Virus record (IMG/VR): IMGVR_UViG_3300000298_000017
Location: 1-43,390 of that record
Direction: 5' to 3' (one strand)
Length of the DNA stretch: 43,390 nucleotides
Source: a virus
The notes beneath the pieces are model-generated. The model was not told the origin of the DNA. It did no database searches and saw only the letters and a program-made list of their open reading frames with translations. Of the stretch, positions 1 to 43,390 are shown piece by piece (positions within the stretch are counted from its first letter, which is position 1; each line of letters opens with the position of its first letter). The position numbers were made by a program, and so were the translations under genes.

Positions 1-43
1 TGCCAGCGGCCCCTCCGCCGCCGCCACCGCCGCCGCCGTCGCC
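1..43. repeat. Direct terminal repeat, left copy (identical to 43348..43390)
   Basis: The first 43 nt (tgccagcggcccctccgccgccgccaccgccgccgccgtcgcc) recur exactly as the last 43 nt. A minus-strand ORF is in frame across the implied junction. Confidence 0.9.
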
Positions 44-2002
44 GCCGCATCCATACAATACGGCGGATGCTCCGTCAGCGCCTTTCCCGCCCGCTCCAGG
101 TTTTGACGACCTGAAAGTTCCTTCAGCAATTTGGGACGAAAAGCCAAAACTCGGTGCGGTTGAAGAAGACCCAGCGCTTCCATTGTTTGAGCCAGAAGAA
201 CCTCCAGCGCCACCTCCGCCTGAACCGGACGAAGAAACAGAGGCGTTTACGGAATAAGTCGATGTGTAGTTCGCATACGATCCGCCGTCACTTCCATTCT
301 TTTGGTTACTGTAAGAAGGCCTGCCAGTACCGCCAGCTATCTCTCCAGCGTCACCGCCATTATTTCCAGCGGTTCCTCCGTCAGCCCCGGCAGAACCAGG
401 AATTCCAGATTTTGCGTAAGTTATTCCTGTTACGATATCTGTATACCCAGCAGACTCCGCCGATCCAGATGCGGAAGACTCTTCTCCAAAAACGGTATCT
501 TCTCCACTAGCTCCGTTGGTCTGTCCGCCAGAGCCACAAATATAAGAGATAGTGTCTCCCGCTGAAACATTGATTGTCTTTTGATAGACCTTTCCGGGTT
601 CCCCAGCTTTTCCGCCTGAACCTCCAACGCCCGCTTCTGTTTTATGTCCGCTTGATGAGATGGAAGCGGTTCCGGTTTTTGTTTGTCCAGCGGAATCAGA
701 TGTATAAATAGAAATAGTTTGGTTGTCATATTTGTCTTCGCCAAATCCACCATAAAAATCGCCTGTACCATCATCTCCATTCCCACCGGCTCCGCCGCCT
801 CCAATCAAGACCACTACTACCTGTGTAACGCCCTCCGGGACTGTCCAGGTTCCAGAACCTGTCAGCACTTCATGCTCATCATATGTTACTACCTGCTCGA
901 ATTTCGGCGGCACAAATCCAACCAGCAACGTTTCGTCCGCTTTCAACGTGTTGGACAGGTTGATGTCAGCGGATTCCAGACAGGCGCTGACTCCCGTTTT
1001 GTCATAAGGATGCCATGTCGCAACACGGTTACCCGGCACCTCTCCTTGGTATACAATAGGAGCCTGTATTGTTTCGGTCCATTGGAAATAATTAGCCAGC
1101 CGCTCCGCTACCGCCGTTGAATTTACCAGACTAACCAGTGTTGCGTCCTTCACCGTTTTAATGTTAGGCTCTGCCGCCTCAGATACATCCCTTACCACCT
1201 CTCTGGTATTATGGATATACGCCCGTCCTTTCAGCGTGCCAGAGCCGCCAGAAACCTTTGCGTAGTTGGCCCCGCTCTCCAAGATAGAGAAGCCGTCAGC
1301 AACTAGCTCATACATCGGACTATTAAATGTGATAATATCCCCCTGCTGGGCAGTTCCTTCAAACAGCTTGGTTTCCTCTCCGCCCTCCACATATTGGTGC
1401 TCTGTGACGACCACCTGGGTTATTTTTGCTGTTTCCGGGGCTTTCGCTCCCACCAGCATATAATCCTCATTGATATTTCCAGAGATGCCATCCCACAGGC
1501 TTTCAATGCGTAAAACGCCGTCCAAATCCGTTTTGATCCATGCTCCAATCGCTATCAGGACTTGGACCAGGTTGTCCCGCTGTGTAGCAACAGGCAGCCA
1601 ACCATATAGCTTAACGTCTGCATATTTGTTTTGGATTGAAAAAGGGACTGTGCCACAGATGCTAGCAATAACTTCCTGCGCTGTTTGCCCGGTGTATATT
1701 CCTCCATAATGTTGTCCCTCAGTTAAAATACCAATGGCTGATGTAGCGTAAAGACTATATCTATTAGGCCCCACTCGCTCTACTTCTTGAAGGTAAAATA
1801 TCCCTCGCTGGGCGCCATTGTAGATCCATTTTAAGGGTGTATTTCGAGCGAATCCAATAAACACTCCATCTGGGTCACGGGCCTCAGCGGATAGTGTATT
1901 GACCTCCAGAGAGGATGAGCGGAGAGACATAGCGATATGTACATTTCCCGAAAAGATATCCTTTTGGTAAAATGTCTTTCCGTTATAAACAAGCTGATTC
2001 AT
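1..2002 (-). CDS. Tal-like tail tip protein with a Gly/Ser-rich C-terminal half, N-terminal 667 codons (continues at 43085..43390)
   Basis: Absent from the ORF track because it runs off the window. ATG at 2002..2000 overlaps (ATGA) the stop of the upstream gene. I hand-translated stretches at 841-960 and 1861-2002 and found the frame open. The product starts MNQLVYNGKTFYQKD and contains VVVVLIGGGGAGGNGDDG. It sits directly after the tape measure and Dit-position genes. Confidence 0.75.
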   Translation of the reverse strand, partial: MNQLVYNGKTFYQKDIFSGNVHIAMSLRSSSLEVNTLSAEARDPDGVFIGFARNTPLKWIYNGAQRGIFYLQEVERVGPNRYSLYATSAIGILTEGQHYGGIYTGQTAQEVIASICGTVPFSIQNKYADVKLYGWLPVATQRDNLVQVLIAIGAWIKTDLDGVLRIESLWDGISGNINEDYMLVGAKAPETAKITQVVVTEHQYVEGGEETKLFEGTAQQGDIITFNSPMYELVADGFSILESGANYAKVSGGSGTLKGRAYIHNTREVVRDVSEAAEPNIKTVKDATLVSLVNSTAVAERLANYFQWTETIQAPIVYQGEVPGNRVATWHPYDKTGVSACLESADINLSNTLKADETLLVGFVPPKFEQVVTYDEHEVLTGSGTWTVPEGVTQVVVVLIGGGGAGGNGDDGTGDFYGGFGEDKYDNQTISIYTSDSAGQTKTGTASISSSGHKTEAGVGGSGGKAGEPGKVYQKTINVSAGDTISYICGSGGQTNGASGEDTVFGEESSASGSAESAGYTDIVTGITYAKSGIPGSAGADGGTAGNNGGDAGEIAGGTGRPSYSNQKNGSDGGSYANYTSTYSVNASVSSSGSGGGGAGGSSGSNNGSAGSSSTAPSFGFSSQIAEGTFRSSKPGAGGKGADGASAVLYGCGGDGGGGGGGGGAAG

Positions 2003-2385
2003 GTCGGCACCTTCTTTGGCTCCCTGGCGTAAAATGTGACGGTCAAACCGCCCCAGCAGGTCCCATCATCCATGTATTCCACTGTATCCTCAACGACCTC
2101 TATATAGGCCTCATAAGATAGTGTGGTTTGCCCGTAGGGTGCCACAACAGTGTGACTATCCACCGGGGATGTCAGTACCTCATAAAGAGAGTCATAGTCA
2201 TCACGGCTCATCCCATCAGCAGAAAGTTGGAATGTGTAGTCAAAAAAAGTCCCTTGGAGATCCCTCCAGTGATAACCGGAAAGAGCGTTGTCTGCGTTTG
2301 GCCCATCTGAGAGTCTGGCTTTACGGGCAATAGATTCTACGCCTATGTTGTATCCAACCCCGTCTATGGTGAAAATATTATCCAT
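1999..2385 (-). CDS. Tail protein in the distal-tail-protein (Dit) position
   Basis: About 128 aa between the tape measure and the Tal-like gene, ATGA-coupled to the latter. ATG at 2385 follows GGAGTGAGGTGG. The function is inferred from position only, and the protein is short for a Dit. Confidence 0.45.
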   Translation of the reverse strand: MDNIFTIDGVGYNIGVESIARKARLSDGPNADNALSGYHWRDLQGTFFDYTFQLSADGMSRDDYDSLYEVLTSPVDSHTVVAPYGQTTLSYEAYIEVVEDTVEYMDDGTCWGGLTVTFYAREPKKVPT

Positions 2386-2392
2386 AGCCACC

Positions 2393-4279
2393 TCACTCCA
2401 CCAAGTCTGTACCGCTTCTACGGTCCTCGTCCCTTAGATAAGGCCGCAAAAACATTGACGCCTCTCTCGGATAGAAGCCAATGTCCAGTTTGACTCGTTG
2501 TGAACTGTTCCCATAAACCTCACCGCTCTTGTTTGTATCAGCAGTTTCTCGGACGGTCGTAGCCGCCACCGAACCTGGGACCATTCCGTCGTTAACCAAG
2601 GTAACACGCCGCTCAATATTAGGCATAGCGCGCTCTAACTCGCTAAGTACATCTAGTCTGGATACAGCAGATTTGACAGAGGCTGCGTTTCCCTCCAGCC
2701 CGTTCGCTATCCCTTGGTCAATATTCTTGCCCAGGCGCTCCCCTCGCTTAGACGGAGAATGTACCTCTGCTTCTTTCTCGGCGGTTCCAAAAATCGCATC
2801 TATGACAGAACCTATGGCGTCTACCACATTCCCGACCATGGACAAGAATCCATCTATCAGGCCCTGAATGATATTGGCTCCAATGTCAAACAGCATTTGT
2901 GGCAACTGGGCAAACCCATCCAAAATAGCTTTAACTACATCAGGAAGCGCAAGCACAATGCTTGGAATCGCACTTATGATGCCGTAAACTAGAGCAGTAA
3001 GAATTTCGACGCCGGTTCCAATTATTTCAGGAAGATTCTCTATGATAAAATCAATAATGGATGTAAGTATCTGCGGGAGATTTTCCATCAAAATTGGAAT
3101 TGCAGAAACAATCCCATCTATCAGGCTTATAAGAATGTCGGCCCCTGTATCCAGAATGGAGGGCAAATTTTCGGTAAAATATTCTGAAATTGACGATATT
3201 ATTTCTGGCAGCTTCTCTACAAGGGACGGAATGCCATTTTTGATTCCATCCGCTATGTATTTGAGAAGTTCAATCCCGGCATCCAACAAGGAGGGAGCCA
3301 GTTCTACAAGAGCAACGAATATTTCTTCGACCACCTGTGCCAGTCCGTCCAGCAGGGTCGGCAGATTATCGATGATCCCCTGCAAAATAGCTTGGAGAAC
3401 ATCCACGCCAAAGGAAAGAAAATCCGGGAGCTTCTCCACCAGCGCCGTGACCATATCGCCGATGGCCGCAGAAAGCGCCTCATCCGCTCCATCTACACCA
3501 TTGACCAGGTCATTGAACGCCGTAACGACACTTGCGATTGAAGGGAGAAATTCAGATAGGAGATTATTTTTTACTTTTGATACGGTTTCTCCCAGTTGAG
3601 ATAACGTATCATCGAGAAGGATCTGATTTTCTCTCGCCTGAATCAGCGCTTCGTTGTTTCGATAAAATGCCTCGCTCGCTTGGTCGTAGGTCCTGGACAG
3701 GGTGTCCATAATAAGCTGGTTGCGTTCACTCTCAGAGGTACATTCGGCCAACTTTTCGTTAAACTCATCCTCGGAGATTCCAGCCCAGTTGAGCGCGTCA
3801 GCCAGAACGCCGGTTACCTGACCGACCTTCGCCGTCTCGTTTGCGCTTTCAATCAGCCCTTCGATTGGAAGGGAGTCGCCAAAGGTACCGAATACACCAG
3901 CGGCGATATCGGTCCATGTGGATACGTCCTCCTCATTCTCCGCCAGTTTTGCCAAGAGCTGGGATGCCTCGGTAGCCGTATCGGTATCGCCAAGTATTTT
4001 GTAAAAGTCGCCGTAAGCTTTGGAGGCTGTTTCAGGTCCATATCCCGCCGCCTCAAAGGCGGTATTCAATTTACCTTGGGCGACTCGGTATTCTTCGGTA
4101 GCAGATTCCAGGGCTAGGAGTCCGGTCACCGCTCCAGTTGCGGCGGTTGCTACTCCTCCAATGGCCGCTACAGTTCCTTTCAGCGCCGTCTTGGCAACGC
4201 CACCCAACTTGGATAAGCCAGACTTAAAACCGCTTTCGTCGATATCTGTTCCGATTTTTACAGTGCCATCGTTCGCCAA
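2393..4279 (-). CDS. Tail tape measure protein
   Basis: 628 aa, the largest tail-module ORF. It has helical A/G/L/I-rich repeats (ENLPSILDTGADILISLIDGI, ENLPEIIGTGVEILTALVYGI). TTG start after AGGAGGTG. It is located after the two chaperone-position genes. Confidence 0.85.
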   Translation of the reverse strand: MANDGTVKIGTDIDESGFKSGLSKLGGVAKTALKGTVAAIGGVATAATGAVTGLLALESATEEYRVAQGKLNTAFEAAGYGPETASKAYGDFYKILGDTDTATEASQLLAKLAENEEDVSTWTDIAAGVFGTFGDSLPIEGLIESANETAKVGQVTGVLADALNWAGISEDEFNEKLAECTSESERNQLIMDTLSRTYDQASEAFYRNNEALIQARENQILLDDTLSQLGETVSKVKNNLLSEFLPSIASVVTAFNDLVNGVDGADEALSAAIGDMVTALVEKLPDFLSFGVDVLQAILQGIIDNLPTLLDGLAQVVEEIFVALVELAPSLLDAGIELLKYIADGIKNGIPSLVEKLPEIISSISEYFTENLPSILDTGADILISLIDGIVSAIPILMENLPQILTSIIDFIIENLPEIIGTGVEILTALVYGIISAIPSIVLALPDVVKAILDGFAQLPQMLFDIGANIIQGLIDGFLSMVGNVVDAIGSVIDAIFGTAEKEAEVHSPSKRGERLGKNIDQGIANGLEGNAASVKSAVSRLDVLSELERAMPNIERRVTLVNDGMVPGSVAATTVRETADTNKSGEVYGNSSQRVKLDIGFYPREASMFLRPYLRDEDRRSGTDLVE

Positions 4280-4360
4280 TCATGCCACCTCCTGTGGCTA
4301 TGGCACTACGGCACTTTCAGCTCAAATATTTTTTTGCAGATTTTGCACTTCAACCATAGG

Positions 4361-4993
4361 TCATTTGCTCGTGCTTTCGGACCCAGCATCACCCGACTGT
4401 CCACTACTCCGCAGTACGGACAAACTGGCTTGCGCTTCTTCGTATCTTCGTTTGACATAATCTTTCATGTCCTGTTCTGTCTTATAGCCTGTGTTTCCAG
4501 TCCCAAGAGAGTAGCGTGATTTCATTTCCCGGTAGAACTGTTTTTGCTGCTTTGGGACATCCTTCAAATCTACTGTCCGGTAGGTCATAATCCGGCAGAT
4601 CTCACAGTCTTGGGGAAGGGATTTGAACAGCGCTTTGAACCGCCACCAATGCAATTTTGCTGTGCTTAAATCTATCCCATAGCACTCCCAAAAAGCGGAG
4701 AAAATAAACTCGCTGTCCTGCTCAAAGTCAAATGCCTGTGGATGTTTCTTTCCTGGAGCCGATTTCTCTTGCGAGGCTGCAGAATAGAACTCCAGCATGG
4801 ACTCCAGTGTGTCATTGGAGGGCGGAAGGCCCAGAGAAGTCATGAACTCACAGAGCCGTTCTGCTTTCCTTCCGTCCTCTTCTTTTGCCAGCAAGATCCC
4901 TTGAAATTCGATCCAGCGCCGGAAATCTGTATCCACAGGGTATAAGACTCCGTCAATGGTGATTGTTTCCGGCGGCTCCCTGTACAGGCTCAT
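4361..4993 (-). CDS. Phage Gp15-like protein (second tail-chaperone position)
   Basis: 210 aa starting MSLYREPPETITIDGVLYPVDTDFRRWIEF. Lies immediately upstream of the tape measure and is ATGA-coupled to the preceding gene. Family recalled from memory. Confidence 0.5.
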   Translation of the reverse strand: MSLYREPPETITIDGVLYPVDTDFRRWIEFQGILLAKEEDGRKAERLCEFMTSLGLPPSNDTLESMLEFYSAASQEKSAPGKKHPQAFDFEQDSEFIFSAFWECYGIDLSTAKLHWWRFKALFKSLPQDCEICRIMTYRTVDLKDVPKQQKQFYREMKSRYSLGTGNTGYKTEQDMKDYVKRRYEEAQASLSVLRSSGQSGDAGSESTSK

Positions 4994-5349
4994 TTTTTCA
5001 GATTCTGTAGGGTGAGCAGCTTCTGTACCTCCGGTCGGTTCAGCGCTTCCCTGGCTTCCGCCAGCTTTGCTTCCATTCTTGCTTTCCGTGCGGGTGCGTC
5101 ATAAGCCGCAATGATGTCCTCACACGCCTTCATCAATTCGTTTGTATCTACCTCTTCCACGCTGGGCAAAGAGCCGGGAGCGAGATCCAAAACGAACATA
5201 TGGAGCCGCTGGACTACCTCCCGGCGGGTGATCTCCCCACTACGGTAATCCTGATCGATTTTTGCCACAGATTCGATCTTATCATCCACGGACAATGTTC
5301 TAGCGGGCAACTCATAGGTCTTTCCTTGGATGGTAACTTTGTAATTCAT
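4990..5349 (-). CDS. Tail assembly chaperone (gpG position)
   Basis: 119 aa between the major tail protein and the Gp15-like gene. Ends CTG AAA AAA TGA, overlapping the next ATG. Confidence 0.5.
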   Translation of the reverse strand: MNYKVTIQGKTYELPARTLSVDDKIESVAKIDQDYRSGEITRREVVQRLHMFVLDLAPGSLPSVEEVDTNELMKACEDIIAAYDAPARKARMEAKLAEAREALNRPEVQKLLTLQNLKK

Positions 5350-5361
5350 GTTGTTCTCTCC

Positions 5362-5859
5362 TTAGACAGCAGAATATGTATACTCTGTGGGGGCAGTTCC
5401 AACGCTCCGAAGGTCTACGGAAATAGCGGAGTTTTCGCCAGCATTTCCGCCGCCATCAGAATTAACGATGATGGAAACGGTGCCCTTCTCTCCCTTACCA
5501 GTCAGCAGAGAGAAATAAACATAGGGTACAACGACCTTCTGGCCTACTCCATGAGCGATATCCAGGCCAAAGCAGTAGTCCTGGAAAGCGTCGCCAATGT
5601 AGCGGTCGCCGGTGATGGCAAAGGTGCGCTGTGTGCCAGTCTTGGAGGTGGACAGTCCCGTTCGGATATACTGCTTGTCCTGGGTAACGGGGTTCATCTG
5701 TGGGTCCAAGCCAGCAATGCCCATCTGCACAACGGTATAGTCCTTCTCCGTGGTGGCCTCCTCTCCAATCCCGACTGCCAACACCCAATCATCGTTGGTA
5801 GCAAAACCAGCAAATTCATCATTCGGAGTATATCCGGCCATTAATTCAGATACTTTCAT
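5362..5859 (-). CDS. Major tail (tube) protein
   Basis: 165 aa, located after the connector genes and before the chaperones. No sheath gene is nearby. Strong RBS context. Confidence 0.6.
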   Translation of the reverse strand: MKVSELMAGYTPNDEFAGFATNDDWVLAVGIGEEATTEKDYTVVQMGIAGLDPQMNPVTQDKQYIRTGLSTSKTGTQRTFAITGDRYIGDAFQDYCFGLDIAHGVGQKVVVPYVYFSLLTGKGEKGTVSIIVNSDGGGNAGENSAISVDLRSVGTAPTEYTYSAV

Positions 5860-6293
5860 GCTTTCACTCCTTCTGTATAATACCTAACCCTGACCTGGAA
5901 CATATAGCGGGCGACGGTGCCCGCCTCATTCACCCCGGCCAGATTCGGCATATTTTGTAGATTTTCAATACTTAGCACCTTACATCCCTGGAATTTAGGG
6001 AAGTTTCGTGATCTGTTCTGCTCATCGATCCAGTCCATAAAGTCCTGAACGCTCTGCGCCTGCTCTGCGTTGATATCGCTTGTGCCTTGATCCTGGGGCA
6101 GCATCTGCACAACGGCGAACTCATAGACCTTGATCCCCACGTCCCGAATGAACCGCTTCTCCCACACGTCGCTGTACACCGTTTCAACGCTGACACGCCC
6201 CGCCTTATCTGTGGCGCTGTTGAAATAGAGGAAGGACTTCACGGCGGGGCATTTCTCCAGAAATTCTAGAATTTCTTTATTTTTGTTCGCCAT
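5856..6293 (-). CDS. Tail completion / terminator-position protein
   Basis: ATG at 6293 (MANKNKEILEFLEK). Overlaps the major tail protein start by 4 nt. Call is from position within the connector block. Confidence 0.45.
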   Translation of the reverse strand: MANKNKEILEFLEKCPAVKSFLYFNSATDKAGRVSVETVYSDVWEKRFIRDVGIKVYEFAVVQMLPQDQGTSDINAEQAQSVQDFMDWIDEQNRSRNFPKFQGCKVLSIENLQNMPNLAGVNEAGTVARYMFQVRVRYYTEGVKA

Positions 6294-6297
6294 AAAA

Positions 6298-6687
6298 TCA
6301 CTTCCTCTTGATATAGGTTTCAATATCCTCCGCTAGTCTGTCGCCCTTTGCAGTCATGGCGGCCCGCTCCCAGTGGGAGGTCGTTCCTGGCGTATGGTAT
6401 TCTAACGGCTTCCCGGATGGATATTTCGATTCATTTTTCTTTGCGTAGCTGCTTCCGTTTTTAGCGAGGTACAACTCCCCCTCCCATTGATAGTGAGCAT
6501 GGGGAGATTTGTAATGTACGAAATCTTTTGTTATATCTATGTTTATATTGAGCTTCCCCTCACTTCCACCTGGAACACATTGTGAGCAATAGGCATGCAG
6601 TCGAGTATGGGCGTATTTCCTGACATCATCTGAAAATATCCGTTTGAACGTTTTCTTCGGGTTGAAAATCTCAACACTGATATTCAT
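6298..6687 (-). CDS. Head-tail joining protein (HK97 gp10-like position)
   Basis: ATG at 6687 (MNISVEIFNPKK), ATGA-coupled with the upstream gene. The longer track ORF start at 6870 lies inside the preceding gene. Confidence 0.45.
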   Translation of the reverse strand: MNISVEIFNPKKTFKRIFSDDVRKYAHTRLHAYCSQCVPGGSEGKLNINIDITKDFVHYKSPHAHYQWEGELYLAKNGSSYAKKNESKYPSGKPLEYHTPGTTSHWERAAMTAKGDRLAEDIETYIKRK

Positions 6688-7082
6688 ACGCCCTCCAGGT
6701 GGATGTGTCCCAATGGAAGCCTTGTGTTGTCCCGGACGGAACGGACGGTCATGAACTCGTATCGTCCCGCCACCGCCCGCACATTGTCCGGGGTCACATT
6801 CTCCGCTACCTTCCCATGTACCACGATGTCGCCAACAGAGGCTGTAAAGCCGATCATGTCGCCTTTCCACTCCTGGTATGGGTGGTAATCCGGCGATTCC
6901 GGGATACGGACCGTAACCGTCTGCCCCAGCGACACATCAGCGCCCGACACGCTCCTCACGGTGGTTCGGACAAACACGCAACCGGTCAGAACGGTCTTTT
7001 TCCATGCGTCCAGGCCGTCCGGGCTGTCCTCTGCTGCTCTCCGGTTCAGAAGCGTGATCGTCTCACGAAACAGCGGCGTCAT
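6684..7082 (-). CDS. Head closure / head-tail adaptor protein
   Basis: 132 aa, translationally coupled on both sides. Second gene after the major capsid protein. Confidence 0.45.
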   Translation of the reverse strand: MTPLFRETITLLNRRAAEDSPDGLDAWKKTVLTGCVFVRTTVRSVSGADVSLGQTVTVRIPESPDYHPYQEWKGDMIGFTASVGDIVVHGKVAENVTPDNVRAVAGRYEFMTVRSVRDNTRLPLGHIHLEGV

Positions 7083-7423
7083 ATCCCAACCTCCAGGCTG
7101 ACCAGCTCAACGGGAAGTATTTCCACGATTTGGTCATATACGGAGCCCATCATTTGCTCCTCCGTCCGGGCAGAGGCATAGTTGACAGTCAGGCCGTCGT
7201 TGCTGGTACTCGCTACATTAACAAAGCCGCTCTTGATTCTTTCCATAGCGTCGATAATGAGCACCATACACAGGCGGATATCATCGTCTGGCCCTGTGAT
7301 CCGTCCCCGCGTCCAGTAATCCAGCTTTTTTCTCGCCAGTTGCTCCAGGCGGGGGAAGGCCGATGAGCTGGCCGCCCCGCCAAGGGCTTTATACTGTTCG
7401 TATGTGATATAGCCACACATCAA
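7079..7423 (-). CDS. Head-tail connector (gp6-like) protein
   Basis: 114 aa, first gene after the major capsid protein (MMCGYITYEQYKALGG...). Position is typical of this family. Confidence 0.5.
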   Translation of the reverse strand: MMCGYITYEQYKALGGAASSSAFPRLEQLARKKLDYWTRGRITGPDDDIRLCMVLIIDAMERIKSGFVNVASTSNDGLTVNYASARTEEQMMGSVYDQIVEILPVELVSLEVGI

Positions 7424-7441
7424 GCCTTCCCCCGCCTTCTT

Positions 7442-8626
7442 TTAGGTCTTGGCCGTCACAGTAGCGTTACCGGCATTCTGGGCCTTATAGGTGCTGTCAG
7501 CTTCCACAACGGTGATCTTATGGCCGGTGGTGGCAGTAATGTCAGACACGCCGTCCCAAGTAGTCCAGTTCCGCACACTCTGACCGTAAGTAACTACCGG
7601 AGCCGTAGAGGGGTCAGTTTTGTACTTGTACACGTTGGTGGGGGACTCCTTTATGGGAGTAACTGTCAGCTTGGTATCGCCGGATGCGGTTCCCGCCGCA
7701 CTCTGCACCGTCAGCGTCCCCAGGGTGGGAGTGCTGTCCACATCAATAACCGCAATACCATCCAAATACTCCGCAAACAGGGTCATGCCCATGATGGCAA
7801 AGCTCTCGGACACGGCAGTGTGGTAGTTGCCCTCCATATGGACGCCGATTAGATTCGTCTCACCGTCCGTGGTATAGACCAGACCAGCCCTTGCAAAGTC
7901 ACTGGTAGACGGGTCCACATAATACAGAACAATATTCTCCACAGGAGTGGCAATCACTCGTCCGCGGGGGATTTCCTCGTCAGACAGCAGGAACACAGTG
8001 GAGAAGCCCATGAAGTTCTGCACATACTGGAAGCCGAAAGCTGTCTGGACGGTGATATTGGCGTCGCCCAGATAGTCGTAGAGGTCCAAGACATTGGCAA
8101 ATCCCACTACATTGGTGACGGTCCGGTGAATCTGCTTGAACTTATTGATGACCAGGCCCTTGGCCATGGCGAGGGCTCTTTGCCAGGTGGTTTCAGAGCT
8201 GGCAAGTTTGCCGGTGTTCAAGTAGGCGTAGAAGCGGCGGGTCACGTTGTCCTGCAATTCATACAGGAATGCGTCGTCCGTCATGCCAACGGCCACGTCA
8301 TAGCCATAGGTCTTAATGGCCTCGATGGAAACAGCCTTGGCATACTTCTCCACAGTCATCTCTTCGTAGGGGGTCTCAATGACTGTGGCCTTAGAGTAAG
8401 GAATTTCCTCGCCCTCTCCCACGTTTCCGCTCTGAAGGGTAACAGAAGCAGTCTTACTCTTTAGAATAGCGCCGGGCTCTTTGCGGATAGGGCGCATGAT
8501 GCCCAGGATCTCCCGCAGGTGCTTCCAGTTGCGGGCAAAGCGGGTCACAAAGTCAATGACACGCGCGGTAGACTGGATGTCGGACGATTTGGTCAAATTA
8601 TCTTTTGCTGCCATAATCTTTATCAA
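7442..8626 (-). CDS. Major capsid protein with a C-terminal Ig-like extension
   Basis: 394 aa directly after the scaffold gene. The C-terminal ~90 aa (TLGTLTVQSAAGTASGDTKLTVTPI...ATVTAKT) look like an Ig-like decoration domain. An alternative ATG start is at 8614. Confidence 0.8.
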   Translation of the reverse strand: MIKIMAAKDNLTKSSDIQSTARVIDFVTRFARNWKHLREILGIMRPIRKEPGAILKSKTASVTLQSGNVGEGEEIPYSKATVIETPYEEMTVEKYAKAVSIEAIKTYGYDVAVGMTDDAFLYELQDNVTRRFYAYLNTGKLASSETTWQRALAMAKGLVINKFKQIHRTVTNVVGFANVLDLYDYLGDANITVQTAFGFQYVQNFMGFSTVFLLSDEEIPRGRVIATPVENIVLYYVDPSTSDFARAGLVYTTDGETNLIGVHMEGNYHTAVSESFAIMGMTLFAEYLDGIAVIDVDSTPTLGTLTVQSAAGTASGDTKLTVTPIKESPTNVYKYKTDPSTAPVVTYGQSVRNWTTWDGVSDITATTGHKITVVEADSTYKAQNAGNATVTAKT

Positions 8627-9231
8627 TCCTTTCTAAATAGGTCTAAATGTTCGGCAATAGCGGCCTGACGCTCTGAGGCATCTTTAATACTCATGATTTG
8701 GTCCTTAGTCATATTGCCGCTGGTGTCGGTTTTGGTAACTCCGGCGATCTTCAACGGTTCATGCTGTGGGTTCTTGAAAATGCCGTCCACGTCTTTGGTC
8801 ATGTCGGAAAACAGGTCAGCGGGCTTTTTGCCTTTGTTTGCTGGGTCTTGGATGGCCTTTTTCAACTCCCCCAAAAAATGGGTGCGTGTATACTCGTTGA
8901 CAAACTCCCGACCCTCGAGGGCGCTCTCTGCGGTCTGTGTGAGGATGGCGTCCACCTGCGCTTCCTTCTCCGCCTTGGCTCGATCCGCTTCGGCCTGCTT
9001 GTACTTGTCAAGCTCCGCCTGAATAGCGGCGGCGTCGCCCTTGGCCTTTTCCAAGTTGGCGATGGTCTCGTCCTTTTCGGCAAGTTGTCTTCGGAGATTT
9101 TCCAATTCGCTCTTTTGGTCGTCCGCCTTCCCCTTTGCTTTGCCAATGTCCCGGCTGTTTAAGTCCAAAATGCTGTTTACCTGTTCGTCCGAAATGTCCT
9201 TCAAAATAGCTTTGATCTCTTCTCTGGTCAT
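8623..9231 (-). CDS. Scaffolding protein
   Basis: ATG at 9231 after GAGGAG. Charged coiled-coil sequence (KAKGKADDQKSELENLRRQLAEKDETIANLEKAKGD). Immediately upstream of the capsid gene. Confidence 0.65.
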   Translation of the reverse strand: MTREEIKAILKDISDEQVNSILDLNSRDIGKAKGKADDQKSELENLRRQLAEKDETIANLEKAKGDAAAIQAELDKYKQAEADRAKAEKEAQVDAILTQTAESALEGREFVNEYTRTHFLGELKKAIQDPANKGKKPADLFSDMTKDVDGIFKNPQHEPLKIAGVTKTDTSGNMTKDQIMSIKDASERQAAIAEHLDLFRKD

Positions 9232-9345
9232 AATGTTCTCCTCTACCACTTCGCTTTTTTCTCGTGGGTCGCATCCACTGTGGCCCCGTAGTTTCTCGAC
9301 TTCGGGTCGGTCAAATGTTGTATAAAATCCGCAAATGCGGGTTTT

Positions 9346-9398
9346 ACCAAAAGAAAAAGCGTGAGCAGATACCGAGATTTACTCGATATCTACCCACG
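9346..9398 (-). terminator. Intrinsic terminator downstream of the RHH gene
   Basis: 41-nt hairpin GCGTG-agc-AGATA-c-CGAG-attta-CTCG-a-TATCT-acc-CACGC (9358-9398). On the minus strand it is followed by TTTTTCTTTT. Confidence 0.6.
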
Positions 9399-9443
9399 CT
9401 CGGGTCTTCCGCCTCAACGCTTAGAGGCGGGAGCAATATTTTA

Positions 9444-9626
9444 TTATTCAACGCCCATAAATTCGTCTAGTGCTTTTTTCAAAATAGCGTTTACTGTGGT
9501 TCCTTCTTCTTTTGCCTTTTGTCTCACCTTATCAGCGTAGTCTTTTCTCACCTTGCATCCCAGCACAGTCATATGCTCTGAAATGTACTTGTTATTCGCT
9601 CTTCTCTGCGATTCTGTCAGCGCCAT
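9444..9626 (-). CDS. Ribbon-helix-helix (Arc/MetJ/CopG-type) DNA-binding protein
   Basis: 60 aa with a strand-helix-helix pattern (VLGCKVRKDYADKVRQKAKEEGTTVNAILKKALDEF). It has its own promoter and terminator. Confidence 0.6.
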   Translation of the reverse strand: MALTESQRRANNKYISEHMTVLGCKVRKDYADKVRQKAKEEGTTVNAILKKALDEFMGVE

Positions 9627-9644
9627 TATACCACCTCACAAAAG

Positions 9645-9673
9645 ATTATAGCAGGTGATACATGGTTATGCAA
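9645..9673 (-). promoter_or_regulatory. Sigma-70-type promoter of the RHH gene with an operator-like repeat in the spacer
   Basis: On the minus strand: TTGCAT, 17-nt spacer, TATAAT, then GAGGTGG RBS and ATG at 9626. The spacer contains AACCATGTA, a copy of the TACATGGTTA repeat. Confidence 0.65.
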
Positions 9674-9721
9674 TATACCGATCAAACAATGTACATGGTT
9701 AAACTTTGTATAATTCGCCAA

Positions 9722-9750
9722 TTGATTATATGGTTAAACCATGTTATTAT
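9722..9750 (+). promoter_or_regulatory. Sigma-70-type promoter for the plus-strand small ORFs, with a 13-bp palindrome in the spacer
   Basis: TTGATT (9722-9727), 17-nt spacer, TATTAT (9745-9750). The spacer holds the palindrome ATGGTTAAACCAT (9730-9742). Confidence 0.6.
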
Positions 9751-9800
9751 ATACTCGTAAGGCAGAGATACAAAATCTCTTACAGAAAGGAGTGAGGTGA

Positions 9801-9914
9801 ATGAACGAAATGCAGGTCACGGAGGCTCTGTTGAGAGCCATCCTAGAACTCATTGAGAAGTGCGACACGCTGGAAGAACTTCGGGAAAGCGTCAAGCGCA
9901 TCATGAATGAGTAA
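9801..9914 (+). CDS. Small helical protein, 37 aa, unknown function
   Basis: AAAGGAGTGAGGTGA followed by ATG. Product is MNEMQVTEALLRAILELIEKCDTLEELRESVKRIMNE. Opposite strand to the surrounding structural genes. Confidence 0.5.
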   Translation: MNEMQVTEALLRAILELIEKCDTLEELRESVKRIMNE

Positions 9915-9953
9915 AAAGTGGGGCGGCTGACACTCGCAAAGCCACCGCCCCAC
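9912..9953 (-). terminator. Intrinsic terminator oriented against the late (minus-strand) transcription direction
   Basis: 9-bp stem GTGGGGCGG/CCGCCCCAC (9918-9926 and 9945-9953). On the minus strand it is followed by TTTTTAC. There is no T-run on the plus side. Confidence 0.5.
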
Positions 9954-10048
9954 ACCACCAAAGGTGAGCCGGGAGCCTTACCCCGGCCACCTTGATTATA
10001 TCAGTGTAAGGCAGATAAATCAAGGCCGCAGGCCGGGAGGGAAAGAAA

Positions 10049-10276
10049 ATGTTGAATCAGGAAATGAGAACCGTAACCATGAGCCGCTCCGATATGCTCC
10101 GCGTACAGCAGGCGCTCACTCACCTGGTAATCGAATATCAGCGAGAGGCCAACGACCCAGACACCACCGACGACTGTCGAGAGATCGCAAAACGCTCCCT
10201 GGCTATGTGGGAGAACATCCGAAACGACTTTAAGTGGCAGATGAACGAGCAGGACCCAGAAGAGTTCCGGCAGTAA
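10049..10276 (+). CDS. Small acidic protein, 75 aa, unknown function
   Basis: GGGAGGGAAAGAAA followed by ATG. Plus strand within a minus-strand structural operon. Product MLNQEMRTVTMSRSDMLRVQQALTHL...DPEEFRQ. Confidence 0.6.
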   Translation: MLNQEMRTVTMSRSDMLRVQQALTHLVIEYQREANDPDTTDDCREIAKRSLAMWENIRNDFKWQMNEQDPEEFRQ

Positions 10277-10321
10277 CTACACCGCCCGCCCCGGAGGTCA
10301 CGAGGGCACCCAATCCGGCCC

Positions 10322-10459
10322 CTAACTGGGGCGGGTTTCTTTTATCTCCTCCCGCTTGATATGTATAATTTTAACACCATTTTTCACGGGAATCAACTCA
10401 ACGCGGTCACCCTTAGCAAGAATAGCCTTGATCTTCGCTTTTATAGTTTCGTCAATCAT
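10322..10459 (-). CDS. Small protein, 45 aa, unknown function
   Basis: ATG at 10459 is ATGA-coupled to the stop of the MuF-like gene. Product MIDETIKAKIKAILAKGDRVELIPVKNGVKIIHIKREE... Confidence 0.45.
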   Translation of the reverse strand: MIDETIKAKIKAILAKGDRVELIPVKNGVKIIHIKREEIKETRPS

Positions 10460-11625
10460 ATTTTCTGCACCGTCGGTCCTGTTATAGATCTTGTCCTTTC
10501 CGGCCTTGGGGTAAGCCCAGCCTGTTCGCAAAATTGCTTGTATTCTGCGCTCAGTGCCGCTGATTTCTTCCGGGCCTGTGTAGCTCCCAGCTTGTCACCT
10601 GCGGCTATCATGGCATCCCTCTCGTCCTTTGCATAGCGGATTGCAGTCTCCATCTGCCTTTGTCTCTGGCTGGCTTCGTAGCGGCTCATCTTCTGCCCCT
10701 TGTACTCGATCTTTTCTGAGGATCGTCGGTTGATGTCCGCCAGCTCCTTCCGGCTGTAGACCGACTTGGAAACCCCCAGTACGATGGGCGTGGCAAAGTG
10801 CTGGCAATTCAGCGTCCCAAAAGGGCGGTCAAGACTGCGATTGATGCGCTCCCACTCCTCATTGGAGAACTGCCGTCCCTGGATGTGGCGGTGGTCGGGG
10901 GCGCAGAGGCCGTGGGCGGAGATCTCCACACCATCGGCTCCAAACTCTCGTCCGGTCTCCTCCATCATTTGACTGTTGAGCCGCCGAACACCCTCCAGGA
11001 TATTCATGCGGGCGGAGGAATCCAGGCGGCGGGAGTATCCGCTTTCCCAGGTCACCCGGCGTAGGCCGCTTCGGGCCATCTCCTTGACTGTTGAGCGCAT
11101 TGCGCTCTGATAATCCACAACGCCGGTCTGCACATAGGCAATCGCCCGGTCAATAGCGGAGATGTAGTATTCCCGCAATGGGATGGTCTGCTTGCCACGC
11201 TTGAATCCAATCATGTAGGTGTTGGAGATATTGGCTGTACCATCCATAGCCTGACGCTTTGCGGCGTCCACAAAGGAGGACAGTACCGACCTGGCGGCGT
11301 AGCTCTGGAGCGCATCCATTTTCCTTGCTCTGTAATAGGTGTTGGCAAACTCCACATTCTCCTCCGCCACCTCCTCGAACAGCCTTTCCACTTCCTGCTG
11401 GTTCACACCCGTAATACGGGCAACTTCTTTCTCAATGGCCTTGAGGTCCGCCCCAGCATATTCGATGGCTGTTTTCAGGCGGTGAGCGTCCGCCGCACCG
11501 ATATCTCCAATTTTACGGATTCGCTCACAGATACGTTGAACAACATAGTTGTTCAGGCTCTCCAGGTTTTCCACGATGTTGTCCGGCAAGCCCTCCAGCC
11601 AGGACTCATTCATCAGTCGGCTCAT
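10456..11625 (-). CDS. Head morphogenesis / minor capsid protein (Mu F / SPP1 gp7-like)
   Basis: 389 aa immediately after the portal. Core sequence GADGVEISAHGLCAPDHRHIQGRQFSNEEWERIN is typical of the MuF-like family. Confidence 0.8.
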   Translation of the reverse strand: MSRLMNESWLEGLPDNIVENLESLNNYVVQRICERIRKIGDIGAADAHRLKTAIEYAGADLKAIEKEVARITGVNQQEVERLFEEVAEENVEFANTYYRARKMDALQSYAARSVLSSFVDAAKRQAMDGTANISNTYMIGFKRGKQTIPLREYYISAIDRAIAYVQTGVVDYQSAMRSTVKEMARSGLRRVTWESGYSRRLDSSARMNILEGVRRLNSQMMEETGREFGADGVEISAHGLCAPDHRHIQGRQFSNEEWERINRSLDRPFGTLNCQHFATPIVLGVSKSVYSRKELADINRRSSEKIEYKGQKMSRYEASQRQRQMETAIRYAKDERDAMIAAGDKLGATQARKKSAALSAEYKQFCEQAGLTPRPERTRSITGPTVQKI

Positions 11626-13024
11626 TTATGATCGGCTGAATTGCCGCCTCCTGTATGTACTGGCTTCCGGCTTCTTCGGCAATCTCCTCCACGCGGGCCT
11701 TGGCCGTCTCATAATCCTCATCCATCATCCAGGCACGAACCTCCGCCTTATCTACAGCGCCGATTCCCTCCGCAACCGTAAGCTGATTGAAGTGTTCATT
11801 CAGTTGTTCGATATAAGAAGCGGACCAATCATAATGCGTCTCCCACGGTCCAATCGGGGCCAGATTATTATAATTGGCAATCACGTCCACAGCGTGGAGC
11901 AGATCGTCTGTCCCTCGTTCCAGTGCCCGGCGGAACTTGGTGATAACCGCAAATGTCGAGTTAAGCGCCGCCCGCATTTCAGTGGCGGTGGCGTAGGAGG
12001 TAGTCGGCGGCGTCAGTATTCCGGGAGACAGGCCACATAGGAGCTCCACCATCTTGTTGTTGACTGTAATTCCGACCTCCAGGTCTGAACCCCGTATCTC
12101 TGGAGAAAACTCTTGGATCAGTTTGCCGGGGTTGGCATTATCTCCGACACCTCTCATCATCTGAAAGAAACGCCGTTTTTCCTGTGGTAGCACTACATTT
12201 CCGTTTTCATCCTTCACCAAAAGAGTCTTGTCGGCAAAGATCATAGTCTCCTTGGCGCTGTACTCCCGGTTGAAACGCTCATACGCCTCCACCGCCTTTG
12301 CCATAGGGCCGTCCACACCGGCTGTAATCTTCACGCCGTTTACGCCGTTCACGTCCGCCCGGTTGACCGCAGGCGACTTATAGCGGCCAAACAGCGGGCG
12401 GTCCACATTTGGGATGATCTGTTCCTCTGGGATGTCCTTCCAGGCTGGCACTTGGTCCAACCGAATCTCGTTCGCTCCCTTAAAGGCTACGTTACGGATG
12501 ATAAGCGCGCTGGTTTCCTGCCCACTCTCAGTCTGTGCCTCCTTAACCATCTGAATCTCATATCGCTGATATAACCCGGACTCATTTTTGATTTCTCCGA
12601 CCTTCAAAATACAGGACAGGATATCATTCCCGATGGACTCGCATACAGCGAAGTCTCCATTCTTCACGATATCTACGCCCAGGCGCTTGCCATCGGTATA
12701 TGGCTTAACAATGCAATCCCCAGTTCCCAGAGCTACCTCAGCGGCCACATCCATTCTGTCTCCCAGGTAGTAGTCCAAAAAATTCTGAATAAATTTCGCT
12801 CTGGCACTATCCCCCTCAATTGTGATAGTGCTGTCCTGCATAGCCAGGGTCGCCACTTTGTTTGCCACAACCGCTGTTACGGAGATATTTGACATATCGC
12901 TGTAATCATCCCGGTATATTGGCTTATCTTGCAACTCCAGCCCGACCTTCTGGGCCAGATAAAGCAAAATGTTCTTCACAAATCCCGTAGGGTACACCCC
13001 CTCAATACATATACTGCTTGACAA
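11606..13024 (-). CDS. Portal protein (SPP1 gp6-like)
   Basis: 472 aa between terL and the MuF-like gene, overlapping both neighbours. The start codon is uncertain (TTG at 13024). Confidence 0.8.
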   Translation of the reverse strand: MSSSICIEGVYPTGFVKNILLYLAQKVGLELQDKPIYRDDYSDMSNISVTAVVANKVATLAMQDSTITIEGDSARAKFIQNFLDYYLGDRMDVAAEVALGTGDCIVKPYTDGKRLGVDIVKNGDFAVCESIGNDILSCILKVGEIKNESGLYQRYEIQMVKEAQTESGQETSALIIRNVAFKGANEIRLDQVPAWKDIPEEQIIPNVDRPLFGRYKSPAVNRADVNGVNGVKITAGVDGPMAKAVEAYERFNREYSAKETMIFADKTLLVKDENGNVVLPQEKRRFFQMMRGVGDNANPGKLIQEFSPEIRGSDLEVGITVNNKMVELLCGLSPGILTPPTTSYATATEMRAALNSTFAVITKFRRALERGTDDLLHAVDVIANYNNLAPIGPWETHYDWSASYIEQLNEHFNQLTVAEGIGAVDKAEVRAWMMDEDYETAKARVEEIAEEAGSQYIQEAAIQPIINEPTDE

Positions 13025-14261
13025 AGTGATTTATGGAGTACCGTAGCTCGTCCATAGCGTGATTGTATGCGTCTACTGGATTCCCGTGCTCGTCCACGCA
13101 GTACATACCGATCTCTTTCAAAAAATCTATGTGTCCATATGTTTCATCTTCCACTAGAAAGAAACATCCGTCCTGAATCATATTTTGTGTGTACTCTATC
13201 CCGACCTTGATTCCCTTGGTACTCCCGCGGATATCGTGTGCATTATTGTCCGCGTTTAGTGCGTCGATTCCATAAAGTTCCAGTTCCTTTCGTAACGCCT
13301 TACAGGCCGGGTCAATATACCATGCGTCTTCCCGCATATTCCAGTGGTTGCGGCAATATGGCGCAAATGTTCCGGCTAGTTCTCTTGCCTGTACGCTCAT
13401 AGCCTTGTTCCCGCCGTCGTAGTACCAGTTTGCCACACGGTATAGCGCCATCCCCTTCTTTGTGCGGCAGACCAGGTTACAGGACACGCTTGTGGCATCC
13501 GTCAGGCCGCCGTCTCCGGCAAAGTACATCTCAATAGGGCGGGCATCGTTCGGCAGCCGGGGCAGGATGTGCTTAGTCGGATCAAACATGGAGTAAATCA
13601 CACCCTGGGGGATACACCGTTCTCCCAGCCAGTCCCGCTGATAGAGATATGGATTTCTCTCCAGCGTCCGGCGTAACTCTTCCTTTCGCTCCGGTGTGAT
13701 AATCGGGTTGTCATCCACCGTCCAATGTGTCCAGCGGGTGTCCTGCACATTGAACACATCTGTGATGACCGGGTGCATGGGTGCTGGCGGGTTCAGGTCG
13801 GCCAAATGCCAACGGATATGGGCGGCATACGTCCGGCGGAAGCACTCCTGAATCATGTTCATGTGCAGGATGTCAATCTCGCAGAAGTACACCCCACCCA
13901 AGGATAGGCCACGGATGGTCTTGTCGCTGTCCGCCTTGGCTCCGCCCTTGTAATAGATCTTCTTTACGCCGGAACAGGTTAGAGCCTCCAGGTGGTCCCC
14001 ATGGTCATCATGCTTCAAGTTCGCTTGCCTTCCAAACAAGTGGATCAGGCCATTTCCATCACCATCCATGACCAACCGAAACGCCTGCTGCTGTGAAGCC
14101 CCGACCACCAGGAAATTGCTGTCCTTGGAGGTGTTCAAGAAGTCATAGAACCGCAGGATGCAGGCCGTGGTCTTGCCGCTTCTGGGCGTTCCCTCCGCCA
14201 CATCCAACGTCCGGTCAAATGGGCGATTCAGAAAATCTATTTGCTTTGCGGAAAGGCTCAT
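13002..14261 (-). CDS. terL: Terminase large subunit (PBSX/SPP1-like)
   Basis: Walker A GTPRSGKT, Walker B-like VYFCEID, and nuclease-domain C-terminal motif DAYNHAMDELRY. 419 aa. Confidence 0.9.
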   Translation of the reverse strand: MSLSAKQIDFLNRPFDRTLDVAEGTPRSGKTTACILRFYDFLNTSKDSNFLVVGASQQQAFRLVMDGDGNGLIHLFGRQANLKHDDHGDHLEALTCSGVKKIYYKGGAKADSDKTIRGLSLGGVYFCEIDILHMNMIQECFRRTYAAHIRWHLADLNPPAPMHPVITDVFNVQDTRWTHWTVDDNPIITPERKEELRRTLERNPYLYQRDWLGERCIPQGVIYSMFDPTKHILPRLPNDARPIEMYFAGDGGLTDATSVSCNLVCRTKKGMALYRVANWYYDGGNKAMSVQARELAGTFAPYCRNHWNMREDAWYIDPACKALRKELELYGIDALNADNNAHDIRGSTKGIKVGIEYTQNMIQDGCFFLVEDETYGHIDFLKEIGMYCVDEHGNPVDAYNHAMDELRYSINHFVKQYMY

Positions 14262-14656
14262 TATTTCCTCGATTCGTACATATCACGCAGTAACGGGTGA
14301 ATCTCTTGTCTTTGCTCCGTATTCGCTGTAAATTTGTCAATCAGCGTTCCCAGTGCAGTGGTAATCTGCGCTGGACTGGCCTCCGCCAGCTTCTCCGGGT
14401 CGTTCAGGGCGGCCAGCCCTTTTCCGATAATCTCGCAGACAACTCCCTTTTGACTGTCCATATACGCCAGAATGTCGGCGGTGTTCTCGTCTTTTTTCTG
14501 ATTGCACATTTCTGCAATATCTGCATTTCCTTGCACAATTTTCTTCACCGTGTTAAGAGAAACGCCATTTACTTTTGCTGTTGCGTTATAACTGCCCAAC
14601 TGTACATAGTCAGCAATAATTTTCTTTTTCTGCTTATCCGTCAGCCGTGCAGCCAT
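14261..14656 (-). CDS. terS: Terminase small subunit
   Basis: 131 aa with an N-terminal HTH-like segment (LTDKQKKKIIADYVQLGSYNATAKVNGVSLNTVKKIV). Overlaps the terL start by 1 nt. RBS AGGAAGGTGGTG. Confidence 0.7.
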   Translation of the reverse strand: MAARLTDKQKKKIIADYVQLGSYNATAKVNGVSLNTVKKIVQGNADIAEMCNQKKDENTADILAYMDSQKGVVCEIIGKGLAALNDPEKLAEASPAQITTALGTLIDKFTANTEQRQEIHPLLRDMYESRK

Positions 14657-15195
14657 AACACCACCTTCCTGTCATACAAATCCGCCCCCGTCTCTCGCAA
14701 CGAGGCGCGGCATATATACCCCTTCCGGGGTATGCTCCGGGTTTGGTCAGGCTTTCCGGGGGCCTGCTCTGTAAGGACTTGCGTCCTGGTGCCACCGCCC
14801 GCCTCATGCGGCGAGGAGCGGCGTATGTGCGCTTTCCCGCTTAGATTGTCACGCCGTATTGGGAGGCCCGTGCACAGGCAAACACGGCAGTTTTCAGCGG
14901 GATAGCGCGGTTTTGACTCTCAAAGGCTGCCATTCTACCCGGAGTCGGCCAGCTATGGCTTACTGGCAGGCCGCTGGTGATTTCACTGGCAAGATACGCG
15001 ACCCCGATTCGCCAGTATAGTGTCTTTCCACAGTCAGCTCCTTGGCCTTTGGAGCACATTGTCTAATGCCCGTAAAGGGCGATGTTGCCGCATGGAGGGC
15101 GAGGCCCTCCGGCCCGGATTCTTGGGCTGGTTCTGCCGTGCGGCGTATGTACCCCGGCAAGCGCCGGGGTTGAGGAGGAAATAGAAGAAGCGAAT
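14657..15195. other. ORF-free, GC-rich, hairpin-dense region (candidate structured RNA or packaging/regulatory region)
   Basis: No credible ORF or RBS. There are many perfect short stems, two of them with GNRA loops when read on the minus strand, and a repeated GCGGCGTATGT module. See findings. Confidence 0.5.
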
Positions 15196-15219
15196 GGGAG
15201 CGCAGGGGCATACGCTCCC
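15181..15219 (-). terminator. Probable terminator of the early/replication operon
   Basis: Stem GGGAGCG/CGCTCCC (15196-15202 and 15213-15219). On the minus strand it is followed by ATTCGCTTCTTCTATTT. An alternative outer pairing AATGGGAG/CTCCCATT exists. Confidence 0.4.
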
Positions 15220-15302
15220 ACACTCCCATTGTCGCATAGTTCTTATTTTGTGCGCACCATATGTTGTGAAGGCAAAAAGTTTTTTCACAATATAATGAAA
15301 GG

Positions 15303-15506
15303 TTAACCTTCATCAAAATAGCCTAAACTTACATCGTAATATTTTGCAATTATCGCAAGATTCGATAGCGTTGGCTCGTGTTCTCCCTTTTCATACCCTC
15401 TCAATGTGTTCTGACCCAATCCCATCAGTTGCGATACAATATCAGCACTTTTCCCTGGCTCCTTTTCTTTCCTCAGGCGCTTTAGCTTATCCTTGAACTC
15501 GTCCAT
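15303..15506 (-). CDS. XRE-family helix-turn-helix protein
   Basis: ATG at 15506 after AAGGATGGTGG. Product MDEFKDKLKRLRKEKEPGKSADIVSQLMGLGQNTLRGYEKGEHEPTLSNLAIIAKYYDVSLGYF. Last gene of the operon. Confidence 0.7.
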   Translation of the reverse strand: MDEFKDKLKRLRKEKEPGKSADIVSQLMGLGQNTLRGYEKGEHEPTLSNLAIIAKYYDVSLGYFDEG

Positions 15507-15519
15507 CCTACCACCATCC

Positions 15520-15720
15520 TTATAGTCCCTGTTGCTCCATTGGGCAGTCAAAGGATACTCTTTTTCTCCGCTTTCCTATTTCCTTGGATTCACAGTGGTC
15601 CACGTCTCCCACTCTACGGCATCCAGTATCTAATAGATGGTTGCAAAAGGGCGCATCCTTGGAATTATTGATACCTCGCCAGTAGACGCAGGTTTTCCCC
15701 TTGTCACAGATTTCGACCAT
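15520..15720 (-). CDS. Small Cys-rich protein, 66 aa
   Basis: GGGAGGAGAGAT followed by ATG at 15720. Product MVEICDKGKTCVYWRG...CNHLLDTGCRRVGDVDHCE. Confidence 0.5.
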   Translation of the reverse strand: MVEICDKGKTCVYWRGINNSKDAPFCNHLLDTGCRRVGDVDHCESKEIGKRRKRVSFDCPMEQQGL

Positions 15721-16042
15721 ATCTCTCCTCCCAAGGTTTAAACAGGTCATCTCCAACAATGGCCCTGATCTGCTCGTCAATCTTTGCTTTGGCATAGACG
15801 AACTCACCATCGTCCTGCTGATCCTCACAGACCATCCGTGCCATACCGTTCATGGCTTCTATGTATGCGGTGCAGAAAGCCTCAGACCTACCAGGGCCAA
15901 GCTGGAGGACCTCGTGAGCGGCAATCATGGCAGCATCTTGTCCCATCTGCATCAGCATGTCCATTTTTAACCGGAAAAGGGCGTTATACTTGGCCTCCGC
16001 TTCTGTCTTGATACGGGCGAGGGTTGCGCTTGGTTTAGGCAT
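15704..16042 (-). CDS. Hypothetical protein, 112 aa
   Basis: Track ORF, tightly packed between neighbours with protein-like composition. Confidence 0.55.
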   Translation of the reverse strand: MPKPSATLARIKTEAEAKYNALFRLKMDMLMQMGQDAAMIAAHEVLQLGPGRSEAFCTAYIEAMNGMARMVCEDQQDDGEFVYAKAKIDEQIRAIVGDDLFKPWEERYGRNL

Positions 16043-16044
16043 TG

Positions 16045-16398
16045 CTATCCCTCCTCATGCTGTCCGCCCTCCCCGTCGTGGATGGAGCCCTCCATCTCAA
16101 TCAAAAACGCCGCATTACAAGCCAGATGCCACAGGTGCGGAAGGCCGCTCTCCTGATCGCACTTCTCCCCCTTGAGATAGGCTAGCCAGTGCCGGTAGAG
16201 CGCATCCCGGTAACGCTGCGGCTCCACCTGCCGCCAGTTCTCCGGGTCGTGATACTTTTCGTTACCGTACATGCGGACCGCCGTCACAGCATCGATTAGA
16301 CTAACAGGAGTAAGTGTGGGGCGGGGCTTCCCTGCGTCGGCTTTGGCTTGCTGGTCGTCTTCATGGCCCCATGTACTGGTAATAATTACTTCGCTCAT
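16045..16398 (-). CDS. dATP/dGTP diphosphohydrolase N-terminal-domain-like protein (DUF5664-like)
   Basis: ATG at 16398 (ATGA-coupled). Motifs VRMYGNEKYHDPENWRQVEPQRYRDALYRHWLAYLKGEKCDQESGLPHLWHLACNAAFLIE match my memory of this phage family. Confidence 0.5.
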   Translation of the reverse strand: MSEVIITSTWGHEDDQQAKADAGKPRPTLTPVSLIDAVTAVRMYGNEKYHDPENWRQVEPQRYRDALYRHWLAYLKGEKCDQESGLPHLWHLACNAAFLIEMEGSIHDGEGGQHEEG

Positions 16399-16988
16399 TC
16401 CGCACCTCCGATGATCTCGTCCAGCTTGACGGATTCGCCGGGGCGGAGAGATGGGAACAATTCCCTTGGTATGTCCCAACATCTGTCTTTCCCTATCGTT
16501 TCTCTGTGCAGTGTCAGATCCGCCTCTGCATACTCACCCCGTACGACCTTGTAGGCCCCCACGGATTCTTTCAGGTCTTTTGCCCTCTCCACCTCCTGCT
16601 CCGTCCAGCGGGGATCGTCAATAAGCTCCCAATGAGCGGGGTCTGGTTTTCTATATAGTGCAATTCTTATCTTGCAACTACTCAATTCCGAAGAACTATG
16701 TAGGCGGCATTTACAGCATTCTCCTGCGTTTTCGCACTCCTTTTGACACTCTTCCAGCGTCCAGTCCTTCAACGGCTTGTCCATGTTGGCCTCCTCCTTC
16801 GTATATGGCACCCAGCAAGTGCCGTTCTCTTTCTTGTGTTGGCAATCCTCATTTTCGCTCCAGTCGCAACAGGGGCCGCCATGAGCACAGTCGCAGCACA
16901 TACCTTCTACTGCGTTGGTTTCCTTATGTTTTGCCGTCTCCGGCATATCATCCTCCACCACATAGCCAAGCCAAAGTTCACTGCTCAT
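16395..16988 (-). CDS. Cys-rich hypothetical protein, 197 aa
   Basis: Track ORF containing CCDCAHGGPCCDW and ECCKC clusters. Confidence 0.55.
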   Translation of the reverse strand: MSSELWLGYVVEDDMPETAKHKETNAVEGMCCDCAHGGPCCDWSENEDCQHKKENGTCWVPYTKEEANMDKPLKDWTLEECQKECENAGECCKCRLHSSSELSSCKIRIALYRKPDPAHWELIDDPRWTEQEVERAKDLKESVGAYKVVRGEYAEADLTLHRETIGKDRCWDIPRELFPSLRPGESVKLDEIIGGAE

Positions 16989-17124
16989 GGCCGTCCTCCT
17001 TCCTTTCCCACTCCCTGCACCGCTGATCCGGCTCCGTGAAGTCGGCGCAGTACGGCGAATCCCCGTTGAAGCACACGCCCTGGAAGTCCTCGTACCAGGC
17101 GCAGGTGGCGCAGCATTTAGTCAT
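16978..17124 (-). CDS. Small Cys-rich protein, 48 aa
   Basis: GGGAGGAAAACCCCC followed by ATG at 17124. Product MTKCCATCAWYEDFQGVCFNGDSPYCADF. The longer track ORF overlaps the upstream gene. Confidence 0.45.
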   Translation of the reverse strand: MTKCCATCAWYEDFQGVCFNGDSPYCADFTEPDQRCREWERKEDGHEQ

Positions 17125-17392
17125 GGGGGTTTTCCTCCCCCATGTAGCAATATCCATCTGGCGGGACCGTATCCTTGATGTATGGGCAGAATATCCCGCC
17201 GGGGAAGGTTTTGAATGCTTCTCCGTGCCTGCATCGGGCGCACCTGACCACAGGCACGGCGTCGATGGTGGGAGCCTTATCAATTTCTTCCACAGGCACA
17301 GCGAACCCCCAGCACTCATCATCTTGGCCCAATCCAAAAAACATAACCTTTCTCTTGTGGTAAAGCAGTTTGTCTGCATCAACTAACTTCAT
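17117..17392 (-). CDS. Hypothetical protein, 91 aa; paralog of 17379..17642
   Basis: ATG at 17392. Product MKLVDADKLL...VEEIDKAPTIDAVPVVRCARCRHG. Confidence 0.55.
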   Translation of the reverse strand: MKLVDADKLLYHKRKVMFFGLGQDDECWGFAVPVEEIDKAPTIDAVPVVRCARCRHGEAFKTFPGGIFCPYIKDTVPPDGYCYMGEENPHD

Positions 17393-17642
17393 ACTTGTCC
17401 TCCTTTCGATGACCATAGGAACAGAAATCGTTTGGCTTGGCACATTCCAGACCTTGCGGAAGAACACACGGAGAAAAATATTCTTCTGGATTATAATGCT
17501 CGCACTCACAACACCTAACTACAGGCACAGCATTAATAGTGGGAGATTTATCAATCACAGCGATAAAATCCCGTCTTGTTTGTGTCCTATATTCTGGTTT
17601 CCAAAATTCCTCTACAATAAGTTCTGCGTCAACCAGCCTCAT
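17379..17642 (-). CDS. Hypothetical protein, 87 aa; paralog of 17117..17392
   Basis: AAAGGTGA followed by ATG at 17642. Product MRLVDAELIV...AVIDKSPTINAVPVVRCCECEHY. Confidence 0.55.
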   Translation of the reverse strand: MRLVDAELIVEEFWKPEYRTQTRRDFIAVIDKSPTINAVPVVRCCECEHYNPEEYFSPCVLPQGLECAKPNDFCSYGHRKEDKYEVS

Positions 17643-17871
17643 ACTCATCACCTTTTAATTTGAAAATGTTATCTGCACTACAAAGAAATTCATCACCAAT
17701 TCGATAAGAGTAACAACAGTCCACGCATTTAACTCGGATATTCTTTTTTGTAAAACCAATGATTTCAGCCTCGTACTGAACAAGTCTCGTAGTGCTACTG
17801 CCAGTTCTCATCGTGCTATAACAAACACATCTATCACCAATGTTTAACACATTTCCAAGCCTATCTTTCAT
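17629..17871 (-). CDS. Hypothetical protein, 80 aa
   Basis: Track ORF in an AT-richer segment. Contains NIGDRCVCYS, resembling IGDKVVCVLS in 18125..18283. Confidence 0.5.
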   Translation of the reverse strand: MKDRLGNVLNIGDRCVCYSTMRTGSSTTRLVQYEAEIIGFTKKNIRVKCVDCCYSYRIGDEFLCSADNIFKLKGDEYEAG

Positions 17872-18128
17872 TGTTTATTGTCTTCCTCGTCCATGCGAGC
17901 GCCGCAGTTGGGGCAGTAGTTACTCCCATAAATCGTTTTTGAATGACACACTTCACACTCATCATAACCTTCATGCTTAATCCACTTTGCGTGCATCACC
18001 TCCGCAACGTCGGCGGTGGGCTCTTTCAGCACAATATCAAACGTTGACCCAGGAAGAACATCAGCTCGCCTTTTTTCATCATACCCAAGGCTTTTTAAAA
18101 TTGCCGCCCTCTTGATGTACTCCTTCAT
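17868..18128 (-). CDS. Zinc-ribbon protein, 86 aa
   Basis: GGAGGAAACAGGA followed by ATG at 18128. C-terminal CEVCHSKTIYGSNYCPNCGARM. Confidence 0.55.
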   Translation of the reverse strand: MKEYIKRAAILKSLGYDEKRRADVLPGSTFDIVLKEPTADVAEVMHAKWIKHEGYDECEVCHSKTIYGSNYCPNCGARMDEEDNKQ

Positions 18129-18283
18129 TCCTGTTTCCTCCATGTATTGTATGGGGCATGATATAGCCTGCCGTCTCCTGTTCTAACCATAATTTGTGGT
18201 GCGCTGGCAGTAGGGGTATAAATTTTAACTATAACCCCACATACTCCACTCAGCACACAGACTACCTTATCCCCGATGTTCAT
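18125..18283 (-). CDS. Small protein, 52 aa (below the track cutoff)
   Basis: ATGA-coupled at both ends. Hand translation: MNIGDKVVCVLSGVCGVIVKIYTPTASAPQIMVRTGDGRLYHAPYNTWRKQE. Confidence 0.45.
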   Translation of the reverse strand: MNIGDKVVCVLSGVCGVIVKIYTPTASAPQIMVRTGDGRLYHAPYNTWRKQE

Positions 18284-18747
18284 CCCTGCTCCCTCCGTAG
18301 TGCGGCCTCGGCCTCTTCGCGGGTCAGCTTTTCCGCAACCGCGTCCGCAATAAATCTTGTTACAGGGTTATTGTGATAAAAACAGGTGTTCATAGCGGAT
18401 TTGAGAGCATTCTCCCCGTCTTTGTCTTTGTACCCACCACCTGGAAGCACCACGCACCGCCCTTCCTTATCCGCCTGGGCCAATTCGTGGAGACGGTCAA
18501 TAGTCATTCCTGCTTTTGTCGCCTCAATGCAGGCCAAAACAAATTGTTTGTCCAAGCCAGCCTCTAAATAAAGTTTTATAAGACGGTCAAAATCAGCCAC
18601 CTCCTCCGGCCCCAAGCCGGTGTCCTCGTAGGCGGCGAGGCGCTGAAGCAGGGCATACATATATTCGTTATCAGGGGTTATGGTTACGCCCACAAGTTCA
18701 GACGGAAAAACCACACTTCCATCAACCCTTCTTGTCAGCCGCTTCAT
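18280..18747 (-). CDS. Hypothetical protein, 155 aa
   Basis: Track ORF with protein-like composition, located in the early operon. Confidence 0.6.
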   Translation of the reverse strand: MKRLTRRVDGSVVFPSELVGVTITPDNEYMYALLQRLAAYEDTGLGPEEVADFDRLIKLYLEAGLDKQFVLACIEATKAGMTIDRLHELAQADKEGRCVVLPGGGYKDKDGENALKSAMNTCFYHNNPVTRFIADAVAEKLTREEAEAALRREQG

Positions 18748-18794
18748 GGTCAGCCCTCCCCTTCAAATATTTCAAAAACCATAACGGCATATGC

Positions 18795-19310
18795 TCACAC
18801 CTCCTTCGGGCCACGCAGCTTCAAATCTGCATCCATAAGCCCTTTAAATACGATGAATGCAACCTCTTCCATGGTTTTGTGTGACATGGATGAATCATAT
18901 TCCAGCTCATAGATCACACTCATCCGATTCGGCCTGTCTGTCCGCTTGAGCTGCATCATGGCAGCACACAGCTTTTTATTATCAGCCTCTGCCGACTCTG
19001 CTCTTGCACTGAGCTCTCCAACACTTTGCTCCATCATCATGCGGTCGTGGACTGCCTCGTCCCTCTCCCGCTTCACCTGCTCCAGCTCCGCCCGTAGCTT
19101 CTTGTTTTCGGCCTCTAAGCGGTCCGCCCGCTGGTTCTCCTTGCTCCATAGGTCTTGCCCGCTTTCACCCAGCAGAGATTTCAGTCTCTTGTTTTCGGCC
19201 TGGAGCGTGGAGAGGGCCTCGACGGCATCTTCTAAAAGGTGTGCGTCCGGGTCCTCAAGATCCTGCCATGATGGGGATCTAAGGCTGACGATTAACTTCT
19301 CAATGTCCAT
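18795..19310 (-). CDS. Coiled-coil protein, 171 aa
   Basis: ATG at 19310 overlaps the stop of the upstream gene (TAATG). Heptad-like AENKRLKSLL...EAENKKLRAELEQVKRERDE. Confidence 0.55.
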   Translation of the reverse strand: MDIEKLIVSLRSPSWQDLEDPDAHLLEDAVEALSTLQAENKRLKSLLGESGQDLWSKENQRADRLEAENKKLRAELEQVKRERDEAVHDRMMMEQSVGELSARAESAEADNKKLCAAMMQLKRTDRPNRMSVIYELEYDSSMSHKTMEEVAFIVFKGLMDADLKLRGPKEV

Positions 19311-19546
19311 TAGATATCCGCCTCCGCTGGCTGCTGGAGCCAGTTCATCCAGCCGCAAACCTCCGCACATACTCCGCCGCCCTCGTATTCGAGCCACTTT
19401 GCCAGTTCCTCGTCACTCATGGCCCGGATGCGGTCGGCGTTGGTCGGCGGTTTCTCCGGTTTCTGTATCCAGTTCCCACACGTCTCCCACCCATTCCAAT
19501 TGTGGTCACATACAGGATCACAAGCACAGTTATGGCATGTTTTCAT
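19310..19546 (-). CDS. Cys-rich hypothetical protein, 78 aa
   Basis: Product MKTCHNCACDPVCDHNW...ADRIRAMSDEELAKWL... Confidence 0.55.
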   Translation of the reverse strand: MKTCHNCACDPVCDHNWNGWETCGNWIQKPEKPPTNADRIRAMSDEELAKWLEYEGGGVCAEVCGWMNWLQQPAEADI

Positions 19547-19880
19547 GTGTCCTCCTCTCCCTCCGGCGGGCGGCGGTCAGGCAGTGCTGGAAGTGGCATC
19601 CAGTGTGTAGGCTCCCTGTCAAGCTGGGTTGCATCCCATCTCACGCGCCAGACACTTCCTGTCCACCAAACAACCGCACAATCCCCGCAGGGCAATGTGG
19701 CCTCCGCTCCTCCACGCTCACCCACTCGTTCGGCGGGGTGAGGGTGGGCTGAGTATCAACAATCTGCTCTACCACGCTCTCCAGCAATAGTGCCTCATAA
19801 TCACGCCCCTGGTCTTTCCACGCCTCCGCAATATCCCAAGCCCTACGCTTAACAGCGTCCGCATCAATCGCCCTTGCCAT
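19543..19880 (-). pseudogene. DUF551-like gene split into two overlapping frames (19641..19880 and 19543..19725)
   Basis: Frame A ends ...TPPNEWVSVEERRPH... Frame B carries ...CAVVWWTGSVWRVRWDATQLDREPTHWMPLPALP, the DUF551 C-terminal signature. The two frames differ by -1. Confidence 0.45.
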
Positions 19881-20004
19881 CTTTCAGCGCCTCCAATCTC
19901 TTGCACACAGCCCGCTCACAGTCGGACAATAGTAACCTCTCGAATAGCCACCACGGCGTAATGGTCAGAAGAATAATCCACGCTATGTCACTCAGTAATC
20001 TCAT
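19864..20004 (-). CDS. Small membrane protein, 46 aa (below the track cutoff)
   Basis: GGAGG, 6 nt, then ATG at 20004. Hand translation: MRLLSDIAWIILLTITPWWLFERLLLSDCERAVCKRLEALKDGKGD. Confidence 0.4.
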   Translation of the reverse strand: MRLLSDIAWIILLTITPWWLFERLLLSDCERAVCKRLEALKDGKGD

Positions 20005-20021
20005 GCAGCGCCTCCATCCTC

Positions 20022-20213
20022 TCACAAATATCCATTATTTTTCCGCTTTGCTGCAATGTTTGCTATTACATCCCGCAAAACAAACGCATCTATATGGCAT
20101 TTCCAATGATCCGCTCCATGCATCCGAAAAATACAGTTCTGGCAGGATGTTTGTCCTTTGCAGTAGTCAACAATGGTCTGCGCGGCATCAAGCGCTTTTT
20201 TGTTATTTATCAT
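20022..20213 (-). CDS. Hypothetical protein, 63 aa
   Basis: Track ORF that overlaps the stop of the upstream methyltransferase gene. Confidence 0.5.
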   Translation of the reverse strand: MINNKKALDAAQTIVDYCKGQTSCQNCIFRMHGADHWKCHIDAFVLRDVIANIAAKRKNNGYL

Positions 20214-20712
20214 TCCCCTCCAGCATCTCCATCTCCTCCAACTTCATGAAACAAGCCCAAAAGGTTCCCATCTTCTTCCCGCTATGGTGCCCGAATAAGG
20301 GACGATGGCCGATTGCTTTCCAAACGTCTCCTGCCGGTATGTCTGTTTCTGCCCACTTAAAAATTAAAACACCATCAGGCCTTAGAACTCGCATACACTC
20401 GCGGAAACCATCGTGGAGCATTTTGGGCCAGTCCGCCCCTAACTTCCCATATAGAGTACCAAGAAGCCCATTCCCAACACGGAGCAAATGCGGCGGGTCC
20501 CAAACAACTAATTGGAACGCATTGTCATCAAATGGCAAATGGGTAAAATCACATTGTACATCTGGTTCCACAATAATATTTTTCGTCCCACCATTCGGTG
20601 TTTTTATATGATGTTCTTCTCTCCTGCGGTCACAGTAGATTGCAGATGGATGGTGCTTATTAAACCAGATAGACCTTGCACCACAAGTCACATCAAGAAT
20701 TTTCTTTTCCAT
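20203..20712 (-). CDS. SAM-dependent DNA methyltransferase (N6-A/N4-C type, DPPH motif)
   Basis: Motif I-like ILDVTCGARSIW and motif IV VVWDPPHL. 169 aa. Confidence 0.55.
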   Translation of the reverse strand: MEKKILDVTCGARSIWFNKHHPSAIYCDRRREEHHIKTPNGGTKNIIVEPDVQCDFTHLPFDDNAFQLVVWDPPHLLRVGNGLLGTLYGKLGADWPKMLHDGFRECMRVLRPDGVLIFKWAETDIPAGDVWKAIGHRPLFGHHSGKKMGTFWACFMKLEEMEMLEGNDK

Positions 20713-20956
20713 AGATTTTCTCCATCTCCTCCGCGCTCAAAATCGGCGCACGGGTGTTCCATATCTGCCGTGCTTCTTCCAAGTCGTACCCCGCCGCCAT
20801 AAACCCACATGGGCATTCAATCATTACACATGCCATCACGGCCCTGTGCTTCGCGTCCTCACCTCTGCACCCTGGGCACGGCAGCAGCACCCCCGCCTCC
20901 GTCAGCCGTCTGGCCGCCTCTTGATCGCCGAGCAGGGCTAATTTAATATCATCCAT
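20693..20956 (-). CDS. Lar-like restriction alleviation protein
   Basis: GGGGAGG followed by ATG at 20956. Contains CPGC...ECPCG and ARQIWNTRAP, resembling the Lar-family CxxC plus WNxRA signature. Confidence 0.45.
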   Translation of the reverse strand: MDDIKLALLGDQEAARRLTEAGVLLPCPGCRGEDAKHRAVMACVMIECPCGFMAAGYDLEEARQIWNTRAPILSAEEMEKIYGKENS

Positions 20957-21548
20957 CAAAAATGCCTCCCCATTGTTCAGCCATAGCCAGTGCAAGCCCC
21001 GGAAAGGTTTTAGCACGATTTTTCTGCCGGTCTTTTCCGCCCTTCATAAACCATGTCCCTGCCTCATGGCATCCGCACGTCGGGTCAACAATGTTGCTCG
21101 GCTCCAGCGGGGGCAATCCTTTCAACCACAAACGGGTTTTCTTCTGTACCGGGTGCCCGAACATCCAGGGCTGAACCTCCTGAGTATGCGGCGGCATTTC
21201 ATAAATTCTGCTGGATACCGGGTTCTCTACGCAGATGTGAGGGCAGTCAGCGTTCAGGAATTTTAGAAAAAACTTCTTTGCTTCCAGTCCCTTTTGATAA
21301 CGTTCTTGATTCAGCACACCGCCCCGAAACAGGTGCTTTGCTCCGGCGTTTGACAGGTATGTACAAGGAGGGAATGCAAGAATCATATCCCACCGCATTT
21401 TCAGCAGTTCCAGCGCGTCACATTGGATGTGCCATTCAGGTTTTCCCCCAGAGCACGGCTCAATATCACAGCTGTACGCCTCGTGCCCCAGCGCCCGGAA
21501 CGCTTTGCATACCTCCTGAGACTCTTCACAGGCTACCAGAACTCTCAT
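20949..21548 (-). CDS. Short C5-cytosine-methyltransferase-like protein
   Basis: Contains ILAFPPCTYLSNAG (PC motif IV) and ICVENPV (ENV motif VI). The N-terminus VLVACEESQ replaces the canonical FxGxG. Only 199 aa, with no obvious target-recognition domain. Confidence 0.5.
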   Translation of the reverse strand: MRVLVACEESQEVCKAFRALGHEAYSCDIEPCSGGKPEWHIQCDALELLKMRWDMILAFPPCTYLSNAGAKHLFRGGVLNQERYQKGLEAKKFFLKFLNADCPHICVENPVSSRIYEMPPHTQEVQPWMFGHPVQKKTRLWLKGLPPLEPSNIVDPTCGCHEAGTWFMKGGKDRQKNRAKTFPGLALAMAEQWGGIFDG

Positions 21549-21587
21549 AGCTTCACCGCCTCTTTGTCGCCCAGCAGGGCGGCCTTC

Positions 21588-21971
21588 TCATCCGTCATGA
21601 TATTCTCCTCCTGGTTCCTCGATCTCGATCTCTATCCTTGGCTTTCCCTTGTCCACAGCGAAGCTGTCAGAAAATCCTTCGATATTCTCCCAGCCGTCAT
21701 TCCTCAGAACACCCATCTTCACTAAGGCGTCCTGGATAACCTTCCGGCCAAAGCTGGAGATGTTGTCCTTGTCCCGCCTCCGGTTTTTTTCCACCCAGAG
21801 GTATCGCATGAACACAGGCTCCAGCAAAGGCGTTCTGATTTGACGTCTAAGAGCTAAGATTACCGATGTCTGGCAATCCCGTTTCAGTTTTGCCCCCTTC
21901 TGCCGGTGGCCCCGTTCCGCTTCTATGTACTCGTTGAGACCAGGCAGAGAAAACGGGATGATCAGCCGCAT
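21588..21971 (-). CDS. RusA-like Holliday junction resolvase
   Basis: 127 aa with LPGLNEY...RRRDKDNISSFGRKVIQDALVKMGVLRNDGWENI, matching the RusA-type D-DN...DAL...DD pattern. Confidence 0.6.
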   Translation of the reverse strand: MRLIIPFSLPGLNEYIEAERGHRQKGAKLKRDCQTSVILALRRQIRTPLLEPVFMRYLWVEKNRRRDKDNISSFGRKVIQDALVKMGVLRNDGWENIEGFSDSFAVDKGKPRIEIEIEEPGGEYHDG

Positions 21972-22741
21972 GGTCCATCCTCCCGGTTCATGTCTTCAAG
22001 CATTCTACGCATCCGCTCCATGTTCGCCTGTGTCCGCTCCGCAGCCGAAGTCTCCGCCTGCCGGTCCGAATCCGTTACCTTGCGCCGCTTACCATTGACC
22101 CACTTGTATTCCGGCTCCTCCCCAGTCTTCCGCTTCTCTTCCTCAAGCCGGTCCACGCACCAGGACAGGATGGCCCTGTAATCGCTGGTGTAGGTCTTAC
22201 CTGTGCTGCCTTTGTAGTTGTCCAGGATCTCGATCAGCCTAGCGGTGTCGGCAGATCCATGAGTGTCAAGCAGCCTCTGGTGCTCGGCATTGGTCATGGT
22301 CACAAATTCTGCCCATTGGACCTTCGGCTCGATATCGCTCCCGTCCTTCTTCTTGCGCGCCTTACTACCCCCGTCAGGGGGTACAGATTCAGATACAGAT
22401 ACAGACTCAGATACAGATACAGCTTTTTTTGATTTTTCTTCAAAACCTAAAAAAGCATTTGGTTTTTTTGATTTCTCTGACAAACCATTTGCTTTCTTTG
22501 GCCTTCCGCCCTTTTTCCCAGCCTCCTGCCTCGCCTGAACCGTTGCCGCCCAGCGGCTTGCACACTCTTCAAAATATGACCGGTTGAAGGAGAAAGCCAT
22601 CATTACCACTGGATCATGGACATCAACAGACTCATCCATGTGATACTTGAACCACGCTTTTAAAAGCTGGCCAGCCTGCTCATCTGTGAGAAGGTCGATC
22701 TGCTCCGCCCACTCTGTCCTTACGACAAAGCTTTCCTTCAA
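21962..22741 (-). CDS. Replisome organizer / DnaD-like replication initiation protein
   Basis: 259 aa. TTG start after GGGAGGAGAGG. Central low-complexity linker (KKGGRPKKANG...SVSESVSVSESV), then AEFVTMTNAEHQRLLDTHG...YRAILSWCVDRL. Lies next to SSB and RusA. Confidence 0.5.
   Translation of the reverse strand: MKESFVVRTEWAEQIDLLTDEQAGQLLKAWFKYHMDESVDVHDPVVMMAFSFNRSYFEECASRWAATVQARQEAGKKGGRPKKANGLSEKSKKPNAFLGFEEKSKKAVSVSESVSVSESVPPDGGSKARKKKDGSDIEPKVQWAEFVTMTNAEHQRLLDTHGSADTARLIEILDNYKGSTGKTYTSDYRAILSWCVDRLEEEKRKTGEEPEYKWVNGKRRKVTDSDRQAETSAAERTQANMERMRRMLEDMNREDGPCG
22381..22500. repeat. Direct repeats and AT-rich tract inside the replisome organizer gene (candidate origin)
   Basis: TCAGATACAGATACAGAC / TCAGATACAGATACAGCT at 22389-22424, then TTTTTTGATTTTTCTTCAAAACC (22425-22447) and TTTTTTTGATTTCTCTGACAAACC (22463-22486). 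Confidence 0.6.
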
Positions 22742-22756
22742 GAGCCTCTCCTCCCA

Positions 22757-23176
22757 TCAAAACGGGAGCTTTCCATCATCGTCTGGTAACTCCTGAAAGT
22801 CATCATTATTTGGATAGCTCATGCCCCCAAAGGTCGTTGGTGCGTCATCTTTTTTCCCAGCGTCGCCAAAATAGACCTGGTCTGCCACCACCTCGGCGGA
22901 GCGGCGCTTATTTCCGTCCTTGTCCGTCCAGTCACGCATCTGGAGCCGACCCTCCACAACAGCCATACGTCCCTTAGTAAAATAGCGGCTGACAAACTCC
23001 GCCGTGTTCCGCCAGGCCACCACGTCTATCCAGTCGGTGGCTTTCTCGCCAGTCTGCTTGTCCTTAAAGTCTCGATCCACCGCCAGGCGGAAGGAGGCCA
23101 CGGGATTTCCTCCCTGAGTGTGGCGAAGCTCCGGATTTTTCGAGAGTCTTCCTTGCAGCACGATTTTATTCAGCAT
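22757..23176 (-). CDS. ssb: Single-stranded DNA-binding protein
   Basis: ATG at 23176. Product MLNKIVLQGRLSKNPELRHTQGGNPVASFRLAV..., an OB-fold pattern, with an acidic tail ending DDDGKLPF. Confidence 0.9.
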   Translation of the reverse strand: MLNKIVLQGRLSKNPELRHTQGGNPVASFRLAVDRDFKDKQTGEKATDWIDVVAWRNTAEFVSRYFTKGRMAVVEGRLQMRDWTDKDGNKRRSAEVVADQVYFGDAGKKDDAPTTFGGMSYPNNDDFQELPDDDGKLPF

Positions 23177-23669
23177 GTTTAAGCCTCTTTCTTCTAATTT
23201 TTTCCTTTGTTTCTTCTGAGTGATGAGTCCCGGTATGGTGAAATACTGTATGAGCGCCAACAGACATAAGGCATAGATTTTCAATTCTGTTGTCTGTTTT
23301 ATCCCCGTTAAGATGATGAACGCAGCATCCAGATGGAACCGGAACCCCAGTCTCTTTTTCCCACACATAGATATGCTCCATAACATATCCGCCTGCATCT
23401 GCCCTCAAATGCTCAGGCACGAGGACCTGCCGATATCCCTTTGCTGTGTATTTAACTCCGCCTTTCCAGTTGCTTGCGTTTTCACGCCTCCGTGCCTCAG
23501 ATCTGTTTATAAATTCGATGTTCTTATCTTTCCTAAGCCCGAGCTTATACGCTTTCTTATAGATTCCTTGCTTTGATTTTTCTGGGATCATACTAATAAG
23601 CACCGAATTTGATACCTTGTTATAGTTTTCCAAAAGTATGGACACTTCCCGGTCCGTCCAAGTTCTCAC
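23166..23669 (-). CDS. HNH homing-type endonuclease
   Basis: Contains CCVHHLNGDKTDNRIENLCLMSVGAHTVFH. 167 aa. The segment is visibly more AT-rich than its flanks. Confidence 0.75.
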   Translation of the reverse strand: MRTWTDREVSILLENYNKVSNSVLISMIPEKSKQGIYKKAYKLGLRKDKNIEFINRSEARRRENASNWKGGVKYTAKGYRQVLVPEHLRADAGGYVMEHIYVWEKETGVPVPSGCCVHHLNGDKTDNRIENLCLMSVGAHTVFHHTGTHHSEETKEKIRRKRLKHAE

Positions 23670-23673
23670 CGTC

Positions 23674-24018
23674 TCACCCCCATTTGTGATACCTCACTTT
23701 CTCCTCGGTCCAGTCAGGATAAAAGCCTCTGAGATAGTTGATGATGTATGCCCTGATGTCCGCCTGGGAATGGAATCCAAGAGGCCGCAGCCGATCCATA
23801 AACAGCCCCTCGTCAAAAGCGTAGTGGCAGGGGCCGCACAGGGTAACGATGTTCTCCACCACCCCCATGCCGCCCTGGGAGCGGCGCACCACATGACAGT
23901 GGGGGCCTCCCGGAGCGCCGCAGAGGATGCAGGTGGCGGGACCTTGGGTGCAGTCCCGCGCGGCCACAGCGGCCTTGACACGGGCCGGGATGTCCGTCAT
24001 TTTAGTCTGCCGGTGCAT
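23674..24018 (-). CDS. HNH endonuclease
   Basis: Contains CILCGAPGGPHCHVVRRSQGGMGVVENIVTLCGPCH (CxxC...H...N...CxxCH). Confidence 0.7.
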   Translation of the reverse strand: MHRQTKMTDIPARVKAAVAARDCTQGPATCILCGAPGGPHCHVVRRSQGGMGVVENIVTLCGPCHYAFDEGLFMDRLRPLGFHSQADIRAYIINYLRGFYPDWTEEKVRYHKWG

Positions 24019-24343
24019 GGCCCCACTCCCTTTCTATCTGTGCGTCCAGAATGCGAATCTGGAGCTTATATCCGTTTACAGCCTCCAAAGCTGATTTATA
24101 GACTACATCCGCAACGTCCCGGTTGAATTTAAGACCGGCGATGGTACGGTCTCCCCGACATACGTCAGAGATGATAGTTACAGGTGTTCCCTTCTCCCGC
24201 TCCAGCAGGATGCATTTTGCCAGCTCTACCCGATAGTCCTGCTCCGCCTGGGCATAGGCGGAGCCTCGGCTCCTTAACTCCTTAATGGCGGCATCCAGCA
24301 TCTTGAACTTCTGCCACAGCTCGTCCATCAGATTCTCTGCCAT
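24002..24343 (-). CDS. Hypothetical protein, 113 aa
   Basis: GAAGAGGTG, 6 nt, then ATG at 24343 (MAENLMDELWQKF). Lies between the Rad52-like and HNH genes. Confidence 0.55.
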   Translation of the reverse strand: MAENLMDELWQKFKMLDAAIKELRSRGSAYAQAEQDYRVELAKCILLEREKGTPVTIISDVCRGDRTIAGLKFNRDVADVVYKSALEAVNGYKLQIRILDAQIEREWGHAPAD

Positions 24344-24837
24344 ACAAAGCACCTCTTCCCGTTACACAGGATGGACAGACCTGCAATCTCCTCCCGCTCG
24401 TTGTAGACGATCTTCTCCACGGTAAAGTCGTCATAACACTTGAATTTGCCATTGTACTCCTTGATGTTGCACTTCCCGGCGGGGATACTGATTTTAGGAG
24501 CGGTATAAAGCTCTGTGCCGATGCCCCAAACAAATCCGGCCCGTTTGAGGCCATCGCTGGCCTCACCCTTCTCCGCTTCCATGTTGGACTCTGTGCCCAC
24601 ATTCCATTTCCAAACCCATACACCTGTGGAGTCCCGGACGGCGATGCCGCAGTACATCTTGCCACCAATTTCCTTGTAGTCGTTGCACCAGTTCTCCGCA
24701 CCGTATTTCTCATCCAGCAAGGCCAGGTCTATCCGAGCGGTCTTGTATAACAGCAGTTTGAGGTACTGCCCTTTCTTGTCAATCTCCGAGATGCGGCACT
24801 CGATTTCGTTCTCCGTCAGCAGTCGAAAACTCCTCAT
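24328..24837 (-). CDS. Rad52/Sak-like single-strand annealing protein
   Basis: Contains ENWCNDYKEIGGKMYCGIAV...WVWKWNVGTESNMEAEKGEASDGLKRAGFVWGIGTELYT. Gene order Gp157 - SSAP - SSB is typical. Confidence 0.6.
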   Translation of the reverse strand: MRSFRLLTENEIECRISEIDKKGQYLKLLLYKTARIDLALLDEKYGAENWCNDYKEIGGKMYCGIAVRDSTGVWVWKWNVGTESNMEAEKGEASDGLKRAGFVWGIGTELYTAPKISIPAGKCNIKEYNGKFKCYDDFTVEKIVYNEREEIAGLSILCNGKRCFVWQRI

Positions 24838-24841
24838 GCTC

Positions 24842-25327
24842 TCACCTTACCTGCATATTGGTCCGTTCCACAAGCACAGCCCCTGGGATATCAGCTCCTC
24901 CTTTAAGCAGGTCAGTAACAGCCCGCTTGTCCACCGAGGGAGCCGCATATACCACCATGTCAGGGTGTCCATTACTGTCCAGCCATTCCGCCAACGAGGT
25001 GGTATCCTCTACTTCCAGGGCAGTAGACTTCCGGTAGCTGATGGAACACCGGGCAGTCTGAAACTTCTCGCCACAAAGAGCCTCACGCAAATAGTCTTTC
25101 AGTCTGGCCGCCTTTGCCTCTGTCCGCTGCCGGCGCTCCTTCAGAACTACTTCTTCCTCCTTGATGGCCTTTGCGTCAGCAGTCAGGTTTTTGATCCACA
25201 GGGCCATATTCTCCAACTTTACTTCCCGCTCCATTTGGAGGGCGGCGAACGCATCATAGTCCATCAATTCCCCACTTTCAGGGTCTACTAGCGCCTGGAT
25301 GGCGCTGTCGATTTCATACAGTGTCAT
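24842..25327 (-). CDS. Siphovirus Gp157-like protein
   Basis: Product MTLYEIDSAIQALVD...KLENMALWIKNLTADAKAIKEEEVVLKERRQRTEAKAARLKDYL. Confidence 0.7.
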   Translation of the reverse strand: MTLYEIDSAIQALVDPESGELMDYDAFAALQMEREVKLENMALWIKNLTADAKAIKEEEVVLKERRQRTEAKAARLKDYLREALCGEKFQTARCSISYRKSTALEVEDTTSLAEWLDSNGHPDMVVYAAPSVDKRAVTDLLKGGADIPGAVLVERTNMQVR

Positions 25328-25339
25328 CTGATTACCTCC

Positions 25340-25513
25340 TCAAAACATAAATCCTGCCAGCAGGGAGCACATAAAGATCATGCTAGACACCACCAGGCAC
25401 CGCCTCACAATGCGGTTCATGCGTGCCTCACGCTCCCGGCGGCACTGATAGCAATATTCTCTAGCGTCGTGGTTTCGCTCCACCAGAGAGCGTCCGTCCT
25501 CAATGTACTTCAT
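25340..25513 (-). CDS. Small membrane protein, 57 aa
   Basis: GGAGGAAAAGA followed by ATG at 25513. C-terminal hydrophobic segment CLVVSSMIFMCSLLAGFMF. Confidence 0.5.
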   Translation of the reverse strand: MKYIEDGRSLVERNHDAREYCYQCRREREARMNRIVRRCLVVSSMIFMCSLLAGFMF

Positions 25514-26168
25514 TCTTTTCCTCCACAATCCTGGCCTTTGCCATCTCAATAGCAAGCATATAAACTCGTCCATGTTCGTTGTCTCCGTGGGTCTGTTTTA
25601 CCTTGTCGGAAAACTCCTCCAGATCCCCCAAAAAGCACCCACAGGAAACATAGATCTTTCCGTCTTTACATCGAAAAAAGGTTGTGGTTCTGTTGCGAGA
25701 GCCAATAGCTCCGATCCAAAAGACAGCACCTATCTTACACACCTCGGCGTTGCCGTACACCCTGGCGTTGCCGTACACCTCGGCGTCGCCGTACACCCTG
25801 GCGTCGCCGGACACCCTGGCGTTGCCGTACACCCTGGCGCCGCCGGACACCCTGGCGTCGCCGTACACACTGGCGTCGCCGGACACCCTGGCGTTGCCGT
25901 ACACCCAGGCGTTGCCGGACACCCTGGCGTTGCCGTACACCTCGGCGTCGTCGGACACCCTGGCGTCGCCGGACACCTCGGCGTTGCCGTACACCCAGGC
26001 GTTTCCGTACACCCAGGCGTTGCCGGACTGACTCAAATTTTCCTCCTTCTCAATCCAGCCACCTAGATCGCCAGCATTTACATTTCCAAACTGAACCAGA
26101 GCTTTGATGCGGTATAAGGTTTTCCCAAGGAAGACCTTCGTTTCAGATGTCAACTCATACTTTTTCAC
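25500..26168 (-). CDS. Hexapeptide-repeat (left-handed beta-helix-like) protein
   Basis: Probable GTG start at 26168 after GAGG (the track start is 26237). Contains 16 consecutive units of G[ND]A[RWE]V[YS]. Confidence 0.65.
   Translation of the reverse strand: MKKYELTSETKVFLGKTLYRIKALVQFGNVNAGDLGGWIEKEENLSQSGNAWVYGNAWVYGNAEVSGDARVSDDAEVYGNARVSGNAWVYGNARVSGDASVYGDARVSGGARVYGNARVSGDARVYGDAEVYGNARVYGNAEVCKIGAVFWIGAIGSRNRTTTFFRCKDGKIYVSCGCFLGDLEEFSDKVKQTHGDNEHGRVYMLAIEMAKARIVEEKNEVH
25741..26028. repeat. About 16 tandem 18-bp coding repeats
   Basis: Units such as ggcgttgccgtacaccct and ggcgtcgccggacaccct repeated head to tail, in frame with the hexapeptide protein. Confidence 0.85.
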
Positions 26169-26252
26169 TTCTTCCGCCTCTTTTCCATAAATTCCGCCAC
26201 AGCGAGGGCGGTACAGATCACGATGCACACCATACACACCACGGATAAAAAC

Positions 26253-26450
26253 TCAAACAATTCTGATTCCTCCCAGTGTCATCAAATAGAACCACTGCTC
26301 TTGAGTAAGGCGTACCTCCTGCTCGTCCAGTAGCTTTGCAATAGAGCCATCGCCGCATCCGATCTCATGGGCAAGGCCCCTTTGCGACAGCCGGTGCCGC
26401 TCCATAGCCCGCTGGGTGATACGGCGGACTATCTCATTTGGAGTTTTCAT
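26253..26450 (-). CDS. Helix-turn-helix protein, 65 aa
   Basis: Contains HRLSQRGLAHEIGCGDGSIAKLLDEQ, an XRE-like HTH. Confidence 0.55.
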   Translation of the reverse strand: MKTPNEIVRRITQRAMERHRLSQRGLAHEIGCGDGSIAKLLDEQEVRLTQEQWFYLMTLGGIRIV

Positions 26451-26631
26451 TTCTGTCCTCCCGGTCTAGGATTCTCGCCATGACTTCGGCTAAATTCCGA
26501 ACCGTTTTAAGCAGCTCCGGCACATCAACTCCGTAATGATCCCGTTCCAGATTGTTCATGTGCCTCCTGGAATTCCGGCTCTGCGTCCCAAGGTCCTTAA
26601 TGCTGTCGTTCTCTTCAAGCGTTTTTTTCAT
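26434..26631 (-). CDS. Hypothetical protein, 65 aa
   Basis: AAAGGAAAA RBS followed by ATG at 26631. Confidence 0.5.
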   Translation of the reverse strand: MKKTLEENDSIKDLGTQSRNSRRHMNNLERDHYGVDVPELLKTVRNLAEVMARILDREDRNENSK

Positions 26632-26649
26632 AAAATTTTCCTTTCCGGC

Positions 26650-26678
26650 TTGACAGAGAACGGATGTTCTAGTATGAT
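26650..26678 (+). promoter_or_regulatory. Near-consensus sigma-70 promoter on the plus strand, with an inverted repeat in the spacer
   Basis: TTGACA (26650-26655), 17-nt spacer gAGAACggatGTTCTag, then TATGAT (26673-26678). Confidence 0.6.
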
Positions 26679-26684
26679 GTATCT

Positions 26685-26759
26685 ATCAAGCCTAATTGGT
26701 GTGGTCAGTTAGGTTTGCCAGCCCCGTCAGGTGTGCCCAGCACCTGACGGGGCGTTTTT
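26685..26759 (+). ncRNA. Candidate small RNA of about 75 nt (promoter-to-terminator unit antisense to the early operon)
   Basis: Starts about 7 nt after TATGAT. Contains a CCTAA...TTAGG stem. Ends in a 13-bp perfect hairpin GCCCCGTCAGGTG/CACCTGACGGGGC (26721-26753) followed by GTTTTTA. No plus-strand ORF is present. Confidence 0.45.
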
Positions 26760-26889
26760 ATCCTTGTGCGCTGGCAAAACGTTCGGCATCCTCTTTGGTG
26801 GTTGCCTCAAAGACAACAGCATGGTTATGCCAAACCTGCCACAGAAAAACCGCTCGATTGAACATGACTGTGTAACTTCTGTGGTTCAT
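26758..26889 (-). CDS. Small protein, 43 aa (below the track cutoff)
   Basis: AGAAGGTATATC followed by ATG at 26889. Hand translation: MNHRSYTVMFNRAVFLWQVWHNHAVVFEATTKEDAERFASAQG. Confidence 0.4.
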   Translation of the reverse strand: MNHRSYTVMFNRAVFLWQVWHNHAVVFEATTKEDAERFASAQG

Positions 26890-27020
26890 GATATACCTTC
26901 TTTCTTTGCTATTACACTCAGTCGGTGTGCCACCACTGGCCGGGGCGTTTTTATTTAAACAGGGTCTGGATACGCAAAATCAACTAGCCTCTTAAACTCC
27001 CGGAAATCCAGGTTGCCCTC

Positions 27021-27104
27021 TCACTCTGCACGTTCCAGGACCATTTCTTTTAACTTCGGGCCCGCACCTTTTAGCGCATCCATATAATCCTCAAAACTAA
27101 ACAT
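27021..27104 (-). CDS. Small protein, 27 aa (below the track cutoff)
   Basis: AAGGAGGAAAT followed by ATG at 27104. Product MFSFEDYMDALKGAGPKLKEMVLERAE. Confidence 0.35.
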   Translation of the reverse strand: MFSFEDYMDALKGAGPKLKEMVLERAE

Positions 27105-27201
27105 ATTTCCTCCTTGTATTCCGTCCCGCACCATGCTAAAATACAAGGTGCAGAACTCCTTTACTTCGCCCTCATCCGTGCGCTATCACGGGTGGGGGCA
27201 A

Positions 27202-27411
27202 TTATTTTGCTGTTCCGCCTTCCATATATCGTATAAAGGCTACCCTTGGGATTTTGACCCTGCTCCGAATTACTGTCACAGGGAATCCCAGTAGTTCCGG
27301 TTGTTGTCTGGCCATTAGCCTAATCCAGTGCGGATTGCAGTTTAGCGCCCCCGCTGCCTGGGCCGGTGTAATTACATCCCTATCAAGTGCTTTGATCTCC
27401 GCAAGGGTCAT
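27202..27411 (-). CDS. Excisionase-like / MerR-type HTH DNA-binding protein
   Basis: GGAGGGGGTGAGAAC followed by ATG at 27411. Product MTLAEIKALDRDVITPAQAAGALNCNPHWIRLMARQQPELLGFPVTVIRSRVKIPRVAFIRYMEG. Confidence 0.5.
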   Translation of the reverse strand: MTLAEIKALDRDVITPAQAAGALNCNPHWIRLMARQQPELLGFPVTVIRSRVKIPRVAFIRYMEGGTAK

Positions 27412-27435
27412 GTTCTCACCCCCTCCCCTTCTTTC

Positions 27436-27464
27436 TTGTCCCCCACCCGCTCCCGTGGTAAAAT
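27436..27464 (+). promoter_or_regulatory. Possible promoter for 27488..27823
   Basis: TTGTCC, 17-nt spacer, TAAAAT (27459-27464), followed by AAAGGGGGTGA and a TTG start. Confidence 0.35.
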
Positions 27465-27487
27465 ACGAGAGAAAGGGGGTGAATAAA

Positions 27488-27823
27488 TTGGACATTACTC
27501 TCACAAAAGACGCCGATAAGCTAATTTGTCTGATTTACAAGGATTATCTGGAGCGCCGCAAAAGAGGAATCTCGAAATCCTCCGCCAAAGCATACGCAGA
27601 GCGGTCGGACTGGCCAAAATCATTGACTGATCATTTTTCCGCTGAAGATGTCCGAGATACTTTGCGGGAATTGAAAAACAGCGGGTTCACCAGAAATTAC
27701 TTGTACGGAGGGTTTGCCCTAACAGATCAGGGAATCGCTTACATGGAAAACAGATTCCCCAACGGGGTCGCCCAAATCCTTGAATGGATGGGGAGAATCA
27801 AAGGCGCTGTTCCATTTATGTAA
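27488..27823 (+). CDS. Hypothetical protein, 111 aa, plus strand
   Basis: TTG start 5 nt after AAAGGGGGTGA. Product LDITLTKDADKLICLIYKDYLERRKRG... Convergent with 27816..27998. Confidence 0.55.
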   Translation: MDITLTKDADKLICLIYKDYLERRKRGISKSSAKAYAERSDWPKSLTDHFSAEDVRDTLRELKNSGFTRNYLYGGFALTDQGIAYMENRFPNGVAQILEWMGRIKGAVPFM

Positions 27824-27998
27824 CCTTGTACTTGATATTAGCCTCGTGGATGTCAATGTGAATGACAGCTTCCATCTCTCCATCGGGGCTAATATTGTTT
27901 ACATCCAATCTGGTCACATAATCCAAGCGAACTCCGTTTAGGTAAAGACCATCTTCTTTTGTTTCCAGTATGTTCACACTCACCACCCCCTCCCGCAT
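27816..27998 (-). CDS. Hypothetical protein, about 55-60 aa
   Basis: Track ORF. The start is uncertain, with several GTG codons after GGGAGGGGG. Confidence 0.45.
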   Translation of the reverse strand: MREGVVSVNILETKEDGLYLNGVRLDYVTRLDVNNISPDGEMEAVIHIDIHEANIKYKVT

Positions 27999-28011
27999 TC
28001 ACCGTCCCGTT

Positions 28012-28221
28012 TTATTGGACAGATTCGGTGCTATCGTTTTTTTGAACAAGCCGTCCAAACGCCTCGTTCAGCTTTTGCTCCGCCCCCCGCGGCTCCTTGT
28101 GTCCGTTAAGCACAACGCTGAGATATTTTGGATTCCAACCGACCTCTGCAGCGAGCTGTTTTGCCGTTACCCCGGCAAGGTGCATCTCGCCAAGAAGATC
28201 AGCAGTCCACTTTGCAGGCAT
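28012..28221 (-). CDS. Cro-like HTH regulator (first gene of the leftward early operon)
   Basis: 69 aa containing GVTAKQLAAEVGWNPKYLSVVLNG. RBS GGAAGGAGGAG. Transcribed divergently from the repressor side. Confidence 0.55.
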   Translation of the reverse strand: MPAKWTADLLGEMHLAGVTAKQLAAEVGWNPKYLSVVLNGHKEPRGAEQKLNEAFGRLVQKNDSTESVQ

Positions 28222-28237
28222 ATAACTCCTCCTTCCG

Positions 28238-28266
28238 TTGATTACTATGGTTAATTGTTGTATACT
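28238..28266 (+). promoter_or_regulatory. Sigma-70-type promoter upstream of the Zn-ribbon/DUF4145-like gene
   Basis: TTGATT (28238-28243), 17-nt spacer actATGGTTAAttgttg, then TATACT (28261-28266). Confidence 0.5.
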
Positions 28267-28301
28267 CTCAATATCTGATAATAAATATTGGGGGTATTCT
28301 T

Positions 28302-28976
28302 ATGGCTGATAAGAAGTTCAATGTTATAAGCGTCGATGATGAAACTGAGTACATTTGTGAATGTGATGAAGTATCCAGTTGTCCAATTTGTCACTGGGCA
28401 TTGGTTCCGCAGAACATTGCGGGGTATTATGTTCCAAACAGAAATGCTTCTCTGTTAGAACTATGTCCTAAGTGCAGGAATATTTTTTTAGTTCAATATG
28501 AAGCTTTTGAAGTTGGAACCAGGGAACTTGCTAGTTCCGGAATAACTGGTATATATCCAGAAGTTCCAGAAGACCGGACAATCTCCAAGGAGATCAGAAA
28601 ATTGTCCCCTAAGTTTGTATCTATTTACGCACAGGCCGCAAAAGCAGAAAAGTCAAAACTAACTGAAATATGTGGCAGTGGTTTTCGAAAGTCTCTCGAG
28701 TTTCTTGTAAAAGACTATGTGATTTATAAATTTCCGGCAGATGAAGCCACAATTAAGGTAGAACCGCTAAGTGCCTCTATACGTCGTATAGATGATGAAA
28801 GAATCAGAGTTCTTACAGAACGTGCCACATGGATTGGGAACGATGAAACTCACTACATTAAAAAGCACGAAAATCTTGATATTGCAGAAATGAAACGCTT
28901 TATCGACGCAGTTCTTCACTACATAGAATCCGAGCTTTCCTTTGAGGTGGCTCTTTCTATTCAGCCGAAGAAGTAA
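28302..28976 (+). CDS. Zinc-ribbon plus DUF4145-like (HEPN-like) protein
   Basis: N-terminal CECDEVSSCPIC...CPKC. C-terminal AAKAEKSKLTEICGSGFRKSLEFLVKDY...RATWIGNDETHY...FIDAVLHYIESEL resembles DUF4145. Lies in an AT-rich island. Confidence 0.5.
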   Translation: MADKKFNVISVDDETEYICECDEVSSCPICHWALVPQNIAGYYVPNRNASLLELCPKCRNIFLVQYEAFEVGTRELASSGITGIYPEVPEDRTISKEIRKLSPKFVSIYAQAAKAEKSKLTEICGSGFRKSLEFLVKDYVIYKFPADEATIKVEPLSASIRRIDDERIRVLTERATWIGNDETHYIKKHENLDIAEMKRFIDAVLHYIESELSFEVALSIQPKK

Positions 28977-29151
28977 AGGGGTCTATCTCTCCGATTTTCT
29001 TCCCATCAAATGACCAGTATTGAATTACTGTCCTAAATGGACAATCGCTCTCCCCAGAGCCTCGCACAGACTTAGTTTCAATAACTTGAATAACTCTGGC
29101 AAAATCTGTTCCTCTCTGGTATGTGTCTCTTTCCAAATCTCTCACCCCCAT
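28957..29151 (-). CDS. Hypothetical protein, 64 aa
   Basis: Track ORF. Its 3' end overlaps 28302..28976 by 20 nt in convergent orientation. Confidence 0.45.
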   Translation of the reverse strand: MGVRDLERDTYQRGTDFARVIQVIETKSVRGSGESDCPFRTVIQYWSFDGKKIGEIDPFTSSAE

Positions 29152-29258
29152 CTCTTGTCTTTGTTTTCCGACGCAAGCCGCTAGATTTAGATCACCTCCA
29201 AAACCCGTTCTTACTTTTTAGGCAAGAATACGAAAGTTATCTTTTTCAAAGAATTTAG

Positions 29259-29287
29259 TTGACTTTGGTATACCTCTAATGTATCAT
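29259..29287 (+). promoter_or_regulatory. Sigma-70-type promoter upstream of the repressor operon, with a palindromic site in the spacer
   Basis: TTGACT (29259-29264), 17-nt spacer ttGGTATACCtctaatg, then TATCAT (29282-29287). The inverted partner AGAGGTATAC is at 29312-29321. Confidence 0.55.
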
Positions 29288-29430
29288 ATAGGTGTCAACG
29301 ATAATCAACCAAGAGGTATACTTTTTTTCAACCCGTGTCAGTATCATAGCACAACAATAGTTAATTTTCAAGGAAAAAAGTTGAACAAAGTACATTTCTG
29401 CTTATTGCACAATTTTTGAGGTGAGCAGTT

Positions 29431-29775
29431 GTGTTTTATGACAAATTCGTTTTTCTTTGTAAAGAAAAAGGCGTGGCACCAACGAGGGCGGCCCTTGATA
29501 TTGGGCTAAGTAAATCTGCACCTATTAAGTGGCGAACAACCGGAGCAACGCCAAACGGAGAAACACTAAACAAAATTGCAGAATACTTTTGCGTTTCTGT
29601 AAGTGTTCTTCTTGGAGAAGAAACAAAAAAAGCGCCCACCGATGGTGAGCGCAAAGTCAGCGACGACGATATTATGTTTGCCTTGTGGGGCGATTCTGAT
29701 GATGTAGATAAAGACGACCTGGACGACGTAAAGCGATACGCCGCCTTTGTCCGGGAAAGGAAGAAGAAAAAATGA
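29431..29775 (+). CDS. XRE-family repressor (CI/ImmR-like)
   Basis: GTG start after GAGGTGA. HTH segment FLCKEKGVAPTRAALDIGLSKSAPIKWRTTGATPNGETLNKIAEYFCVSVSVLLG. Followed by an ImmA-like gene. Confidence 0.8.
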   Translation: MFYDKFVFLCKEKGVAPTRAALDIGLSKSAPIKWRTTGATPNGETLNKIAEYFCVSVSVLLGEETKKAPTDGERKVSDDDIMFALWGDSDDVDKDDLDDVKRYAAFVRERKKKK

Positions 29776-30203
29776 TGGACCTGATGGGCCTATACCGTAT
29801 TGCAGAAGAAAATAATGTTGCGGTAGACTGCTTTGAACTACAAAAGCGAGAGGCCCTTTCCGTCATGGATAACGATGGGTCTTGCTATATTGCAATCGAT
29901 CCGTTCAAGTTGACATCAACCTTAGATGAAAAAATAAAACTTGGGCATGAACTCGGTCATTGCATGACTGGCAGTTTCTACAATAGATATGCCACTTGTG
30001 ATATAAGAAAAAAGCACGAGCACAGGGCGGACAAGTGGGCAATTGAGGAAATGATACCTGTGTGTGCCTTGGATGAAGCTATCGCTGATGGTCATACAGA
30101 AATGTGGGACTTAGCAGACTATTTCCGTGTTACCGAGGATTTTATGCGAAAGGCCGTCTGTTGGTATACCTACGGGAATTTGGCGACGGAGCTTTATTTT
30201 TAG
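29772..30203 (+). CDS. immA: ImmA/IrrE-family zinc metalloprotease (anti-repressor protease)
   Basis: HEXXH motif in KLGHELGHCMTG. ATGA-coupled to the XRE gene. Confidence 0.75.
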   Translation: MMDLMGLYRIAEENNVAVDCFELQKREALSVMDNDGSCYIAIDPFKLTSTLDEKIKLGHELGHCMTGSFYNRYATCDIRKKHEHRADKWAIEEMIPVCALDEAIADGHTEMWDLADYFRVTEDFMRKAVCWYTYGNLATELYF

Positions 30204-30252
30204 TGACCATACCGTCAGAGGGCGGAAAAAGATAGAGAGAGGGATAGCAGAA

Positions 30253-31101
30253 ATGAAAACTTGGAAACTGGTATCTGGAATTATTTCGATTGCTATGTGT
30301 CTTTTGGTCCTGTTCCAATCATGTTTTGCCGGGCTTGGAGATGTCATGATTAACGCACTAGATAAAAACGCAAGCAGTTCAAGTGGTGTTGCCGGCGTTT
30401 TTGTAGCTTTTCTTATGATGTCCGGTGGAATTGTATCTATTGTTACGAGAAATTGGTCCAAGGGCGGGAATATTGCCATGGTTGTTTTATACGGTCTTGC
30501 TGCTCTTATTGGATATACTTCATTCGGTTTTTTCAAGGATCTTATTGTCTGGGCGACTTGGTGCTTGGTCTGTGCTGTTTTAGCTGCGATCTCTTTATTG
30601 AGACCGCCAGTATTACAAAGCAACAAAAATTTTTCTAAGGCAGAAGCTCCTATCCCGGCTCCTGTGCAACGAGAGTTCACATACACCTCCAAGGACATGG
30701 TCAGAGCGGAGGCTATGTCCAGCTATGTAACCCGCTTTGAATTTAATTTTGGCCTCACAGAAAAAGATTGTTCTAAGCTTTTCTCTTTTGTAGAGCGGGC
30801 TGTTTCTCCTGATGTCGAAGTTGTCAGTGCTTTTATCGCAAAGAAAAACGGAACGCCATGCGCCTGTGCTATGGCTATCAGCAAATTGATTATTGCGGAT
30901 GACTGGAAAACCAGAACTATTCAGACTTTAGATATATCAGGTTTTACATATGAAAACGGGACACTGACTGTCAAGAACAAAGAGGGCGATATCATCCTTT
31001 CCGTTTCCGCCCAAAGAGGACAAGCGATCTGTGATGTATGTAACCAATCTTTAATTGCCTGCAAAAAGGAAATAGAAAGCAACTCAAAAGTTAATGTATA
31101 A
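30253..31101 (+). CDS. Membrane protein with four predicted TM segments and a soluble C-terminal domain
   Basis: AGAGAGGGA followed by ATG at 30253. Hydrophobic runs LVSGIISIAMCLLVLF, VAGVFVAFLMMSGGIVSIV, MVVLYGLAALIGY, VWATWCLVCAVLAAISLL. Confidence 0.65.
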   Translation: MKTWKLVSGIISIAMCLLVLFQSCFAGLGDVMINALDKNASSSSGVAGVFVAFLMMSGGIVSIVTRNWSKGGNIAMVVLYGLAALIGYTSFGFFKDLIVWATWCLVCAVLAAISLLRPPVLQSNKNFSKAEAPIPAPVQREFTYTSKDMVRAEAMSSYVTRFEFNFGLTEKDCSKLFSFVERAVSPDVEVVSAFIAKKNGTPCACAMAISKLIIADDWKTRTIQTLDISGFTYENGTLTVKNKEGDIILSVSAQRGQAICDVCNQSLIACKKEIESNSKVNV

Positions 31102-31118
31102 ACTCTGAGGATTCACTT

Positions 31119-31319
31119 ATGGGATATAAGTCACCTGAAACAATCGTAATATGTGGGCGCTGCCTCTCTGACTGCCCGCCTATTGGGTATGATAGTCGGT
31201 TTAATGTATTCAAATATGATTATTCCCAGCCCTGCCAGAAATGCGGTGCCAAAGAATGGTGTGCCCATGATGTCAGGCGGGACCGGAAAACAGGTCGGCT
31301 GCTAGATAAACCAGATTAG
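31119..31319 (+). CDS. Zinc-ribbon protein, 66 aa
   Basis: Contains CGRC...C...CQKCGAKEWC. Confidence 0.55.
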   Translation: MGYKSPETIVICGRCLSDCPPIGYDSRFNVFKYDYSQPCQKCGAKEWCAHDVRRDRKTGRLLDKPD

Positions 31320-31360
31320 AACTTAACGTCTGACCACAGTAAATAGAGAGGAGAACTATT

Positions 31361-31675
31361 ATGTTAGAAGAAAAAGATCTGCAAGCTATCGCACAGTTGA
31401 TGGAGAAACAGAAGCAGGAGATCATGTCTGAGACGAAAGGATTGCTGTCACAACAGAAGCAGGAGATCTTGGACGAAAGCACTCAGCGCATGAAAATTCT
31501 TCTGGATACAGAAATCACGCCGAAATTCAATCTGCTGGCGGAAAATCAAAAAATCATGCTGGACAAATTAGCGCCGAAGAGTGAATTAGAAGAGCTACGC
31601 AGTGAAGTTTCCGTCTTGAAGCTCGCTATTCGGAGCATAAATCAGGAGATTGCAGAACTGAAAAAGGCACAATAA
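31361..31675 (+). CDS. Coiled-coil protein, 104 aa
   Basis: Internal repeat EKQKQEIMSE / SQQKQEILDE and heptad-like C-terminus. RBS GAGAGGAGAAC. Confidence 0.55.
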   Translation: MLEEKDLQAIAQLMEKQKQEIMSETKGLLSQQKQEILDESTQRMKILLDTEITPKFNLLAENQKIMLDKLAPKSELEELRSEVSVLKLAIRSINQEIAELKKAQ

Positions 31676-31716
31676 AAATCCCCGCTCCAGTGTTGGCGCA
31701 CCGAAACGGGGAAAAG

Positions 31717-31753
31717 GGGCAGAAGCTTTGCGGGCCGTCTGCCCTTCTATTTT
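31717..31753 (+). terminator. Possible terminator or attenuator upstream of int
   Basis: Stem GGGCAGA/TCTGCCC (31717-31723 and 31738-31744) with a 14-nt loop, followed by TTCTATTTT. Confidence 0.4.
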
Positions 31754-31771
31754 AGAATAGAATAGGAGGTT

Positions 31772-32890
31772 TTGTCAATGAAATGCTGCAAATGCAGGAA
31801 AGAGATTCCAGACGAAAGCAAATTTTGTTTGAAATGTGGCGCAAAACAAAACTTATTACAAAGCCGCCATACTAGGGGAAACGGGCAAGGCACCGCAATC
31901 AAGCGTGGAAGCACCTGGACGGCCATTTGGACCATAGAGGTATATCCAGATACCAAAGAGAGGAAAATCCATCAGAAACGCCGCTGGAAGGGCGGATTTA
32001 AGACTAAGACCGCAGCCCTCGCTTATGCCGCCAATCCCATACAGGAAGAAAAGGAATCTCCGACGCTCCGCACCTATTACACTGGGTGGGAAAAATCCGA
32101 TATGTGCGACTTGTCCAGATCTAAACAGACAGCATTTAAAATCGCATGGAGTAAAATGAACGAATTAGCCGGAAAGCGTATGGATGAGCTTACCATCAAT
32201 CAGATACAGTCCTGTGTAAGCAGAAACGCTCCTACATATTATCCGGCAAAAGATATGAAAACGCTGTTATCCCATCTATACAGACGGGCTGTGGCAGAGG
32301 GGACAGCTAGAACTAACCTGGCAGAATTTATCCGTCTGCCTCCGCTGGAGGAAAAAGAGCTTCAGCCCTTCACTGAAATTGAACTGCACAAGCTCTGGAC
32401 CGCTTATGGAACTGGTGACCGCATAATCGGGTTTGTCCTCCTGATGATCTACACTGGGATGATGCCGGGAGAGCTTTTGAAGTTTAAGGGTGATATGGTA
32501 GACTGGACAGCTCATGAGATTAGAGGCTGTGGCCTGAAAACAAAAAAGCGTAAAGAAACACCCATTGTATTTCCCGACCTGTTGGAGCCAGTATTGCGTA
32601 ATCTTATTGAAAGCAGTAAGTCCCATTCCGACTATGTAGTAGGGCTAAACAAAGATAAATTTTATAGTGAATATCATGCCTCACTTCAACGAGCGGGGGT
32701 CCGGGATCTACCTCCCTATTCATGTCGCCACACAACGGCAACCGCTCTCGCACTTGGAAATATCGCCCCAAGCGTGATACAAGAAGTCATGCGACACACA
32801 AAATTCTCTACGACACAACGCTATATCCACCCAGATAGCGCATCGGCTTTGGCTGCCGTAAACGCTTTGGGGCAGGGAAAAGAATGCTAA
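31772..32890 (+). CDS. int: Tyrosine integrase with an N-terminal zinc ribbon
   Basis: C-terminal catalytic region YSCRHTTATALALGNIAPSVIQEVMRHTKFSTTQRYIHP (R...HxxR...Y). N-terminal CCKCRKEIPDESKFCLKCG. attP lies immediately downstream. Confidence 0.9.
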   Translation: MSMKCCKCRKEIPDESKFCLKCGAKQNLLQSRHTRGNGQGTAIKRGSTWTAIWTIEVYPDTKERKIHQKRRWKGGFKTKTAALAYAANPIQEEKESPTLRTYYTGWEKSDMCDLSRSKQTAFKIAWSKMNELAGKRMDELTINQIQSCVSRNAPTYYPAKDMKTLLSHLYRRAVAEGTARTNLAEFIRLPPLEEKELQPFTEIELHKLWTAYGTGDRIIGFVLLMIYTGMMPGELLKFKGDMVDWTAHEIRGCGLKTKKRKETPIVFPDLLEPVLRNLIESSKSHSDYVVGLNKDKFYSEYHASLQRAGVRDLPPYSCRHTTATALALGNIAPSVIQEVMRHTKFSTTQRYIHPDSASALAAVNALGQGKEC

Positions 32891-32917
32891 CTATAATGCT
32901 AACTACGCATGAAATTT
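32885..32917 (+). repeat. Direct repeat copy 1 flanking the attP core (candidate arm-type integrase sites)
   Basis: TGCTAACTATAaTGCTAACTAcgcATGAAATTT. Overlaps the int stop codon. A near-identical copy is at 33125..33157. Confidence 0.7.
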
Positions 32918-33025
32918 ACTTAATTCTTCTTAATTCTTGGTGAGATTTTTAAAATTCCGAAAGTTGAATAAAACATAAATAAAACTGGCAGAAAATGAGC
33001 TTTTAAACTCAAATTCTGCCAGTTT

Positions 33026-33087
33026 TGGCGCAGAAGGGGGGATTCGAACCCCCGCACGGTTTTACCCGCCTACTCCCTTAGCAGGGG
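33026..33087 (-). other. attP core: 3' 62 nt of a tRNA-Ser(GCU)-like gene (not a complete tRNA)
   Basis: The minus strand reads CCCCTGCTAAGGGAG-TAGGCGGGTAAAACCGTGC-GGGGGTTCGAATCCCCC-CTTCTGC-G-CCA. These are anticodon loop CUGCUAA, a long variable arm, the T arm, the 3' acceptor strand and CCA. There is no D arm and no matching 5' acceptor strand. Confidence 0.75.
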
Positions 33088-33124
33088 CTGAAGTCTACCT
33101 GCGCCTCTAGTAAGCGCTGGTTTT

Positions 33125-33157
33125 TGCTAACTATATTGCTAACTATGATTGAAATTT
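33125..33157 (+). repeat. Direct repeat copy 2 flanking the attP core
   Basis: TGCTAACTATAtTGCTAACTAtgATTGAAATTT. Confidence 0.7.
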
Positions 33158-33210
33158 GGAGATATTTTTATAGACTTTTTGCTACCGAATAGATCGCTTT
33201 ATATATTAAA

Positions 33211-33241
33211 TCCGCCCCCAATTTTGAGGGCGGACTTTTTT
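33211..33241. terminator. Bidirectional-looking terminator between attP and the accessory cluster
   Basis: Stem TCCGCCC/GGGCGGA (33211-33217 and 33228-33234) followed by CTTTTTT on the plus strand. It lies directly after the stop of 33240..33746 on the minus strand. Confidence 0.6.
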
Positions 33242-33746
33242 ATCTTACGATGTACTTATAATACTTCGCCAGTTTATCGGGGCCAGCGTCCTTGTCGTCC
33301 AGGAATGCTTTCGCCATATCGACATAGAAATCGATCTTATCCCCGACCCCGAATTTTTTCGCCACCTTAACATAATCAGAGTAGATCATGTTAAGTGCAA
33401 CCCAAAATATATTTGGATCGTAGGTAAGAGAACGCTGTGACATCAACTGCTTTGCCTGCTCGATGGACCAATGCGGGCCTCTAGTTCCGTCCTCATTTTC
33501 CATTTTTTCAGTCCAGGCTTTTGCCATAGGGAGCGTGAAGCCTTGAGTCTCTTGACTATCCTCCTGCTGTGGGCTATCTTCTCCCCATTGGCAAAGGGCG
33601 TTGTATGCACTGTTGTAAACAGCGAGACATTCCGCCATTCTATCATCCATAGGAACGGCAGTACACTCGACAATTTTAAGTGTGAGCCAGTCCTTTGCGT
33701 TTTGACGTCCGGGCATAGCTCGGTCAAGAGTGGTTCTTGTGAGCAC
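33240..33746 (-). CDS. Hypothetical protein, 168 aa (conserved-looking, unknown function)
   Basis: GTG start after AGGGGGGGAGC. Contains AKAWTEKMENEDGTRGPHWSIEQAKQLM...NMIYSDYVKVAKKFGV...AKAFLDDKDAGPDKLAKYY. Confidence 0.6.
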   Translation of the reverse strand: MLTRTTLDRAMPGRQNAKDWLTLKIVECTAVPMDDRMAECLAVYNSAYNALCQWGEDSPQQEDSQETQGFTLPMAKAWTEKMENEDGTRGPHWSIEQAKQLMSQRSLTYDPNIFWVALNMIYSDYVKVAKKFGVGDKIDFYVDMAKAFLDDKDAGPDKLAKYYKYIVR

Positions 33747-33761
33747 AATGCTCCCCCCCTA

Positions 33762-34184
33762 TCAATCACGTTCCAACTGATTCATACAACGGCGGATTGC
33801 CTCACGCTCACGCTCACTGCCAGCTTTATCCATAAGCAGCTCCAGTTCTTCCATCATGTGCTCCTTGGCATCATGACGGCTATATCCTCCATCTCTGCTA
33901 TAGTCACCACGGTTGCTATAACCGTCCCGGCTATAGTGGCCTCGGACATAGTGCTTACCACGGTTAGCATAGCTGGAGCCACGATTATAGGAGCCTCGTC
34001 CCTCCCAGTCGCCCGCCTCAGAGTAGCCGCCGTCCTCCTCCAGAGCGCAGATTTTATCGATGTTCTTGATGGTATCAGTCAGCTTGTGGACGGTCTCCAG
34101 ATCACCAGCAGACATTTCAGGCTTGCGGGCAATCTCGTCCAGTTCGTCCTGGAGCTTATCCTTCAGCTCGTATAGTGCTTTCAT
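33762..34184 (-). CDS. Helical protein with a central Gly/Tyr/Arg/Ser/Asp low-complexity region
   Basis: 140 aa. Central stretch GGYSEAGDWEGRGSYNRGSSYANRGKHYVRGHYSRDGYSNRGDYSRDGGYSRHD is flanked by charged helices. Confidence 0.6.
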   Translation of the reverse strand: MKALYELKDKLQDELDEIARKPEMSAGDLETVHKLTDTIKNIDKICALEEDGGYSEAGDWEGRGSYNRGSSYANRGKHYVRGHYSRDGYSNRGDYSRDGGYSRHDAKEHMMEELELLMDKAGSEREREAIRRCMNQLERD

Positions 34185-34198
34185 AGTATCCTCTCCTT

Positions 34199-34639
34199 TC
34201 AGGCTACACGCTCAACAATGAAGTTACTGTTGGCTACTAAAATAGGCTGTGTACTGGTGTTTTTTGCGGCAACAGTGACACAGCAGCCACGGGGGACATC
34301 TACCACAGCGGAGACATAGATATTAAAGAAATTCTCCACAGCGGCAGGGGTAACAGTGGCGGTGGATGCGGTCAGCGCCTCACCATTGATGGAGATTGCC
34401 GCAGTGATGGCCTCCACGGTCCCACCGTCAGGGATGGCGATATTGGCGCCAAAGGAGACCTTGAACTTTGCCCGGCACTGGTTCGTAAGCCCACGAAGAG
34501 TCACCAGTCCAGCACCCTCCCGGTGTACAATACAAGGCTTGCTCGTGTTGGCCTCCTCAGTAAAGGGCACGTTCTGACCAGCGGCAACGGTTACGATTGC
34601 GCTATTTGTGTACTCGGCCAAAAAAATCATTCCTTTCAA
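34199..34639 (-). CDS. BclA C-terminal-domain-like (C1q/TNF-like jelly-roll) protein without a collagen region
   Basis: About 140 aa of beta-rich sequence ending ...PILVANSNFIVERVA, which resembles the Bacillus BclA end ...SASIIIEKVA as I recall it. The start codon is ambiguous (TTG/ATG cluster). Confidence 0.4.
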   Translation of the reverse strand: MKGMIFLAEYTNSAIVTVAAGQNVPFTEEANTSKPCIVHREGAGLVTLRGLTNQCRAKFKVSFGANIAIPDGGTVEAITAAISINGEALTASTATVTPAAVENFFNIYVSAVVDVPRGCCVTVAAKNTSTQPILVANSNFIVERVA

Positions 34640-34671
34640 AAAGATTAGCGGCGAGGCTATTGCCCCGCCGC
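34640..34671 (-). terminator. Intrinsic terminator after 34735..35493
   Basis: Minus-strand RNA GCGGCGGGGC-AAUA-GCCUCGCCGC (10 bp including one G-U) followed by UAAUCUUUUU. The G-U pair would be an A-C mismatch on the plus strand, which supports the minus orientation. Confidence 0.6.
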
Positions 34672-34734
34672 ATAGTTCAAAATCGGCACGGGGCCGAACA
34701 TTCCGGTCATGCCGGAAAGTTGATGTATTGGTTT

Positions 34735-35493
34735 TTAGCAGCAGCCGCCGCAGGGATTACACCCACAACCGGCATAAGGGTTGGGCACCTGATAGGCCGG
34801 AACAGGCATGGGGTTGATGCGGCGGATCAGTTCAGCGGTCTGGGCCTCCTGATTGGCGGTGAAGAAAGCGTTCTGCGCCGCCTGGGAAGCCTGGAACTTC
34901 AGACTCTGGTTTTCAGCCGTCAGAGTAGCAATCTTGTCCTGAGTCAAAAAGTCAAGGATCGCACGGCTGTTGGCGTTCTGGTTGTCGATGATGTCCCTGG
35001 TGCTGTTCTGGATGGTATTCCGGGTATCGCAAGCCTGGGTAGCCATGTCGTAGCGAACGCCCTGAATTGCCGCCTGGGTAGCCGCACCCTGGGTGGACAG
35101 GTTATAATTCACGCCGTCCACTGCCCGCTGGGTCTGGCAGCAGCAGTCCTGAAGCTGATAGCCCAGATTGCAGATAGCATTATCCACACCATGGAAGCCG
35201 TTGGTTACGGCGGAGAGGATACCGCTCTGGCCGGTCTGGAGACCGTTCAGCGCAAAGCCCTCGTTTACATCTGCCCTGGTGGCCCAGCCCTGACCGGAGG
35301 GAGAGCCCAGGCCATTGCCGGAGTTACCACCCCAGCCGCCGCCATAGCCGCCCCAACCGAACATACCGAAGATCAGGAACAGAATAATCCAGGAGGCCCA
35401 ATCGCCTCCCCAGCCGCCAAAACCGCCATTCCCGCCCTGATAGGCAGGCTGCACAGGCATGGTCATTACAGCGCCGTCAGAAGAAAGACTCAT
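34735..35493 (-). CDS. Gly-rich single-TM protein with a Gln/Asn/Thr-rich body and a Cys-rich C-terminus
   Basis: AAGGAG, 8 nt, then ATG at 35493. Contains GGNGGFGGWGGDWASWIILFLIFGMFGWGGYGGGWGGNSGNG, a central DCCCQ, and ends YAGCGCNPCGGCC. Confidence 0.6.
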   Translation of the reverse strand: MSLSSDGAVMTMPVQPAYQGGNGGFGGWGGDWASWIILFLIFGMFGWGGYGGGWGGNSGNGLGSPSGQGWATRADVNEGFALNGLQTGQSGILSAVTNGFHGVDNAICNLGYQLQDCCCQTQRAVDGVNYNLSTQGAATQAAIQGVRYDMATQACDTRNTIQNSTRDIIDNQNANSRAILDFLTQDKIATLTAENQSLKFQASQAAQNAFFTANQEAQTAELIRRINPMPVPAYQVPNPYAGCGCNPCGGCC

Positions 35494-35550
35494 TGTGTTA
35501 TCTCCTTTTTGATTTATTTTCAAAACCGTGGCCACGGATTTTGATTGAAG

Positions 35551-35772
35551 TTATTTACCAAACATTCCCCTCATCCCCTCAAACATCCCTGACATCTGCT
35601 GGGCTTGTTTCTGGACCTGGTTAAGCTGATCTTGGGAAATGCGGCCAGATGATACCATCTCTTGTATCATGGCGTTGGGGTCCTTCCCCTTCATCTGGTT
35701 CATGAACTGCTGGAATTGCTGCATCATATTAGGCTGACGATTGCCGCCCATAGCGTTGAAAAACGGATTCAT
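35551..35772 (-). CDS. Small Gln/Met-rich protein, 73 aa
   Basis: Product MNPFFNAMGGNRQPNMMQQFQQFMNQMKGKDPNAMIQEM...QQMSGMFEGMRGMFGK. ATGA-coupled upstream. Confidence 0.55.
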   Translation of the reverse strand: MNPFFNAMGGNRQPNMMQQFQQFMNQMKGKDPNAMIQEMVSSGRISQDQLNQVQKQAQQMSGMFEGMRGMFGK

Positions 35773-36236
35773 TCAGCATCCTCCTTCACAGATTTCTTTT
35801 TTACAGGGGTCGTCTCTTTGGAGCTCAGAGCGTCCACACGGGCCGCAAGAGCGTCCAGGTCATCCTTGGTGGCATAGCGGATAGAAGGCTCCTGCGTGGC
35901 TGCTGGGGCAGTCCTTGTGGTATTGCTGCGTTCTACCAGATCATAAATTTTGATGCTGGGCTTTCCAGAGGCATCCGCCTGCTTGAGATAAATAGTGGGG
36001 CTGTTGCTGTCCCATAAAGCAACGGCACTGTTGGGGGCCACCAGATATCCCATGGCCTCCTGCTCTCCATTCACCCAAACCATGGACTGCCCATTTTGCT
36101 GGGACTGTACGGGCGGCATTTGCGGTCCTTGCATGGGAGGTTGGAACTGCTGCCCACGGAGCTGGGCCAGTTGGTCCGGCATGGGCGGCTGGTAGTACAT
36201 GGGCTGATAGCCCGGATAGTAAGGTGTATAGGCCAT
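35769..36236 (-). CDS. Protein with a Pro/Gln/Tyr-rich N-terminus and a small globular domain
   Basis: Product MAYTPYYPGYQPMYYQPPMPDQLAQLRGQQFQPPMQGPQMPPVQSQQ, then MVWVNGEQEAMGYLVAPNSAVALWDSNSPTIYLKQADASGKPSIKIYDL. Confidence 0.6.
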   Translation of the reverse strand: MAYTPYYPGYQPMYYQPPMPDQLAQLRGQQFQPPMQGPQMPPVQSQQNGQSMVWVNGEQEAMGYLVAPNSAVALWDSNSPTIYLKQADASGKPSIKIYDLVERSNTTRTAPAATQEPSIRYATKDDLDALAARVDALSSKETTPVKKKSVKEDAE

Positions 36237-36242
36237 ATCACG

Positions 36243-36635
36243 TCATCCTTTCCAGTAGTACAAAACTTCCTTTTCCCCAGAATCCCATGTATCCAGAATC
36301 GTCCCGTCGATAATACAGACCACATGGGAATTCAGGCCGAGAAGGTGCACCCCGCTTCTATGGGTCCTGGCAAATTCATTCACCGTTGTGTGAGGCGGAG
36401 CCGGTCTTCGCTCCAGACCATACTGGCTCAGATAGCTCCTCCACACCTCGTTGGAGCTTGGCATATCCTTCAGGAGATACCCTTCCAGGCACAGGCCAAT
36501 ATAGGTGGTGTCCCAGTCCTGGCCCAACGCCGTGGAAATAGCTCTAACCGTGCAGTCTCCCACATTCCTGTTGTAAGGGTTTTCGTTGTGCCAGGAATAC
36601 CTCTCCGTTGTTCGCATGGCGGCTTTCCACCTCAT
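36243..36635 (-). CDS. Putative papain-fold Cys/His enzyme
   Basis: Contains NENPYNRNVGDCTVRAIS (candidate catalytic Cys) ... LNSHVVCIIDGTILDTWDS (candidate His/Asp). The start could be at 36635 or 36617. Confidence 0.4.
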   Translation of the reverse strand: MRWKAAMRTTERYSWHNENPYNRNVGDCTVRAISTALGQDWDTTYIGLCLEGYLLKDMPSSNEVWRSYLSQYGLERRPAPPHTTVNEFARTHRSGVHLLGLNSHVVCIIDGTILDTWDSGEKEVLYYWKG

Positions 36636-36747
36636 TCAGATACTTTTCCAAACCATAATCATCCCCCTGTGCCCGAAACCACATAATGGTTTCCCTGGCG
36701 CAATCGGGCCGGATGCCAGCGGCAATCAATCTCTCTACCGGGGTCAT
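36544..36747 (-). CDS. Small protein whose 3' third overlaps the next gene out of frame
   Basis: Product MTPVERLIAAGIRPDCARETIMWFRAQGDDYGLEKYLNEVE... Overlaps 36243..36635 by 74-92 nt. Confidence 0.4.
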   Translation of the reverse strand: MTPVERLIAAGIRPDCARETIMWFRAQGDDYGLEKYLNEVESRHANNGEVFLAQRKPLQQECGRLHG

Positions 36748-36845
36748 ATATCACACGTCCTTTGTATAAAAATAAGGAGGGCCGTGAGGAGGACTGCGAC
36801 GTGTACAGCCCTTGTTCCCCACGTCCTCCATGTCTATATTGTCAC

Positions 36846-36884
36846 ATAAAAATTCCCCGGCTGGGTACGGTCCCAGTCGGGGTT
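36846..36884 (-). terminator. Hairpin plus U-run after the sigma-like gene
   Basis: Arms at 36855-36865 and 36872-36882 (CCCCGxCTGGG/CCCAGxCGGGG, one non-Watson-Crick position). The minus strand then reads AATTTTTAT. Confidence 0.45.
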
Positions 36885-36893
36885 GTGTACGTT

Positions 36894-37145
36894 TTATGTA
36901 CGGTTTGTGTAGAGCTTGGCGGATACATTTTCCACCCGTTCCAAAATATGTTTGAGGTGGTCTCCCACAGTGGCCCTGCGCCATCCCAGCTCCGCCGCAA
37001 TATCCATTTGACACCATTTGTCAATAAGATATCGTCTGGCGATCAGTTCATCGTCCCGGTGGAGTGCGGCCTCGTGGATGGCCTCCTCTAGTTGAGAGCG
37101 CAAGAGCTTGTCAAGCGATTCCGGTAGCTTTACTCTTGCGCTCAT
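36894..37145 (-). CDS. Sigma-70 region-4-like HTH protein, 83 aa
   Basis: Contains DELIARRYLIDKWCQMDIAAELGWRRATVGDHLKHILERV. Lies 16 nt downstream of the endolysin gene. Confidence 0.5.
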   Translation of the reverse strand: MSARVKLPESLDKLLRSQLEEAIHEAALHRDDELIARRYLIDKWCQMDIAAELGWRRATVGDHLKHILERVENVSAKLYTNRT

Positions 37146-37161
37146 GCTCCACGTCCTTTCC

Positions 37162-37929
37162 TTACTTCAACGCCGCAGCTCGTGCCATAACGGCACTTTC
37201 CTCACGAGTGACAAATGCCATAGGTCGGGTCCCATCTGTCAGGCCAAGCTCGTTGGCCTCTGCAAACAGCTTCGGCATACTGGCCGGCAGCTCCGCTCGC
37301 TCGGCCAGATAGCGGTCCATGTACTCCTTCCACTGCTCATAGGTCACAGTCTCATCCTCTCCTTCCATCCACCGGGCCACATCGGCCCTGAAATTGTCCA
37401 TGGTTTTGCCGAATTTAGGGAACCAGTGAAGGACATCCCCGTGGTTACTGGCGATCCCTCTGCGGTAGCCCTCCTGATGGCAGATTACCACTCCGTCAGC
37501 CAACGGGTCCAGGTTATACTCCTTGCAGAGATAGGCTGTCAGTTCCACGGCCTCCTGGTACACCGCCTTAAAATAGCTGGCATCCTCCAGGCCGTCCTCG
37601 CTGATTTCAAAGGAAATGTGGGTATCATTTGCACTGCCGTTCTTTCCTCGGCCACAGTGCCAGCCCCTCCAGTTCCAGGGCAGGGTCTGGACCGTACCCA
37701 CCGATCCGTCTGCAAAGAGGCCTACAAAGGCGTGGGCGCACTTTTCCAGTCCGGGCCTGTCCCAATCATTCCCGTACTGATTCCGACCAATTACATCATC
37801 TCCGGGCACATAGCGGGCCACAGAGGGGTTATTAGCCCCAGTCGAGTGTACCATTACCCCCTGTGGCTGGATGGTCCTCCCGGCCCTGTAACAGTCGTTC
37901 TTGGTCAAATACTGTTTTCGTAATCTCAT
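37162..37929 (-). CDS. Endolysin: N-acetylmuramoyl-L-alanine amidase (Amidase_2/PGRP type) with an SLH-like C-terminal module
   Basis: Contains QGVMVHSTGANNP...WHCGRGKNGSANDTHISFEI...VVICHQEGYRRGIASNHGDVLHW. C-terminal ELGLTDGTRPMAFVTREESAVMARAA resembles an S-layer-homology repeat. Confidence 0.8.
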   Translation of the reverse strand: MRLRKQYLTKNDCYRAGRTIQPQGVMVHSTGANNPSVARYVPGDDVIGRNQYGNDWDRPGLEKCAHAFVGLFADGSVGTVQTLPWNWRGWHCGRGKNGSANDTHISFEISEDGLEDASYFKAVYQEAVELTAYLCKEYNLDPLADGVVICHQEGYRRGIASNHGDVLHWFPKFGKTMDNFRADVARWMEGEDETVTYEQWKEYMDRYLAERAELPASMPKLFAEANELGLTDGTRPMAFVTREESAVMARAAALK

Positions 37930-37990
37930 GGTCTTCCTCCATTGACATATCAGGGCGTGTGCTGTAATATGCGGATAAGGGAGTGATAAA

Positions 37991-38260
37991 ATGCATGATT
38001 ACAAATTGCTTTGCCACTTTTTGAGGCAGGCAGAAACTGCTTTCAGCCTATCAGTGGACACAAACCAGGAATTTTCTGCACTAGCAGACAAGTTCGAGTC
38101 CGGCAACGCCACAAATGAAGACCGGGAAATGGCCCTCAGAATCCTGACAAATGCCAGGGAGAACTTTTCCTCCATGCCGGACAGCGAGGAGAAAATGACT
38201 GGGATGTTAGAGACCGCCCTGATTATTCAACAGCTAAATATGGAGCTAAAGGCACCCTGA
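37991..38260 (+). CDS. Hypothetical protein, 89 aa, plus strand, inside the lysis cassette
   Basis: ATG after GGGAGTGATAAA. Followed directly by a terminator. Confidence 0.5.
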   Translation: MHDYKLLCHFLRQAETAFSLSVDTNQEFSALADKFESGNATNEDREMALRILTNARENFSSMPDSEEKMTGMLETALIIQQLNMELKAP

Positions 38261-38276
38261 TTGGGTGCTTTTTTAT
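38252..38276 (+). terminator. Intrinsic terminator
   Basis: GCACCC-tgatt-GGGTGC (38252-38268) followed by TTTTTTATT. Confidence 0.65.
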
Positions 38277-38536
38277 TATTCTCTTTCCGCTTCCTCTTTG
38301 GCGGCCTCATCCTCCGCCACGCCAGCAGCCACGGCGGCCTCGAATGCCTCCTTGTCAGGGAAGGCGGCGGCCAGCTCCTGACCGTGACGGCCAGTAAACT
38401 CACGCATCTCCTTGGCCTCCTCATGGGTAATCTCAGGGTGCTTCTCCCGGAGCATAGCCATACCCACAGTAGCCAGGTCGGGGGCATCGTTCTTCTCAGT
38501 GATTTCGTACAGTTCATAGAGCATTTCGGTGTTCAT
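38276..38536 (-). CDS. Acidic hypothetical protein, 86 aa
   Basis: Track ORF located between the holin and the endolysin. Confidence 0.5.
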   Translation of the reverse strand: MNTEMLYELYEITEKNDAPDLATVGMAMLREKHPEITHEEAKEMREFTGRHGQELAAAFPDKEAFEAAVAAGVAEDEAAKEEAERE

Positions 38537-38569
38537 AGTTCAATCTCCTTTGTAGTCAAAAATATGTTG

Positions 38570-38830
38570 TTATTCCTTCATCTGCTTGATGGCCTGGTTG
38601 ACGCCAGTTGCCGCCAGACCGCTTACGATGCCCACGGCAACGGCGGTCAGCGGGTCCGTGGCCGGGAAATCCTGGAGGCCGGTATACAGCGCCGCCACGC
38701 CAAGAACACCGCCACACAGGCCCACGATAGCCGGGATGTACTTGTTATCCAGGCCGGACGATTTGACAATTAGTCCCACCAGATAACAGATGACGGTAAT
38801 GGCCGCCACACTCGCAATGCCAAAATCCAT
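38570..38830 (-). CDS. Holin
   Basis: GAGGGGGTGAAAAT followed by ATG at 38830. 86 aa with three hydrophobic segments (IASVAAITVICYLVGLIV, YIPAIVGLCGGVLGVAAL, LTAVAVGIVSGLAATGV) and a charged C-terminus. Confidence 0.65.
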   Translation of the reverse strand: MDFGIASVAAITVICYLVGLIVKSSGLDNKYIPAIVGLCGGVLGVAALYTGLQDFPATDPLTAVAVGIVSGLAATGVNQAIKQMKE

Positions 38831-38844
38831 ATTTTCACCCCCTC

Positions 38845-39207
38845 TCAAAGACCTATCTTGTCTAACAGAAAGGCCATAACCGCTGTAATAACCGCCGCAA
38901 TTACGGCCCAACTTATTTTGCCTTTCAGATCTTTCCAGGTTCGTCCAGGCTCTGCCTGAATGTCTGACAATCCCTTGGACAGTGTGCCCACTTTACCTGT
39001 CAGGTCCTCCAGCTTCTCGAGTATCGTTGTATACTGCTGGCCCTGCTCTGCACGGGCGATCTCAAGCTCCCGGATTCTGTTGAAAAACTCCTTGTGCGTC
39101 TGCCGGGACTGTTCCTTCCATTCGCTCATCTGCTTTTCCAGCATATTAGCTTTCTGGATGCCAAGGCAATCCCGCCGTGGGTCTAAGATACATTTTTCAT
39201 CTGCCAT
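38845..39207 (-). CDS. XhlA-like lysis-associated membrane protein
   Basis: 120 aa with a coiled-coil N-terminus and a C-terminal TM segment ISWAVIAAVITAVMAFLL. Lies directly upstream of the holin. Confidence 0.45.
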   Translation of the reverse strand: MADEKCILDPRRDCLGIQKANMLEKQMSEWKEQSRQTHKEFFNRIRELEIARAEQGQQYTTILEKLEDLTGKVGTLSKGLSDIQAEPGRTWKDLKGKISWAVIAAVITAVMAFLLDKIGL

Positions 39208-39230
39208 TTAGATCTCCTTCCAGGCCTCTC

Positions 39231-39542
39231 TTAGCCCATTCCGCCGCCACCAGAGCCTCCGATGGCTTCTCCTTCTCCGATTACTTTGAATAGGCCGTTA
39301 CTAGCTCCAATACTTCCAACATTGATTTTTTCTATGCCGGAACTCCTTTGGAGATTTCCATTGATAAATATTGGAGAGCCAACAAACACTTCTATCGTCC
39401 CTGATTGAGCATTCGTGGTATTGTCGATTTCAAAGGTCCCAGTTTCAGATTCCGTCATATAGTATATAACTACACTAGAGTATCTAATATTTACCTTTTC
39501 TGGCAATGTTCCCCCACCTTGTATCACTGGGTTCATTATCAT
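39231..39542 (-). CDS. Hypothetical protein, 103 aa; paralog of 39539..39859
   Basis: Starts MIMNPVIQGGG (compare MILNPVVQGGG in the paralog). Lies in an AT-rich segment. Confidence 0.55.
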   Translation of the reverse strand: MIMNPVIQGGGTLPEKVNIRYSSVVIYYMTESETGTFEIDNTTNAQSGTIEVFVGSPIFINGNLQRSSGIEKINVGSIGASNGLFKVIGEGEAIGGSGGGGMG

Positions 39543-39859
39543 ACTGTAATCACCCCATCTCCAGATACATATACCAAATTGGTCGTATGGCCACTCCGAG
39601 TGTATACCTCCGAATTTGCAACCACTTCTAACGCTCCGCTTAATGCGTCTTGTCTTACATCTCCTATCATTAGTGGAAGGATAAAAGAGTTTTTAGCTAC
39701 TGATATAGTAAATTCTGTAGAGTTAAGTGGGGCATAGCCTTTTGTTCCGTCCGAAGTAACATAATGTATACCATAATCAGGGCTTGATATTGTATCATGG
39801 CTTTTTATAGTAACTGTAGCAGTTTCTCCGCCGCCCTGTACCACAGGATTCAGTATCAT
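39539..39859 (-). CDS. Hypothetical protein, 106 aa; paralog of 39231..39542
   Basis: Starts MILNPVVQGGGETATVTIKS. ATGA-coupled. Confidence 0.55.
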   Translation of the reverse strand: MILNPVVQGGGETATVTIKSHDTISSPDYGIHYVTSDGTKGYAPLNSTEFTISVAKNSFILPLMIGDVRQDALSGALEVVANSEVYTRSGHTTNLVYVSGDGVITV

Positions 39860-39907
39860 ACCATTGCCTCCGAAATTTTAACTTTTTTTCGTTGCAATCG
39901 AGAATAG

Positions 39908-40201
39908 TTACATATTCATAGCGATGACATAAACCTCGCCATCAATTATTTGAGTATTAACAGTTACGGTAAGATAAAATTGCTCATCACTTGTGACAAG
40001 ATAAGGTGGAGGTTGAGCGGTCAGACCTTTCAGGGAATCAACAAGTTTAAACCCATCGATATTATGTGGAGATACGACCCAGTCCGAAAAATCCATGCCT
40101 TCTTCAGCGAAATAAGGCCCATGCACAACGGAGCCTGACCCATTCTGAAAAGTAAACTCAAGCAATTTCGGAAACGGCTTGGCAGGGCAACTAAAAATCA
40201 T
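39908..40201 (-). CDS. Hypothetical protein, 97 aa
   Basis: Track ORF, overlaps the upstream fibre gene by 4 nt, in an AT-rich segment. Confidence 0.5.
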   Translation of the reverse strand: MIFSCPAKPFPKLLEFTFQNGSGSVVHGPYFAEEGMDFSDWVVSPHNIDGFKLVDSLKGLTAQPPPYLVTSDEQFYLTVTVNTQIIDGEVYVIAMNM

Positions 40202-41064
40202 GTCCTTACCTCCTGGATTACCACATAAACCTGTACATCTTCTGTCGGGACCGTCTGCGCCTTGAATGTCAATTTGTTGGCCGCCTGTCCCGTACAGGAT
40301 ATCCCAGCGGCAGAATACACCGCTTGGTCCGCAATAGTTGGCATTGGCTGAATCAACTGTTTACTCTCATCCGCAAGCACACCCGGAACTGTAACAGTCT
40401 GGGTGTTGTTGGACCAAGCGGAGAGGGGGAGGGTAACTAGGGTGGATTTTGGTCTAGAATTGCGGAGTTCCTCCTTTACATCGTCCATCGTAGGCAGATA
40501 AGCATCATTTTCCGCAAAGCCGGTTTTTTTTGCGCCCCCTACGTTATAGAAAAACACGCCCCCACAGTCTACTTTTTGAACAATGCCAGAGCCCGGACTT
40601 GTGAAAGCATCAATCTCTCCTGGATTGGCAAACATATATGCCGTATCATGATTACTAGAAATCCCGATCAGCGGTAACTTCTCAAGGCCCACAAAATCTC
40701 CATTCACAGCTAACTGCACTCTGGGATCTGTGCCTCCGTCTACCGGATCAGGGGACTCAACTACCTCCAGCACCAACTCCCCAGTCATAGTCCCCCCGCT
40801 CAACTGGAGATACCTCTGGTCGGCCTGTTCCTGGGTCATGCCAGATTGTGGTGCATCCTGTGGCACGGCGTTACCCCCGCTGTCAAAGCCAACCACCTGA
40901 CCCTGGGTGCCGGTGAGTTTATCCTGCTTCTCATTCGCCAGGGCAGCGGCCGCAGTGGGGAGGGAATCACTACCGGCCCCAACCGTCACGCCGGTATCAC
41001 TAATAGTTTTCAGTGTGTCATTCACATTCTTCTTGATGCGGTCAATTTCGCTCTGTACGCTCAT
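40198..41064 (-). CDS. Tail fibre / receptor-binding candidate
   Basis: 288 aa. The N-terminus MSVQSEIDRIKKNVNDTLKTI parallels MSVATEISRIQTARNTIRAKA of the upstream fibre gene. Confidence 0.55.
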   Translation of the reverse strand: MSVQSEIDRIKKNVNDTLKTISDTGVTVGAGSDSLPTAAAALANEKQDKLTGTQGQVVGFDSGGNAVPQDAPQSGMTQEQADQRYLQLSGGTMTGELVLEVVESPDPVDGGTDPRVQLAVNGDFVGLEKLPLIGISSNHDTAYMFANPGEIDAFTSPGSGIVQKVDCGGVFFYNVGGAKKTGFAENDAYLPTMDDVKEELRNSRPKSTLVTLPLSAWSNNTQTVTVPGVLADESKQLIQPMPTIADQAVYSAAGISCTGQAANKLTFKAQTVPTEDVQVYVVIQEVRT

Positions 41065-41075
41065 GCCGCACCTCC

Positions 41076-42245
41076 TCAGATGGCCGCAAGGGCTTCCTCA
41101 ATGTCACTGGTCAAGCTCACGCTGCCCCCGGAGGTGTACCCGGCAGGCACAGAATAGGAGGTCGTGGTCAGGCCATCGATGGTGCCGGAAACAGCGCCGT
41201 TATTCGCCATGGAGCCGGATACCAATGTGCCTTTCGCATCTACGATCTTCTTACCAGTCAGCACATCAGCCGCAGCAGCCGTTACTCCGCTTACGTCCTG
41301 ATATGCGGCTGGAATAGCTCCAACGGTAACCTTAGACAGCACCTTTCCAGTAGTTGGCGCAATCGTCTGTACAGACTTACTGGGGGTTGCGGTCTTTTCC
41401 TCTAGCGTGATAGATACTGTTCCAGTTCCGTCATGATGTCCGGACGGAATCGTATAGGATGGAGCCGCAACGGTCAGCGTTTGGGTAACTGCCCCATTAT
41501 CTGGCATCGTACCTGTGACCTTGCTGCCGCCAACATACGCAGTTTCTCCATTGAGGATTTGTCCAGCCGTTGCGGTGGCGTCTGTTGTGTCTACAAACTC
41601 CTCTGGGATAGCCCCTACGGTGACGGAGGAAAGCACCTTGCCCTCTGTTGCCTCTACAGTCTGCTCGGACTTTGTAGGCGTGACGGTTTTCGTCTCTGGG
41701 ACAATCTGCACCTTACCAGTACCAGCATGGTACCCCTTGGGGATGGTGTATGACGGTTCCTCCACTGTAAGTGTTTTATTTGCGGCCCCATTGTTTGGCA
41801 TGGTGCCGGTAGAAACCTTACCCGTCTTATCTACAAATACCTTTCCAGTCAGCACGTCAGCCACAGTGGTGGTCACAGCAGACACATCCTGGTAACTATC
41901 GGGAATCGGAGCTACCGTCACATCAGACAGTCCGTAATAACCGGGGTCTGGAGTCACGTTCTGCTGAACCTTGGTAGGCGTAACGCTCTTGCTCTGGAGG
42001 TTATAGTTTCCGCCCCCAGCCACACCGGACACCGTGCCACTTCCGTTGTGGTAGCCCTTCGGGATGGTGTATGTATCGCCCTCCTGTACCTGCGCTGATA
42101 CAGCGCCCCGGTTCTCAATACCCTCGATCTCTGTCGCCAGCTTGTCCAATGTGTCAACGCTCGTGCCAATACCAAGCTCTACCGCTTTCGCACGGATCGT
42201 ATTTCGTGCGGTTTGGATGCGGCTGATTTCAGTTGCTACGCTCAT
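41076..42245 (-). CDS. Tail fibre protein with about 3.3 internal repeats of roughly 95 aa
   Basis: Repeat motif TPTK..Q.V......LS.VTVGAIP..Y.D.S.VTA.A.DVL.GK...D..G....G.M.NNGA......YTIP.GYH.G.G.V. Confidence 0.6.
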   Translation of the reverse strand: MSVATEISRIQTARNTIRAKAVELGIGTSVDTLDKLATEIEGIENRGAVSAQVQEGDTYTIPKGYHNGSGTVSGVAGGGNYNLQSKSVTPTKVQQNVTPDPGYYGLSDVTVAPIPDSYQDVSAVTTTVADVLTGKVFVDKTGKVSTGTMPNNGAANKTLTVEEPSYTIPKGYHAGTGKVQIVPETKTVTPTKSEQTVEATEGKVLSSVTVGAIPEEFVDTTDATATAGQILNGETAYVGGSKVTGTMPDNGAVTQTLTVAAPSYTIPSGHHDGTGTVSITLEEKTATPSKSVQTIAPTTGKVLSKVTVGAIPAAYQDVSGVTAAAADVLTGKKIVDAKGTLVSGSMANNGAVSGTIDGLTTTSYSVPAGYTSGGSVSLTSDIEEALAAI

Positions 42246-42258
42246 TTTTTACCACCTT

Positions 42259-42906
42259 TCAAATCGTCCCTAAAAGGATCTCGATATTTCCAACAGTATC
42301 CTGCACCGCCGCCGCGGTAATGGGAAGGGTGTTATCCCCCTCGAAGTCGCTCACCGCATTTACAGAGAGTGTATTCGTTTCTCTGTCCAGCAGTAGGCCG
42401 TGGCCGATCCTATAGCCACCACCGCCGCCCTCTGGTAATGGTATATCTGATTCCTCATATTCCCCGGAATCCGGGTTAAAAATGAGCCATGTCCCGTTTG
42501 TGCCGGGTTTTGGCGGATTATTGTTAATGTCTGTCAGACGGTCCTCCATCTGCTCAAACTCGGAGGGCAGGGGCGGTGGGAATGCGTCTACCGCATTGAT
42601 GCTATTAAACACCGTGGCATAAAACAGGTTGCTGTGCCGCACCTGGTCGCCCAGAGTGCCCCGAACCTGCATGGTGTATGTACCGTCATCCGCCAGCATG
42701 GAGGCGGTAAGCAGAGCGCTGTACACTTCCCCATCTCGGGAAAGCTGGATGATGTTCTTCTGCCCATCCTTCTCCACGTCCACCTTCAGGTCCCACCCTT
42801 CCGTCAGGTCAGTGGATATTTCCAGAGACGTGACCTCATTATCACCCTCAAATCCAAGGGAAAAACCGGGTGGCGTACAGATATTCCAATCGGTCATGTA
42901 AATCAT
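42259..42906 (-). CDS. Tail/baseplate-associated structural protein
   Basis: 215 aa between the Tal-like gene and the fibres. C-terminal YRIGHGLLLDRETNTLSVNAV...LPITAAAVQDTVGNIEILLGTI. Confidence 0.5.
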   Translation of the reverse strand: MIYMTDWNICTPPGFSLGFEGDNEVTSLEISTDLTEGWDLKVDVEKDGQKNIIQLSRDGEVYSALLTASMLADDGTYTMQVRGTLGDQVRHSNLFYATVFNSINAVDAFPPPLPSEFEQMEDRLTDINNNPPKPGTNGTWLIFNPDSGEYEESDIPLPEGGGGGYRIGHGLLLDRETNTLSVNAVSDFEGDNTLPITAAAVQDTVGNIEILLGTI

Positions 42907-43073
42907 ACGCCCACCTCCTGTGTCATAGCGGCCACCTTATCCAGAAGTGCGTCTATCTCTTCCCCACTGTATTTGCTGGTGTAGTAGCTCGTGGGTGTTT
43001 CCTCTGCAAGCGCCTGTAACTCCATGGTAGAAATCCTCTGTTCCAGGGCGGACAGCCTCTCTTCTATTGTCAT
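42903..43073 (-). CDS. Small helical protein, 56 aa (below the track cutoff)
   Basis: GAGGTGA, 6 nt, then ATG at 43073. ATGA-coupled downstream. Product MTIEERLSALEQRISTMELQALAEETPTSYYTSKYSGEEIDALLDKVAAMTQEVGV. Confidence 0.5.
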   Translation of the reverse strand: MTIEERLSALEQRISTMELQALAEETPTSYYTSKYSGEEIDALLDKVAAMTQEVGV

Positions 43074-43084
43074 GGTATCTCACC

Positions 43085-43390
43085 TCACACGACGATTCTT
43101 CGGCCCAGCTTGTCCAGAATAAAGCGGCCAGTGCGGTCCATCACGGGGCCTGATTCAATCTTTTTCTGTGCGCCATAATAGAGGATGATGCATCCGTCCC
43201 CACCAGCTCCTCCGGCGCCTCCAGCACCGCCACTACCAGAATAGTTGTCGTAGGTTTTAACGTGCGCTGAAAATCTTATTCTTATTGTACTGGACGGAGT
43301 AGATGTTATTTTGATAGATGCATTATTTCGGACCGTAAGGTTATAGTTGCCAGCGGCCCCTCCGCCGCCGCCACCGCCGCCGCCGTCGCC
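43085..43390 (-). CDS. C-terminal 101 codons of the junction-spanning Tal-like tail protein
   Basis: Same reading frame as 1..2002 once the 43-nt overlap is removed. Translates to GDGGGGGGGGGAAGNYNLTVRNN...DKLGRRIVV, with stop TGA at 43087..43085. Confidence 0.75.
   Translation of the reverse strand, partial: GDGGGGGGGGGAAGNYNLTVRNNASIKITSTPSSTIRIRFSAHVKTYDNYSGSGGAGGAGGAGGDGCIILYYGAQKKIESGPVMDRTGRFILDKLGRRIVV
43348..43390. repeat. Direct terminal repeat, right copy (identical to 1..43)
   Basis: Exact 43/43 match to the window start. It lies in a (GGC)n-like Gly-coding stretch. Confidence 0.9.

What the first reader, a model, noticed from the sequence alone, without database searches (positions are those of the whole stretch)
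14657..15302. About 600 nt of ORF-free, GC-rich, stem-dense sequence upstream of terS: candidate large structured RNA or packaging-recognition region
Elsewhere the genes overlap or sit less than 100 nt apart, and the other long intergenic regions are AT-rich promoter regions. This one is GC-rich and has no credible ORF: the track ORFs here lack an RBS and translate to R/P/C-rich noise.

It contains many perfect hairpins:
- ATACCCC/GGGGTAT at 14716-14733, with a GGAA loop on the minus strand.
- AGGAC/GTCCT at 14774-14787, with a GCAA loop on the minus strand.
- CCGTG/CACGG at 14868-14887.
- GCCC/GGGC at 15068-15080.
- GGAGGGC/GCCCTCC at 15094-15110.
- ACCCCGGC/GCCGGGGT at 15151-15170.

The two GNRA tetraloops appear only in the minus-strand reading, which is the direction of all neighbouring genes. 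The 11-mer GCGGCGTATGT occurs twice (15140-15150 and 14818-14828), with a relative GCGGCATATAT at 14707-14717. The first and third copies are each followed at once by a hairpin beginning ACCCC.

The size and phage context fit the class of large ornate RNAs reported in Firmicutes prophages (ROOL/GOLLD-like). A terminase recognition (pac/cos) region or a late-gene regulatory leader are alternatives.
Basis: partly seen in the sequence, partly recalled or inferred. Interest (0 to 1): 0.7.

Follow-up and report, generated by a model that had tools for sequence, protein, structure and literature searches.

The report
tRNA-less phage tRNA array of RNA modules
The gap upstream of the packaging genes of this gut phage is not one giant RNA but a string of small folded RNA modules, the counterpart of the tRNA gene array of related phages, with tRNA look-alike hairpins where the relatives carry real tRNAs.

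Summary
Window 14657-15302 has no conserved ORF, is GC-rich (0.57 against 0.51), and all six hairpins and three repeat copies lie where stated.

The ROOL/GOLLD reading does not hold. Rfam gives nothing, even at E<=10, and relatives share the region only as independently shuffled 40-130 nt modules.

In related Oscillospiraceae phages the same slot, between an XRE-type regulator gene and the packaging genes, holds real tRNA genes. Their 5' leaders end in AUAY.

In the window the three tRNA positions hold tRNA look-alikes:
- M2, a 58-nt cloverleaf-like RNA.
- M5, a 12-bp acceptor/T-arm minihelix ending in ACCA; stem and ACCA nearly invariant in 128 copies.
- M6b, a hairpin 12 nt before the terS ribosome-binding site.

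A spacer motif, M4, covaries strongly. It occurs in at least 119 viral contigs and always has the same orientation as nearby tRNAs (117 to 0).

Best explanation: a co-transcribed late-operon leader cut at the tRNA-like modules, probably by RNase P. The RNA array is shown. The processing is inferred.

M2, M4 and M5 match no Rfam family. A packaging site is unlikely.

The parts
15228..15233 (-). Putative -10 box (GACAAT, preceded by TGC) of the promoter that drives the array. Inferred only.
   Evidence: In 36 unique variants a TAnAAT-like box (GACAAT, GAAAAT, TAGAAT or TAAAAT) directly precedes M1, while the sequence further upstream differs. No good -35. Not called by the consensus scan, which found a weaker site at 15316-15289.
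15192..15230 (-). M1: 5'-proximal hairpin. Two tandem GGGAG(Y)G copies compete for one CGCUCCC strand. The conserved core is GGGAGCG-N10-CGCUCCC.
   Evidence: MFE -25.3 kcal/mol, z -6.1. Present in 51 sites, 49 of them 50-90 nt after the stop of an XRE/HTH gene. Variants keep the pairing through G.U and compensatory changes: GGGGGCA/UGCUCCC and GGAGGUG/CGUCUCC.
15151..15170 (-). Leader hairpin ACCCCGGC-GCUU-GCCGGGGU, followed by the leader end ACAUAC (15150-15145).
   Evidence: z -4.2. Conserved with M2 in 22 unique variants.
15087..15144 (-). Slot 1 = M2: a 58-nt cloverleaf-like tRNA look-alike. It has a 6-bp closing stem GCCGCA/UGCGGC, a 2-bp mini-helix, a 4-bp arm with an 8-nt loop, and a 7-bp arm with a 3-nt loop. 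It has no CCA.
   Evidence: The MFE equals the comparative consensus. 25 distinct sequences: 96.2% of cells paired, 5 pairs with compensatory change, covariation 0.200 against 0.099 in shuffles (0 of 500) and <=0.061 when slid. In L017, L024 and L072 the same junction (GCAAUAU|) is followed by tRNA-Ile.
15015..15080 (-). M3: spacer with hairpins GCCC-UUUAC-GGGC (15080-15068) and GCUCC-N9-GGAGC (15055-15037), plus the conserved string UGACUGUGGAAAGACACUAUAC (15036-15015), which ends in another AUAC junction.
   Evidence: Shared as a unit with many relatives. Also found in Castelnaud and L024 with a different downstream domain.
14910..15014 (-). M3b: a 105-nt domain of unknown role. One of at least two alternative sequences found at this position.
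   Evidence: 94-97% identical where present, with too little variation for a covariation test. No excess folding (z +0.29).
14823..14909 (-). M4: conserved spacer motif. Sequence: GCGC-UAU-CCCGCU-GAAAACU-[variable hairpin of 12-53 nt]-YGUGACAAUCUA-AGCGGG-AA-GCGC, then the leader end ACAUAC (14828-14823).
   Evidence: Base of the variable hairpin is paired in 224 of 264 cells against 35-37% in shifted registers. On a model-fitted alignment of 63 distinct sequences: 94.1% paired, 17 of 23 pairs with compensatory change, covariation 0.205 against 0.097 (0 of 500), slid <=0.036. z -4.2. No Rfam match.
14787..14822 (-). Slot 2 = M5: tRNA acceptor/T-arm minihelix mimic GCCGCUCCUCGCC-GCAUGA-GGCGGGCGGUGGC-A-CCA. 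It is 12 bp with one C.C mismatch at the 7:66 position, followed by a single-stranded ACCA.
   Evidence: MFE ((((((.((((((......)))))).))))))..... The exact 35-mer occurs in 76 IMG/VR contigs. In 128 instances, changes fall mainly in the loop and at position 4; the 3' strand has two single changes, and ACCA is kept in all but one divergent copy (L116, GCAA). The leader is almost always AUAC or AUAU. The 3' strand CGGUGGC equals that of the phages' tRNA-Thr. In L024, L025 and L010 the slot after M4 holds tRNA-Thr.
14716..14787 (-). M6a: spacer with hairpin AGGAC-GCAA-GUCCU (14787-14774), a possible pseudoknot AGGC..GCCU/CCGG (14765-14734), and hairpin AUACCCC-GGAA-GGGGUAU (14733-14716). The leader end AUAU follows (14715-14712).
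   Evidence: Coordinates verified. The last hairpin plus AUAU/AUCU precedes tRNA-Met(CAT) in L025 and L080. A G.U variant AGGGC..GUCCU occurs in L001.
14682..14711 (-). Slot 3 = M6b: 11-bp hairpin GCCGCGCCUCGUU-GCGAGA-GACGGGGGCGG that starts right at the AUAU| junction. It has no CCA.
   Evidence: z -2.6. Variants change only to wobble pairs on this strand (C->U opposite G).
14657..14681 (-). 12-nt linker, Shine-Dalgarno GGAAGGUGG (14669-14661) and spacer before the AUG (14656) of the terS-like gene 14261-14656.
   Evidence: Read directly from the sequence. The gene overlaps terL (13002-14261; Terminase_6N and PHROG terminase hits).
15303..15551 (-). Flanking gene: 82-aa XRE/HTH_3 regulator that always precedes the array. 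Candidate late-gene regulator by position (inferred).
   Evidence: HTH_3 E 2.7e-10 and PHROG transcriptional regulator. 49 of 51 M1 sites follow such a gene, with many different alleles.

Best explanation
The region is the non-coding, promoter-proximal part of the transcription unit that runs into the packaging and late genes. It is read on the minus strand. It is the counterpart, without canonical tRNAs, of the tRNA gene array that related Oscillospiraceae phages carry at this place.

It is a chain of small RNA modules that fold on their own: M1, a leader hairpin, M2, M3, M4, M5, M6a and M6b. It is not one large RNA.

Three positions each begin right after a leader ending in AUAY. These are the positions where relatives have tRNA-Ile, tRNA-Thr and tRNA-Met. 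In the window they hold tRNA look-alikes: a cloverleaf-like RNA (M2), an acceptor/T-arm minihelix with ACCA (M5) and a plain hairpin (M6b).

Proposed mechanism (inferred): host RNase P recognises these acceptor-like helices as it does pre-tRNAs and cuts at AUAY|G.
- This breaks the leader into small stable RNAs.
- It leaves the terS/late mRNA starting with a tight 5' hairpin (M6b) 12 nt before its ribosome-binding site, which would protect it from 5'-end-dependent decay.
- The repeated junctions also act as recombination points, through which tRNAs, look-alikes and gene cassettes are swapped between phages.

Shown: non-coding status, strand, modular homology to tRNA arrays, covarying structure of M2 and M4, near-invariance of the M5 stem and ACCA.

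Inferred: co-transcription from a promoter at about 15233, RNase P cleavage, the mRNA-stabilising role.
For: Homology and modularity:
- BLAST of the window against 90 related loci shows separate modules with sharp borders at the AUAY|GCC junctions.
- Flanks of the invariant 35-mer fall into many unrelated classes.

tRNA array:
- 35 of 91 loci hold ARAGORN tRNAs inside the element.
- In 136 loci with M4, all 117 tRNAs within 1.5 kb are on the same strand as M4 and none on the other.
- tRNA leaders end in ..AUAU| or ..AUAC|, like the window's three junctions, and slot by slot the window's modules replace tRNA-Ile, tRNA-Thr and tRNA-Met.

Structure:
- M2 and M4 covary.
- Many pairs are G.U only on the minus strand. 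Example: 36 G.U at the first pair of the M4 variable stem.
- Module folds match the comparative structures.

M5 has the geometry of a minimal RNase P substrate: 12 bp, free ACCA, pyrimidine at -1.
- Changes are mainly in its loop and at stem position 4.
- That minihelices with RCCA are RNase P substrates is established knowledge (McClain, Guerrier-Takada and Altman 1987). The RCCA dependence is also described in PMC12710915 (abstract seen).

Position:
- M5 or M6b lies 10-25 nt before the ribosome-binding site of whichever gene comes next.
- An XRE gene precedes the array in 49 of 51 cases.
- No intrinsic terminator on the minus strand between M1 and terS.

Not coding.
Against: - No transcript or cleavage data. 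Promoter, co-transcription and RNase P cutting are all inferred.
- M2 and M6b lack a CCA tail, so they would be weaker RNase P substrates.
- In the window the last A of ACCA is also the first base of the next hairpin.
- A G4->U variant of M5 (18 copies) breaks a stem pair without compensation.
- The exact M5 was found in only four species-representative genomes: Flavonifractor, Intestinimonas, Muriventricola and one MAG. Part of its invariance may therefore reflect recent spread.
- The role of the strongly conserved internal loop of M4 is not explained by a mere spacer or processing role.
- The M4 pair counts come from an alignment fitted to the model.
- The related sequences are mosaic copies, so independent events are fewer than the cell counts suggest.
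Confidence: 0.6

Rival explanations
1. The region encodes one large ornate RNA of the ROOL/GOLLD kind, about 600 nt, that folds as a whole and perhaps multimerises.
For: Size, GC-richness and strong predicted folding (z -5.4). Phage context next to the tRNA position: GOLLD and ROOL are reported as often near tRNAs and in prophages (PMC5737381).
Against: No Rfam hit at gathering score or at E<=10. Modules occur separately and in other orders in relatives, and many relatives keep only 40-80 nt pieces. No conserved long-range pairing was seen. 14910-15014 folds no better than shuffles. None of about 55 related loci scanned holds ROOL or GOLLD.
Confidence: 0.04
2. The region acts at the DNA level as a packaging recognition site (pac or cos), or another protein-binding site, for the terminase encoded just downstream.
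For: It lies directly upstream of terS/terL, and M5 is always upstream of and co-oriented with a terminase gene. The ~36-bp M5 core is nearly invariant and GC-rich. Several contigs end at or near M5.
Against: The same M5 sits in front of at least three terL families only 22-27% identical to the window's terL, at 0.4-3.5 kb. It is directly followed by unrelated genes. It occurs twice in L026. Changes that keep pairing only as G.U on one strand, and loop-only variation, point to RNA. Contig ends at a shared repeat are what assemblers produce. M4 lies between tRNAs far from any terminase in other loci.
Confidence: 0.06
3. The region is a decaying tRNA array. The look-alikes are tRNA pseudogenes and the spacers are leftovers, conserved only because these phages exchanged DNA recently. 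It has no function of its own.
For: Relatives show clear tRNA decay, for example a tRNA-Thr with the anticodon arm deleted in 18 loci. The exact M5 has a narrow host range. M3b shows no structural signal.
Against: M2 and M4 keep their helices through compensatory changes. M4 has 44 different variable stems on an unchanged core. M5 varies in the loop but hardly at all in the 3' strand and ACCA over 128 copies with dozens of different flanks. The look-alikes keep the exact tRNA leader junction.
Confidence: 0.12
4. The modules are trans-acting small RNAs. The acceptor-stem/NCCA elements act as tRNA mimics that bind or distract enzymes working on tRNA 3' ends (host defence toxins, CCA-adding enzyme, synthetases, EF-Tu). 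M4 is a protein-binding or catalytic RNA.
For: M5 reproduces the acceptor/T-arm geometry and ACCA. Relatives hold further non-tRNA elements ending in NCCA. The 7+11-nt internal loop of M4 is nearly invariant. The same arrays hold orphan motifs such as RAGATH-21, DUF3800-VIII and int-alpA.
Against: No partner protein is evident in the window: Pfam scans of 29 ORFs found none, and 15 of them had no hit. No experimental hint. A processing signal explains the same features more simply.
Confidence: 0.13
5. The region is a cis-regulatory leader that controls late genes by antitermination or by masking the terS ribosome-binding site.
For: Position between a regulator gene and the late genes. M1 has two competing pairings. 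A CCUCC-containing pyrimidine tract could pair with Shine-Dalgarno sequences.
Against: No terminator-like hairpin with a U tract on the minus strand. The same modules occur between tRNAs and before unrelated genes. No riboswitch or leader family matches.
Confidence: 0.05

Closest known systems
Phage tRNA gene arrays placed between early and late genes
   Same: Same place, strand and leader junctions. Relatives carry tRNA-Ile, Thr, Met, Gln, Pro, Ser and Trp in the homologous slots. Gain and loss happen by recombination.
   Different: The window has no canonical tRNA. The slots hold non-tRNA look-alikes, and the spacers are themselves conserved structured RNAs.
tRNA-like RNase P substrates outside tRNA genes: minihelix model substrates, the phage P1/P7 C4 RNA precursor, phage T4 species 1 RNA, MALAT1 mascRNA, mitochondrial tRNA punctuation (from general knowledge)
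   Same: M5 has the 12-bp acceptor/T-arm helix, a 3' ACCA, a pyrimidine at -1 and G at +1. It sits where cutting would separate RNAs within one transcript.
   Different: Cleavage is untested. M5 has a 6-nt loop without T-loop sequence. M2 and M6b lack CCA. The use directly in front of phage mRNAs is a proposal.
ROOL (RF03087) and GOLLD (RF01998) large RNAs
   Same: Prophage context and closeness to tRNA positions (PMC5737381). The total length of the gap is similar.
   Different: No covariance-model match. The region is modular rather than one fold, has no conserved multistem junction architecture, and its parts occur alone.
Orphan phage-associated Rfam motifs from Weinberg et al. 2017 (int-alpA, RAGATH-21, DUF3800-VIII, GP20-b, skipping-rope)
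   Same: These motifs lie in the same arrays next to M4 in relatives. DUF3800-VIII directly follows M4 in L099. They are of similar size, and their function is likewise unknown.
   Different: None of them is present in the window. M2, M4 and M5 are different sequences and structures.
5'-terminal stabiliser hairpins of bacterial and phage mRNAs (for example the ompA, ermC and aprE leaders; general knowledge)
   Same: A tight hairpin 10-25 nt before the ribosome-binding site that would lie at the very 5' end after processing.
   Different: Here the 5' end would be made by cleavage at a tRNA-like junction. Nothing has been measured.

Membership tests
ROOL RNA (RF03087) | Match to the Rfam covariance model. 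[quoted passage not shown] | tested here: not met
   No hit at gathering score in the window. No hit at E<=10 with lax filters over 14400-15600.
GOLLD RNA (RF01998) | Match to the Rfam covariance model with its conserved 3' half. | tested here: not met
   Same searches, no hit. None in about 55 related loci.
ROOL/GOLLD-like single large RNA (generic) | The whole length is conserved and covaries as one unit. | tested here: not met
   Relatives share independent modules with sharp borders. 14910-15014 has z +0.29 and no covariation.
Canonical tRNA | Cloverleaf with anticodon arm and T-loop, detectable by ARAGORN or RF00005. | tested here: not met
   0 tRNA or tmRNA in the window. No RF00005 hit. 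Relatives do have tRNAs in the same slots.
tRNA-like RNase P minihelix substrate | Coaxial acceptor plus T stem of about 12 bp. | tested here: met
   M5 folds as 6+6 bp with one C.C mismatch and a 6-nt loop.
tRNA-like RNase P minihelix substrate | Single-stranded 3' RCCA, and a pyrimidine at -1 with G at +1. | tested here: met
   ACCA is kept in 127 of 128 instances (L116 reads GCAA), and the leader is AUAC or AUAU in all but two.
tRNA-like RNase P minihelix substrate | Cleavage by RNase P at the predicted junction. | not testable with these tools
   Needs an in vitro assay or 5'-end mapping.
pac/cos packaging site | Specific pairing of the site with one terminase type, and a single copy per genome. 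| tested here: not met
   M5 lies upstream of at least three terL families (22-27% identity to the window's terL), at 0.4-3.5 kb, with two copies in L026.
pac/cos packaging site | Virion DNA ends or the first headful cut map to the site. | not testable with these tools
   No virion-end data available.
Intrinsic terminator or attenuator leader | GC-rich hairpin followed by a U tract on the transcribed strand. | tested here: not met
   No terminator-like site on the minus strand in 14000-16200. The hairpins are followed by AUUC, ACCA or AUUUGUAU.
Known phage-array Rfam motifs (int-alpA, RAGATH-21, DUF3800-VIII, GP20-b) | Covariance-model match at gathering score. | tested here: not met
   Absent from the window. 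Present in relatives only.
Protein-coding gene | ORF conserved in relatives, or a family match. | tested here: not met
   No Pfam or PHROG hit. Frameshifts, stops and truncations in relatives.

The most novel reading that the evidence does not exclude
The acceptor-stem/NCCA elements (M5 here; in relatives TL-A, the anticodon-less tRNA-Thr and a 4-bp microhelix) are purpose-built tRNA-end mimics. The phage makes them to occupy or distract enzymes that act on tRNA 3' ends, such as host anti-phage toxins that modify or cut the CCA end. Alternatively, or in addition, M4, with its invariant 7+11-nt internal loop placed immediately 5' of these elements, is a new catalytic or protein-recruiting RNA that acts on the neighbouring tRNA or tRNA-like RNA. 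This would make the array an RNA-based counter-defence or tRNA-handling device rather than a processing scaffold.
Probability: 0.12. Interest if true: 0.85.

Novelty: new variant of a known kind. Interest (0 to 1): 0.55.

Why it matters
- Phage tRNA arrays are usually read as lists of tRNA genes. Here the array framework persists with no tRNA, its spacers (M4) and place-holders (M2, M5) are under structural selection, and none is in Rfam.
- This gives three concrete, testable RNA motifs. M4 is found in at least 119 viral contigs.
- It gives a simple hypothesis for how gut Oscillospiraceae phages use tRNA-like punctuation to shape late-gene mRNAs.
- It explains the sharp mosaic joints in this genome region.
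- It shows that the 'hypothetical proteins' annotated over the homologous stretch in Flavonifractor phages Chenonceau and Castelnaud are most likely not genes.
- It adds to the picture of tRNA arrays as hubs for orphan phage RNAs such as GOLLD, ROOL, RAGATH and the DUF3800 motifs.

Tried and rejected
- **Rfam.** Gathering score on the whole window and E<=10 on the region gave nothing but noise: S15 leader at 13.8 bits and a lncRNA fragment.
- **tRNA/tmRNA.** ARAGORN found none in the window.
- **RNAalifold on MAFFT-aligned M4.** It failed (-2.15 kcal/mol) because MAFFT misaligned the variable hairpin and the 3' linker. I replaced it with register-anchored counting and a covariance-model alignment.
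- **A strict regular expression for M1.** It found nothing and was replaced by BLAST.
- **DUF3800 or another partner protein gene.** Pfam scans of 20 further window ORFs found none. They did identify an integrase, SSB, an amidase and minor capsid protein 2.
- **Small ribozymes.** By eye I compared M4 with the hammerhead, twister, pistol and kink-turn consensus sequences. None fits, and this is my reading, not a test.
- **Lambda cosN.** M5 resembles it (GGGCGGCGACCT against GGGCGGUGGCACC). I set this aside as a GC-rich coincidence, given the terminase diversity.
- **Literature.** Searches for this element or for phage minihelix mimics found no description of it.
- **ATAYGCC strand bias across loci.** It is confounded by AUG-CC start codons, so I did not use it.
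Full report
**What is there**

Window 14657-15302 lies between an 82-aa XRE/HTH_3 regulator gene (15303-15551, minus) and a small terS-like gene (14261-14656, minus). The terS-like gene overlaps terL (13002-14261), which is followed by portal and minor capsid protein 2.

The window is a temperate phage genome. It has an integrase at 31772-32890, SSB and recombination genes upstream, and an amidase.

- All six hairpins and the three copies of the 11-mer are at the stated coordinates, and the two GNRA loops exist only on the minus strand.
- GC is 0.57-0.60 against 0.51 for the window.
- The mechanical ORFs in the gap have no family match. In relatives they are interrupted by frameshifts, stops or recombination joints.
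- The region folds much better than shuffled sequence on both strands (z about -5.4).

**Not a known RNA family**

Rfam 15 gives no match in the whole window at gathering score. Over the region it gives only noise at E<=10. ARAGORN finds no tRNA or tmRNA. The specific ROOL/GOLLD proposal was therefore tested and not met.

**Relatives show a mosaic, not one RNA**

The phage collection gave two partial matches, Flavonifractor phages Chenonceau and Castelnaud. Both are at the same place, after a small 'transcriptional regulator' and before the terminase genes. There the stretch is annotated as short hypothetical proteins.

An exact 35-mer from the region occurs in 76 IMG/VR contigs, and a 34-mer in 17. 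BLAST of the window against these loci shows that the region is shared piecewise. I call the pieces M1 (15230-15192), M2 (15144-15087), M3/M3b (15080-14910), M4 (14909-14823), M5 (14822-14787) and M6 (14787-14682).

The flanks of the invariant 35-mer fall into dozens of unrelated classes with sharp borders. A single 600-nt fold would not tolerate this.

**The key to the anatomy: this is the tRNA array slot**

In relatives the same interval holds real tRNA genes, all on the strand that corresponds to the window's minus strand.
- 35 of the first 91 loci have such tRNAs.
- L024 reads: regulator gene, M1, tRNA-Ile, M3, M4, tRNA-Thr, a leader, M5, next gene.

The 5' end of each tRNA is preceded by a leader ending in AUAU or AUAC.

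Its core ATAYGCCGC occurs three times here on the minus strand, against 0.5 expected in the whole window. Slot by slot:
- The junction at 15145|15144 corresponds to the tRNA-Ile slot.
- The junction at 14823|14822, right after M4, corresponds to the tRNA-Thr slot.
- The junction at 14712|14711, after the ACCCC-GNRA-GGGGU hairpin, corresponds to the tRNA-Met slot.

**What fills the slots in the window**

- **Slot 1 holds M2.** It is a 58-nt cloverleaf-shaped RNA closed by GCCGCA/UGCGGC. Its minimum-energy fold equals the comparative consensus. Across 25 distinct sequences, 96% of cells pair and five pairs show compensatory change. The covariation score is 0.200 against 0.099 in shuffles (0 of 500) and at most 0.061 for slid partners.
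- **Slot 2 holds M5**, GCCGCUCCUCGCC-GCAUGA-GGCGGGCGGUGGC-A-CCA.
  - It is a 12-bp helix with one C.C mismatch at the place of pair 7:66, a 6-nt loop and a free ACCA. That is the geometry of a tRNA acceptor/T-arm minihelix.
  - Its 3' strand CGGUGGC is identical to that of the phages' own tRNA-Thr.
  - In 128 instances the changes fall mainly in the loop and at stem position 4. The 3' strand shows two single changes. ACCA is kept in all but one divergent copy. The leader is AUAC or AUAU in all but two.
- **Slot 3 holds M6b.** It is an 11-bp hairpin that starts at the junction and ends 12 nt before the terS Shine-Dalgarno sequence.

**The spacers are conserved RNAs too**

M4 is the clearest case. 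Its sequence is GCGC-UAU-CCCGCU-GAAAACU-[variable hairpin of 12-53 nt]-YGUGACAAUCUA-AGCGGG-AA-GCGC, followed by ACAUAY and the next tRNA or look-alike.
- The base of the variable hairpin pairs in 224 of 264 cells in 44 different versions, against 35-37% in shifted registers.
- A covariance model built from four sequences recovered the motif in 64 representative loci. On that alignment 94% of cells pair and 17 of 23 pairs show compensatory change. Covariation is 0.205 against 0.097 in shuffles (0 of 500) and at most 0.036 when slid.
- That alignment is fitted to the model, and the copies are related, so the number of independent events is smaller than the cell counts.
- In 136 loci with M4, all 117 tRNAs within 1.5 kb are co-oriented with it.
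- Many pairs are G.U on this strand, which would be A.C on the other. With the tRNA orientation, this settles the strand.
- In other loci M4 lies between two tRNAs, so it is an array spacer motif, not a terS leader element.

M1 is a strong hairpin (z -6.1). In 49 of 51 cases it lies 50-90 nt after the stop of an XRE-type gene, and these genes have many different alleles. It is directly preceded by a conserved TAnAAT-like box. I read this box as the -10 element of an activator-dependent promoter, which is an inference.

M3b (14910-15014) shows neither excess folding nor usable variation.

**Mechanism proposed**

The shown facts are an RNA-level, minus-strand, modular array homologous to a tRNA array, with tRNA look-alikes in tRNA positions.

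The simplest mechanism is that the array is transcribed as the leader of the packaging/late operon. No terminator-like site lies on this strand before terS. The leader would then be cut at the AUAY|G junctions by RNase P, the enzyme that must process the true tRNAs in sister phages.

M5 has every sequence feature of a minimal RNase P substrate. After cutting, the downstream mRNA would begin with a tight hairpin a few bases before its ribosome-binding site, M6b in the window. In relatives M5 is followed within 10-25 nt by the ribosome-binding site of a probable methyltransferase (my reading), of a terS-like gene, or of other genes. This arrangement is known to protect mRNAs from 5'-end-dependent decay (general knowledge).

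The repeated junctions also explain the mosaic joints and the gain and loss of tRNAs and cassettes.
- L026 has two M5 copies 1.27 kb apart.
- Chenonceau-type loci carry a tRNA-Thr that lacks its anticodon arm.

Cleavage, co-transcription and stabilisation are untested.

**Rivals**

A packaging site is unlikely.
- M5 precedes at least three terminase families only 22-27% identical to the window's terL, at 0.4-3.5 kb.
- It can be duplicated within one genome.
- Its variation pattern is that of an RNA hairpin.

Pure decay of a tRNA array does not explain the compensatory changes in M2 and M4, or the loop-only variation of M5.

A trans-acting role, as a tRNA-end mimic or an M4 ribonucleoprotein or catalytic RNA, is not excluded. 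It is the most novel reading.

**Relation to what is known**

The closest kinds are:
- phage tRNA arrays;
- tRNA-like RNase P substrates used as punctuation;
- the orphan phage RNA motifs catalogued by Weinberg et al. 2017.

That paper notes that GOLLD and ROOL often lie near tRNAs and in prophages (PMC5737381). In relatives, the arrays that contain M4 also contain int-alpA, RAGATH-21, DUF3800-VIII (immediately 3' of M4 in L099), GP20-b, skipping-rope and gut-2 RNAs. The window's modules therefore belong to a recognised habitat of unexplained phage RNAs, but M2, M4 and M5 match no Rfam family.

The exact M5 was found in only four species-representative genomes: Flavonifractor plautii, an Intestinimonas, Muriventricola aceti and one probably mis-binned MAG. 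Literature searches found no description of these elements.

**Verdict**

The region is real, non-coding and structured. It is a tRNA-less tRNA array made of small modules, not a ROOL/GOLLD-like giant RNA and not a packaging site.

It is a new variant of a known kind. It yields three well-defined new motifs and a testable processing model. Interest is moderate.

Noticed in passing
L001:3875-3944 (-), L003:920-989, L040:2805-2874, L117:1664-1734, L166:12202-12271: The Rfam int-alpA RNA motif lies inside the same array in several relatives, just 3' of the M6-type hairpin. It is absent from the window.
   Followed up: partly
L102:3100-3186, L146:211-297, L165:11279-11347; L099:4295-4361; L102:3681-3745, L124:9647-9706, L177:6728-6790; L142:10977-11073; L043:5999-6046: RAGATH-21, DUF3800-VIII (directly 3' of M4 in L099) and some GP20-b copies (L102, L146) lie within a few hundred nt of M4. 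Other GP20-b copies, skipping-rope and gut-2 lie kilobases from M4 in the same loci. These tRNA arrays look like hubs of orphan phage RNA motifs.
   Followed up: partly
L001:~4116-4165 in RNA-sense numbering; 18 loci including L026, L029, L011, L015 and L059: A 50-nt tRNA-Thr derivative lacking the anticodon arm (GCCAUCUUAGCUCAACUGGU|UUGGAGGUUCGAUUCCUCCCGGUGGCUCCA) is conserved in many loci. ARAGORN does not call it.
   Followed up: partly
L009:~1665-1745 (RNA sense), L007, L017, L004, L013 and others (about 47 copies): An ~80-nt tRNA-like element (TL-A: GCCGAGUG...GGCGG-CUCAAUA-CCGCC-UCUCGGC-U-CCA) often follows M4. It has a T-arm-like hairpin and an encoded CCA. Neither ARAGORN nor RF00005 recognises it.
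   Followed up: no
L009:1968-1984 (RNA sense); L009 and L055 near 1440-1545 and 5320-5375: A 4-bp microhelix with CCA (AUAU|GCCG-CCUCU-CGGC-UCCA) sits between two ORFs. A further tRNA-like RNA, GGCCAU...GCAGCAGUUCGAGUCUGCUG-AUGGCC-U-CCA, lies upstream of M4. Both suggest tRNA-like punctuation between genes.
   Followed up: no
L026 (two M5 copies, 11536-11570 and 12804-12838, minus): Two copies of M5 lie 1.27 kb apart and bracket an inserted segment. This fits cassette insertion by recombination between the repeated tRNA-like junctions.
   Followed up: partly
L022:2176-2254, L028:2414-2489: ARAGORN calls an odd 76-79-nt 'tRNA-Arg(CCG)' (GGAAUCUGGGACGGGGCGGAAUCCGUCAC...). Its D/anticodon region is unusual, so it may be a non-canonical tRNA or another look-alike.
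   Followed up: no
ON453904.1 (Chenonceau) 18215-18698; ON453903.1 (Castelnaud) 22244-22744: The GenBank records annotate short 'hypothetical proteins' (PHANOTATE calls) over the stretch homologous to this RNA array. These are probably not genes.
   Followed up: partly
window 15192-15230 (-): M1 contains two tandem GGGAG(Y)G copies that can each pair with the single CGCUCCC strand. The minimum-energy fold uses the first copy, but the second-copy hairpin is the part kept in L081. This could be a structural switch.
   Followed up: partly
window 29736-29744 (+): The only other ATAYGCCGC in the window lies on the plus strand in the lysogeny-side block near 29.7 kb. I did not examine it.
   Followed up: no
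window 16045-16482 and 16395-16988 (-): A dATP/dGTP diphosphohydrolase-like gene (PF18909) lies just upstream of the regulator gene. Its mechanical ORF overlaps the preceding 197-aa ORF by 88 nt, so the true start is probably further in.
   Followed up: no

Follow-up and report, generated by a model that had tools for sequence, protein, structure and literature searches.

A zinc-ribbon protein with probable remote homology to RAZR and its convergent partner gene at the lysogeny switch of a prophage: a putative defence and self-immunity cassette

Results

An AT-rich pair of convergent genes beside the lysogeny switch

The DNA analysed here (the window) comprises 43,390 nt, positions 1 to 43,390 of the IMG/VR virus record IMGVR_UViG_3300000298_000017. 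Its region 28222-29430 has a GC content of 0.384, compared to a mean of 0.505 across the window (sd 0.039 among stretches of equal length), and is the lowest of 844 sliding windows. The 1.2 kb of AT-rich DNA described in an initial annotation, made from the letters alone, is thus borne out by the GC profile (38.4% vs 50.5%), and the DNA of this island looks foreign.

Two convergent genes are found in the island. The first one, referred to here as the effector gene (28302-28976, plus strand), encodes a 224-aa protein of phrog_1305 (E 2.4e-32) from an ATG codon with a GGGGG Shine-Dalgarno sequence located 7-9 nt 5' of it. It has its own sigma-70-like promoter, TTGATT-17-TATACT (28238-28266, plus strand), with 9/12 consensus matches, although promoter-like sites in general show no excess over shuffles (4 found vs 3.2 expected). 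The second gene, S1 (28957-29151, minus strand), encodes 64 aa from an ATG at 29151 (phrog_14088, E 1.3e-12), or 59 aa from an alternative TTG at 29136 that has a better Shine-Dalgarno sequence, GGGGGTGAGAG. The two genes overlap by exactly 20 nt at their 3' ends, and no intrinsic terminator was found between them. Both ORFs, the overlap and the effector promoter had been recorded in the initial annotation and were all recovered here. Their being chance ORFs was ruled out, as both products belong to large and diverse protein families with conservative substitution patterns.

To the left, and divergent from the effector gene, lies the 'Cro-like' gene (28012-28221, minus strand), which encodes a 69-aa HTH protein with a weak match to HTH_3 (E 0.0023). 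To the right, the plus strand carries the genes for an XRE/RstR-like repressor (29431-29775), an ImmA-type M78 metallopeptidase (29772-30203) and a tyrosine integrase (31772-32890) that closes the lysogeny module, in agreement with the prophage setting that had been recognised from the start.

The 280-bp gap at 29152-29430 most likely constitutes the promoter and operator region of the switch. Two promoter candidates face each other in this gap, one directed rightwards to the repressor/ImmA operon (TTGACT-17-TATCAT, 29259-29287, plus strand, 10/12 matches) and another one for leftward early-lytic transcription (TTGAAA-17-TATGAT with an upstream TG, 29343-29371, minus strand, 10/12 matches). 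The -10 element of the rightward candidate is bracketed by an operator candidate (29268-29321), a perfect 10-nt inverted repeat, GTATACCTCT / AGAGGTATAC, whose exact copies in the window are only those at 29268 and 29312. Allowing one mismatch yields five matches in the window, a number that 4 of 100 shuffles also reach. No exact copy of the 10-mer lies near the effector promoter and, therefore, control of this promoter by the repressor is not claimed. On the minus strand, no terminator-like sites were found from the leftward promoter candidate to position 28012.

With this gap as the operator region of the switch, the leftward early operon would begin with S1, and the effector gene would therefore lie antisense inside this operon. 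The initial annotation had placed the island as an insertion between Cro-like and CI-like genes; the flanking genes were correctly named, but the effector does not simply split cI from cro.

The edges of the cassette were revealed by comparison with related loci. The homology block common to the window and to the relative locus L021 corresponds exactly to 28238-29149. Upstream of this block, the L021 DNA is unrelated to that of the window, and at the other end the block stops exactly at the S1 start. The effector promoter, which forms the left edge, is kept in L021 despite its unrelated upstream DNA, and also in L004. In the closest phage, Flavonifractor phage Chenonceau, both flanks are shared, the 69-aa HTH gene is present too, and the slot holds different cargo. 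These boundaries and the swapping of cargo identify a mobile cassette within a cargo hotspot, and the island is best read, on sequence comparison, as a two-gene prophage cassette at about 28238-29151. A one-off insertion of the effector gene was ruled out, as this gene is a recurrent occupant of the slot.

Probable remote homology between the effector and RAZR

The AF2 model of the effector (pLDDT 88) comprises an N-terminal, all-beta zinc-ribbon domain (residues 1-85, nt 28302-28556, with strands over residues 4-85) and a C-terminal helical DUF4145/HEPN-like domain (residues about 101-224, nt 28602-28976, helical over residues 96-219). The four-Cys ribbon and the WIGNDETHY motif pointed out in the initial annotation are both present, together with the motif GFRKSLEFLVKDY; the cysteines form two CPxC motifs at 27-30 and 55-58, and C27, C30, C55 and C58 show little or no variation among 262 relatives. 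Searches against PDB sequences gave weak matches of the zinc-ribbon half to RPB9 and other Zn-ribbon proteins. This domain is the variable half of the protein, with a mean pairwise identity of 25.6% vs 50.3% in the C-domain and a column entropy of 3.0 vs 1.7 bits, and is presumed to be the sensor. When the model was compared with the PDB by Foldseek, the best helical matches were the HEPN proteins 1wol, 2hsb, 1ufb and 8xeh, with target TM values of 0.4-0.6 and non-significant E values (0.35-3.7), and the RAZR entry was absent among the 50 matches listed. A structure search of BFVD with the same model returned only two unnamed viral proteins.

The assignment of the C-terminal domain as DUF4145-like, also made in the initial annotation, holds at the level of the family but not for the window protein alone. 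The latter matches Pfam DUF4145 (PF13643, HEPN clan CL0291) through residues 122-200, aligned to positions 12-86 of the 88 in the profile, with 12 bits (E 0.22), below the gathering threshold of 23.1 bits. In contrast, 22 of 34 relatives match DUF4145 at E <= 0.1 (best 4.6e-5), relatives at 40-45% identity are named DUF4145 by NCBI, and the family can be aligned with RAZR profiles, as detailed below.

The combination of a zinc finger with a DUF4145/HEPN domain had not been recognised as a named system in the initial annotation; however, it is the architecture of PD-T7-4/RAZR (PMC9519451, PMC13017515). PD-T7-4 was first described in E. coli UMB1727 (Vassallo et al. 2022, PMC9519451) and later renamed RAZR, for ring-activated zinc-finger RNase (Zhang et al. 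2026, PMC13017515; PDB 9Y9C). RAZR is an abortive-infection RNase that is switched on by phage rings of portal or recombinase, assembles around ring proteins (portal, Gp77) as a higher-order oligomer and cleaves ssRNA non-specifically; defence requires both catalytic residues, R146 and H154, and the zinc-finger domain is its most variable region and the determinant of specificity (PMC13017515). It is reported to consist of a single gene, often with an overlap to the gene of an integrase (PMC13017515). The RAZR sequence used for comparison was reached through the match of gp7 from Streptococcus phage SM1 to 9y9c_OA, followed by a genome scan with that fragment, which led to a 219-aa protein that agrees with all published residue numbers (V21, AGN 68-70, Q140, R146, H154, D179, D180 and R184).

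The PADLOC check proposed in the initial annotation gave no match for the window protein at E <= 1 with any model, PD-T7-4 included, and the PD-T7-4 model matched 1 of 34 relatives (E 2e-4). PDB 9Y9C was not matched by sequence (phmmer) or by the family profile run against PDB sequences. SM1 gp7, used as positive control, was recognised by the same tests (PD-T7-4 HMM, E 1.5e-15; PDB 9y9c, E 6.5e-7). When family profiles were aligned with hhalign, the window family was aligned with 23 Gram-negative RAZR sequences at 57% probability (E 1e-4, 145 co-linear columns), with the gp7-like streptococcal set alone at 70.9% (E 3.8e-5), and with RAZR plus these streptococcal homologues at 82.5% (E 9.8e-6, 163 columns). 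These probabilities are moderate, and the alignment of the window family with RAZR is co-linear from the first Cys knuckle through the His motif. Judged by these profile alignments, the window protein is probably a distant, co-linear relative of RAZR, and its clade, with about 2,650 clusters at 50% identity, is large and separate from RAZR.

The two proteins are close in length, with 219 aa for RAZR and 224 aa for the window protein, and have an N-terminal Cys4 zinc ribbon, a conserved, LSP-containing linker and a C-terminal DUF4145/HEPN domain; the ribbon half is variable in both, and both are carried by mobile elements. The HHpred layout of PD-T7-4 places the Zn ribbon at 9-59 and DUF4145 at 87-175, compared to a DUF4145 domain at about 111-200 in the window protein, whose beta domain is about 25 residues longer. 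The window gene also differs in its position antisense in a prophage early operon, in its pairing with S1, and in that there is no significant direct sequence match between the proteins.

A His motif without the catalytic Arg in the WIGNDETHY clade

The His motif of the window clade aligns with that of RAZR as TWIGNDETH / RIVGNQAVH, so that H184 corresponds to the catalytic H154, G179-N180 to G149-N150, R129 to the upstream R105, and position 176 to R146. Among the 262 relatives, H184 is kept in 262/262 and R129, G179, N180, D181 and Y185 vary little or not at all; unlike in RAZR, D181 and E182 form a near-invariant D-E pair after the Asn. This pair may point to metal dependence, which would set the clade apart from canonical HEPN enzymes. 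On the other hand, the Arg of the DUF4145/RAZR motif R-x-x-G-N-x-x-x-H falls at residue 176 (T176 in the window), which is never Arg in the 262 relatives; Thr, Ala, Val or Ser occupy it across nearly all of the clade (T 111, A 111, V 20, S 15 and I 2 among the residues listed for the 262 sequences). The 'GN...H motif' of the initial annotation is, therefore, not supported as a normal HEPN site. The conserved basic residues 187/188 and R129 might compensate for the missing Arg. Given the absence of an R146 equivalent, the chemistry of the clade may differ from that of RAZR, or the domain may lack RNase activity.

An effector that is not an abortive-infection RNase could have a role linked to the switch, for example as one half of a regulatory pair with S1 that governs the choice between lysis and lysogeny, perhaps through binding or processing of early transcripts, or as a DNA- or RNA-binding regulator. 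The lack of the canonical HEPN Arg in all relatives would fit such a role, as would the label 'DNA binding protein' that the family bears in PHROG. However, that annotation is untested, the effector showed neither an HTH nor any other DNA-binding domain, and the conservation of N180, H184, R129, D181 and Y185 points to a catalytic pocket. The genomic context, described in the following section, bears on this role as well.

Conservation of the slot in other prophages

Effector relatives are encoded in 507 IMG/VR viral contigs. In prophages of Oscillospiraceae, Lachnospiraceae and Streptococcus, the effector gene occupies an antisense position within the early operon, at a distance of 0.1-1.3 kb to the switch, in phages that differ in their repressor (XRE plus M78, or S24) and in their integrase (Tyr or Ser). 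Position and orientation of the effector are, thus, conserved among prophages.

Such constancy of position at the switch across large evolutionary distances is what a switch-linked function would also produce. Nevertheless, the effector is dispensable for the switch, because Chenonceau has the same switch genes without it. Moreover, genes for Abi_alpha, Abi_2 and Mrr-type nucleases share the lysogeny modules of the relatives, and the same type of slot in SM1 holds a true RAZR homologue (gp7) and a TIR effector-like gene (gp11). On this evidence, a switch-linked role in place of an abortive-infection RNase appears quite unlikely.

SM1 gp7 resembles the window protein in its two-domain architecture and in the slot that its gene occupies, again antisense within the early operon and close to the switch. 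In contrast to the window clade, gp7 belongs to the canonical DUF4145 proteins (Pfam E 1.2e-14), with the full R-K-L-G-N-I-G-A-H motif and clear PD-T7-4/9Y9C matches, and gp7-type proteins align with RAZR at 99.4% hhalign probability. Thus, by sequence criteria, SM1 gp7 and its relatives in streptococcal and other Firmicutes prophages are true RAZR homologues, with a function that is predicted only, and the window clade is just remotely related to them. In single-sequence comparisons, neither gp7 nor gp11 showed similarity to the window family profile.

Strict linkage of S1 to ZnR-DUF4145 genes

The S1 family contains about 900 clusters at 90% identity. Of 67 distinct loci, 47 have S1 at the 3' end of the effector gene, in convergent orientation, and the overlap between the two genes ranges from -4 to +88 nt. 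Conversely, 47 of the 48 loci that contain S1 have it beside a ZnR-DUF4145 gene, and a reciprocal check that started from S1 found a ZnR-DUF4145 neighbour at 11/11 places. S1 is also present beside 57 of 61 canonical RAZR homologues in (streptococcal) phages; in SM1, it is gp6 (phrog_14088, E 1.9e-32), convergent with gp7. It was absent from all 25 Gram-negative RAZR loci examined. Linkage between S1 and the effector is, then, strict, and the single-gene function proposed in the initial annotation gives way to a pair in which the 64-aa ORF is a conserved and specifically linked partner.

No match to S1 was found in Pfam or among PDB sequences. Its structure model is confident and consists of a three-stranded beta fold, for which Foldseek gave no significant match, and no homology to Ith-1 or other inhibitors was detected (hhalign probability of 0.1% vs Ith).

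S1 could also be an ordinary first early gene that does not inhibit a real effector, with the overlap reflecting genome compaction and the effector being controlled during the lytic cycle by antisense transcription alone or by non-triggering variants of the HepS type. This explanation draws on the other small convergent ORFs, from the unrelated families S2 and S3, that replace S1 in about 30% of the loci, and on those located beside unrelated antisense genes, as in SM1 (the TIR-like gp11), Chenonceau (its cargo) and the window itself (27488-27823); the pattern of small convergent ORFs may be partly generic to compact early operons. In addition, HepS provides an example of self-evasion that works without an inhibitor (PMC13043305). 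However, a generic early gene would not be expected to remain tied to ZnR-DUF4145 genes at the frequencies above, in phages that are otherwise unrelated and with partner clades that are only remotely similar, nor does it fit the shared L021 block that ends exactly where S1 starts. S1 sequences also sort with their partner clade (81/83 nearest neighbours), a pattern that is confounded by host phylogeny. Therefore, we consider it unlikely that S1 is such a bystander.

Comparison with other prophage HEPN systems

The Tha/Ith pair is known from the S. aureus prophages 80alpha, phi11 and phiNM2 (Rostol et al. 2024, PMC11087260). Tha is a prophage HEPN effector encoded in the lysogeny region that is activated by structural proteins of incoming phages (PMC11087260). 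As in the window, a small convergent gene (Ith, 66 aa) lies on the opposite life-cycle strand from the HEPN effector, with a 3' overlap of 64 nt between ith-1 and tha-1 in 80alpha compared to 20 nt here, following a 'noncontiguous operon' logic that ties immunity to the phage life cycle. For ith-1 mutants, a loss of 2-4 logs in induced titre, together with its rescue, is reported, and Ith-2 is an example of an immune-evasion factor. However, no homology was detected between Tha and the window protein or between Ith and S1 (hhalign probabilities of 0.1% each). Tha has 301 aa, lacks a zinc ribbon and has a canonical R-x4-H motif. The small proteins differ too, with Ith apparently helical and acidic and S1 built of three beta strands. 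The control also differs: tha is part of the cI operon and ith is driven by a promoter of its own, whereas in the window it is the effector that has a separate promoter and S1 that is part of the early lytic operon.

HepS, from the Salmonella prophage Gifsy-1, is an abortive-infection protein with a HEPN domain that senses a structural protein of infecting phages (Sargen et al. 2026, PMC13043305). Like the window effector, it is a single prophage-encoded HEPN protein facing the same self-targeting problem, but it belongs to another HEPN family and lacks a zinc ribbon. Its prophage evades HepS through a non-triggering variant of the tail tip, with no partner gene or inhibitor (PMC13043305).

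Discussion

The locus can be read as a prophage defence effector accompanied by S1 as an early-lytic self-immunity partner, an interpretation that we regard as evenly poised between right and wrong. Defence is the best hypothesis for the function of the effector, which is predicted only. Its variable zinc-ribbon domain would sense a protein of the infecting phage, and the C-terminal DUF4145/HEPN-type domain would then halt the infected cell, most likely through RNA cleavage. Transcribed from a separate promoter on the 'lysogeny' strand, with plus-strand transcripts expected over 28270-28980, the effector would be made in the lysogen, which would therefore be armed. S1, on the early-lytic strand, would be directly downstream of the leftward early promoter. 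Upon entry of the prophage into the lytic cycle, leftward transcription would produce the S1 protein, the proposed inhibitor of the effector, and would also run antisense across the effector gene, lowering its expression; this transcript would be expected to extend from about 29336 across 28976-28302.

Portal-type rings have to be built by every tailed phage. A prophage that carries a RAZR-type sensor of such rings faces, therefore, a self-targeting problem. As the window phage encodes its own portal (11606-13024), self-protection would be needed, and S1 plus antisense transcription would keep its own ring- or particle-forming proteins from setting off self-abortion. The arrangement would parallel that of the unrelated Tha/Ith pair of staphylococci.

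The same two genes could serve to stabilise the prophage as an addiction or toxin-antitoxin-like module, as HEPN toxins are common in TA systems (PMC3710099). Alternatively, the effector could be a dead RAZR mimic with an anti-defence role, poisoning the RAZR oligomers of the host; it lacks the catalytic Arg, and RAZR acts as a higher-order oligomer (PMC13017515) that a defective subunit could disrupt. Nevertheless, S1 behind a lytic promoter is expected to be low in the lysogen, a misfit for an antitoxin that is needed continuously, and the early-lytic strand, to which the effector gene is antisense, is where one would expect a factor that acts against defence. The invariant polar residues also speak against a dead domain. 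Both proposals, taken together, are thus very improbable.

The reading as a defence effector with a self-immunity partner can be extended more tentatively, with a confidence that stays short of even. S1 would then be the founder of a widespread anti-RAZR 'self-immunity' family of small beta-sheet proteins, which Firmicutes prophages would produce from the early lytic operon and thereby silence the RAZR-type sensor-RNase that they carry themselves. In the WIGNDETHY clade, derived from RAZR in this view, the active site would have been rebuilt without the Arg and with an invariant Asn-Asp-Glu-x-His, so that the chemistry or target of the clade could differ from those of canonical HEPN RNases.

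RAZR was characterised in 2026 as a single-gene, Gram-negative system triggered by portal-type rings (PMC13017515). The analysis presented here indicates that RAZR-type genes are common switch cargo in gut and streptococcal prophages, pneumococcal and S. mitis phages included, where they are nearly always paired with one specific convergent small gene. S1 thereby offers a concrete test case for a new family of inhibitors, and for the generality of the Tha/Ith 'antisense partner' solution beyond staphylococci. Likewise, the Arg-less clade constitutes a natural experiment on what the DUF4145/HEPN pocket requires for activity.

The island and its phage

By its gene content, the window is a temperate phage of siphovirus type. 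The genes for the tape measure, major head protein, large terminase, SSB, Gam and portal (the last at 11606-13024) lie on the minus strand, and those for an XRE/RstR-like repressor (29431-29775), an ImmA-type M78 peptidase (29772-30203) and a tyrosine integrase (31772-32890) on the plus strand. A gene for a predicted membrane protein of 324 aa (30127-31101, +; phrog_9418, E 2.5e-27, unknown function) follows the ImmA gene and precedes the integrase, where Gram-positive phages classically have their superinfection-exclusion genes.

The sequence features described for the island in the initial annotation (two ORFs, their overlap, a promoter and AT-richness) were all found. The effector ORF (28302-28976, +; 224 aa) has an ATG start with a GGGGG ribosome-binding site upstream, and is preceded by a promoter-like TTGATT-17-TATACT (28238-28266). 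The 64-aa ORF S1 (28957-29151, -) is convergent with it and overlaps it by 20 nt. The GC content of 28222-29430 is 38.4%, the minimum among 844 sliding windows (mean of the window 50.5%, sd 3.9%, for windows of equal length).

A second plus-strand gene is present within the leftward early operon (27488-27823; 111 aa, full-length match to phrog_750, E 3.8e-25). It has the SD AAAGGGGGTG, a TTG start and, read by eye, a possible promoter TTGTCC-17-TAAAAT at 27435-27463, and a 60-aa ORF (27816-27998, -) overlaps its 3' end by 8 nt, the same layout of antisense gene plus convergent small ORF as that of effector and S1.

The effector family and its relation to RAZR

Relatives of the effector numbered 288 proteins in a word-indexed search and 2,653 representatives at 50% identity in an exhaustive profile search (E <= 1e-3; 1,624 at E <= 1e-30), nearly all of 215-245 aa, and 507 IMG/VR viral contigs encode one. 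Among 262 aligned members, G125, R129, N180 and H184 are invariant, and C27, C30, C55, C58, E116, E133, K137, D138, W177, G179, D181, Y185 and K198 nearly so. In the AlphaFold model (pLDDT 88), residues 4-85 form an all-beta N-terminal domain with both CPxC knuckles and residues 96-219 a helical C-terminal domain. The effector itself scores under the Pfam threshold for DUF4145 (12 bits, E 0.22); 22 of 34 relatives match this domain, and NCBI gives relatives its name. In PHROGs the effector falls full-length in phrog_1305 (E 2.4e-32), whose label 'DNA binding protein' is an untested annotation.

A zinc-finger plus DUF4145/HEPN architecture is that of PD-T7-4, which came from a functional selection in E. 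coli, was entered as 'Zn finger-HEPN' (PMC9519451) and was renamed RAZR in 2026 (PMC13017515). The architecture is thus known, so the earlier view that it belongs to no named system falls. RAZR is an abortive-infection RNase whose zinc-finger domain, its most variable part, determines specificity and binds ring-shaped phage proteins (portal or the Gp77 recombinase); a 24-mer assembles around the ring protein and then cleaves ssRNA, and defence needs R146 and H154 (PMC13017515).

Direct comparisons of the effector with this system gave little. PADLOC models did not match it, the PD-T7-4 model touched only one of 34 relatives, PDB searches by sequence and by profile did not reach the RAZR entry, and the HEPN matches listed by Foldseek for the effector model were not significant. 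The two could be connected through gp7 of Streptococcus phage SM1, a canonical member of DUF4145 (Pfam E 1.2e-14) with matches both to the PD-T7-4 model (E 1.5e-15) and to RAZR chain 9y9c_OA (E 6.5e-7). A genome scan with the RAZR fragment from the gp7/9y9c_OA alignment gave 26 loci, including a 219-aa protein of Citrobacter portucalensis (L192) that agrees with all RAZR-Ec residue numbers quoted in PMC13017515.

In profile-profile comparisons, gp7-like proteins matched RAZR with 99.4% probability (E 2e-21, 188 columns). The window family matched RAZR at 57% (E 1e-4; 145 columns, co-linear between the first Cys knuckle and the His motif), RAZR plus gp7-like proteins at 82.5% (E 9.8e-6, 163 columns) and gp7-like proteins at 70.9% (E 3.8e-5, 147 columns). 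The alignment sets the effector TWIGNDETH against RAZR RIVGNQAVH, so that H184 corresponds to H154 and G179-N180 to G149-N150; R129 is equivalent to R105. Variation is concentrated in the zinc-ribbon half, as it is in RAZR (mean pairwise identity 26%, versus 50% in the other half). At the position of the essential R146 the effector has T176, and Arg never occurs there among the 262 members. This missing catalytic Arg, with a near-invariant Asp-Glu in the clade instead, is one of the two main caveats on the mechanism proposed below. On these results, the effector is treated as a member of a distant RAZR-like clade with a putatively remodelled catalytic motif, and not as PD-T7-4 in the strict sense.

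A conserved convergent partner gene

S1 is a genuine gene. It belongs to phrog_14088 (E 1.3e-12), and its 46-residue core, with consensus RGTDSAKVIQVIETKSVRGSGTEKDPVREVTQYWSLDGKLLAERDP, lies outside the overlap with the effector, so the similarity is no shadow of the other frame. A profile search gave 904 clusters, all of 60-100 aa, unnamed and with no Pfam domain. AF2 confidently predicts a three-stranded sheet (core pLDDT > 90), for which no significant structural neighbour was found.

S1 is convergent at the effector 3' end in 47 of 67 distinct effector loci (overlap -4 to +88 nt), and elsewhere in the locus only once. Reciprocally, for three S1 proteins picked irrespective of their neighbours, an effector gene adjoined S1 in 11 of 11 places, one effector being truncated. 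S1 is likewise present beside the canonical RAZR homologues of phages (57 of 61 distinct gp7-like loci), and no S1 homologue was found in the 25 Gram-negative RAZR loci examined (within L192-L217). In those Gram-negative loci, small minus-strand ORFs lie near the RAZR 3' ends. Nearest neighbours of S1 share the same partner clade in 81 of 83 cases, a figure confounded by host phylogeny.

On one metagenomic contig (L102, 3393-3899) the effector gene is cut to 168 aa, its S1-overlapping C-terminal end gone, and the neighbouring S1 gene is undamaged and matches the S1 of full-length loci with complete identity. Effector decay with the partner retained may be the reason.

Effector loci without S1 carry other short helical convergent ORFs, of families S2 and S3. 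S3, with the predicted helical core NLPEFKEL.EQAKKEADQL..TINRL.NFELKIDF, lies downstream of the effector gene in nine of them (L052, L059, L060, L068-L071, L074 and L081), and S2 (MNELERTALNEILRTV...) in others. The SM1 early region (L001, 5495-8681) holds three antisense defence-like genes, each overlapped at its 3' end by a small convergent ORF: gp7, a true RAZR/PD-T7-4 homologue, is paired with gp6 (S1 family); gp11, which matches the PADLOC TIR effector model (E 2.2e-17), with gp10 (S2); and gp14, of the window clade, with gp13 (S2). That convergent small ORFs are general in such early regions is the other main caveat on the proposed mechanism.

Position at the switch and cassette structure

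In every prophage context examined, with the exception of one Paenibacillus locus, effector-family genes run antisense to the early lytic operon at a distance of 0.1-1.3 kb from the repressor/cro switch, and the gap to a divergent HTH gene is usually short. This position is kept by an 83%-identical homologue and a 45%-identical one from Oscillibacter, in phages that combine an S24 repressor with a tyrosine integrase or XRE and M78 genes with a serine recombinase, in the streptococcal phages SM1 and phiARI0460-1, and in the loci reached from S1.

Within the 280-bp gap 29152-29430, the best promoter candidates of the switch are a rightward TTGACT-17-TATCAT, for the repressor, and a leftward TTGAAA-17-TATGAT with a TG motif, for early lytic genes, both inside 29259-29371. 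They stand face to face with start sites ~40 nt apart, and a perfect 10-nt inverted repeat (29268-29277/29312-29321) flanks the rightward -10; the predicted layout is convergent, not back-to-back. This would make S1 the first gene of the leftward operon; the effector gene lies antisense between S1 and the gene for the 69-aa HTH protein, and no terminator-like site was found between these three genes.

The effector and S1 form a mobile unit. The block of homology with comparison locus L021 has as its exact limits the -35 hexamer (28238) and the S1 start (29149), and the DNA on both sides of it is unrelated. Flavonifractor phage Chenonceau has the flanks 28067-28262 and 29620-29691 with other cargo between them, in which a plus-strand gene is once more met by a small convergent ORF. 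Chenonceau, the closest isolated phage, has the HTH and repressor/ImmA genes in common with the window; the cargo in its slot (5196-7168) includes a 144-aa plus-strand ORF with a hydrophobic C-terminus (5219-5653), a 92-aa ORF convergent with it (5598-5876) and another copy of the HTH gene (6194-6439), and the slot ORFs gave no Pfam or PHROG match. Related prophages carry more genes of defence type in the same lysogeny/early region, for Abi_alpha, Abi_2, an FtsK_gamma-Mrr_cat nuclease and HSDR_N plus HNH proteins (L004-L008, 2676-3542 and 6005-6859; L103/L106, 1-608; L017, 7252-9324). Taken together, the module behaves as a defence hotspot.

Proposed mechanism and significance

The analysis shows homology, position, linkage and cassette structure; the model below for expression, phenotype, trigger, catalysis and an inhibitory role of S1 is inferred. 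In the lysogen, the effector's own promoter would drive its expression, and the protein would work as a RAZR-like sensor-effector directed at incoming phages. Upon induction, the leftward early promoter would make S1 one of the first proteins produced and drive antisense transcription across the effector gene; the two effects together would stop self-abortion from being triggered by the portal, or by other assemblies, of the phage itself. For every step, an unrelated system offers an experimental precedent. RAZR provides that for sensing and RNase activity; the staphylococcal prophage HEPN effector/inhibitor pair Tha/Ith, which has no homology to the effector/S1 pair, provides that for a small convergent partner gene, and HepS of Gifsy-1 illustrates an alternative route around self-targeting.

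The finding holds up and has more structure than the initial description gave it. It brings to light the conserved partner gene S1, without mention in the RAZR paper (PMC13017515) or a later review, and the window represents a large, uncharacterised, Arg-less sister clade located at the prophage switch.

Follow-up and report, generated by a model that had tools for sequence, protein, structure and literature searches.

A widespread, strictly ordered gut-phage gene cassette between the endolysin gene and attP

The minus-strand genes between the endolysin gene and attP of the window (the whole stretch of viral DNA analysed, 43,390 nucleotides of IMG/VR record IMGVR_UViG_3300000298_000017) represent one instance of a gut-phage cassette that is widespread and strictly ordered, has had no prior characterisation and appears to be undescribed so far. 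The cassette is a regulated unit of its own, and it is not host-adaptive cargo acquired by the window phage. Judging timing and role from position alone, we tentatively favour, at somewhat less than even confidence, the reading that its products may form a late, lysis-linked, membrane-anchored intracellular assembly of gut phages.

Gene order, spread and hosts

The block consists of nine co-oriented open reading frames at positions 33240-37145, directly downstream of an Amidase_2 endolysin gene (Table 1), and XhlA-like, holin and amidase genes lie immediately upstream of it in the window. An earlier note had described these nine genes and proposed checking whether they co-occur elsewhere; we found the order to be collinear in 161 related loci at protein identities of 30-99%. 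Because homologues of each open reading frame occur in the same order in other loci, all nine are considered to be real genes. Relatives of the membrane protein GLY are present in at least 596 IMG/VR stretches and at least 100 species genomes. The universal core comprises the P/Q/Y-rich protein, the small M/Q-rich protein, GLY and the ~140-aa beta protein. The hosts are Oscillospiraceae, Lachnospiraceae and other Clostridia, and the sources are gut samples throughout. In keeping with the note, no described system matches the module.

Table 1 Features in and around the cassette in the window
Feature	Position	Strand	Match or property
Endolysin gene, Amidase_2	37162-37929		Pfam E 8e-15
hth83, 83-aa LuxR/GerE (sigma region 4-like) HTH	36894-37145	-	NCBIfam sigma70-ECF region 4, E 0.012
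Intrinsic terminator-like hairpin with U-run	~36846-36886	-	-19.4 kcal/mol, z = -4.0, then UUUUU
Conserved block TATG(T/C)GACAATATAGACAT	36830-36848	-	Between HTH terminator and RNA leader
RAGATH-31 RNA (Rfam RF03101)	36776-36829	-	cmscan 71.6 bits (below the gathering score of 71.8 bits), E 7e-14, full length
U-tract UUAUUUUU	36767-36775		Follows RAGATH-31
s67, 67 aa	36544-36747	-	3' end overlaps cys130 start
cys130, 124-aa papain-like Cys-His-Asp protein	36243-36617	-	phrog_3754; probable true start 36617 (124 aa)
pqy155, P/Q/Y-rich N-terminus, beta-rich core, C-terminal coiled coil	35769-36236	-	phrog_21718
qm73, 73-aa Q/M-rich basic protein	35551-35772	-	phrog_22984; start overlaps pqy155 stop by 4 nt
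gly266 (GLY), 252-aa single-pass membrane protein	34735-35493	-	phrog_16490, E 1e-78; probable true start 35493 (252 aa)
Internal terminator-like hairpin after GLY	~34636-34673	-	-22.3 kcal/mol, z = -4.95, then UAAUCUUUUU
bcl146 (BCL), stand-alone TNF/C1q-like jelly roll, BclA_C/ExsF type	34199-34630	-	phrog_20016; probable true start 34630 or 34621 (140-143 aa)
gyrs140, G/Y/R/S-rich low-complexity centre between helical ends	33762-34184	-	phrog_28802
duf168, DUF7841 protein	33240-33746	-	Pfam PF25223, E 5.9e-32, 110.7 bits (cut-off 25.2 bits)
Terminator-like hairpin at cassette end	~33205-33243	both	-22.1 kcal/mol, z = -5.9 (-); -14.9 kcal/mol, z = -3.6 (+)
32-bp direct repeats flanking attP core	32886-32917 and 33126-33157		
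attP core, 3' part of tRNA-Ser gene	~33029-33088	-	83% identity to annotated tRNA-Ser
Integrase gene	31772-32890	+	

The same attP core was seen again in other loci, and ARAGORN found no complete tRNA. In its location between lysis genes and attP, its flanking terminators and its candidate promoter, the cassette resembles a moron, and the block had been taken for lysogenic-conversion cargo. Morons differ, however, from a cassette that keeps strict collinearity over hundreds of phages, non-temperate-looking ones included, and has normal G+C (0.475-0.544 vs ~0.51 elsewhere, which is not anomalous). The cargo claim is thus given up in favour of a conserved collinear cassette, which also occurs in a phage without an annotated integrase.

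Transcription signals

The three hairpin-plus-U elements noted earlier are strong by z score (200 shuffles per hairpin; Table 1), the third having a poor U-run on the minus strand. The first closes the endolysin-HTH unit with a covarying stem, and 50 of 56 unique related HTH-to-module gaps contain a hairpin with a T-run. The HTH gene, which starts 16 nt past the endolysin stop in the window (median 12 nt across related loci), is the final gene of the lysis/late transcription unit. The hairpin after GLY, with nine G-C pairs in its 10-bp stem, was also recovered by a consensus scan; 92 of 113 unique loci have a hairpin and T-run no more than 140 nt from the GLY stop, and the stem shows compensatory variants. 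Its U-run adjoins the ribosome-binding site of the next gene (GAAAGGA), which leaves no room for a promoter, and the proposed division of the slot into three independent operons is therefore rejected. At the cassette end, only UUUAAU follows the hairpin on the minus strand; the U-run is better on the plus strand, so this hairpin looks bidirectional.

Within the RNA-leader subgroup, the conserved block at 36830-36848 hardly varies among the 17 distinct contexts, of which the window is one, and it is a candidate extended -10 promoter (TGnGACAAT). In HTH-bearing loci generally, 14 of 56 gaps have a near-consensus TGnTATAAT 3' of the terminator, compared with 8% of shuffles; such sigma-A-type -10 elements would allow moron-like prophage expression in some loci. 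Downstream of the block lies a RAGATH-31 RNA; in 8 related loci, the RNA at this position scores 75-84 bits, above the gathering score. Its pattern matches 22 loci, always 3' of the HTH gene and ~28 nt ahead of s67, and the structure (-30.2 kcal/mol, z = -4.4) shows compensatory changes at three pairs. The s67-to-GLY operon has this RNA as its 5' leader, where it may serve as an attenuator or antitermination element.

Lambda Q with PR'-tR' and HK022 put are processive antitermination systems. Like them, the cassette has a regulator gene just ahead of a promoter-like element and a short, structured leader with a U-tract at its end, and a terminator further downstream would have to be read through. 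It differs in that hth83 is of the LuxR/sigma region 4 type and is not a Q homologue.

Products of the cassette

Although hth83 itself gave only weak Pfam HTH matches, it aligned with family U3 in hhalign (98.8%, E 8e-17), a member of which matches Pfam GerE (E 8e-5), consistent with the sigma region 4-like HTH seen earlier being of the LuxR/GerE or sigma region 4 type; hth83 is present in 65 of the 161 loci and U3 in 40 more. The short open reading frame s67 matched no family among Pfam, PHROG and NCBIfam profiles, and its homologues in 45 loci keep the overlap with the peptidase gene (median -92 nt). In the overlapping product, cys130, which the note had called a Cys/His enzyme-like protein, D21, C22, H98 and D109 are invariant among 68 sequences and the predicted fold is papain-like (AF2 pLDDT 94). 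The Foldseek matches, led by Josephin, staphopain, the ComA C39 domain and UfSP, are weak (E >= 0.1, TM ~0.5). With the Gly-Gly-specific papain-like peptidases among these (the C39 bacteriocin-leader peptidase domain, Josephin and UfSP), cys130 has in common a catalytic Cys at a helix N-terminus and His and Asp on later strands, but in addition to the weak match it has no Pfam match and no transporter domain. We regard it as a putative peptidase or amidase, and it may alternatively act as a cell-wall amidase.

The next protein, pqy155, is found in 153 of 161 loci and has a conserved core motif (WV.GE.EA..Y.V.P...) with no Pfam or PDB match. It also gave the sole PADLOC match of the cassette, a 20-bit partial match to a cyclase model that is not credible. 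Superinfection exclusion or anti-phage defence carried by the prophage would fit a membrane protein with accessory proteins at a prophage end and an autonomous transcription-unit layout, but integrase-less phages and crAss-like phages have the cassette too, and it is co-oriented and contiguous with late genes, and we consider this reading very improbable. The basic qm73 (pI 10, Q 19%, M 16%) is present in 102 loci, and in 49 others an analogous M/Q-rich protein of ~81 aa, U2, takes its slot.

GLY, present in 160 of 161 loci, is the Gly-rich transmembrane protein with a Cys-rich tail that had been recognised from the sequence. It comprises an acidic N-terminus, a Gly/Trp-flanked transmembrane helix, a conserved helical domain in which a CCC is invariant, a Pro-rich linker and the tail; at least two Cys are found among the last 15 residues of 156 of 162 members. 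In 44 homologues, the N-side flank of the helix has 0.36 K+R and 2.9 D+E, and the C-side flank 1.45 K+R, a weak charge bias that suggests a cytoplasmic C-domain. GLY resembles the lambda Rz/Rz1 spanins in its N-terminal transmembrane helix, long helical domain, conserved Cys, Pro-rich segment and lysis-block position. In contrast to spanins, however, its C-domain is suggested to be cytoplasmic, the Clostridia that host the window group have no outer membrane, and crAss-like phages have a separate N-terminal-transmembrane and coiled-coil protein adjoining GLY. By eye, no spanin-type lipoprotein partner for GLY was evident.

Among the cassette products, only GLY has a transmembrane-like segment, and none has a signal peptide-like hydrophobic N-terminus, which fits intracellular assembly as in spore coats. 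The computed amino-acid compositions (Cys-, Gly/Tyr- and Q-rich) are indeed unusual, as the note had remarked.

The beta protein BCL belongs to a family with more than 7800 clusters at 90% identity and a typical length of 140 aa. Its predicted structure (AF2 pLDDT 91.7) is a jelly roll whose best PDB matches are ExsF, BxpB, BclA-CTD and F-BclA (E ~1e-7, TM 0.65-0.73), in agreement with the BclA-C-terminal-like protein proposed earlier; the TNF-like lectin BC2L-C is also among the structural matches. BCL thus has the same fold as the Bacillus exosporium proteins BclA (C-terminal domain) and ExsF/BxpB (PDB 1WCK, 7R1M, 8D02, 9H3D), and it is similar to ExsF in its stand-alone size, without a signal peptide. 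Identity to the exosporium TNF-like proteins is only ~10-17%; the Pfam BclA_C profile matched 5 of 28 BCL family members (best E 5e-7), and the window BCL itself scored below it. Unlike BclA, BCL is phage-encoded, including in phages of hosts described as non-sporulating, and has no collagen-like region or exosporium leader. In BFVD, the top matches come from uncultured phages and are likewise stand-alone proteins, 135-140 aa long. Of the last two genes, gyrs140 is found in 98 loci, and the conserved-looking 168-aa protein proved to be a DUF7841 protein, with 1465 representative clusters (E <= 1e-3). In most DUF7841 proteins elsewhere, a low-complexity stretch comparable to gyrs140 makes up the N-terminal portion of the DUF7841 polypeptide itself.

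Phage settings and a possible role

In ~80 contigs of an unrelated lineage, the crAss-like phages, DUF7841 and GLY occur together inside the lysis block, so that the lysis linkage recurs there. The order in 80 such loci is holin, a 199-aa protein, DUF7841, GLY, a beta protein, two genes and a transpeptidase-like gene; the 199-aa protein has a hydrophobic N-terminus and a coiled coil and is read as membrane-anchored. A second crAss-like contig has the order holin, DUF7841, GLY. The crAss-like GLY homologue is full-length (HMM E 6e-29), and the adjoining DUF7841 protein was matched with HMM E 6e-30. Homology between the cassette and crAss-like beta proteins was not detectable, so that only GLY and DUF7841 are demonstrably common to both.

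These settings bear on whether the module modifies the host spore or cell surface, as the note had proposed. In such a moron-like lysogenic conversion, a GerE-like regulator and coat- or exosporium-like proteins would remodel that surface. The classical layout of terminator, promoter-like element, genes and terminator, the stand-alone GerE/LuxR-type regulator, the BclA_C/ExsF-type fold with its Pfam matches in the family, the coat-like compositions and an absence of signal peptides that fits mother-cell assembly all speak for it, as do the mostly clostridial hosts and a truncated yqfD sporulation gene adjoining one relative's prophage. Bacteroidetes, however, do not sporulate. Crassvirales, which have GLY and DUF7841 in their lysis blocks, infect Bacteroidetes (PMC10136315), although for Suoliviridae this host is a prediction because they have never been cultured (PMC10136315). 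Close relatives, including a near-identical qm73, occur in Dysosmobacter welbionis, a species that has been described as non-spore-forming (PMC13599835, PMC9558573); a non-sporulating host lineage was one half of a paired finding that the note had named as speaking against its idea. From the crAss-like lysis blocks, the integrase-less phage and D. welbionis, a spore-specific role cannot be the general function. The fold, HTH and composition parts of the proposal stand, while lysogenic conversion, given also the conserved collinearity, ordinary G+C and the missing collagen-like region and leader of BCL, is improbable.

The cassette is not always next to lysis genes. In Dulem virus 36, which has no annotated integrase, the core begins 10 nt past a receptor-binding protein gene and the annotated holin and lysin are 17 kb away, so lysis linkage is not universal. 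In Bajarodcaudo virus 5, a holin and a peptidase gene precede the cassette and replication genes follow it; this phage and Dulem virus 36 indicate that the cassette is not bound to lysogeny. In MT835477 the cassette lies among head genes. The Dulem virus 36 and MT835477 positions would suit a virion accessory module, in which the products are side fibres, decoration or ejection proteins, with GLY either forming a coiled-coil shaft or being ejected as a membrane-active protein, the jelly roll serving as a terminal knob or lectin, and the low-complexity proteins and peptidase as assembly or maturation factors. Consistent with this, the morphogenesis operon always has the cassette at its 3' end, most viral TNF/C1q-like domains form C-terminal knobs on tail fibres and on collagen-like fibrils, and BCL-like proteins are found as stand-alone proteins in contigs of uncultured sipho-, myo- and podoviruses. 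The cassette moreover spans hosts and morphotypes, yet gut samples only. But an HTH regulator, terminators and an RNA leader of its own are rare for structural genes, GLY has as many as 10 Cys and a bona fide transmembrane helix with Trp belts, and in most phages the cassette comes after the lysis genes, not before. Cassette homologues were found in no cultured phage and hence are unseen in virion proteomes. We consider the virion reading unlikely, though the foremost of the alternatives.

Toxins are freed by phage lysis in Stx phages and in TcdE-dependent toxin release, and the lysis-gene neighbourhood of the cassette resembles this arrangement. A lectin-like jelly-roll trimer and low-complexity Cys/Tyr-rich proteins, soluble and without signal peptides, might be released into the gut lumen and there serve as an adhesin or a matrix, or affect the animal host or neighbouring bacteria, in keeping with the BC2L-C match and the gut origin of all sources. 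However, conservation is highest for a membrane protein, GLY, whose helical domain is very strongly conserved across host phyla; this points to a constraint within the cell or from self-assembly, not to an extracellular target. No toxin-like domain was found with Pfam and NCBIfam profiles. This reading is slightly more doubtful still than lysogenic conversion.

XhlA and XepA of PBSX are accessory genes of Firmicutes lytic cassettes. Our cassette is similar in that genes of unclear role travel with holin and endolysin, are membrane-associated or free of signal peptides and are presumably late, but it has no sequence or profile similarity to them and comprises 6-9 genes with regulatory elements of its own.

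In the lysis-linked assembly that we favour, expression of the cassette would be coupled to the lysis genes and begin late in the lytic cycle, and RNA polymerase would get past the leader hairpin and the post-GLY terminator with the help of the HTH protein, the RNA leader or the two together, by attenuation or processive antitermination, so that expression would be high on the GLY side and lower on the BCL side. GLY would insert into the membrane with the short acidic N-terminus facing out and the large Cys-rich domain on the cytoplasmic side, and the P/Q/Y, Q/M, jelly-roll trimer, low-complexity and DUF7841 proteins, without signal peptides, would assemble on it at the membrane, one component being matured by the papain-like enzyme, possibly at a Gly-Gly site. 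We suspect that the complex would act at or around lysis, on envelope or membrane breakdown or on the released material, and not on spores.

Gene order of the cassette in the window and in related phages

The window holds a circularly permuted, temperate, siphophage-like genome, in which the minus strand runs from the tail genes through four lysis-region genes into the nine genes of the cassette, down to 33240. The slot between lysis genes and attP/integrase had been described correctly in the earlier note, because the lysis genes, the nine minus-strand genes, a tRNA-Ser fragment and the plus-strand integrase were found in that order. The 32-bp direct repeats beside the attP core are probably arm-type integrase binding sites. 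In the lysis region, an 89-aa ORF (37991-38260, plus strand) without a PHROG match lies between the holin-side genes and the endolysin gene. It runs antisense to the late operon and carries its own terminator-like hairpin (38248-38272, plus strand).

Features mapped in the window and, in the last row, loci of the crAss-like block
Feature	Location	Strand	Remark
XhlA-like gene	38845-39207	-	phrog_937
Holin	38570-38911	-	phrog_1129
86-aa ORF		-	lysis region, listed between holin and endolysin
Amidase_2 endolysin	37162-37929	-	
Terminator after hth83	36846-36882	-	
RAGATH-31 RNA (Rfam RF03101)	36776-36829	-	between hth83 and s67
32-bp direct repeats GCTAACTATA(A/T)TGCTAACTA(C/T)G..TGAAATTT	32886-32917, 33126-33157	+	flank tRNA-Ser-like attP core
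tRNA-Ser 3' fragment (attP core)	~33029-33088		flanked by 32-bp direct repeats
Integrase	31772-32890	+	
crAss-like block	L162/L167 (MT774380 88.5-96 kb), L173-L252		

A scan of IMG/VR with gly266, the Gly-rich membrane protein of the cassette, yielded at least 596 relatives, and one-genome-per-species bacterial contigs yielded 100. The species genomes with relatives are nearly all Clostridia, among them Oscillospiraceae, Lachnospiraceae, Acutalibacteraceae, Anaerotruncus, Enterocloster, Blautia, Dorea, Ruminococcus, Agathobaculum and Butyricicoccus. With iterated profiles, 161 loci showed one strict order, (endolysin)-HTH-s67-Cys peptidase-PQY-Q/M protein-GLY-BCL-G/Y/R/S protein-DUF7841-(integrase, opposite strand), where PQY, GLY and BCL are the families of pqy155, gly266 and bcl146; PQY is present in 153 of these loci and GLY in 160. 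The identities of the cassette proteins range from ~30% to 99% and are unequal between genes of one locus, indicating that the cassette is mosaic yet collinear. By clustering the unlabelled neighbours of the cassette loci, we found slot-equivalent alternatives: a Cys-rich beta protein of ~134 aa (U1), unrelated to BCL in profile-profile comparison, takes the BCL slot, an M/Q-rich protein of ~81 aa (U2) the qm73 slot, a homologue of hth83 (U3) the hth83 slot, and U16 and U0 the last two. Since such alternatives occur in a fixed order, the architecture is conserved more than the sequences. The earlier note had taken the block for lysogenic-conversion cargo and proposed looking for the same genes as a block elsewhere; the collinear loci supply that co-occurrence, and the block, whose G+C is as ordinary as that of the rest of the genome, is a conserved cassette instead.

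Individual families reach further, with more than 7800 clusters at 90% identity for BCL and 1465 representative clusters at 50% identity for DUF7841, the family of duf168. In a tblastn search of the phage collection, no cultured phage had a detectable GLY homologue; all 27 matching records are uncultured or metagenome-derived, and the depositors' labels on them, where any, read "hypothetical protein" or "spike protein/glycoprotein". Single loci offered further observations. Dulem virus 33 (L001 10906-11457) has an opposite-strand gene annotated as an endonuclease inserted between the Q/M gene and GLY, and a related phage has a FuFi-1 RNA (RF02986, 126 bits; L032 13527-13685, minus strand) a few kb past its cassette. 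In a related prophage on a 110-kb ENA record (L163 11394-13246), the cassette end adjoins a 103-aa YqfD fragment followed by phoH-ybeY-era-recO, which suggests that this prophage integrated into or beside the sporulation gene yqfD.

Features of the cassette proteins

The profile searches that had been proposed for the nine products gave, against Pfam, NCBIfam and PHROGs, one DUF, unnamed PHROGs and weak HTH matches, and nothing else. The DUF is DUF7841 (Pfam PF25223), which duf168 matches with 110.7 bits against a cut-off of 25.2 (E 5.9e-32), while pqy155, qm73, gyrs140 and s67 hit PHROGs without known function or had no match. PDB sequence searches with four single proteins and three family profiles (BCL, PQY, U1) returned nothing significant, the BCL profile giving no match at all. 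Member-by-member Pfam scans yielded coiled-coil noise only for PQY, HAP1_N noise for GLY and nothing for U1; two of 44 GLY members matched adenovirus protein VI at E 0.004, which we take as an analogy only.

The AF2 model of bcl146 is all-beta with ten strands (pLDDT 91.7), and its best Foldseek matches in the PDB are ExsF/BxpB, the BclA C-terminal domain and F-BclA (E ~1e-7, TM 0.65-0.73), followed by phage fibre knobs, TNF ligands and C1q. Pfam BclA_C (PF18573) is not matched by bcl146 itself at E <= 1 and is matched by five of 28 homologues (best E 5.3e-7). The protein, at 140-146 aa, consists of the globular domain only, with no collagen-like GXX repeats in the alignment and no N-terminal exosporium leader. 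The BclA_C-like fold proposed earlier is upheld; the architecture is not that of a BclA-type glycoprotein.

The only product with a TM-like segment is gly266, probably 252 aa long. Gly/Trp-rich stretches flank its helix; after them come a helical domain that is strongly conserved and includes an invariant CCC, then a linker rich in Pro and a tail rich in Cys. The content of K+R is 0.36 in the N-flank and 1.45 in the C-flank of the GLY helix, a charge bias that weakly favours a cytoplasmic C-terminal domain. A YjcZ-like tiny-TM sporulation protein was considered and dropped, as there was no NCBIfam match. A signal peptide-like hydrophobic N-terminus was found in none of the nine products.

In cys130, probably 124 aa long, D21, C22, H98 and D109 are invariant in 68 sequences, and the predicted structure (pLDDT 94) places the Cys at a helix N-terminus and the His at the start of a strand. 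The top Foldseek matches are all papain-like (Josephin-2, staphopains, the ComA C39 peptidase domain, UfSP), though weak, with E 0.1-1 and TM 0.35-0.53. We rejected an assignment to Peptidase C39, with no Pfam or NCBIfam match and no transporter in the cassette, and likewise a bacteriocin/RiPP precursor with a C39 peptidase, since transporter and modification enzyme are both missing and GLY, a membrane protein, is both large and conserved. At its 3' end, s67 shares ~74-92 nt with the peptidase gene, read in another frame (36544-36617, minus strand in the window), an arrangement kept across 39 loci (median -92 nt). Most DUF7841 proteins (representatives P0338-P0446) are 200-390 aa long, and their N-terminal part is an extended low-complexity region, rich in R/N/G/M/E/Y, in which motifs such as RGREHYDNGRF and PMNRIGF recur; gyrs140 and duf168 of the window look like a split version of such a longer protein.

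Transcription signals and the RAGATH-31 leader

The three hairpin-plus-U elements reported earlier are real, with -19.4, -22.3 and -22.1 kcal/mol and z-scores of -4.0 to -5.9 against shuffles; the third has a better U-run on the opposite strand and looks bidirectional. In related loci, the HTH gene starts a median of 12 nt past the endolysin stop, and a hairpin with a T-run lies 3' of it in 50 of 56 unique regions. The window terminator is followed by a nearly invariant block, TATG(T/C)GACAATATAGACAT, then by the RAGATH-31 RNA, and directly 3' of this by a U-tract and the ribosome-binding site (RBS) of s67. In loci with a U3-type HTH gene, the terminator often precedes a near-consensus TGnTATAAT, which was found in 14 of the 56 regions against 8% of shuffles and always 3' of the terminator. 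As to promoters for the sporulation sigma factors E/K, inspection of the upstream block by eye showed no evident CATA-type -10. The conserved block and the TGnTATAAT of these relatives point to a putative cassette promoter.

The sigma-like regulator proposed in the earlier note probably has an HTH. Matches of hth83 to TIGR02937 (sigma region 4; E 0.012) and of a relative to Sigma70_r4 (precomputed) are faint, while hhalign ties hth83 strongly to its sister family U3 (98.8%, E 8e-17), and a U3 member reaches Pfam GerE with E 7.8e-5 and 22.7 bits, just under the cut-off of 23.5. We therefore regard hth83 as a probable HTH protein of the LuxR/GerE or sigma region 4 type. A complete sigma factor is ruled out because hth83 is only 83 aa long, matches a region 4-like segment only and does not have both regions 2 and 4.

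The RAGATH-31 of the window scores 71.6 bits over its full length (E 7e-14) against a gathering score of 71.8, and the window as a whole has no Rfam match that attains its gathering score. RAGATH-31 does so in eight syntenic loci (75-84 bits), and in 22 loci it is always 3' of the HTH gene and ~28 nt before s67, with compensatory changes at three pairs. Judged by eye, the s67 RBS region contains GACGUGU, the complement of the RAGATH-31 loop ACACGUC, and the 5' arm of the RNA is similar to the RBSs of hth83 and s67. A second conserved element, a GC-rich hairpin with a T-run after GLY, shows compensatory variants and is kept in 92 of 113 unique loci. Its U-run in the window adjoins the RBS of the next gene, so the last three genes need read-through. 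By analogy with the processive antitermination systems lambda Q/tR' and HK022 put, this suggests that the cassette may be an operon under separate control, by attenuation or by processive antitermination. The ~70 nt from the GLY stop to the terminator (34672-34735, minus strand) are conserved in related loci too and contain small hairpins and a GCCGAT(T/A)(T/C)TGA-like motif; Rfam has no match for the conserved intergenic region from GLY to BCL, and this stretch is possibly part of a regulatory RNA.

GLY and DUF7841 in unrelated phages and the readings of function

In the crAss-like phage cr1_1 (Suoliviridae), a gene annotated "spike protein/glycoprotein" encodes a full-length GLY homologue (HMM E 6e-29) with a Gly-flanked TM, DCCCTTQR, CPVPAY and a Cys-rich end, and the preceding gene encodes a DUF7841 protein (E 6e-30) whose tail is rich in Tyr, Asp and Arg. 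A scan with this homologue returned at least 594 relatives, mostly on ~100-kb contigs, and 80 crAss-like loci share the order holin, 199-aa protein, DUF7841, GLY, beta protein, two further genes and an L,D-transpeptidase-like gene; a second crAss-like contig has holin, DUF7841 and GLY. The 199-aa protein, with a hydrophobic N-terminus and a coiled coil, appears i-spanin-like by eye. In profile-profile comparison with all cassette families, the crAss-like beta protein and its neighbours are unrelated, and U1 is likewise unrelated to BCL; consequently, only GLY and DUF7841 are claimed as shared. PMC10136315 describes the Crassvirales as infecting Bacteroidetes and the Suoliviridae as uncultured.

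These phages bear on the earlier proposal of a lysogenic-conversion or spore-surface module, to which the ExsF- and BclA-like fold of bcl146 would be congenial. A restriction to spore-formers does not hold, with GLY and DUF7841 in crAss-like phages and a near-identical qm73 in Dysosmobacter welbionis, described as non-spore-forming (PMC13599835, PMC9558573); exact or near-identical window cassette proteins occur in this species and in Flintibacter. Nor is the distribution moron-like: Dulem virus 36 (53.8 kb), with no integrase among 95 annotated features and its own replication enzymes, has PQY, a small protein, GLY and U1, and the cassette is collinear, with normal G+C. The terminators of the cassette are confirmed and its promoter is putative; unlike a moron, it shows neither sporadic distribution, nor restriction to temperate phages, nor deviant composition. 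We consider the lysogenic-conversion or spore-surface reading quite improbable.

The position of the cassette is the main evidence on its function. It is always co-oriented with the late genes, at their end, in most Clostridia phages it directly adjoins the lysis genes, and an unrelated phage order has two of its members within the lysis block. From this position, from partners without signal peptides and, weakly, from the charge bias of GLY, we favour, at rather less than even confidence, a late, lysis-linked, membrane-anchored intracellular complex, in which cys130 would act in maturation or as a second lytic enzyme. That the cassette encodes an accessory fibre of the virion or an ejection module, for which the fibre knobs among the bcl146 matches might speak, seems rather unlikely to us. 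In Dulem virus 36, the cassette begins 10 nt past the receptor-binding protein gene and 17 kb from the annotated lysis genes, and in Bajarodcaudo virus 5, the core lies between a holin and a peptidase gene on one side and replication genes next to it on the other. Lysis could also release the products as extracellular cargo, a reading that strikes us as very doubtful. A defence or exclusion system is highly improbable: eight of the nine proteins have no match in PADLOC-DB and pqy155 has only a 20-bit partial match to a cyclase model, so that a known anti-phage system was rejected. An embedded satellite or small-virus genome was also rejected, as replication and packaging genes are lacking, and a spanin was set aside, as no cassette product has a lipoprotein-like hydrophobic N-terminus and the hosts of the window group are Clostridia.

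At the level of domains and motifs, the cassette has relatives in BclA_C/ExsF, papain-like peptidases, LuxR/GerE HTH proteins, DUF7841 and RAGATH-31. At least one defining feature failed for each of BclA-type glycoproteins, C39 systems, sigma factors, spanins, morons and known defence systems, and no described system matches the whole cassette, whose function is read from context. Literature searches on DUF7841, RAGATH-31 and prophage-encoded coat or exosporium proteins turned up nothing relevant.

A wider proposal, speculative and in our judgement improbable, joins these observations. Temperate siphophages of Clostridia and crAss-like podophages of Bacteroidetes, unrelated gut-phage lineages, would share an unrecognised late function built on DUF7841 and GLY, the latter a membrane-anchored Cys-rich coiled-coil protein. 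In the Clostridia phages, the pair would recruit exosporium- and coat-like components, namely a BclA_C-type trimer and Tyr/Gly/Gln-rich low-complexity proteins, and in addition a maturation peptidase. As the cell dies, all of these would make up a protein layer or complex at its cytoplasmic membrane that can be cross-linked. Control would lie with a new antitermination/attenuation switch, with RAGATH-31 as leader and the sigma region 4-like protein as partner.

Of the functional dark matter traced in gut phages, the cassette is one of the more widespread blocks, and two of its genes bridge phage lineages of different bacterial phyla, in or beside lysis genes. For annotation, several PHROGs without known function can now be grouped with one DUF, as a single unit inherited together. 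The orphan motif RAGATH-31 gains a precise genetic context, as the operon leader beside a small HTH gene, and this defined context makes its function testable. The role of the cassette could reveal an unknown step late in infection, in lysis, release or the post-lysis biology of phages in the gut.

Follow-up and report, generated by a model that had tools for sequence, protein, structure and literature searches.

Introduction

The two-component spanins of phage lambda, the i-spanin Rz and the o-spanin Rz1, combine an N-terminal transmembrane (TM) segment with a long helix, cysteines and a Pro-rich segment. The protein analysed here, hereafter the target, is encoded in a window of 43,390 nucleotides comprising positions 1 to 43,390 of the IMG/VR virus record IMGVR_UViG_3300000298_000017, and it resembles the spanins in its N-terminal anchor, in its long helix (periplasm-spanning in the spanins) and in gene position, which for the spanins is right after the endolysin. 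The target also has a Pro-rich element, and under the reading proposed below Cys-mediated covalent linkage would be a further shared feature. However, the hosts concerned are monoderm, there is neither a lipoprotein partner nor any similarity in sequence, the rod repeats as a hendecad and not as a heptad, and the gene lies inside a cassette of 6-9 genes. The BhlA/UviB and XhlA proteins of lysis cassettes in Firmicutes phages likewise pair a single TM with a coiled coil and are encoded beside holin and lysin genes, but they are 70-90 aa long, lack a Cys tail and Gly-rich flanks, and gave no Pfam match from the target or from 44 members of its family.

Anchor, stalk and a trimeric TNF/C1q-type head are also the components of the exosporium nap, with BclA/F-Anchor and ExsFA/BxpB, and of TNF type II ligands (EDA-A1). 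The stand-alone jelly-roll protein b146, encoded downstream of the target, resembles ExsFA/BxpB, and a Pro-rich peptide adjoins it, as in the docking of the exosporium leader into ExsF. Here, however, stalk and head are separate polypeptides and the stalk is an alpha-helical hendecad rod instead of collagen, with no GXY repeats in the target; unlike in the nap, the head carries no signal peptide, the hosts include non-sporulating ones, and neither a match to the exosporium-leader profile TIGR03720 nor a signal of co-evolution between tail and head was found. Rods stapled by cystine knots, such as collagen III with its C-terminal knot and the cnidarian minicollagens, are composed of a rod, a poly-Pro element and a terminal Cys-rich cross-linker. 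The target follows the same rod, Pro and Cys-tip logic by analogy only; these proteins are unrelated to it, eukaryotic and secreted, and work in oxidising compartments. The YjcZ mini-proteins of Bacilli (tiny_TM_bacill, TIGR01732) share with the target the order of Gly-rich segment, short hydrophobic helix and Gly-rich segment, a likeness in composition only. YjcZ proteins are tiny (tens of residues, with little beyond the TM) and are encoded on the chromosomes of sporulating Bacilli, controlled by mother-cell sigma factors, whereas the target, with 190 residues after the module, is 5-8 times longer, phage-borne and from Clostridia that include non-sporulators.

The target gene and its family

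The preliminary description of this DNA gave no strand for positions 34735-35493; the open reading frame was found on the minus strand and is genuine, with exact coordinates including the stop codon and a strong ribosome-binding site (Table 1). The start is an ATG, while the alternative GTG at 35535 is used by none of the 120 homologs among the matches listed, which are 229-262 aa long with 252 aa as the commonest length. The protein is rich in Gly (37 residues), Ala (28), Gln (23), Asn (21) and Thr (16). The strings quoted earlier are all present, namely GGNGGFGGWGGDWASWIILFLIFGMFGWGGYGGGWGGNSGNG at residues 20-60, DCCCQ at 116-120 and AGCGCNPCGGCC at the end. Cys indeed accounts for five of the final ten residues (10 of 252 overall), and the three-part layout of a Gly-rich/TM/Gly-rich module, a Q/N/T/A-rich body and a Cys tail was correctly recognised. 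The protein is not chimeric as had been proposed, since module, body and tail are invariably found in combination and form a single old family, and the architecture described as unusual for a phage belongs to a phage-specific PHROG with thousands of members.

Table 1. Positions of the target gene, its parts and the surrounding features in the window.
Feature	Position	Strand	Remarks
Tyrosine integrase	31772..32890	+	N-terminal zinc ribbon; marks prophage end beside cassette
DUF7841 protein	33240..33746	-	PF25223
GSY140	33762..34184	-	Helical ends, G/S/Y/R-rich low-complexity centre; phrog_28802
b146	34199..34621	-	140 aa, TNF/C1q/BclA-CTD/ExsF-like jelly roll; downstream partner
Terminator-like hairpin	34638..34671	-	10 bp, 9 GC, with T-run; directly after target
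Target CDS	34735..35493	-	252 aa + stop; phrog_16490 member
Cys-rich tail	34738..34770	-	GCGCNPCGGCC, residues 242-252
Conserved Pro-rich motif	34774..34812	-	PMPVPAYQVPNPY, residues 228-240; family consensus PxPxPAYxVxNP
Alpha-helical rod	34819..35244	-	Single and continuous, residues 84-225, ~21 nm; 11-residue periodicity
CCC motif	35137..35145	-	Within rod, residues 117-119
Gly/aromatic-rich - TM - Gly/aromatic-rich module	35308..35439	-	Residues 19-62
Hydrophobic transmembrane helix	35353..35400	-	Residues ~32-47 (model helix 32-44)
Shine-Dalgarno sequence	35502..35508	-	AAGGAGA, 7 nt 5' of target ATG
QM73	35551..35772	-	73-aa Met/Gln-rich mini-protein; phrog_22984; directly upstream of target
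PQ155	35769..36236	-	P/Q/Y-rich N-terminus and conserved small domain; phrog_21718; most frequent neighbour
cysPep	36243..36617	-	~124 aa; invariant D-C...H...D, candidate papain-like triad; phrog_3754
orf67	36544..36747	-	Small ORF opening sub-operon; 74-nt overlap with cysPep start
Terminator-like hairpin	36855..36885	-	After korA83, before orf67-to-target sub-operon
korA83	36894..37145	-	83-aa stand-alone HTH; 16 nt after endolysin
Endolysin	37162..37929	-	Amidase_2
Holin homolog	38579..38824	-	66% identical to PF16079 holin of locus L001

Over its full length the target matches the profile of phrog_16490 (E = 1.1e-78, 265.8 bits), to which PHROGs assigns no function. The family comprises more than 8000 close variants and homologs in 1395 clusters at 50% identity, has a mean length of 258 aa among its representatives and is confined to Firmicutes, chiefly Clostridia; for one near-identical variant of the target, 284 contigs were counted, and a public-assembly collection indexes it in 601 blocks. 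Conservation was counted in 103 representatives of the family, each 200 aa or longer, and in a separate alignment of 44 sequences, and the full architecture is common to the homologs in both. The N-terminal TM is found in 84 of the 103 representatives and the CCC motif in 95, while 92 have at least two Cys within the last 15 residues and 70 at least three; the Gly-rich flanks are kept across the 44-sequence alignment. Judged from these alignments, the conserved features are not due to chance. Partial matches that seemed to place the N-terminal module in other architectures turned out to be frameshifted or chimeric assemblies. Both the architecture and the family assignment can be stated with high confidence. 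The family is already catalogued in PHROGs as an unknown, and it belongs to no characterised family or system compared here. The earlier remark that no known function was recognisable still holds, as no source consulted assigns one and the homologs are annotated 'hypothetical'. Literature on the module, on DUF7841 and on phage BclA-like proteins yielded nothing relevant, sequence comparison of the target, cysPep, b146, PQ155, GSY140 and the alternative beta-protein (see below) with the PDB gave no significant relatives, and Rfam and tRNA scans of the whole window gave no matches.

Anchor, rod and cysteine-rich tail

The sole strongly hydrophobic stretch of the target covers residues ~32-48, and AlphaFold predicts a short TM helix flanked by disordered Gly/aromatic linkers. 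The preliminary description had likened this module to the YjcZ family of sporulation membrane proteins, a relationship that did not survive the profile searches: no YjcZ or tiny-TM match from NCBIfam or Pfam was obtained for the target (against NCBIfam families including TIGR01732, with E up to 10), for 44 diverse family members or for ten isolated N-terminal modules (E up to 10). Of the two observations that it had named as counting against its own idea, the lack of YjcZ similarity is thus in place; the homologs, for their part, are 'hypothetical' and not proven structural or lysis proteins. On average, the family representatives carry 0.5 K/R and 2.9 D/E before the TM and 1.3 K/R in the 30 residues after it; an N-out/C-in orientation is weakly predicted, the positive-inside signal being weak.

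The body of the protein is modelled by AlphaFold as one helix (pLDDT >90 over residues 130-230) followed by a disordered tail. Its hydrophobic residues recur with a period of 3.64-3.67, a value reached by about one in 5000 shuffles, and autocorrelation is seen at lag 11 and lag 18. A canonical heptad coiled coil was rejected, the signal at a 3.5-residue period being no higher than in shuffled sequences. Among relatives, the length of the rod segment follows two ladders of 11-residue steps (45/56/67/78/89 and 52/63/74/85/96 residues; binomial p = 7e-22, uncorrected for phylogeny), and the span of the rod ranges over roughly 18-34 nm. Foldseek returned zero structural analogues for the rod, which is to be expected as the target model is a single long helix.

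A role of the Cys residues in cross-linking or metal binding, as first suggested for the tail, is a reasonable prediction. The Pro-rich motif next to the tail was considered as a possible exosporium leader and rejected, since TIGR03720 matched neither ten C-terminal tails (E up to 10) nor 44 full-length family members. No association was found between tail class and partner type across loci, and a mirror-tree comparison of the tail with b146 gave a rho of 0.15, below that of control genes, that is, no specific co-evolution.

The cassette and its carriers

Typically, the cassette is composed of a small HTH regulator, a Cys-His-Asp papain-like protein, a P/Q-rich protein, a M/Q-rich mini-protein and the target, followed by a Cys-bearing beta-protein and then a R/G/Y-rich protein, a fixed order seen in 84-88 loci. 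Among 56 loci with both flanks available, PQ155 is present in 46, b146 in 40, cysPep in 39, GSY140 in 35 and QM73 in 32. The regulator korA83 has a weak KorA match and relatives of sigma70-region-4/GerE-like type. The DUF7841 protein is in other loci fused to a R/D/Y-rich protein, and the idea that orf67 is a piece of a longer fused protein was discarded as a clustering artefact. PADLOC v2 defence models returned nothing for the target and, among the cassette proteins, only a weak 20-bit 'Cyclase' match to PQ155.

The slot 3' of the target is occupied by b146 (49 loci) or by an alternative Cys-rich beta-protein (24 loci), together 73 of 76 loci (96%). The two are not homologous (hhalign probability 0.6%), and the alternative protein falls into no Pfam family. 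b146 has an invariant C49 and G-C113-C114 and no signal peptide. Its model (pLDDT 92) is a jelly roll, matched by Foldseek with probability 1.0 and TM-scores of 0.70-0.77 to 9h38, 1wck, 8d02, 7r1m, EDA and C1q; the best PDB matches are F-BclA-CTD, BclA-CTD, BxpB and ExsFA (TM ~0.75), followed by TNF/C1q proteins and phage fibre knobs. By sequence, b146 matched no Pfam family, including BclA_C.

The unit from orf67 to the target is bracketed by hairpins, and the 113-nt spacer 3' of the target folds with -41.3 kcal/mol (z = -4.6). The cassette usually lies 3' of lysis genes, and in diverse loci these upstream genes encode lysins of at least six types and holins of three families; exceptions are loci L085 and L086, where it is away from the lysis genes, and capsid-adjacent cases. 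Its carriers have genomes of 30-85 kb with unrelated structural modules (siphovirus-like in L001-L003, a P22 portal in L004), and comprise temperate prophages, one host being the non-spore-forming D. welbionis, as well as the cultured, plaque-forming, integrase-less and apparently virulent Butyrivibrio virus Ceridwen, in which the cassette is again 3' of the lysin and its proteins include QHJ73768 and QHJ73769. The hosts are monoderm; a 'Prevotella' label attached to L040 is not credible because this locus has a GC content of 32%.

Proposed role and alternatives

Taken together, we tentatively favour, though at somewhat less than even confidence, a reading of the target as a membrane-anchored stalk subunit of a multi-protein assembly that is encoded by a mobile phage accessory cassette. 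The mechanism is put forward a little more cautiously still, its oligomeric state, topology and cross-linking being inferred: the target would be anchored in the cytoplasmic membrane by its N-terminal helix, its rigid hendecad coiled coil, which is probably oligomeric, would act as a spacer of fixed length, and disulfide or metal-thiolate links through the Cys would staple target chains to one another and/or to the Cys-bearing proteins encoded with them. It counts against a cross-linked stalk that strict anaerobes should not form disulfides in their cytoplasm. Further points against the favoured reading are the missing association of tail class with partner type, the absence of specific co-evolution between tail and b146, the mismatch of the tails with the exosporium-leader profile, the cassettes located away from lysis genes, the lack of a Foldseek analogue for the rod and the weak positive-inside signal. 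Transcription of the cassette unit would accompany or immediately follow that of the lysis genes, so that it would act at the cell envelope during the late part of the lytic cycle, in lysis and release or in exclusion, for instance, and the target would be neither a spore factor nor a factor of lysogenic conversion. Any specific biological role deserves less confidence than the mechanism.

A more direct part in lysis is unlikely. As a lysis accessory factor, the target would correspond in Gram-positive hosts to proteins of the spanin, BhlA or XhlA type, its wall-spanning rod aiding envelope disruption or the timing of lysis, and the papain-like protein would be a second wall hydrolase. The location directly 3' of the holin and endolysin genes, seen in this window and in many other loci whose lysins are of unrelated types, the co-transcription of korA83 with the endolysin, the combination of N-terminal TM, long helix, Cys and Pro-rich segment as in Rz/Rz1, and a rod tunable over ~18-34 nm, comparable to the thickness of the wall, are all consistent with such a function. 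However, although it has the helical rod, the target does not fit an i-spanin (type II inner-membrane protein, periplasmic coiled coil, diderm host): the acidic N-flank speaks weakly against an N-in/C-out orientation, the flank charges pointing weakly to N-out, and the envelope is monoderm, so that there is no outer membrane to fuse. Nor was a lipoprotein partner of o-spanin type found, inspection by eye of the ORFs neighbouring or embedded at the target revealing no lipobox or signal peptide. Pfam (BhlA, XhlA and holin families) and the lysis PHROGs gave no match, a dedicated PF16079 holin is already present, the cassette is at times detached from the lysis genes, and such a function would not account for the five or six partners, of low-complexity or jelly-roll type, that are conserved along with the target.

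Less probable again is a module for superinfection exclusion or abortive infection, in which the target, loosely comparable to ZorA, would serve in the membrane as an effector or sensor whose long tail would lie in the cytoplasm, the jelly roll would sense parts of incoming phages and the Cys-His-Asp protein would be the activating protease. Exclusion systems are used by temperate and virulent phages alike. The cassette is mobile, has its own regulator, is bracketed by terminators, is typically found at a prophage end and combines a membrane protein with a co-conserved candidate protease. Apart from the weak PQ155 match, however, PADLOC gave nothing, nuclease, NTPase and signalling domains are absent, and low-complexity Q/P/Y, G/S/Y/R and M/Q proteins are atypical of defence systems; weak ZorA matches in one or two family members represent coiled-coil noise.

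There is also a small probability that the target is a virion-associated protein, either an accessory fibre made of rod and jelly-roll knob, or an ejection protein that would enter the membrane of the next host by its hydrophobic N-terminus, with the M/Q-rich mini-protein keeping this part in solution beforehand. TNF/C1q-type knobs are common at the tips of phage fibres, long helical rods with 11/18-residue periodicity such as this one resemble tape-measure and fibre proteins, signal peptides are absent from the partners as they are from virion proteins, cross-linking through Cys would suit extracellular particles, and a virulent phage carries the cassette. Against this stand the unrelated structural modules of the carrier phages, the location of the cassette outside the morphogenesis block, its possession of a separate regulator, the strong hydrophobicity of the I/L/F helix, which would be unusual for a fibre, and the full tail module that this phage already has.

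The hint of a spore coat or crust function in the preliminary description, elaborated as a Cys-cross-linked nap with a BclA/ExsF-like cap, tethered to the outer forespore membrane by a YjcZ-like anchor (spore conversion by a prophage), draws on the exosporium-type structural matches of b146 (BclA-CTD, F-BclA, BxpB, ExsFA), the absence of signal peptides from all partners as in coat proteins, the many conserved Cys and low-complexity Q/P/Y and G/S/Y/R proteins, the small GerE/sigma-region-4-like HTH regulator, the confinement to Firmicutes, mainly Clostridia, and the binding of Pro-rich leader peptides by ExsF. It is nevertheless very improbable, as Butyrivibrio is a non-sporulating genus and the presence of the cassette in its integrase-less lytic phage Ceridwen and in non-spore-forming D. 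welbionis argues against a spore-coat role, in line with the missing similarity to YjcZ, exosporium leader and Pfam BclA_C, the lack of collagen repeats, the tight packing of the genes behind lysis genes, and a jelly-roll fold equally typical of phage fibres.

Biological significance

Extended to the cassette as a whole, the membrane-anchored stalk reading leads to a more speculative and on balance doubtful proposal: that the cassette represents a system which is very widespread among phages of gut Clostridia but has so far escaped recognition, and which late in infection would cover the host membrane with helical stalks of fixed length, stapled into an array by Cys and associated with TNF/BclA-like or other Cys-rich beta-proteins. 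This envelope structure of phage origin would be adapted to the envelope of the host through changes of stalk length by 11 residues at a time, and the array might serve release, exclusion or the adhesion of lysing cells. If true, this would be a stalk-array system without a characterised counterpart in Gram-positive phage biology. The family phrog_16490 ranks with the more frequent uncharacterised families in the human gut virome, and its set of partner genes is fixed and matches no characterised system. The question can be put to a direct test in a cultured phage-host pair that has the module, Ceridwen and B. fibrisolvens DSM 3071. A length-tuned, Cys-stapled membrane structure formed late in infection would constitute a new functional module in the lytic programme of Gram-positive phages, and could affect lysis, membrane shedding or resistance to further infection in abundant commensals such as Dysosmobacter, Flintibacter, Anaerotruncus, Lachnospiraceae and Butyrivibrio.

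A widespread family with a conserved architecture

At the sequence level the preliminary description of the target, the minus-strand coding sequence under study, is confirmed as accurate: the open reading frame and every sequence string quoted from it were found, five of the ten final residues are cysteines, and the sole strongly hydrophobic stretch (residues ~32-48) has flanks rich in Gly, Trp, Tyr and Phe. Its interpretation, a YjcZ-like chimera unusual for a phage, is only partly supported. The target matches phrog_16490 (unknown function; E = 1e-78). Its close homologs number over 8000, each either without a name or labelled 'MAG TPA Caudoviricetes hypothetical protein', and an exhaustive HMMER scan recovered 1395 clusters at 50% identity. 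Diverse members (alignments of 44 and 103) keep the full architecture: a variable N-terminus, a transmembrane segment (TM) between two Gly-rich regions, 'ATRAD..GF' and helical repeats in variable number, followed by a near-invariant CCC, TRDIIDxQNA...ASQxAQN, PxPxPAYxVxNP and a GCGC-type tail. Among the 103 representatives the TM is retained in 84 (the others are truncated at the N-terminus), CCC in 95 and at least two Cys within the last 15 residues in 92. Because this architecture is conserved family-wide, and seemingly partial matches proved to be frameshifted or chimeric assemblies, neither 'chimeric' nor 'unusual for a phage' is borne out.

The proposed YjcZ relationship was checked against profiles in three ways. 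With E values up to 10 allowed, the target had no NCBIfam match, and its one match in Pfam was a sub-threshold coiled coil (HAP1_N, E 0.036); YjcZ/tiny-TM models matched 0 of 44 diverse members, and the sole match of ten isolated N-terminal modules was a class IIb bacteriocin model (E = 1.2). The likeness is compositional only. The N-terminal, rod and tail modules of the target are mutually correlated only weakly (0.19-0.30), a sign that the gene may have recombined internally.

An anchored, length-quantised rod

The AlphaFold2 model of the target (103-sequence input; mean pLDDT 74, >90 for residues 130-230) predicts a TM helix at residues 32-44 and a single continuous helix at residues 84-225, ~21 nm long at 1.5 angstroms per residue, the Gly linkers and the Pro/Cys tail being disordered. 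Foldseek returned no structural analogue of this model, the usual outcome for a lone helix. The hydrophobic period of the rod is 3.64-3.67 residues (11/3), a value reached by ~1 in 5000 shuffles, and a period of 3.5 residues was rejected on this measurement; autocorrelation is highest at lag-11 and lag-18. Among relatives, ATRAD-to-CCC distances form ladders of 45/56/67/78/89 and 52/63/74/85/96, and whole-rod lengths of 141/152/163/174 and 159/170/181 (binomial p = 7e-22, without phylogenetic correction). These values agree with a hendecad coiled coil that keeps its register and whose length is tuned from ~18 to 34 nm, and the anatomy is that of a predicted single-pass anchor, flexible linkers, length-quantised hendecad rod, Pro hinge and Cys tip. 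Such a protein may act as a membrane-anchored spacer stalk, probably oligomeric, with cysteines that would staple chains together and/or to partners. Since the N-flank of the TM is acidic and almost without K/R, and the partners appear cytoplasmic, an N-out/C-in orientation is weakly predicted.

A mobile cassette

Features of the window in minus-strand order from the holin homolog to the DUF7841 protein, and the integrase
Feature	Position	Strand	Remarks
Holin homolog	38579-38824	minus	
96-aa ORF	38227-38517	minus	between holin homolog and endolysin
Endolysin	37162-37929	minus	Amidase_2
korA83	36894-37145	minus	stand-alone 83-aa HTH protein; starts 16 nt after endolysin stop
Hairpin	36855-36885	minus	terminator-like
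orf67	36544-36747	minus	overlaps cysPep start by 74 nt, other frame
cysPep	36243 to about 36617-36635	minus	124 aa; invariant D-C...H...D
PQ155	35769-36236	minus	155 aa, P/Q/Y-rich
QM73		minus	73 aa, M/Q-rich; between PQ155 and target
Ribosome-binding site of target		minus	AAGGAGA, 7 nt 5' of ATG
Target	34735-35493	minus	252 aa; stop codon included
Hairpin		minus	strong, terminator-like, directly 3' of target stop; 10 bp, 9 GC, then T-run
b146	34199-34621	minus	140-aa jelly-roll protein
GSY140	33762-34184	minus	140 aa, G/S/Y/R-rich
DUF7841 protein	33240-33746	minus	
Tyrosine integrase	31772-32890	plus	opposite to cassette

This order was seen again in 88 loci fetched from gut Clostridia, and profile HMMs run on the 56 loci with both flanks recovered PQ155 in 46, b146 in 40, cysPep in 39, GSY140 in 35 and QM73 in 32. 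Upstream of the cassette in 33 diverse loci lie at least six lysin types, three holin families and occasional capsid genes, and in two loci (L085/L086) the cassette occupies another site, yet again after a small sigma-region-4/GerE-like HTH; the cassette is therefore a mobile module with its own regulator. Relatives of korA83 at the cassette head give weak Sigma70_r4_2/GerE matches, and korA83 may be the switch for a 'very late' transcription unit. The 113-nt spacer after the target folds at -41.3 kcal/mol (z = -4.6 versus shuffled sequence).

A gap of ~300 nt (37930-38226) separates the 96-aa ORF from the endolysin, and the holin-endolysin interval contains plus-strand matches that resemble promoters and terminators; the holin and amidase genes of relatives L001-L004 overlap directly. 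The integrase, ~350 nt from the cassette end, has an N-terminal zinc-ribbon (Zn_Ribbon_1/DZR) followed by arm-binding and catalytic domains, and the window holds no tRNA genes. In the 43.9-kb uncultured phage MT835513.1, homologs of cysPep, PQ155 and the target lie at 42.0-43.8 kb and that of b146 at 592-927, a split over the record ends consistent with a circularly permuted or circular genome.

A reading of orf67 as part of a longer fused protein was rejected, the unrelated lipoprotein-like proteins (196-266 aa) in its 90%-identity cluster being a clustering artefact. The cysPep family extends to Bacillus Tsamsa-like phages ('putative peptidase'), Geobacillus phage GBK2 and Lak megaphages, and its motif VGDCTVRAIS presumably resembles OTU and NlpC/P60-type Cys loops. 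Residues 54-137 of PQ155 weakly match a PADLOC 'oligonucleotide cyclase' model (E 7e-5, 20 bits), which probably reflects a shared small beta-domain, not a defence function. Longer GSY140-like low-complexity proteins (R/G/Y/D-rich, 231-243 aa) occur in L009 (+1239..+1970 from the target), L045, L022 and L040 (9241-9972); by eye, those of L009 and L045 have a DUF7841-like C-terminus, which would be a Rosetta-stone link between GSY140 and DUF7841.

The beta-protein after the target

The predicted structure of b146 (pLDDT 92, pTM 0.85) has a TNF/C1q-type jelly-roll fold. Those that match it best in the PDB (TM ~0.75) include the F-BclA tip domain, B. anthracis BclA-CTD, BxpB, ExsFA and ExsF, the last three being stand-alone exosporium anchors, as b146 is stand-alone; TNF ligands, C1q and phage fibre knobs follow, and BFVD matches are stand-alone 130-145-aa proteins of uncultured gut phages. 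In 24 of 76 loci (L054:3984-4376, L009:8773-9186, L022:8836-9267 and 21 more) the slot directly 3' of the target is filled by an alternative Cys-rich beta-protein of ~133 aa (consensus MACKxVCKLCDxLVISQ...CC; C7, C10 and C42 invariant), for which no relationship to b146 (profile comparison), Pfam or PDB was detected. In 73 of 76 loci one or the other stands directly after the target. The target is almost always linked to a Cys-bearing beta-protein, and to low-complexity partners without signal peptides.

ExsF binds a Pro-rich leader peptide, so tethering BclA and F-Anchor, and this raised the idea that the Pro/Cys tip of the target docks into b146. Three tests gave no support: target tails did not match the exosporium-leader model, tail class did not sort with partner type, and specific tail-b146 co-evolution was absent (rho 0.15, below control genes). 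The best co-tracking partner of the target is GSY140 (rho ~0.55).

Hosts and possible roles

Near-identical cassette proteins occur in the genomes of Flintibacter hominis and Dysosmobacter welbionis, the latter described as non-spore-forming and monoderm. In the cultured siphovirus Butyrivibrio virus Ceridwen, which is plaque-forming, lacks an integrase and has shown only a lytic cycle, the cassette directly follows the lysin and includes cysPep, PQ155-like and QM73-like proteins, a homolog of b146, and a 275-aa target-family member in which no hallmark is missing. The occurrence in D. welbionis and in Ceridwen, together with how closely the genes are packed behind the endolysin, speaks against a part in the spore coat or in lysogenic conversion alone, and for a role in the late lytic cycle. 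The taxonomic label of the cassette-bearing locus L040 (JAMPDF010000001.1, a 557-kb scaffold assigned to Prevotella sp.) is doubtful because of its 32% GC and Firmicutes-phage-like genes, and bins labelled Collinsella, Gastranaerophilaceae or Mollicutes contain several further phage contigs.

Among five possible roles, a generic late envelope-associated scaffold ranks first. A lysis accessory ranks second, an exclusion or defence module third and a virion fibre or ejection protein fourth; a spore-surface module comes last. Tests of membership in YjcZ, the spanins, the BhlA/XhlA holin-like proteins, the exosporium-leader proteins and the PADLOC defence systems were all negative. Membership was found only in the uncharacterised phrog_16490 (target) and the TNF/BclA fold (b146), and because no characterised family accommodates it, the system is rated as outside known kinds, its family catalogued in PHROGs yet unstudied. 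The target is of note for its abundance, its unusual conserved architecture and the cultured phage-host pair that offers a test bed.
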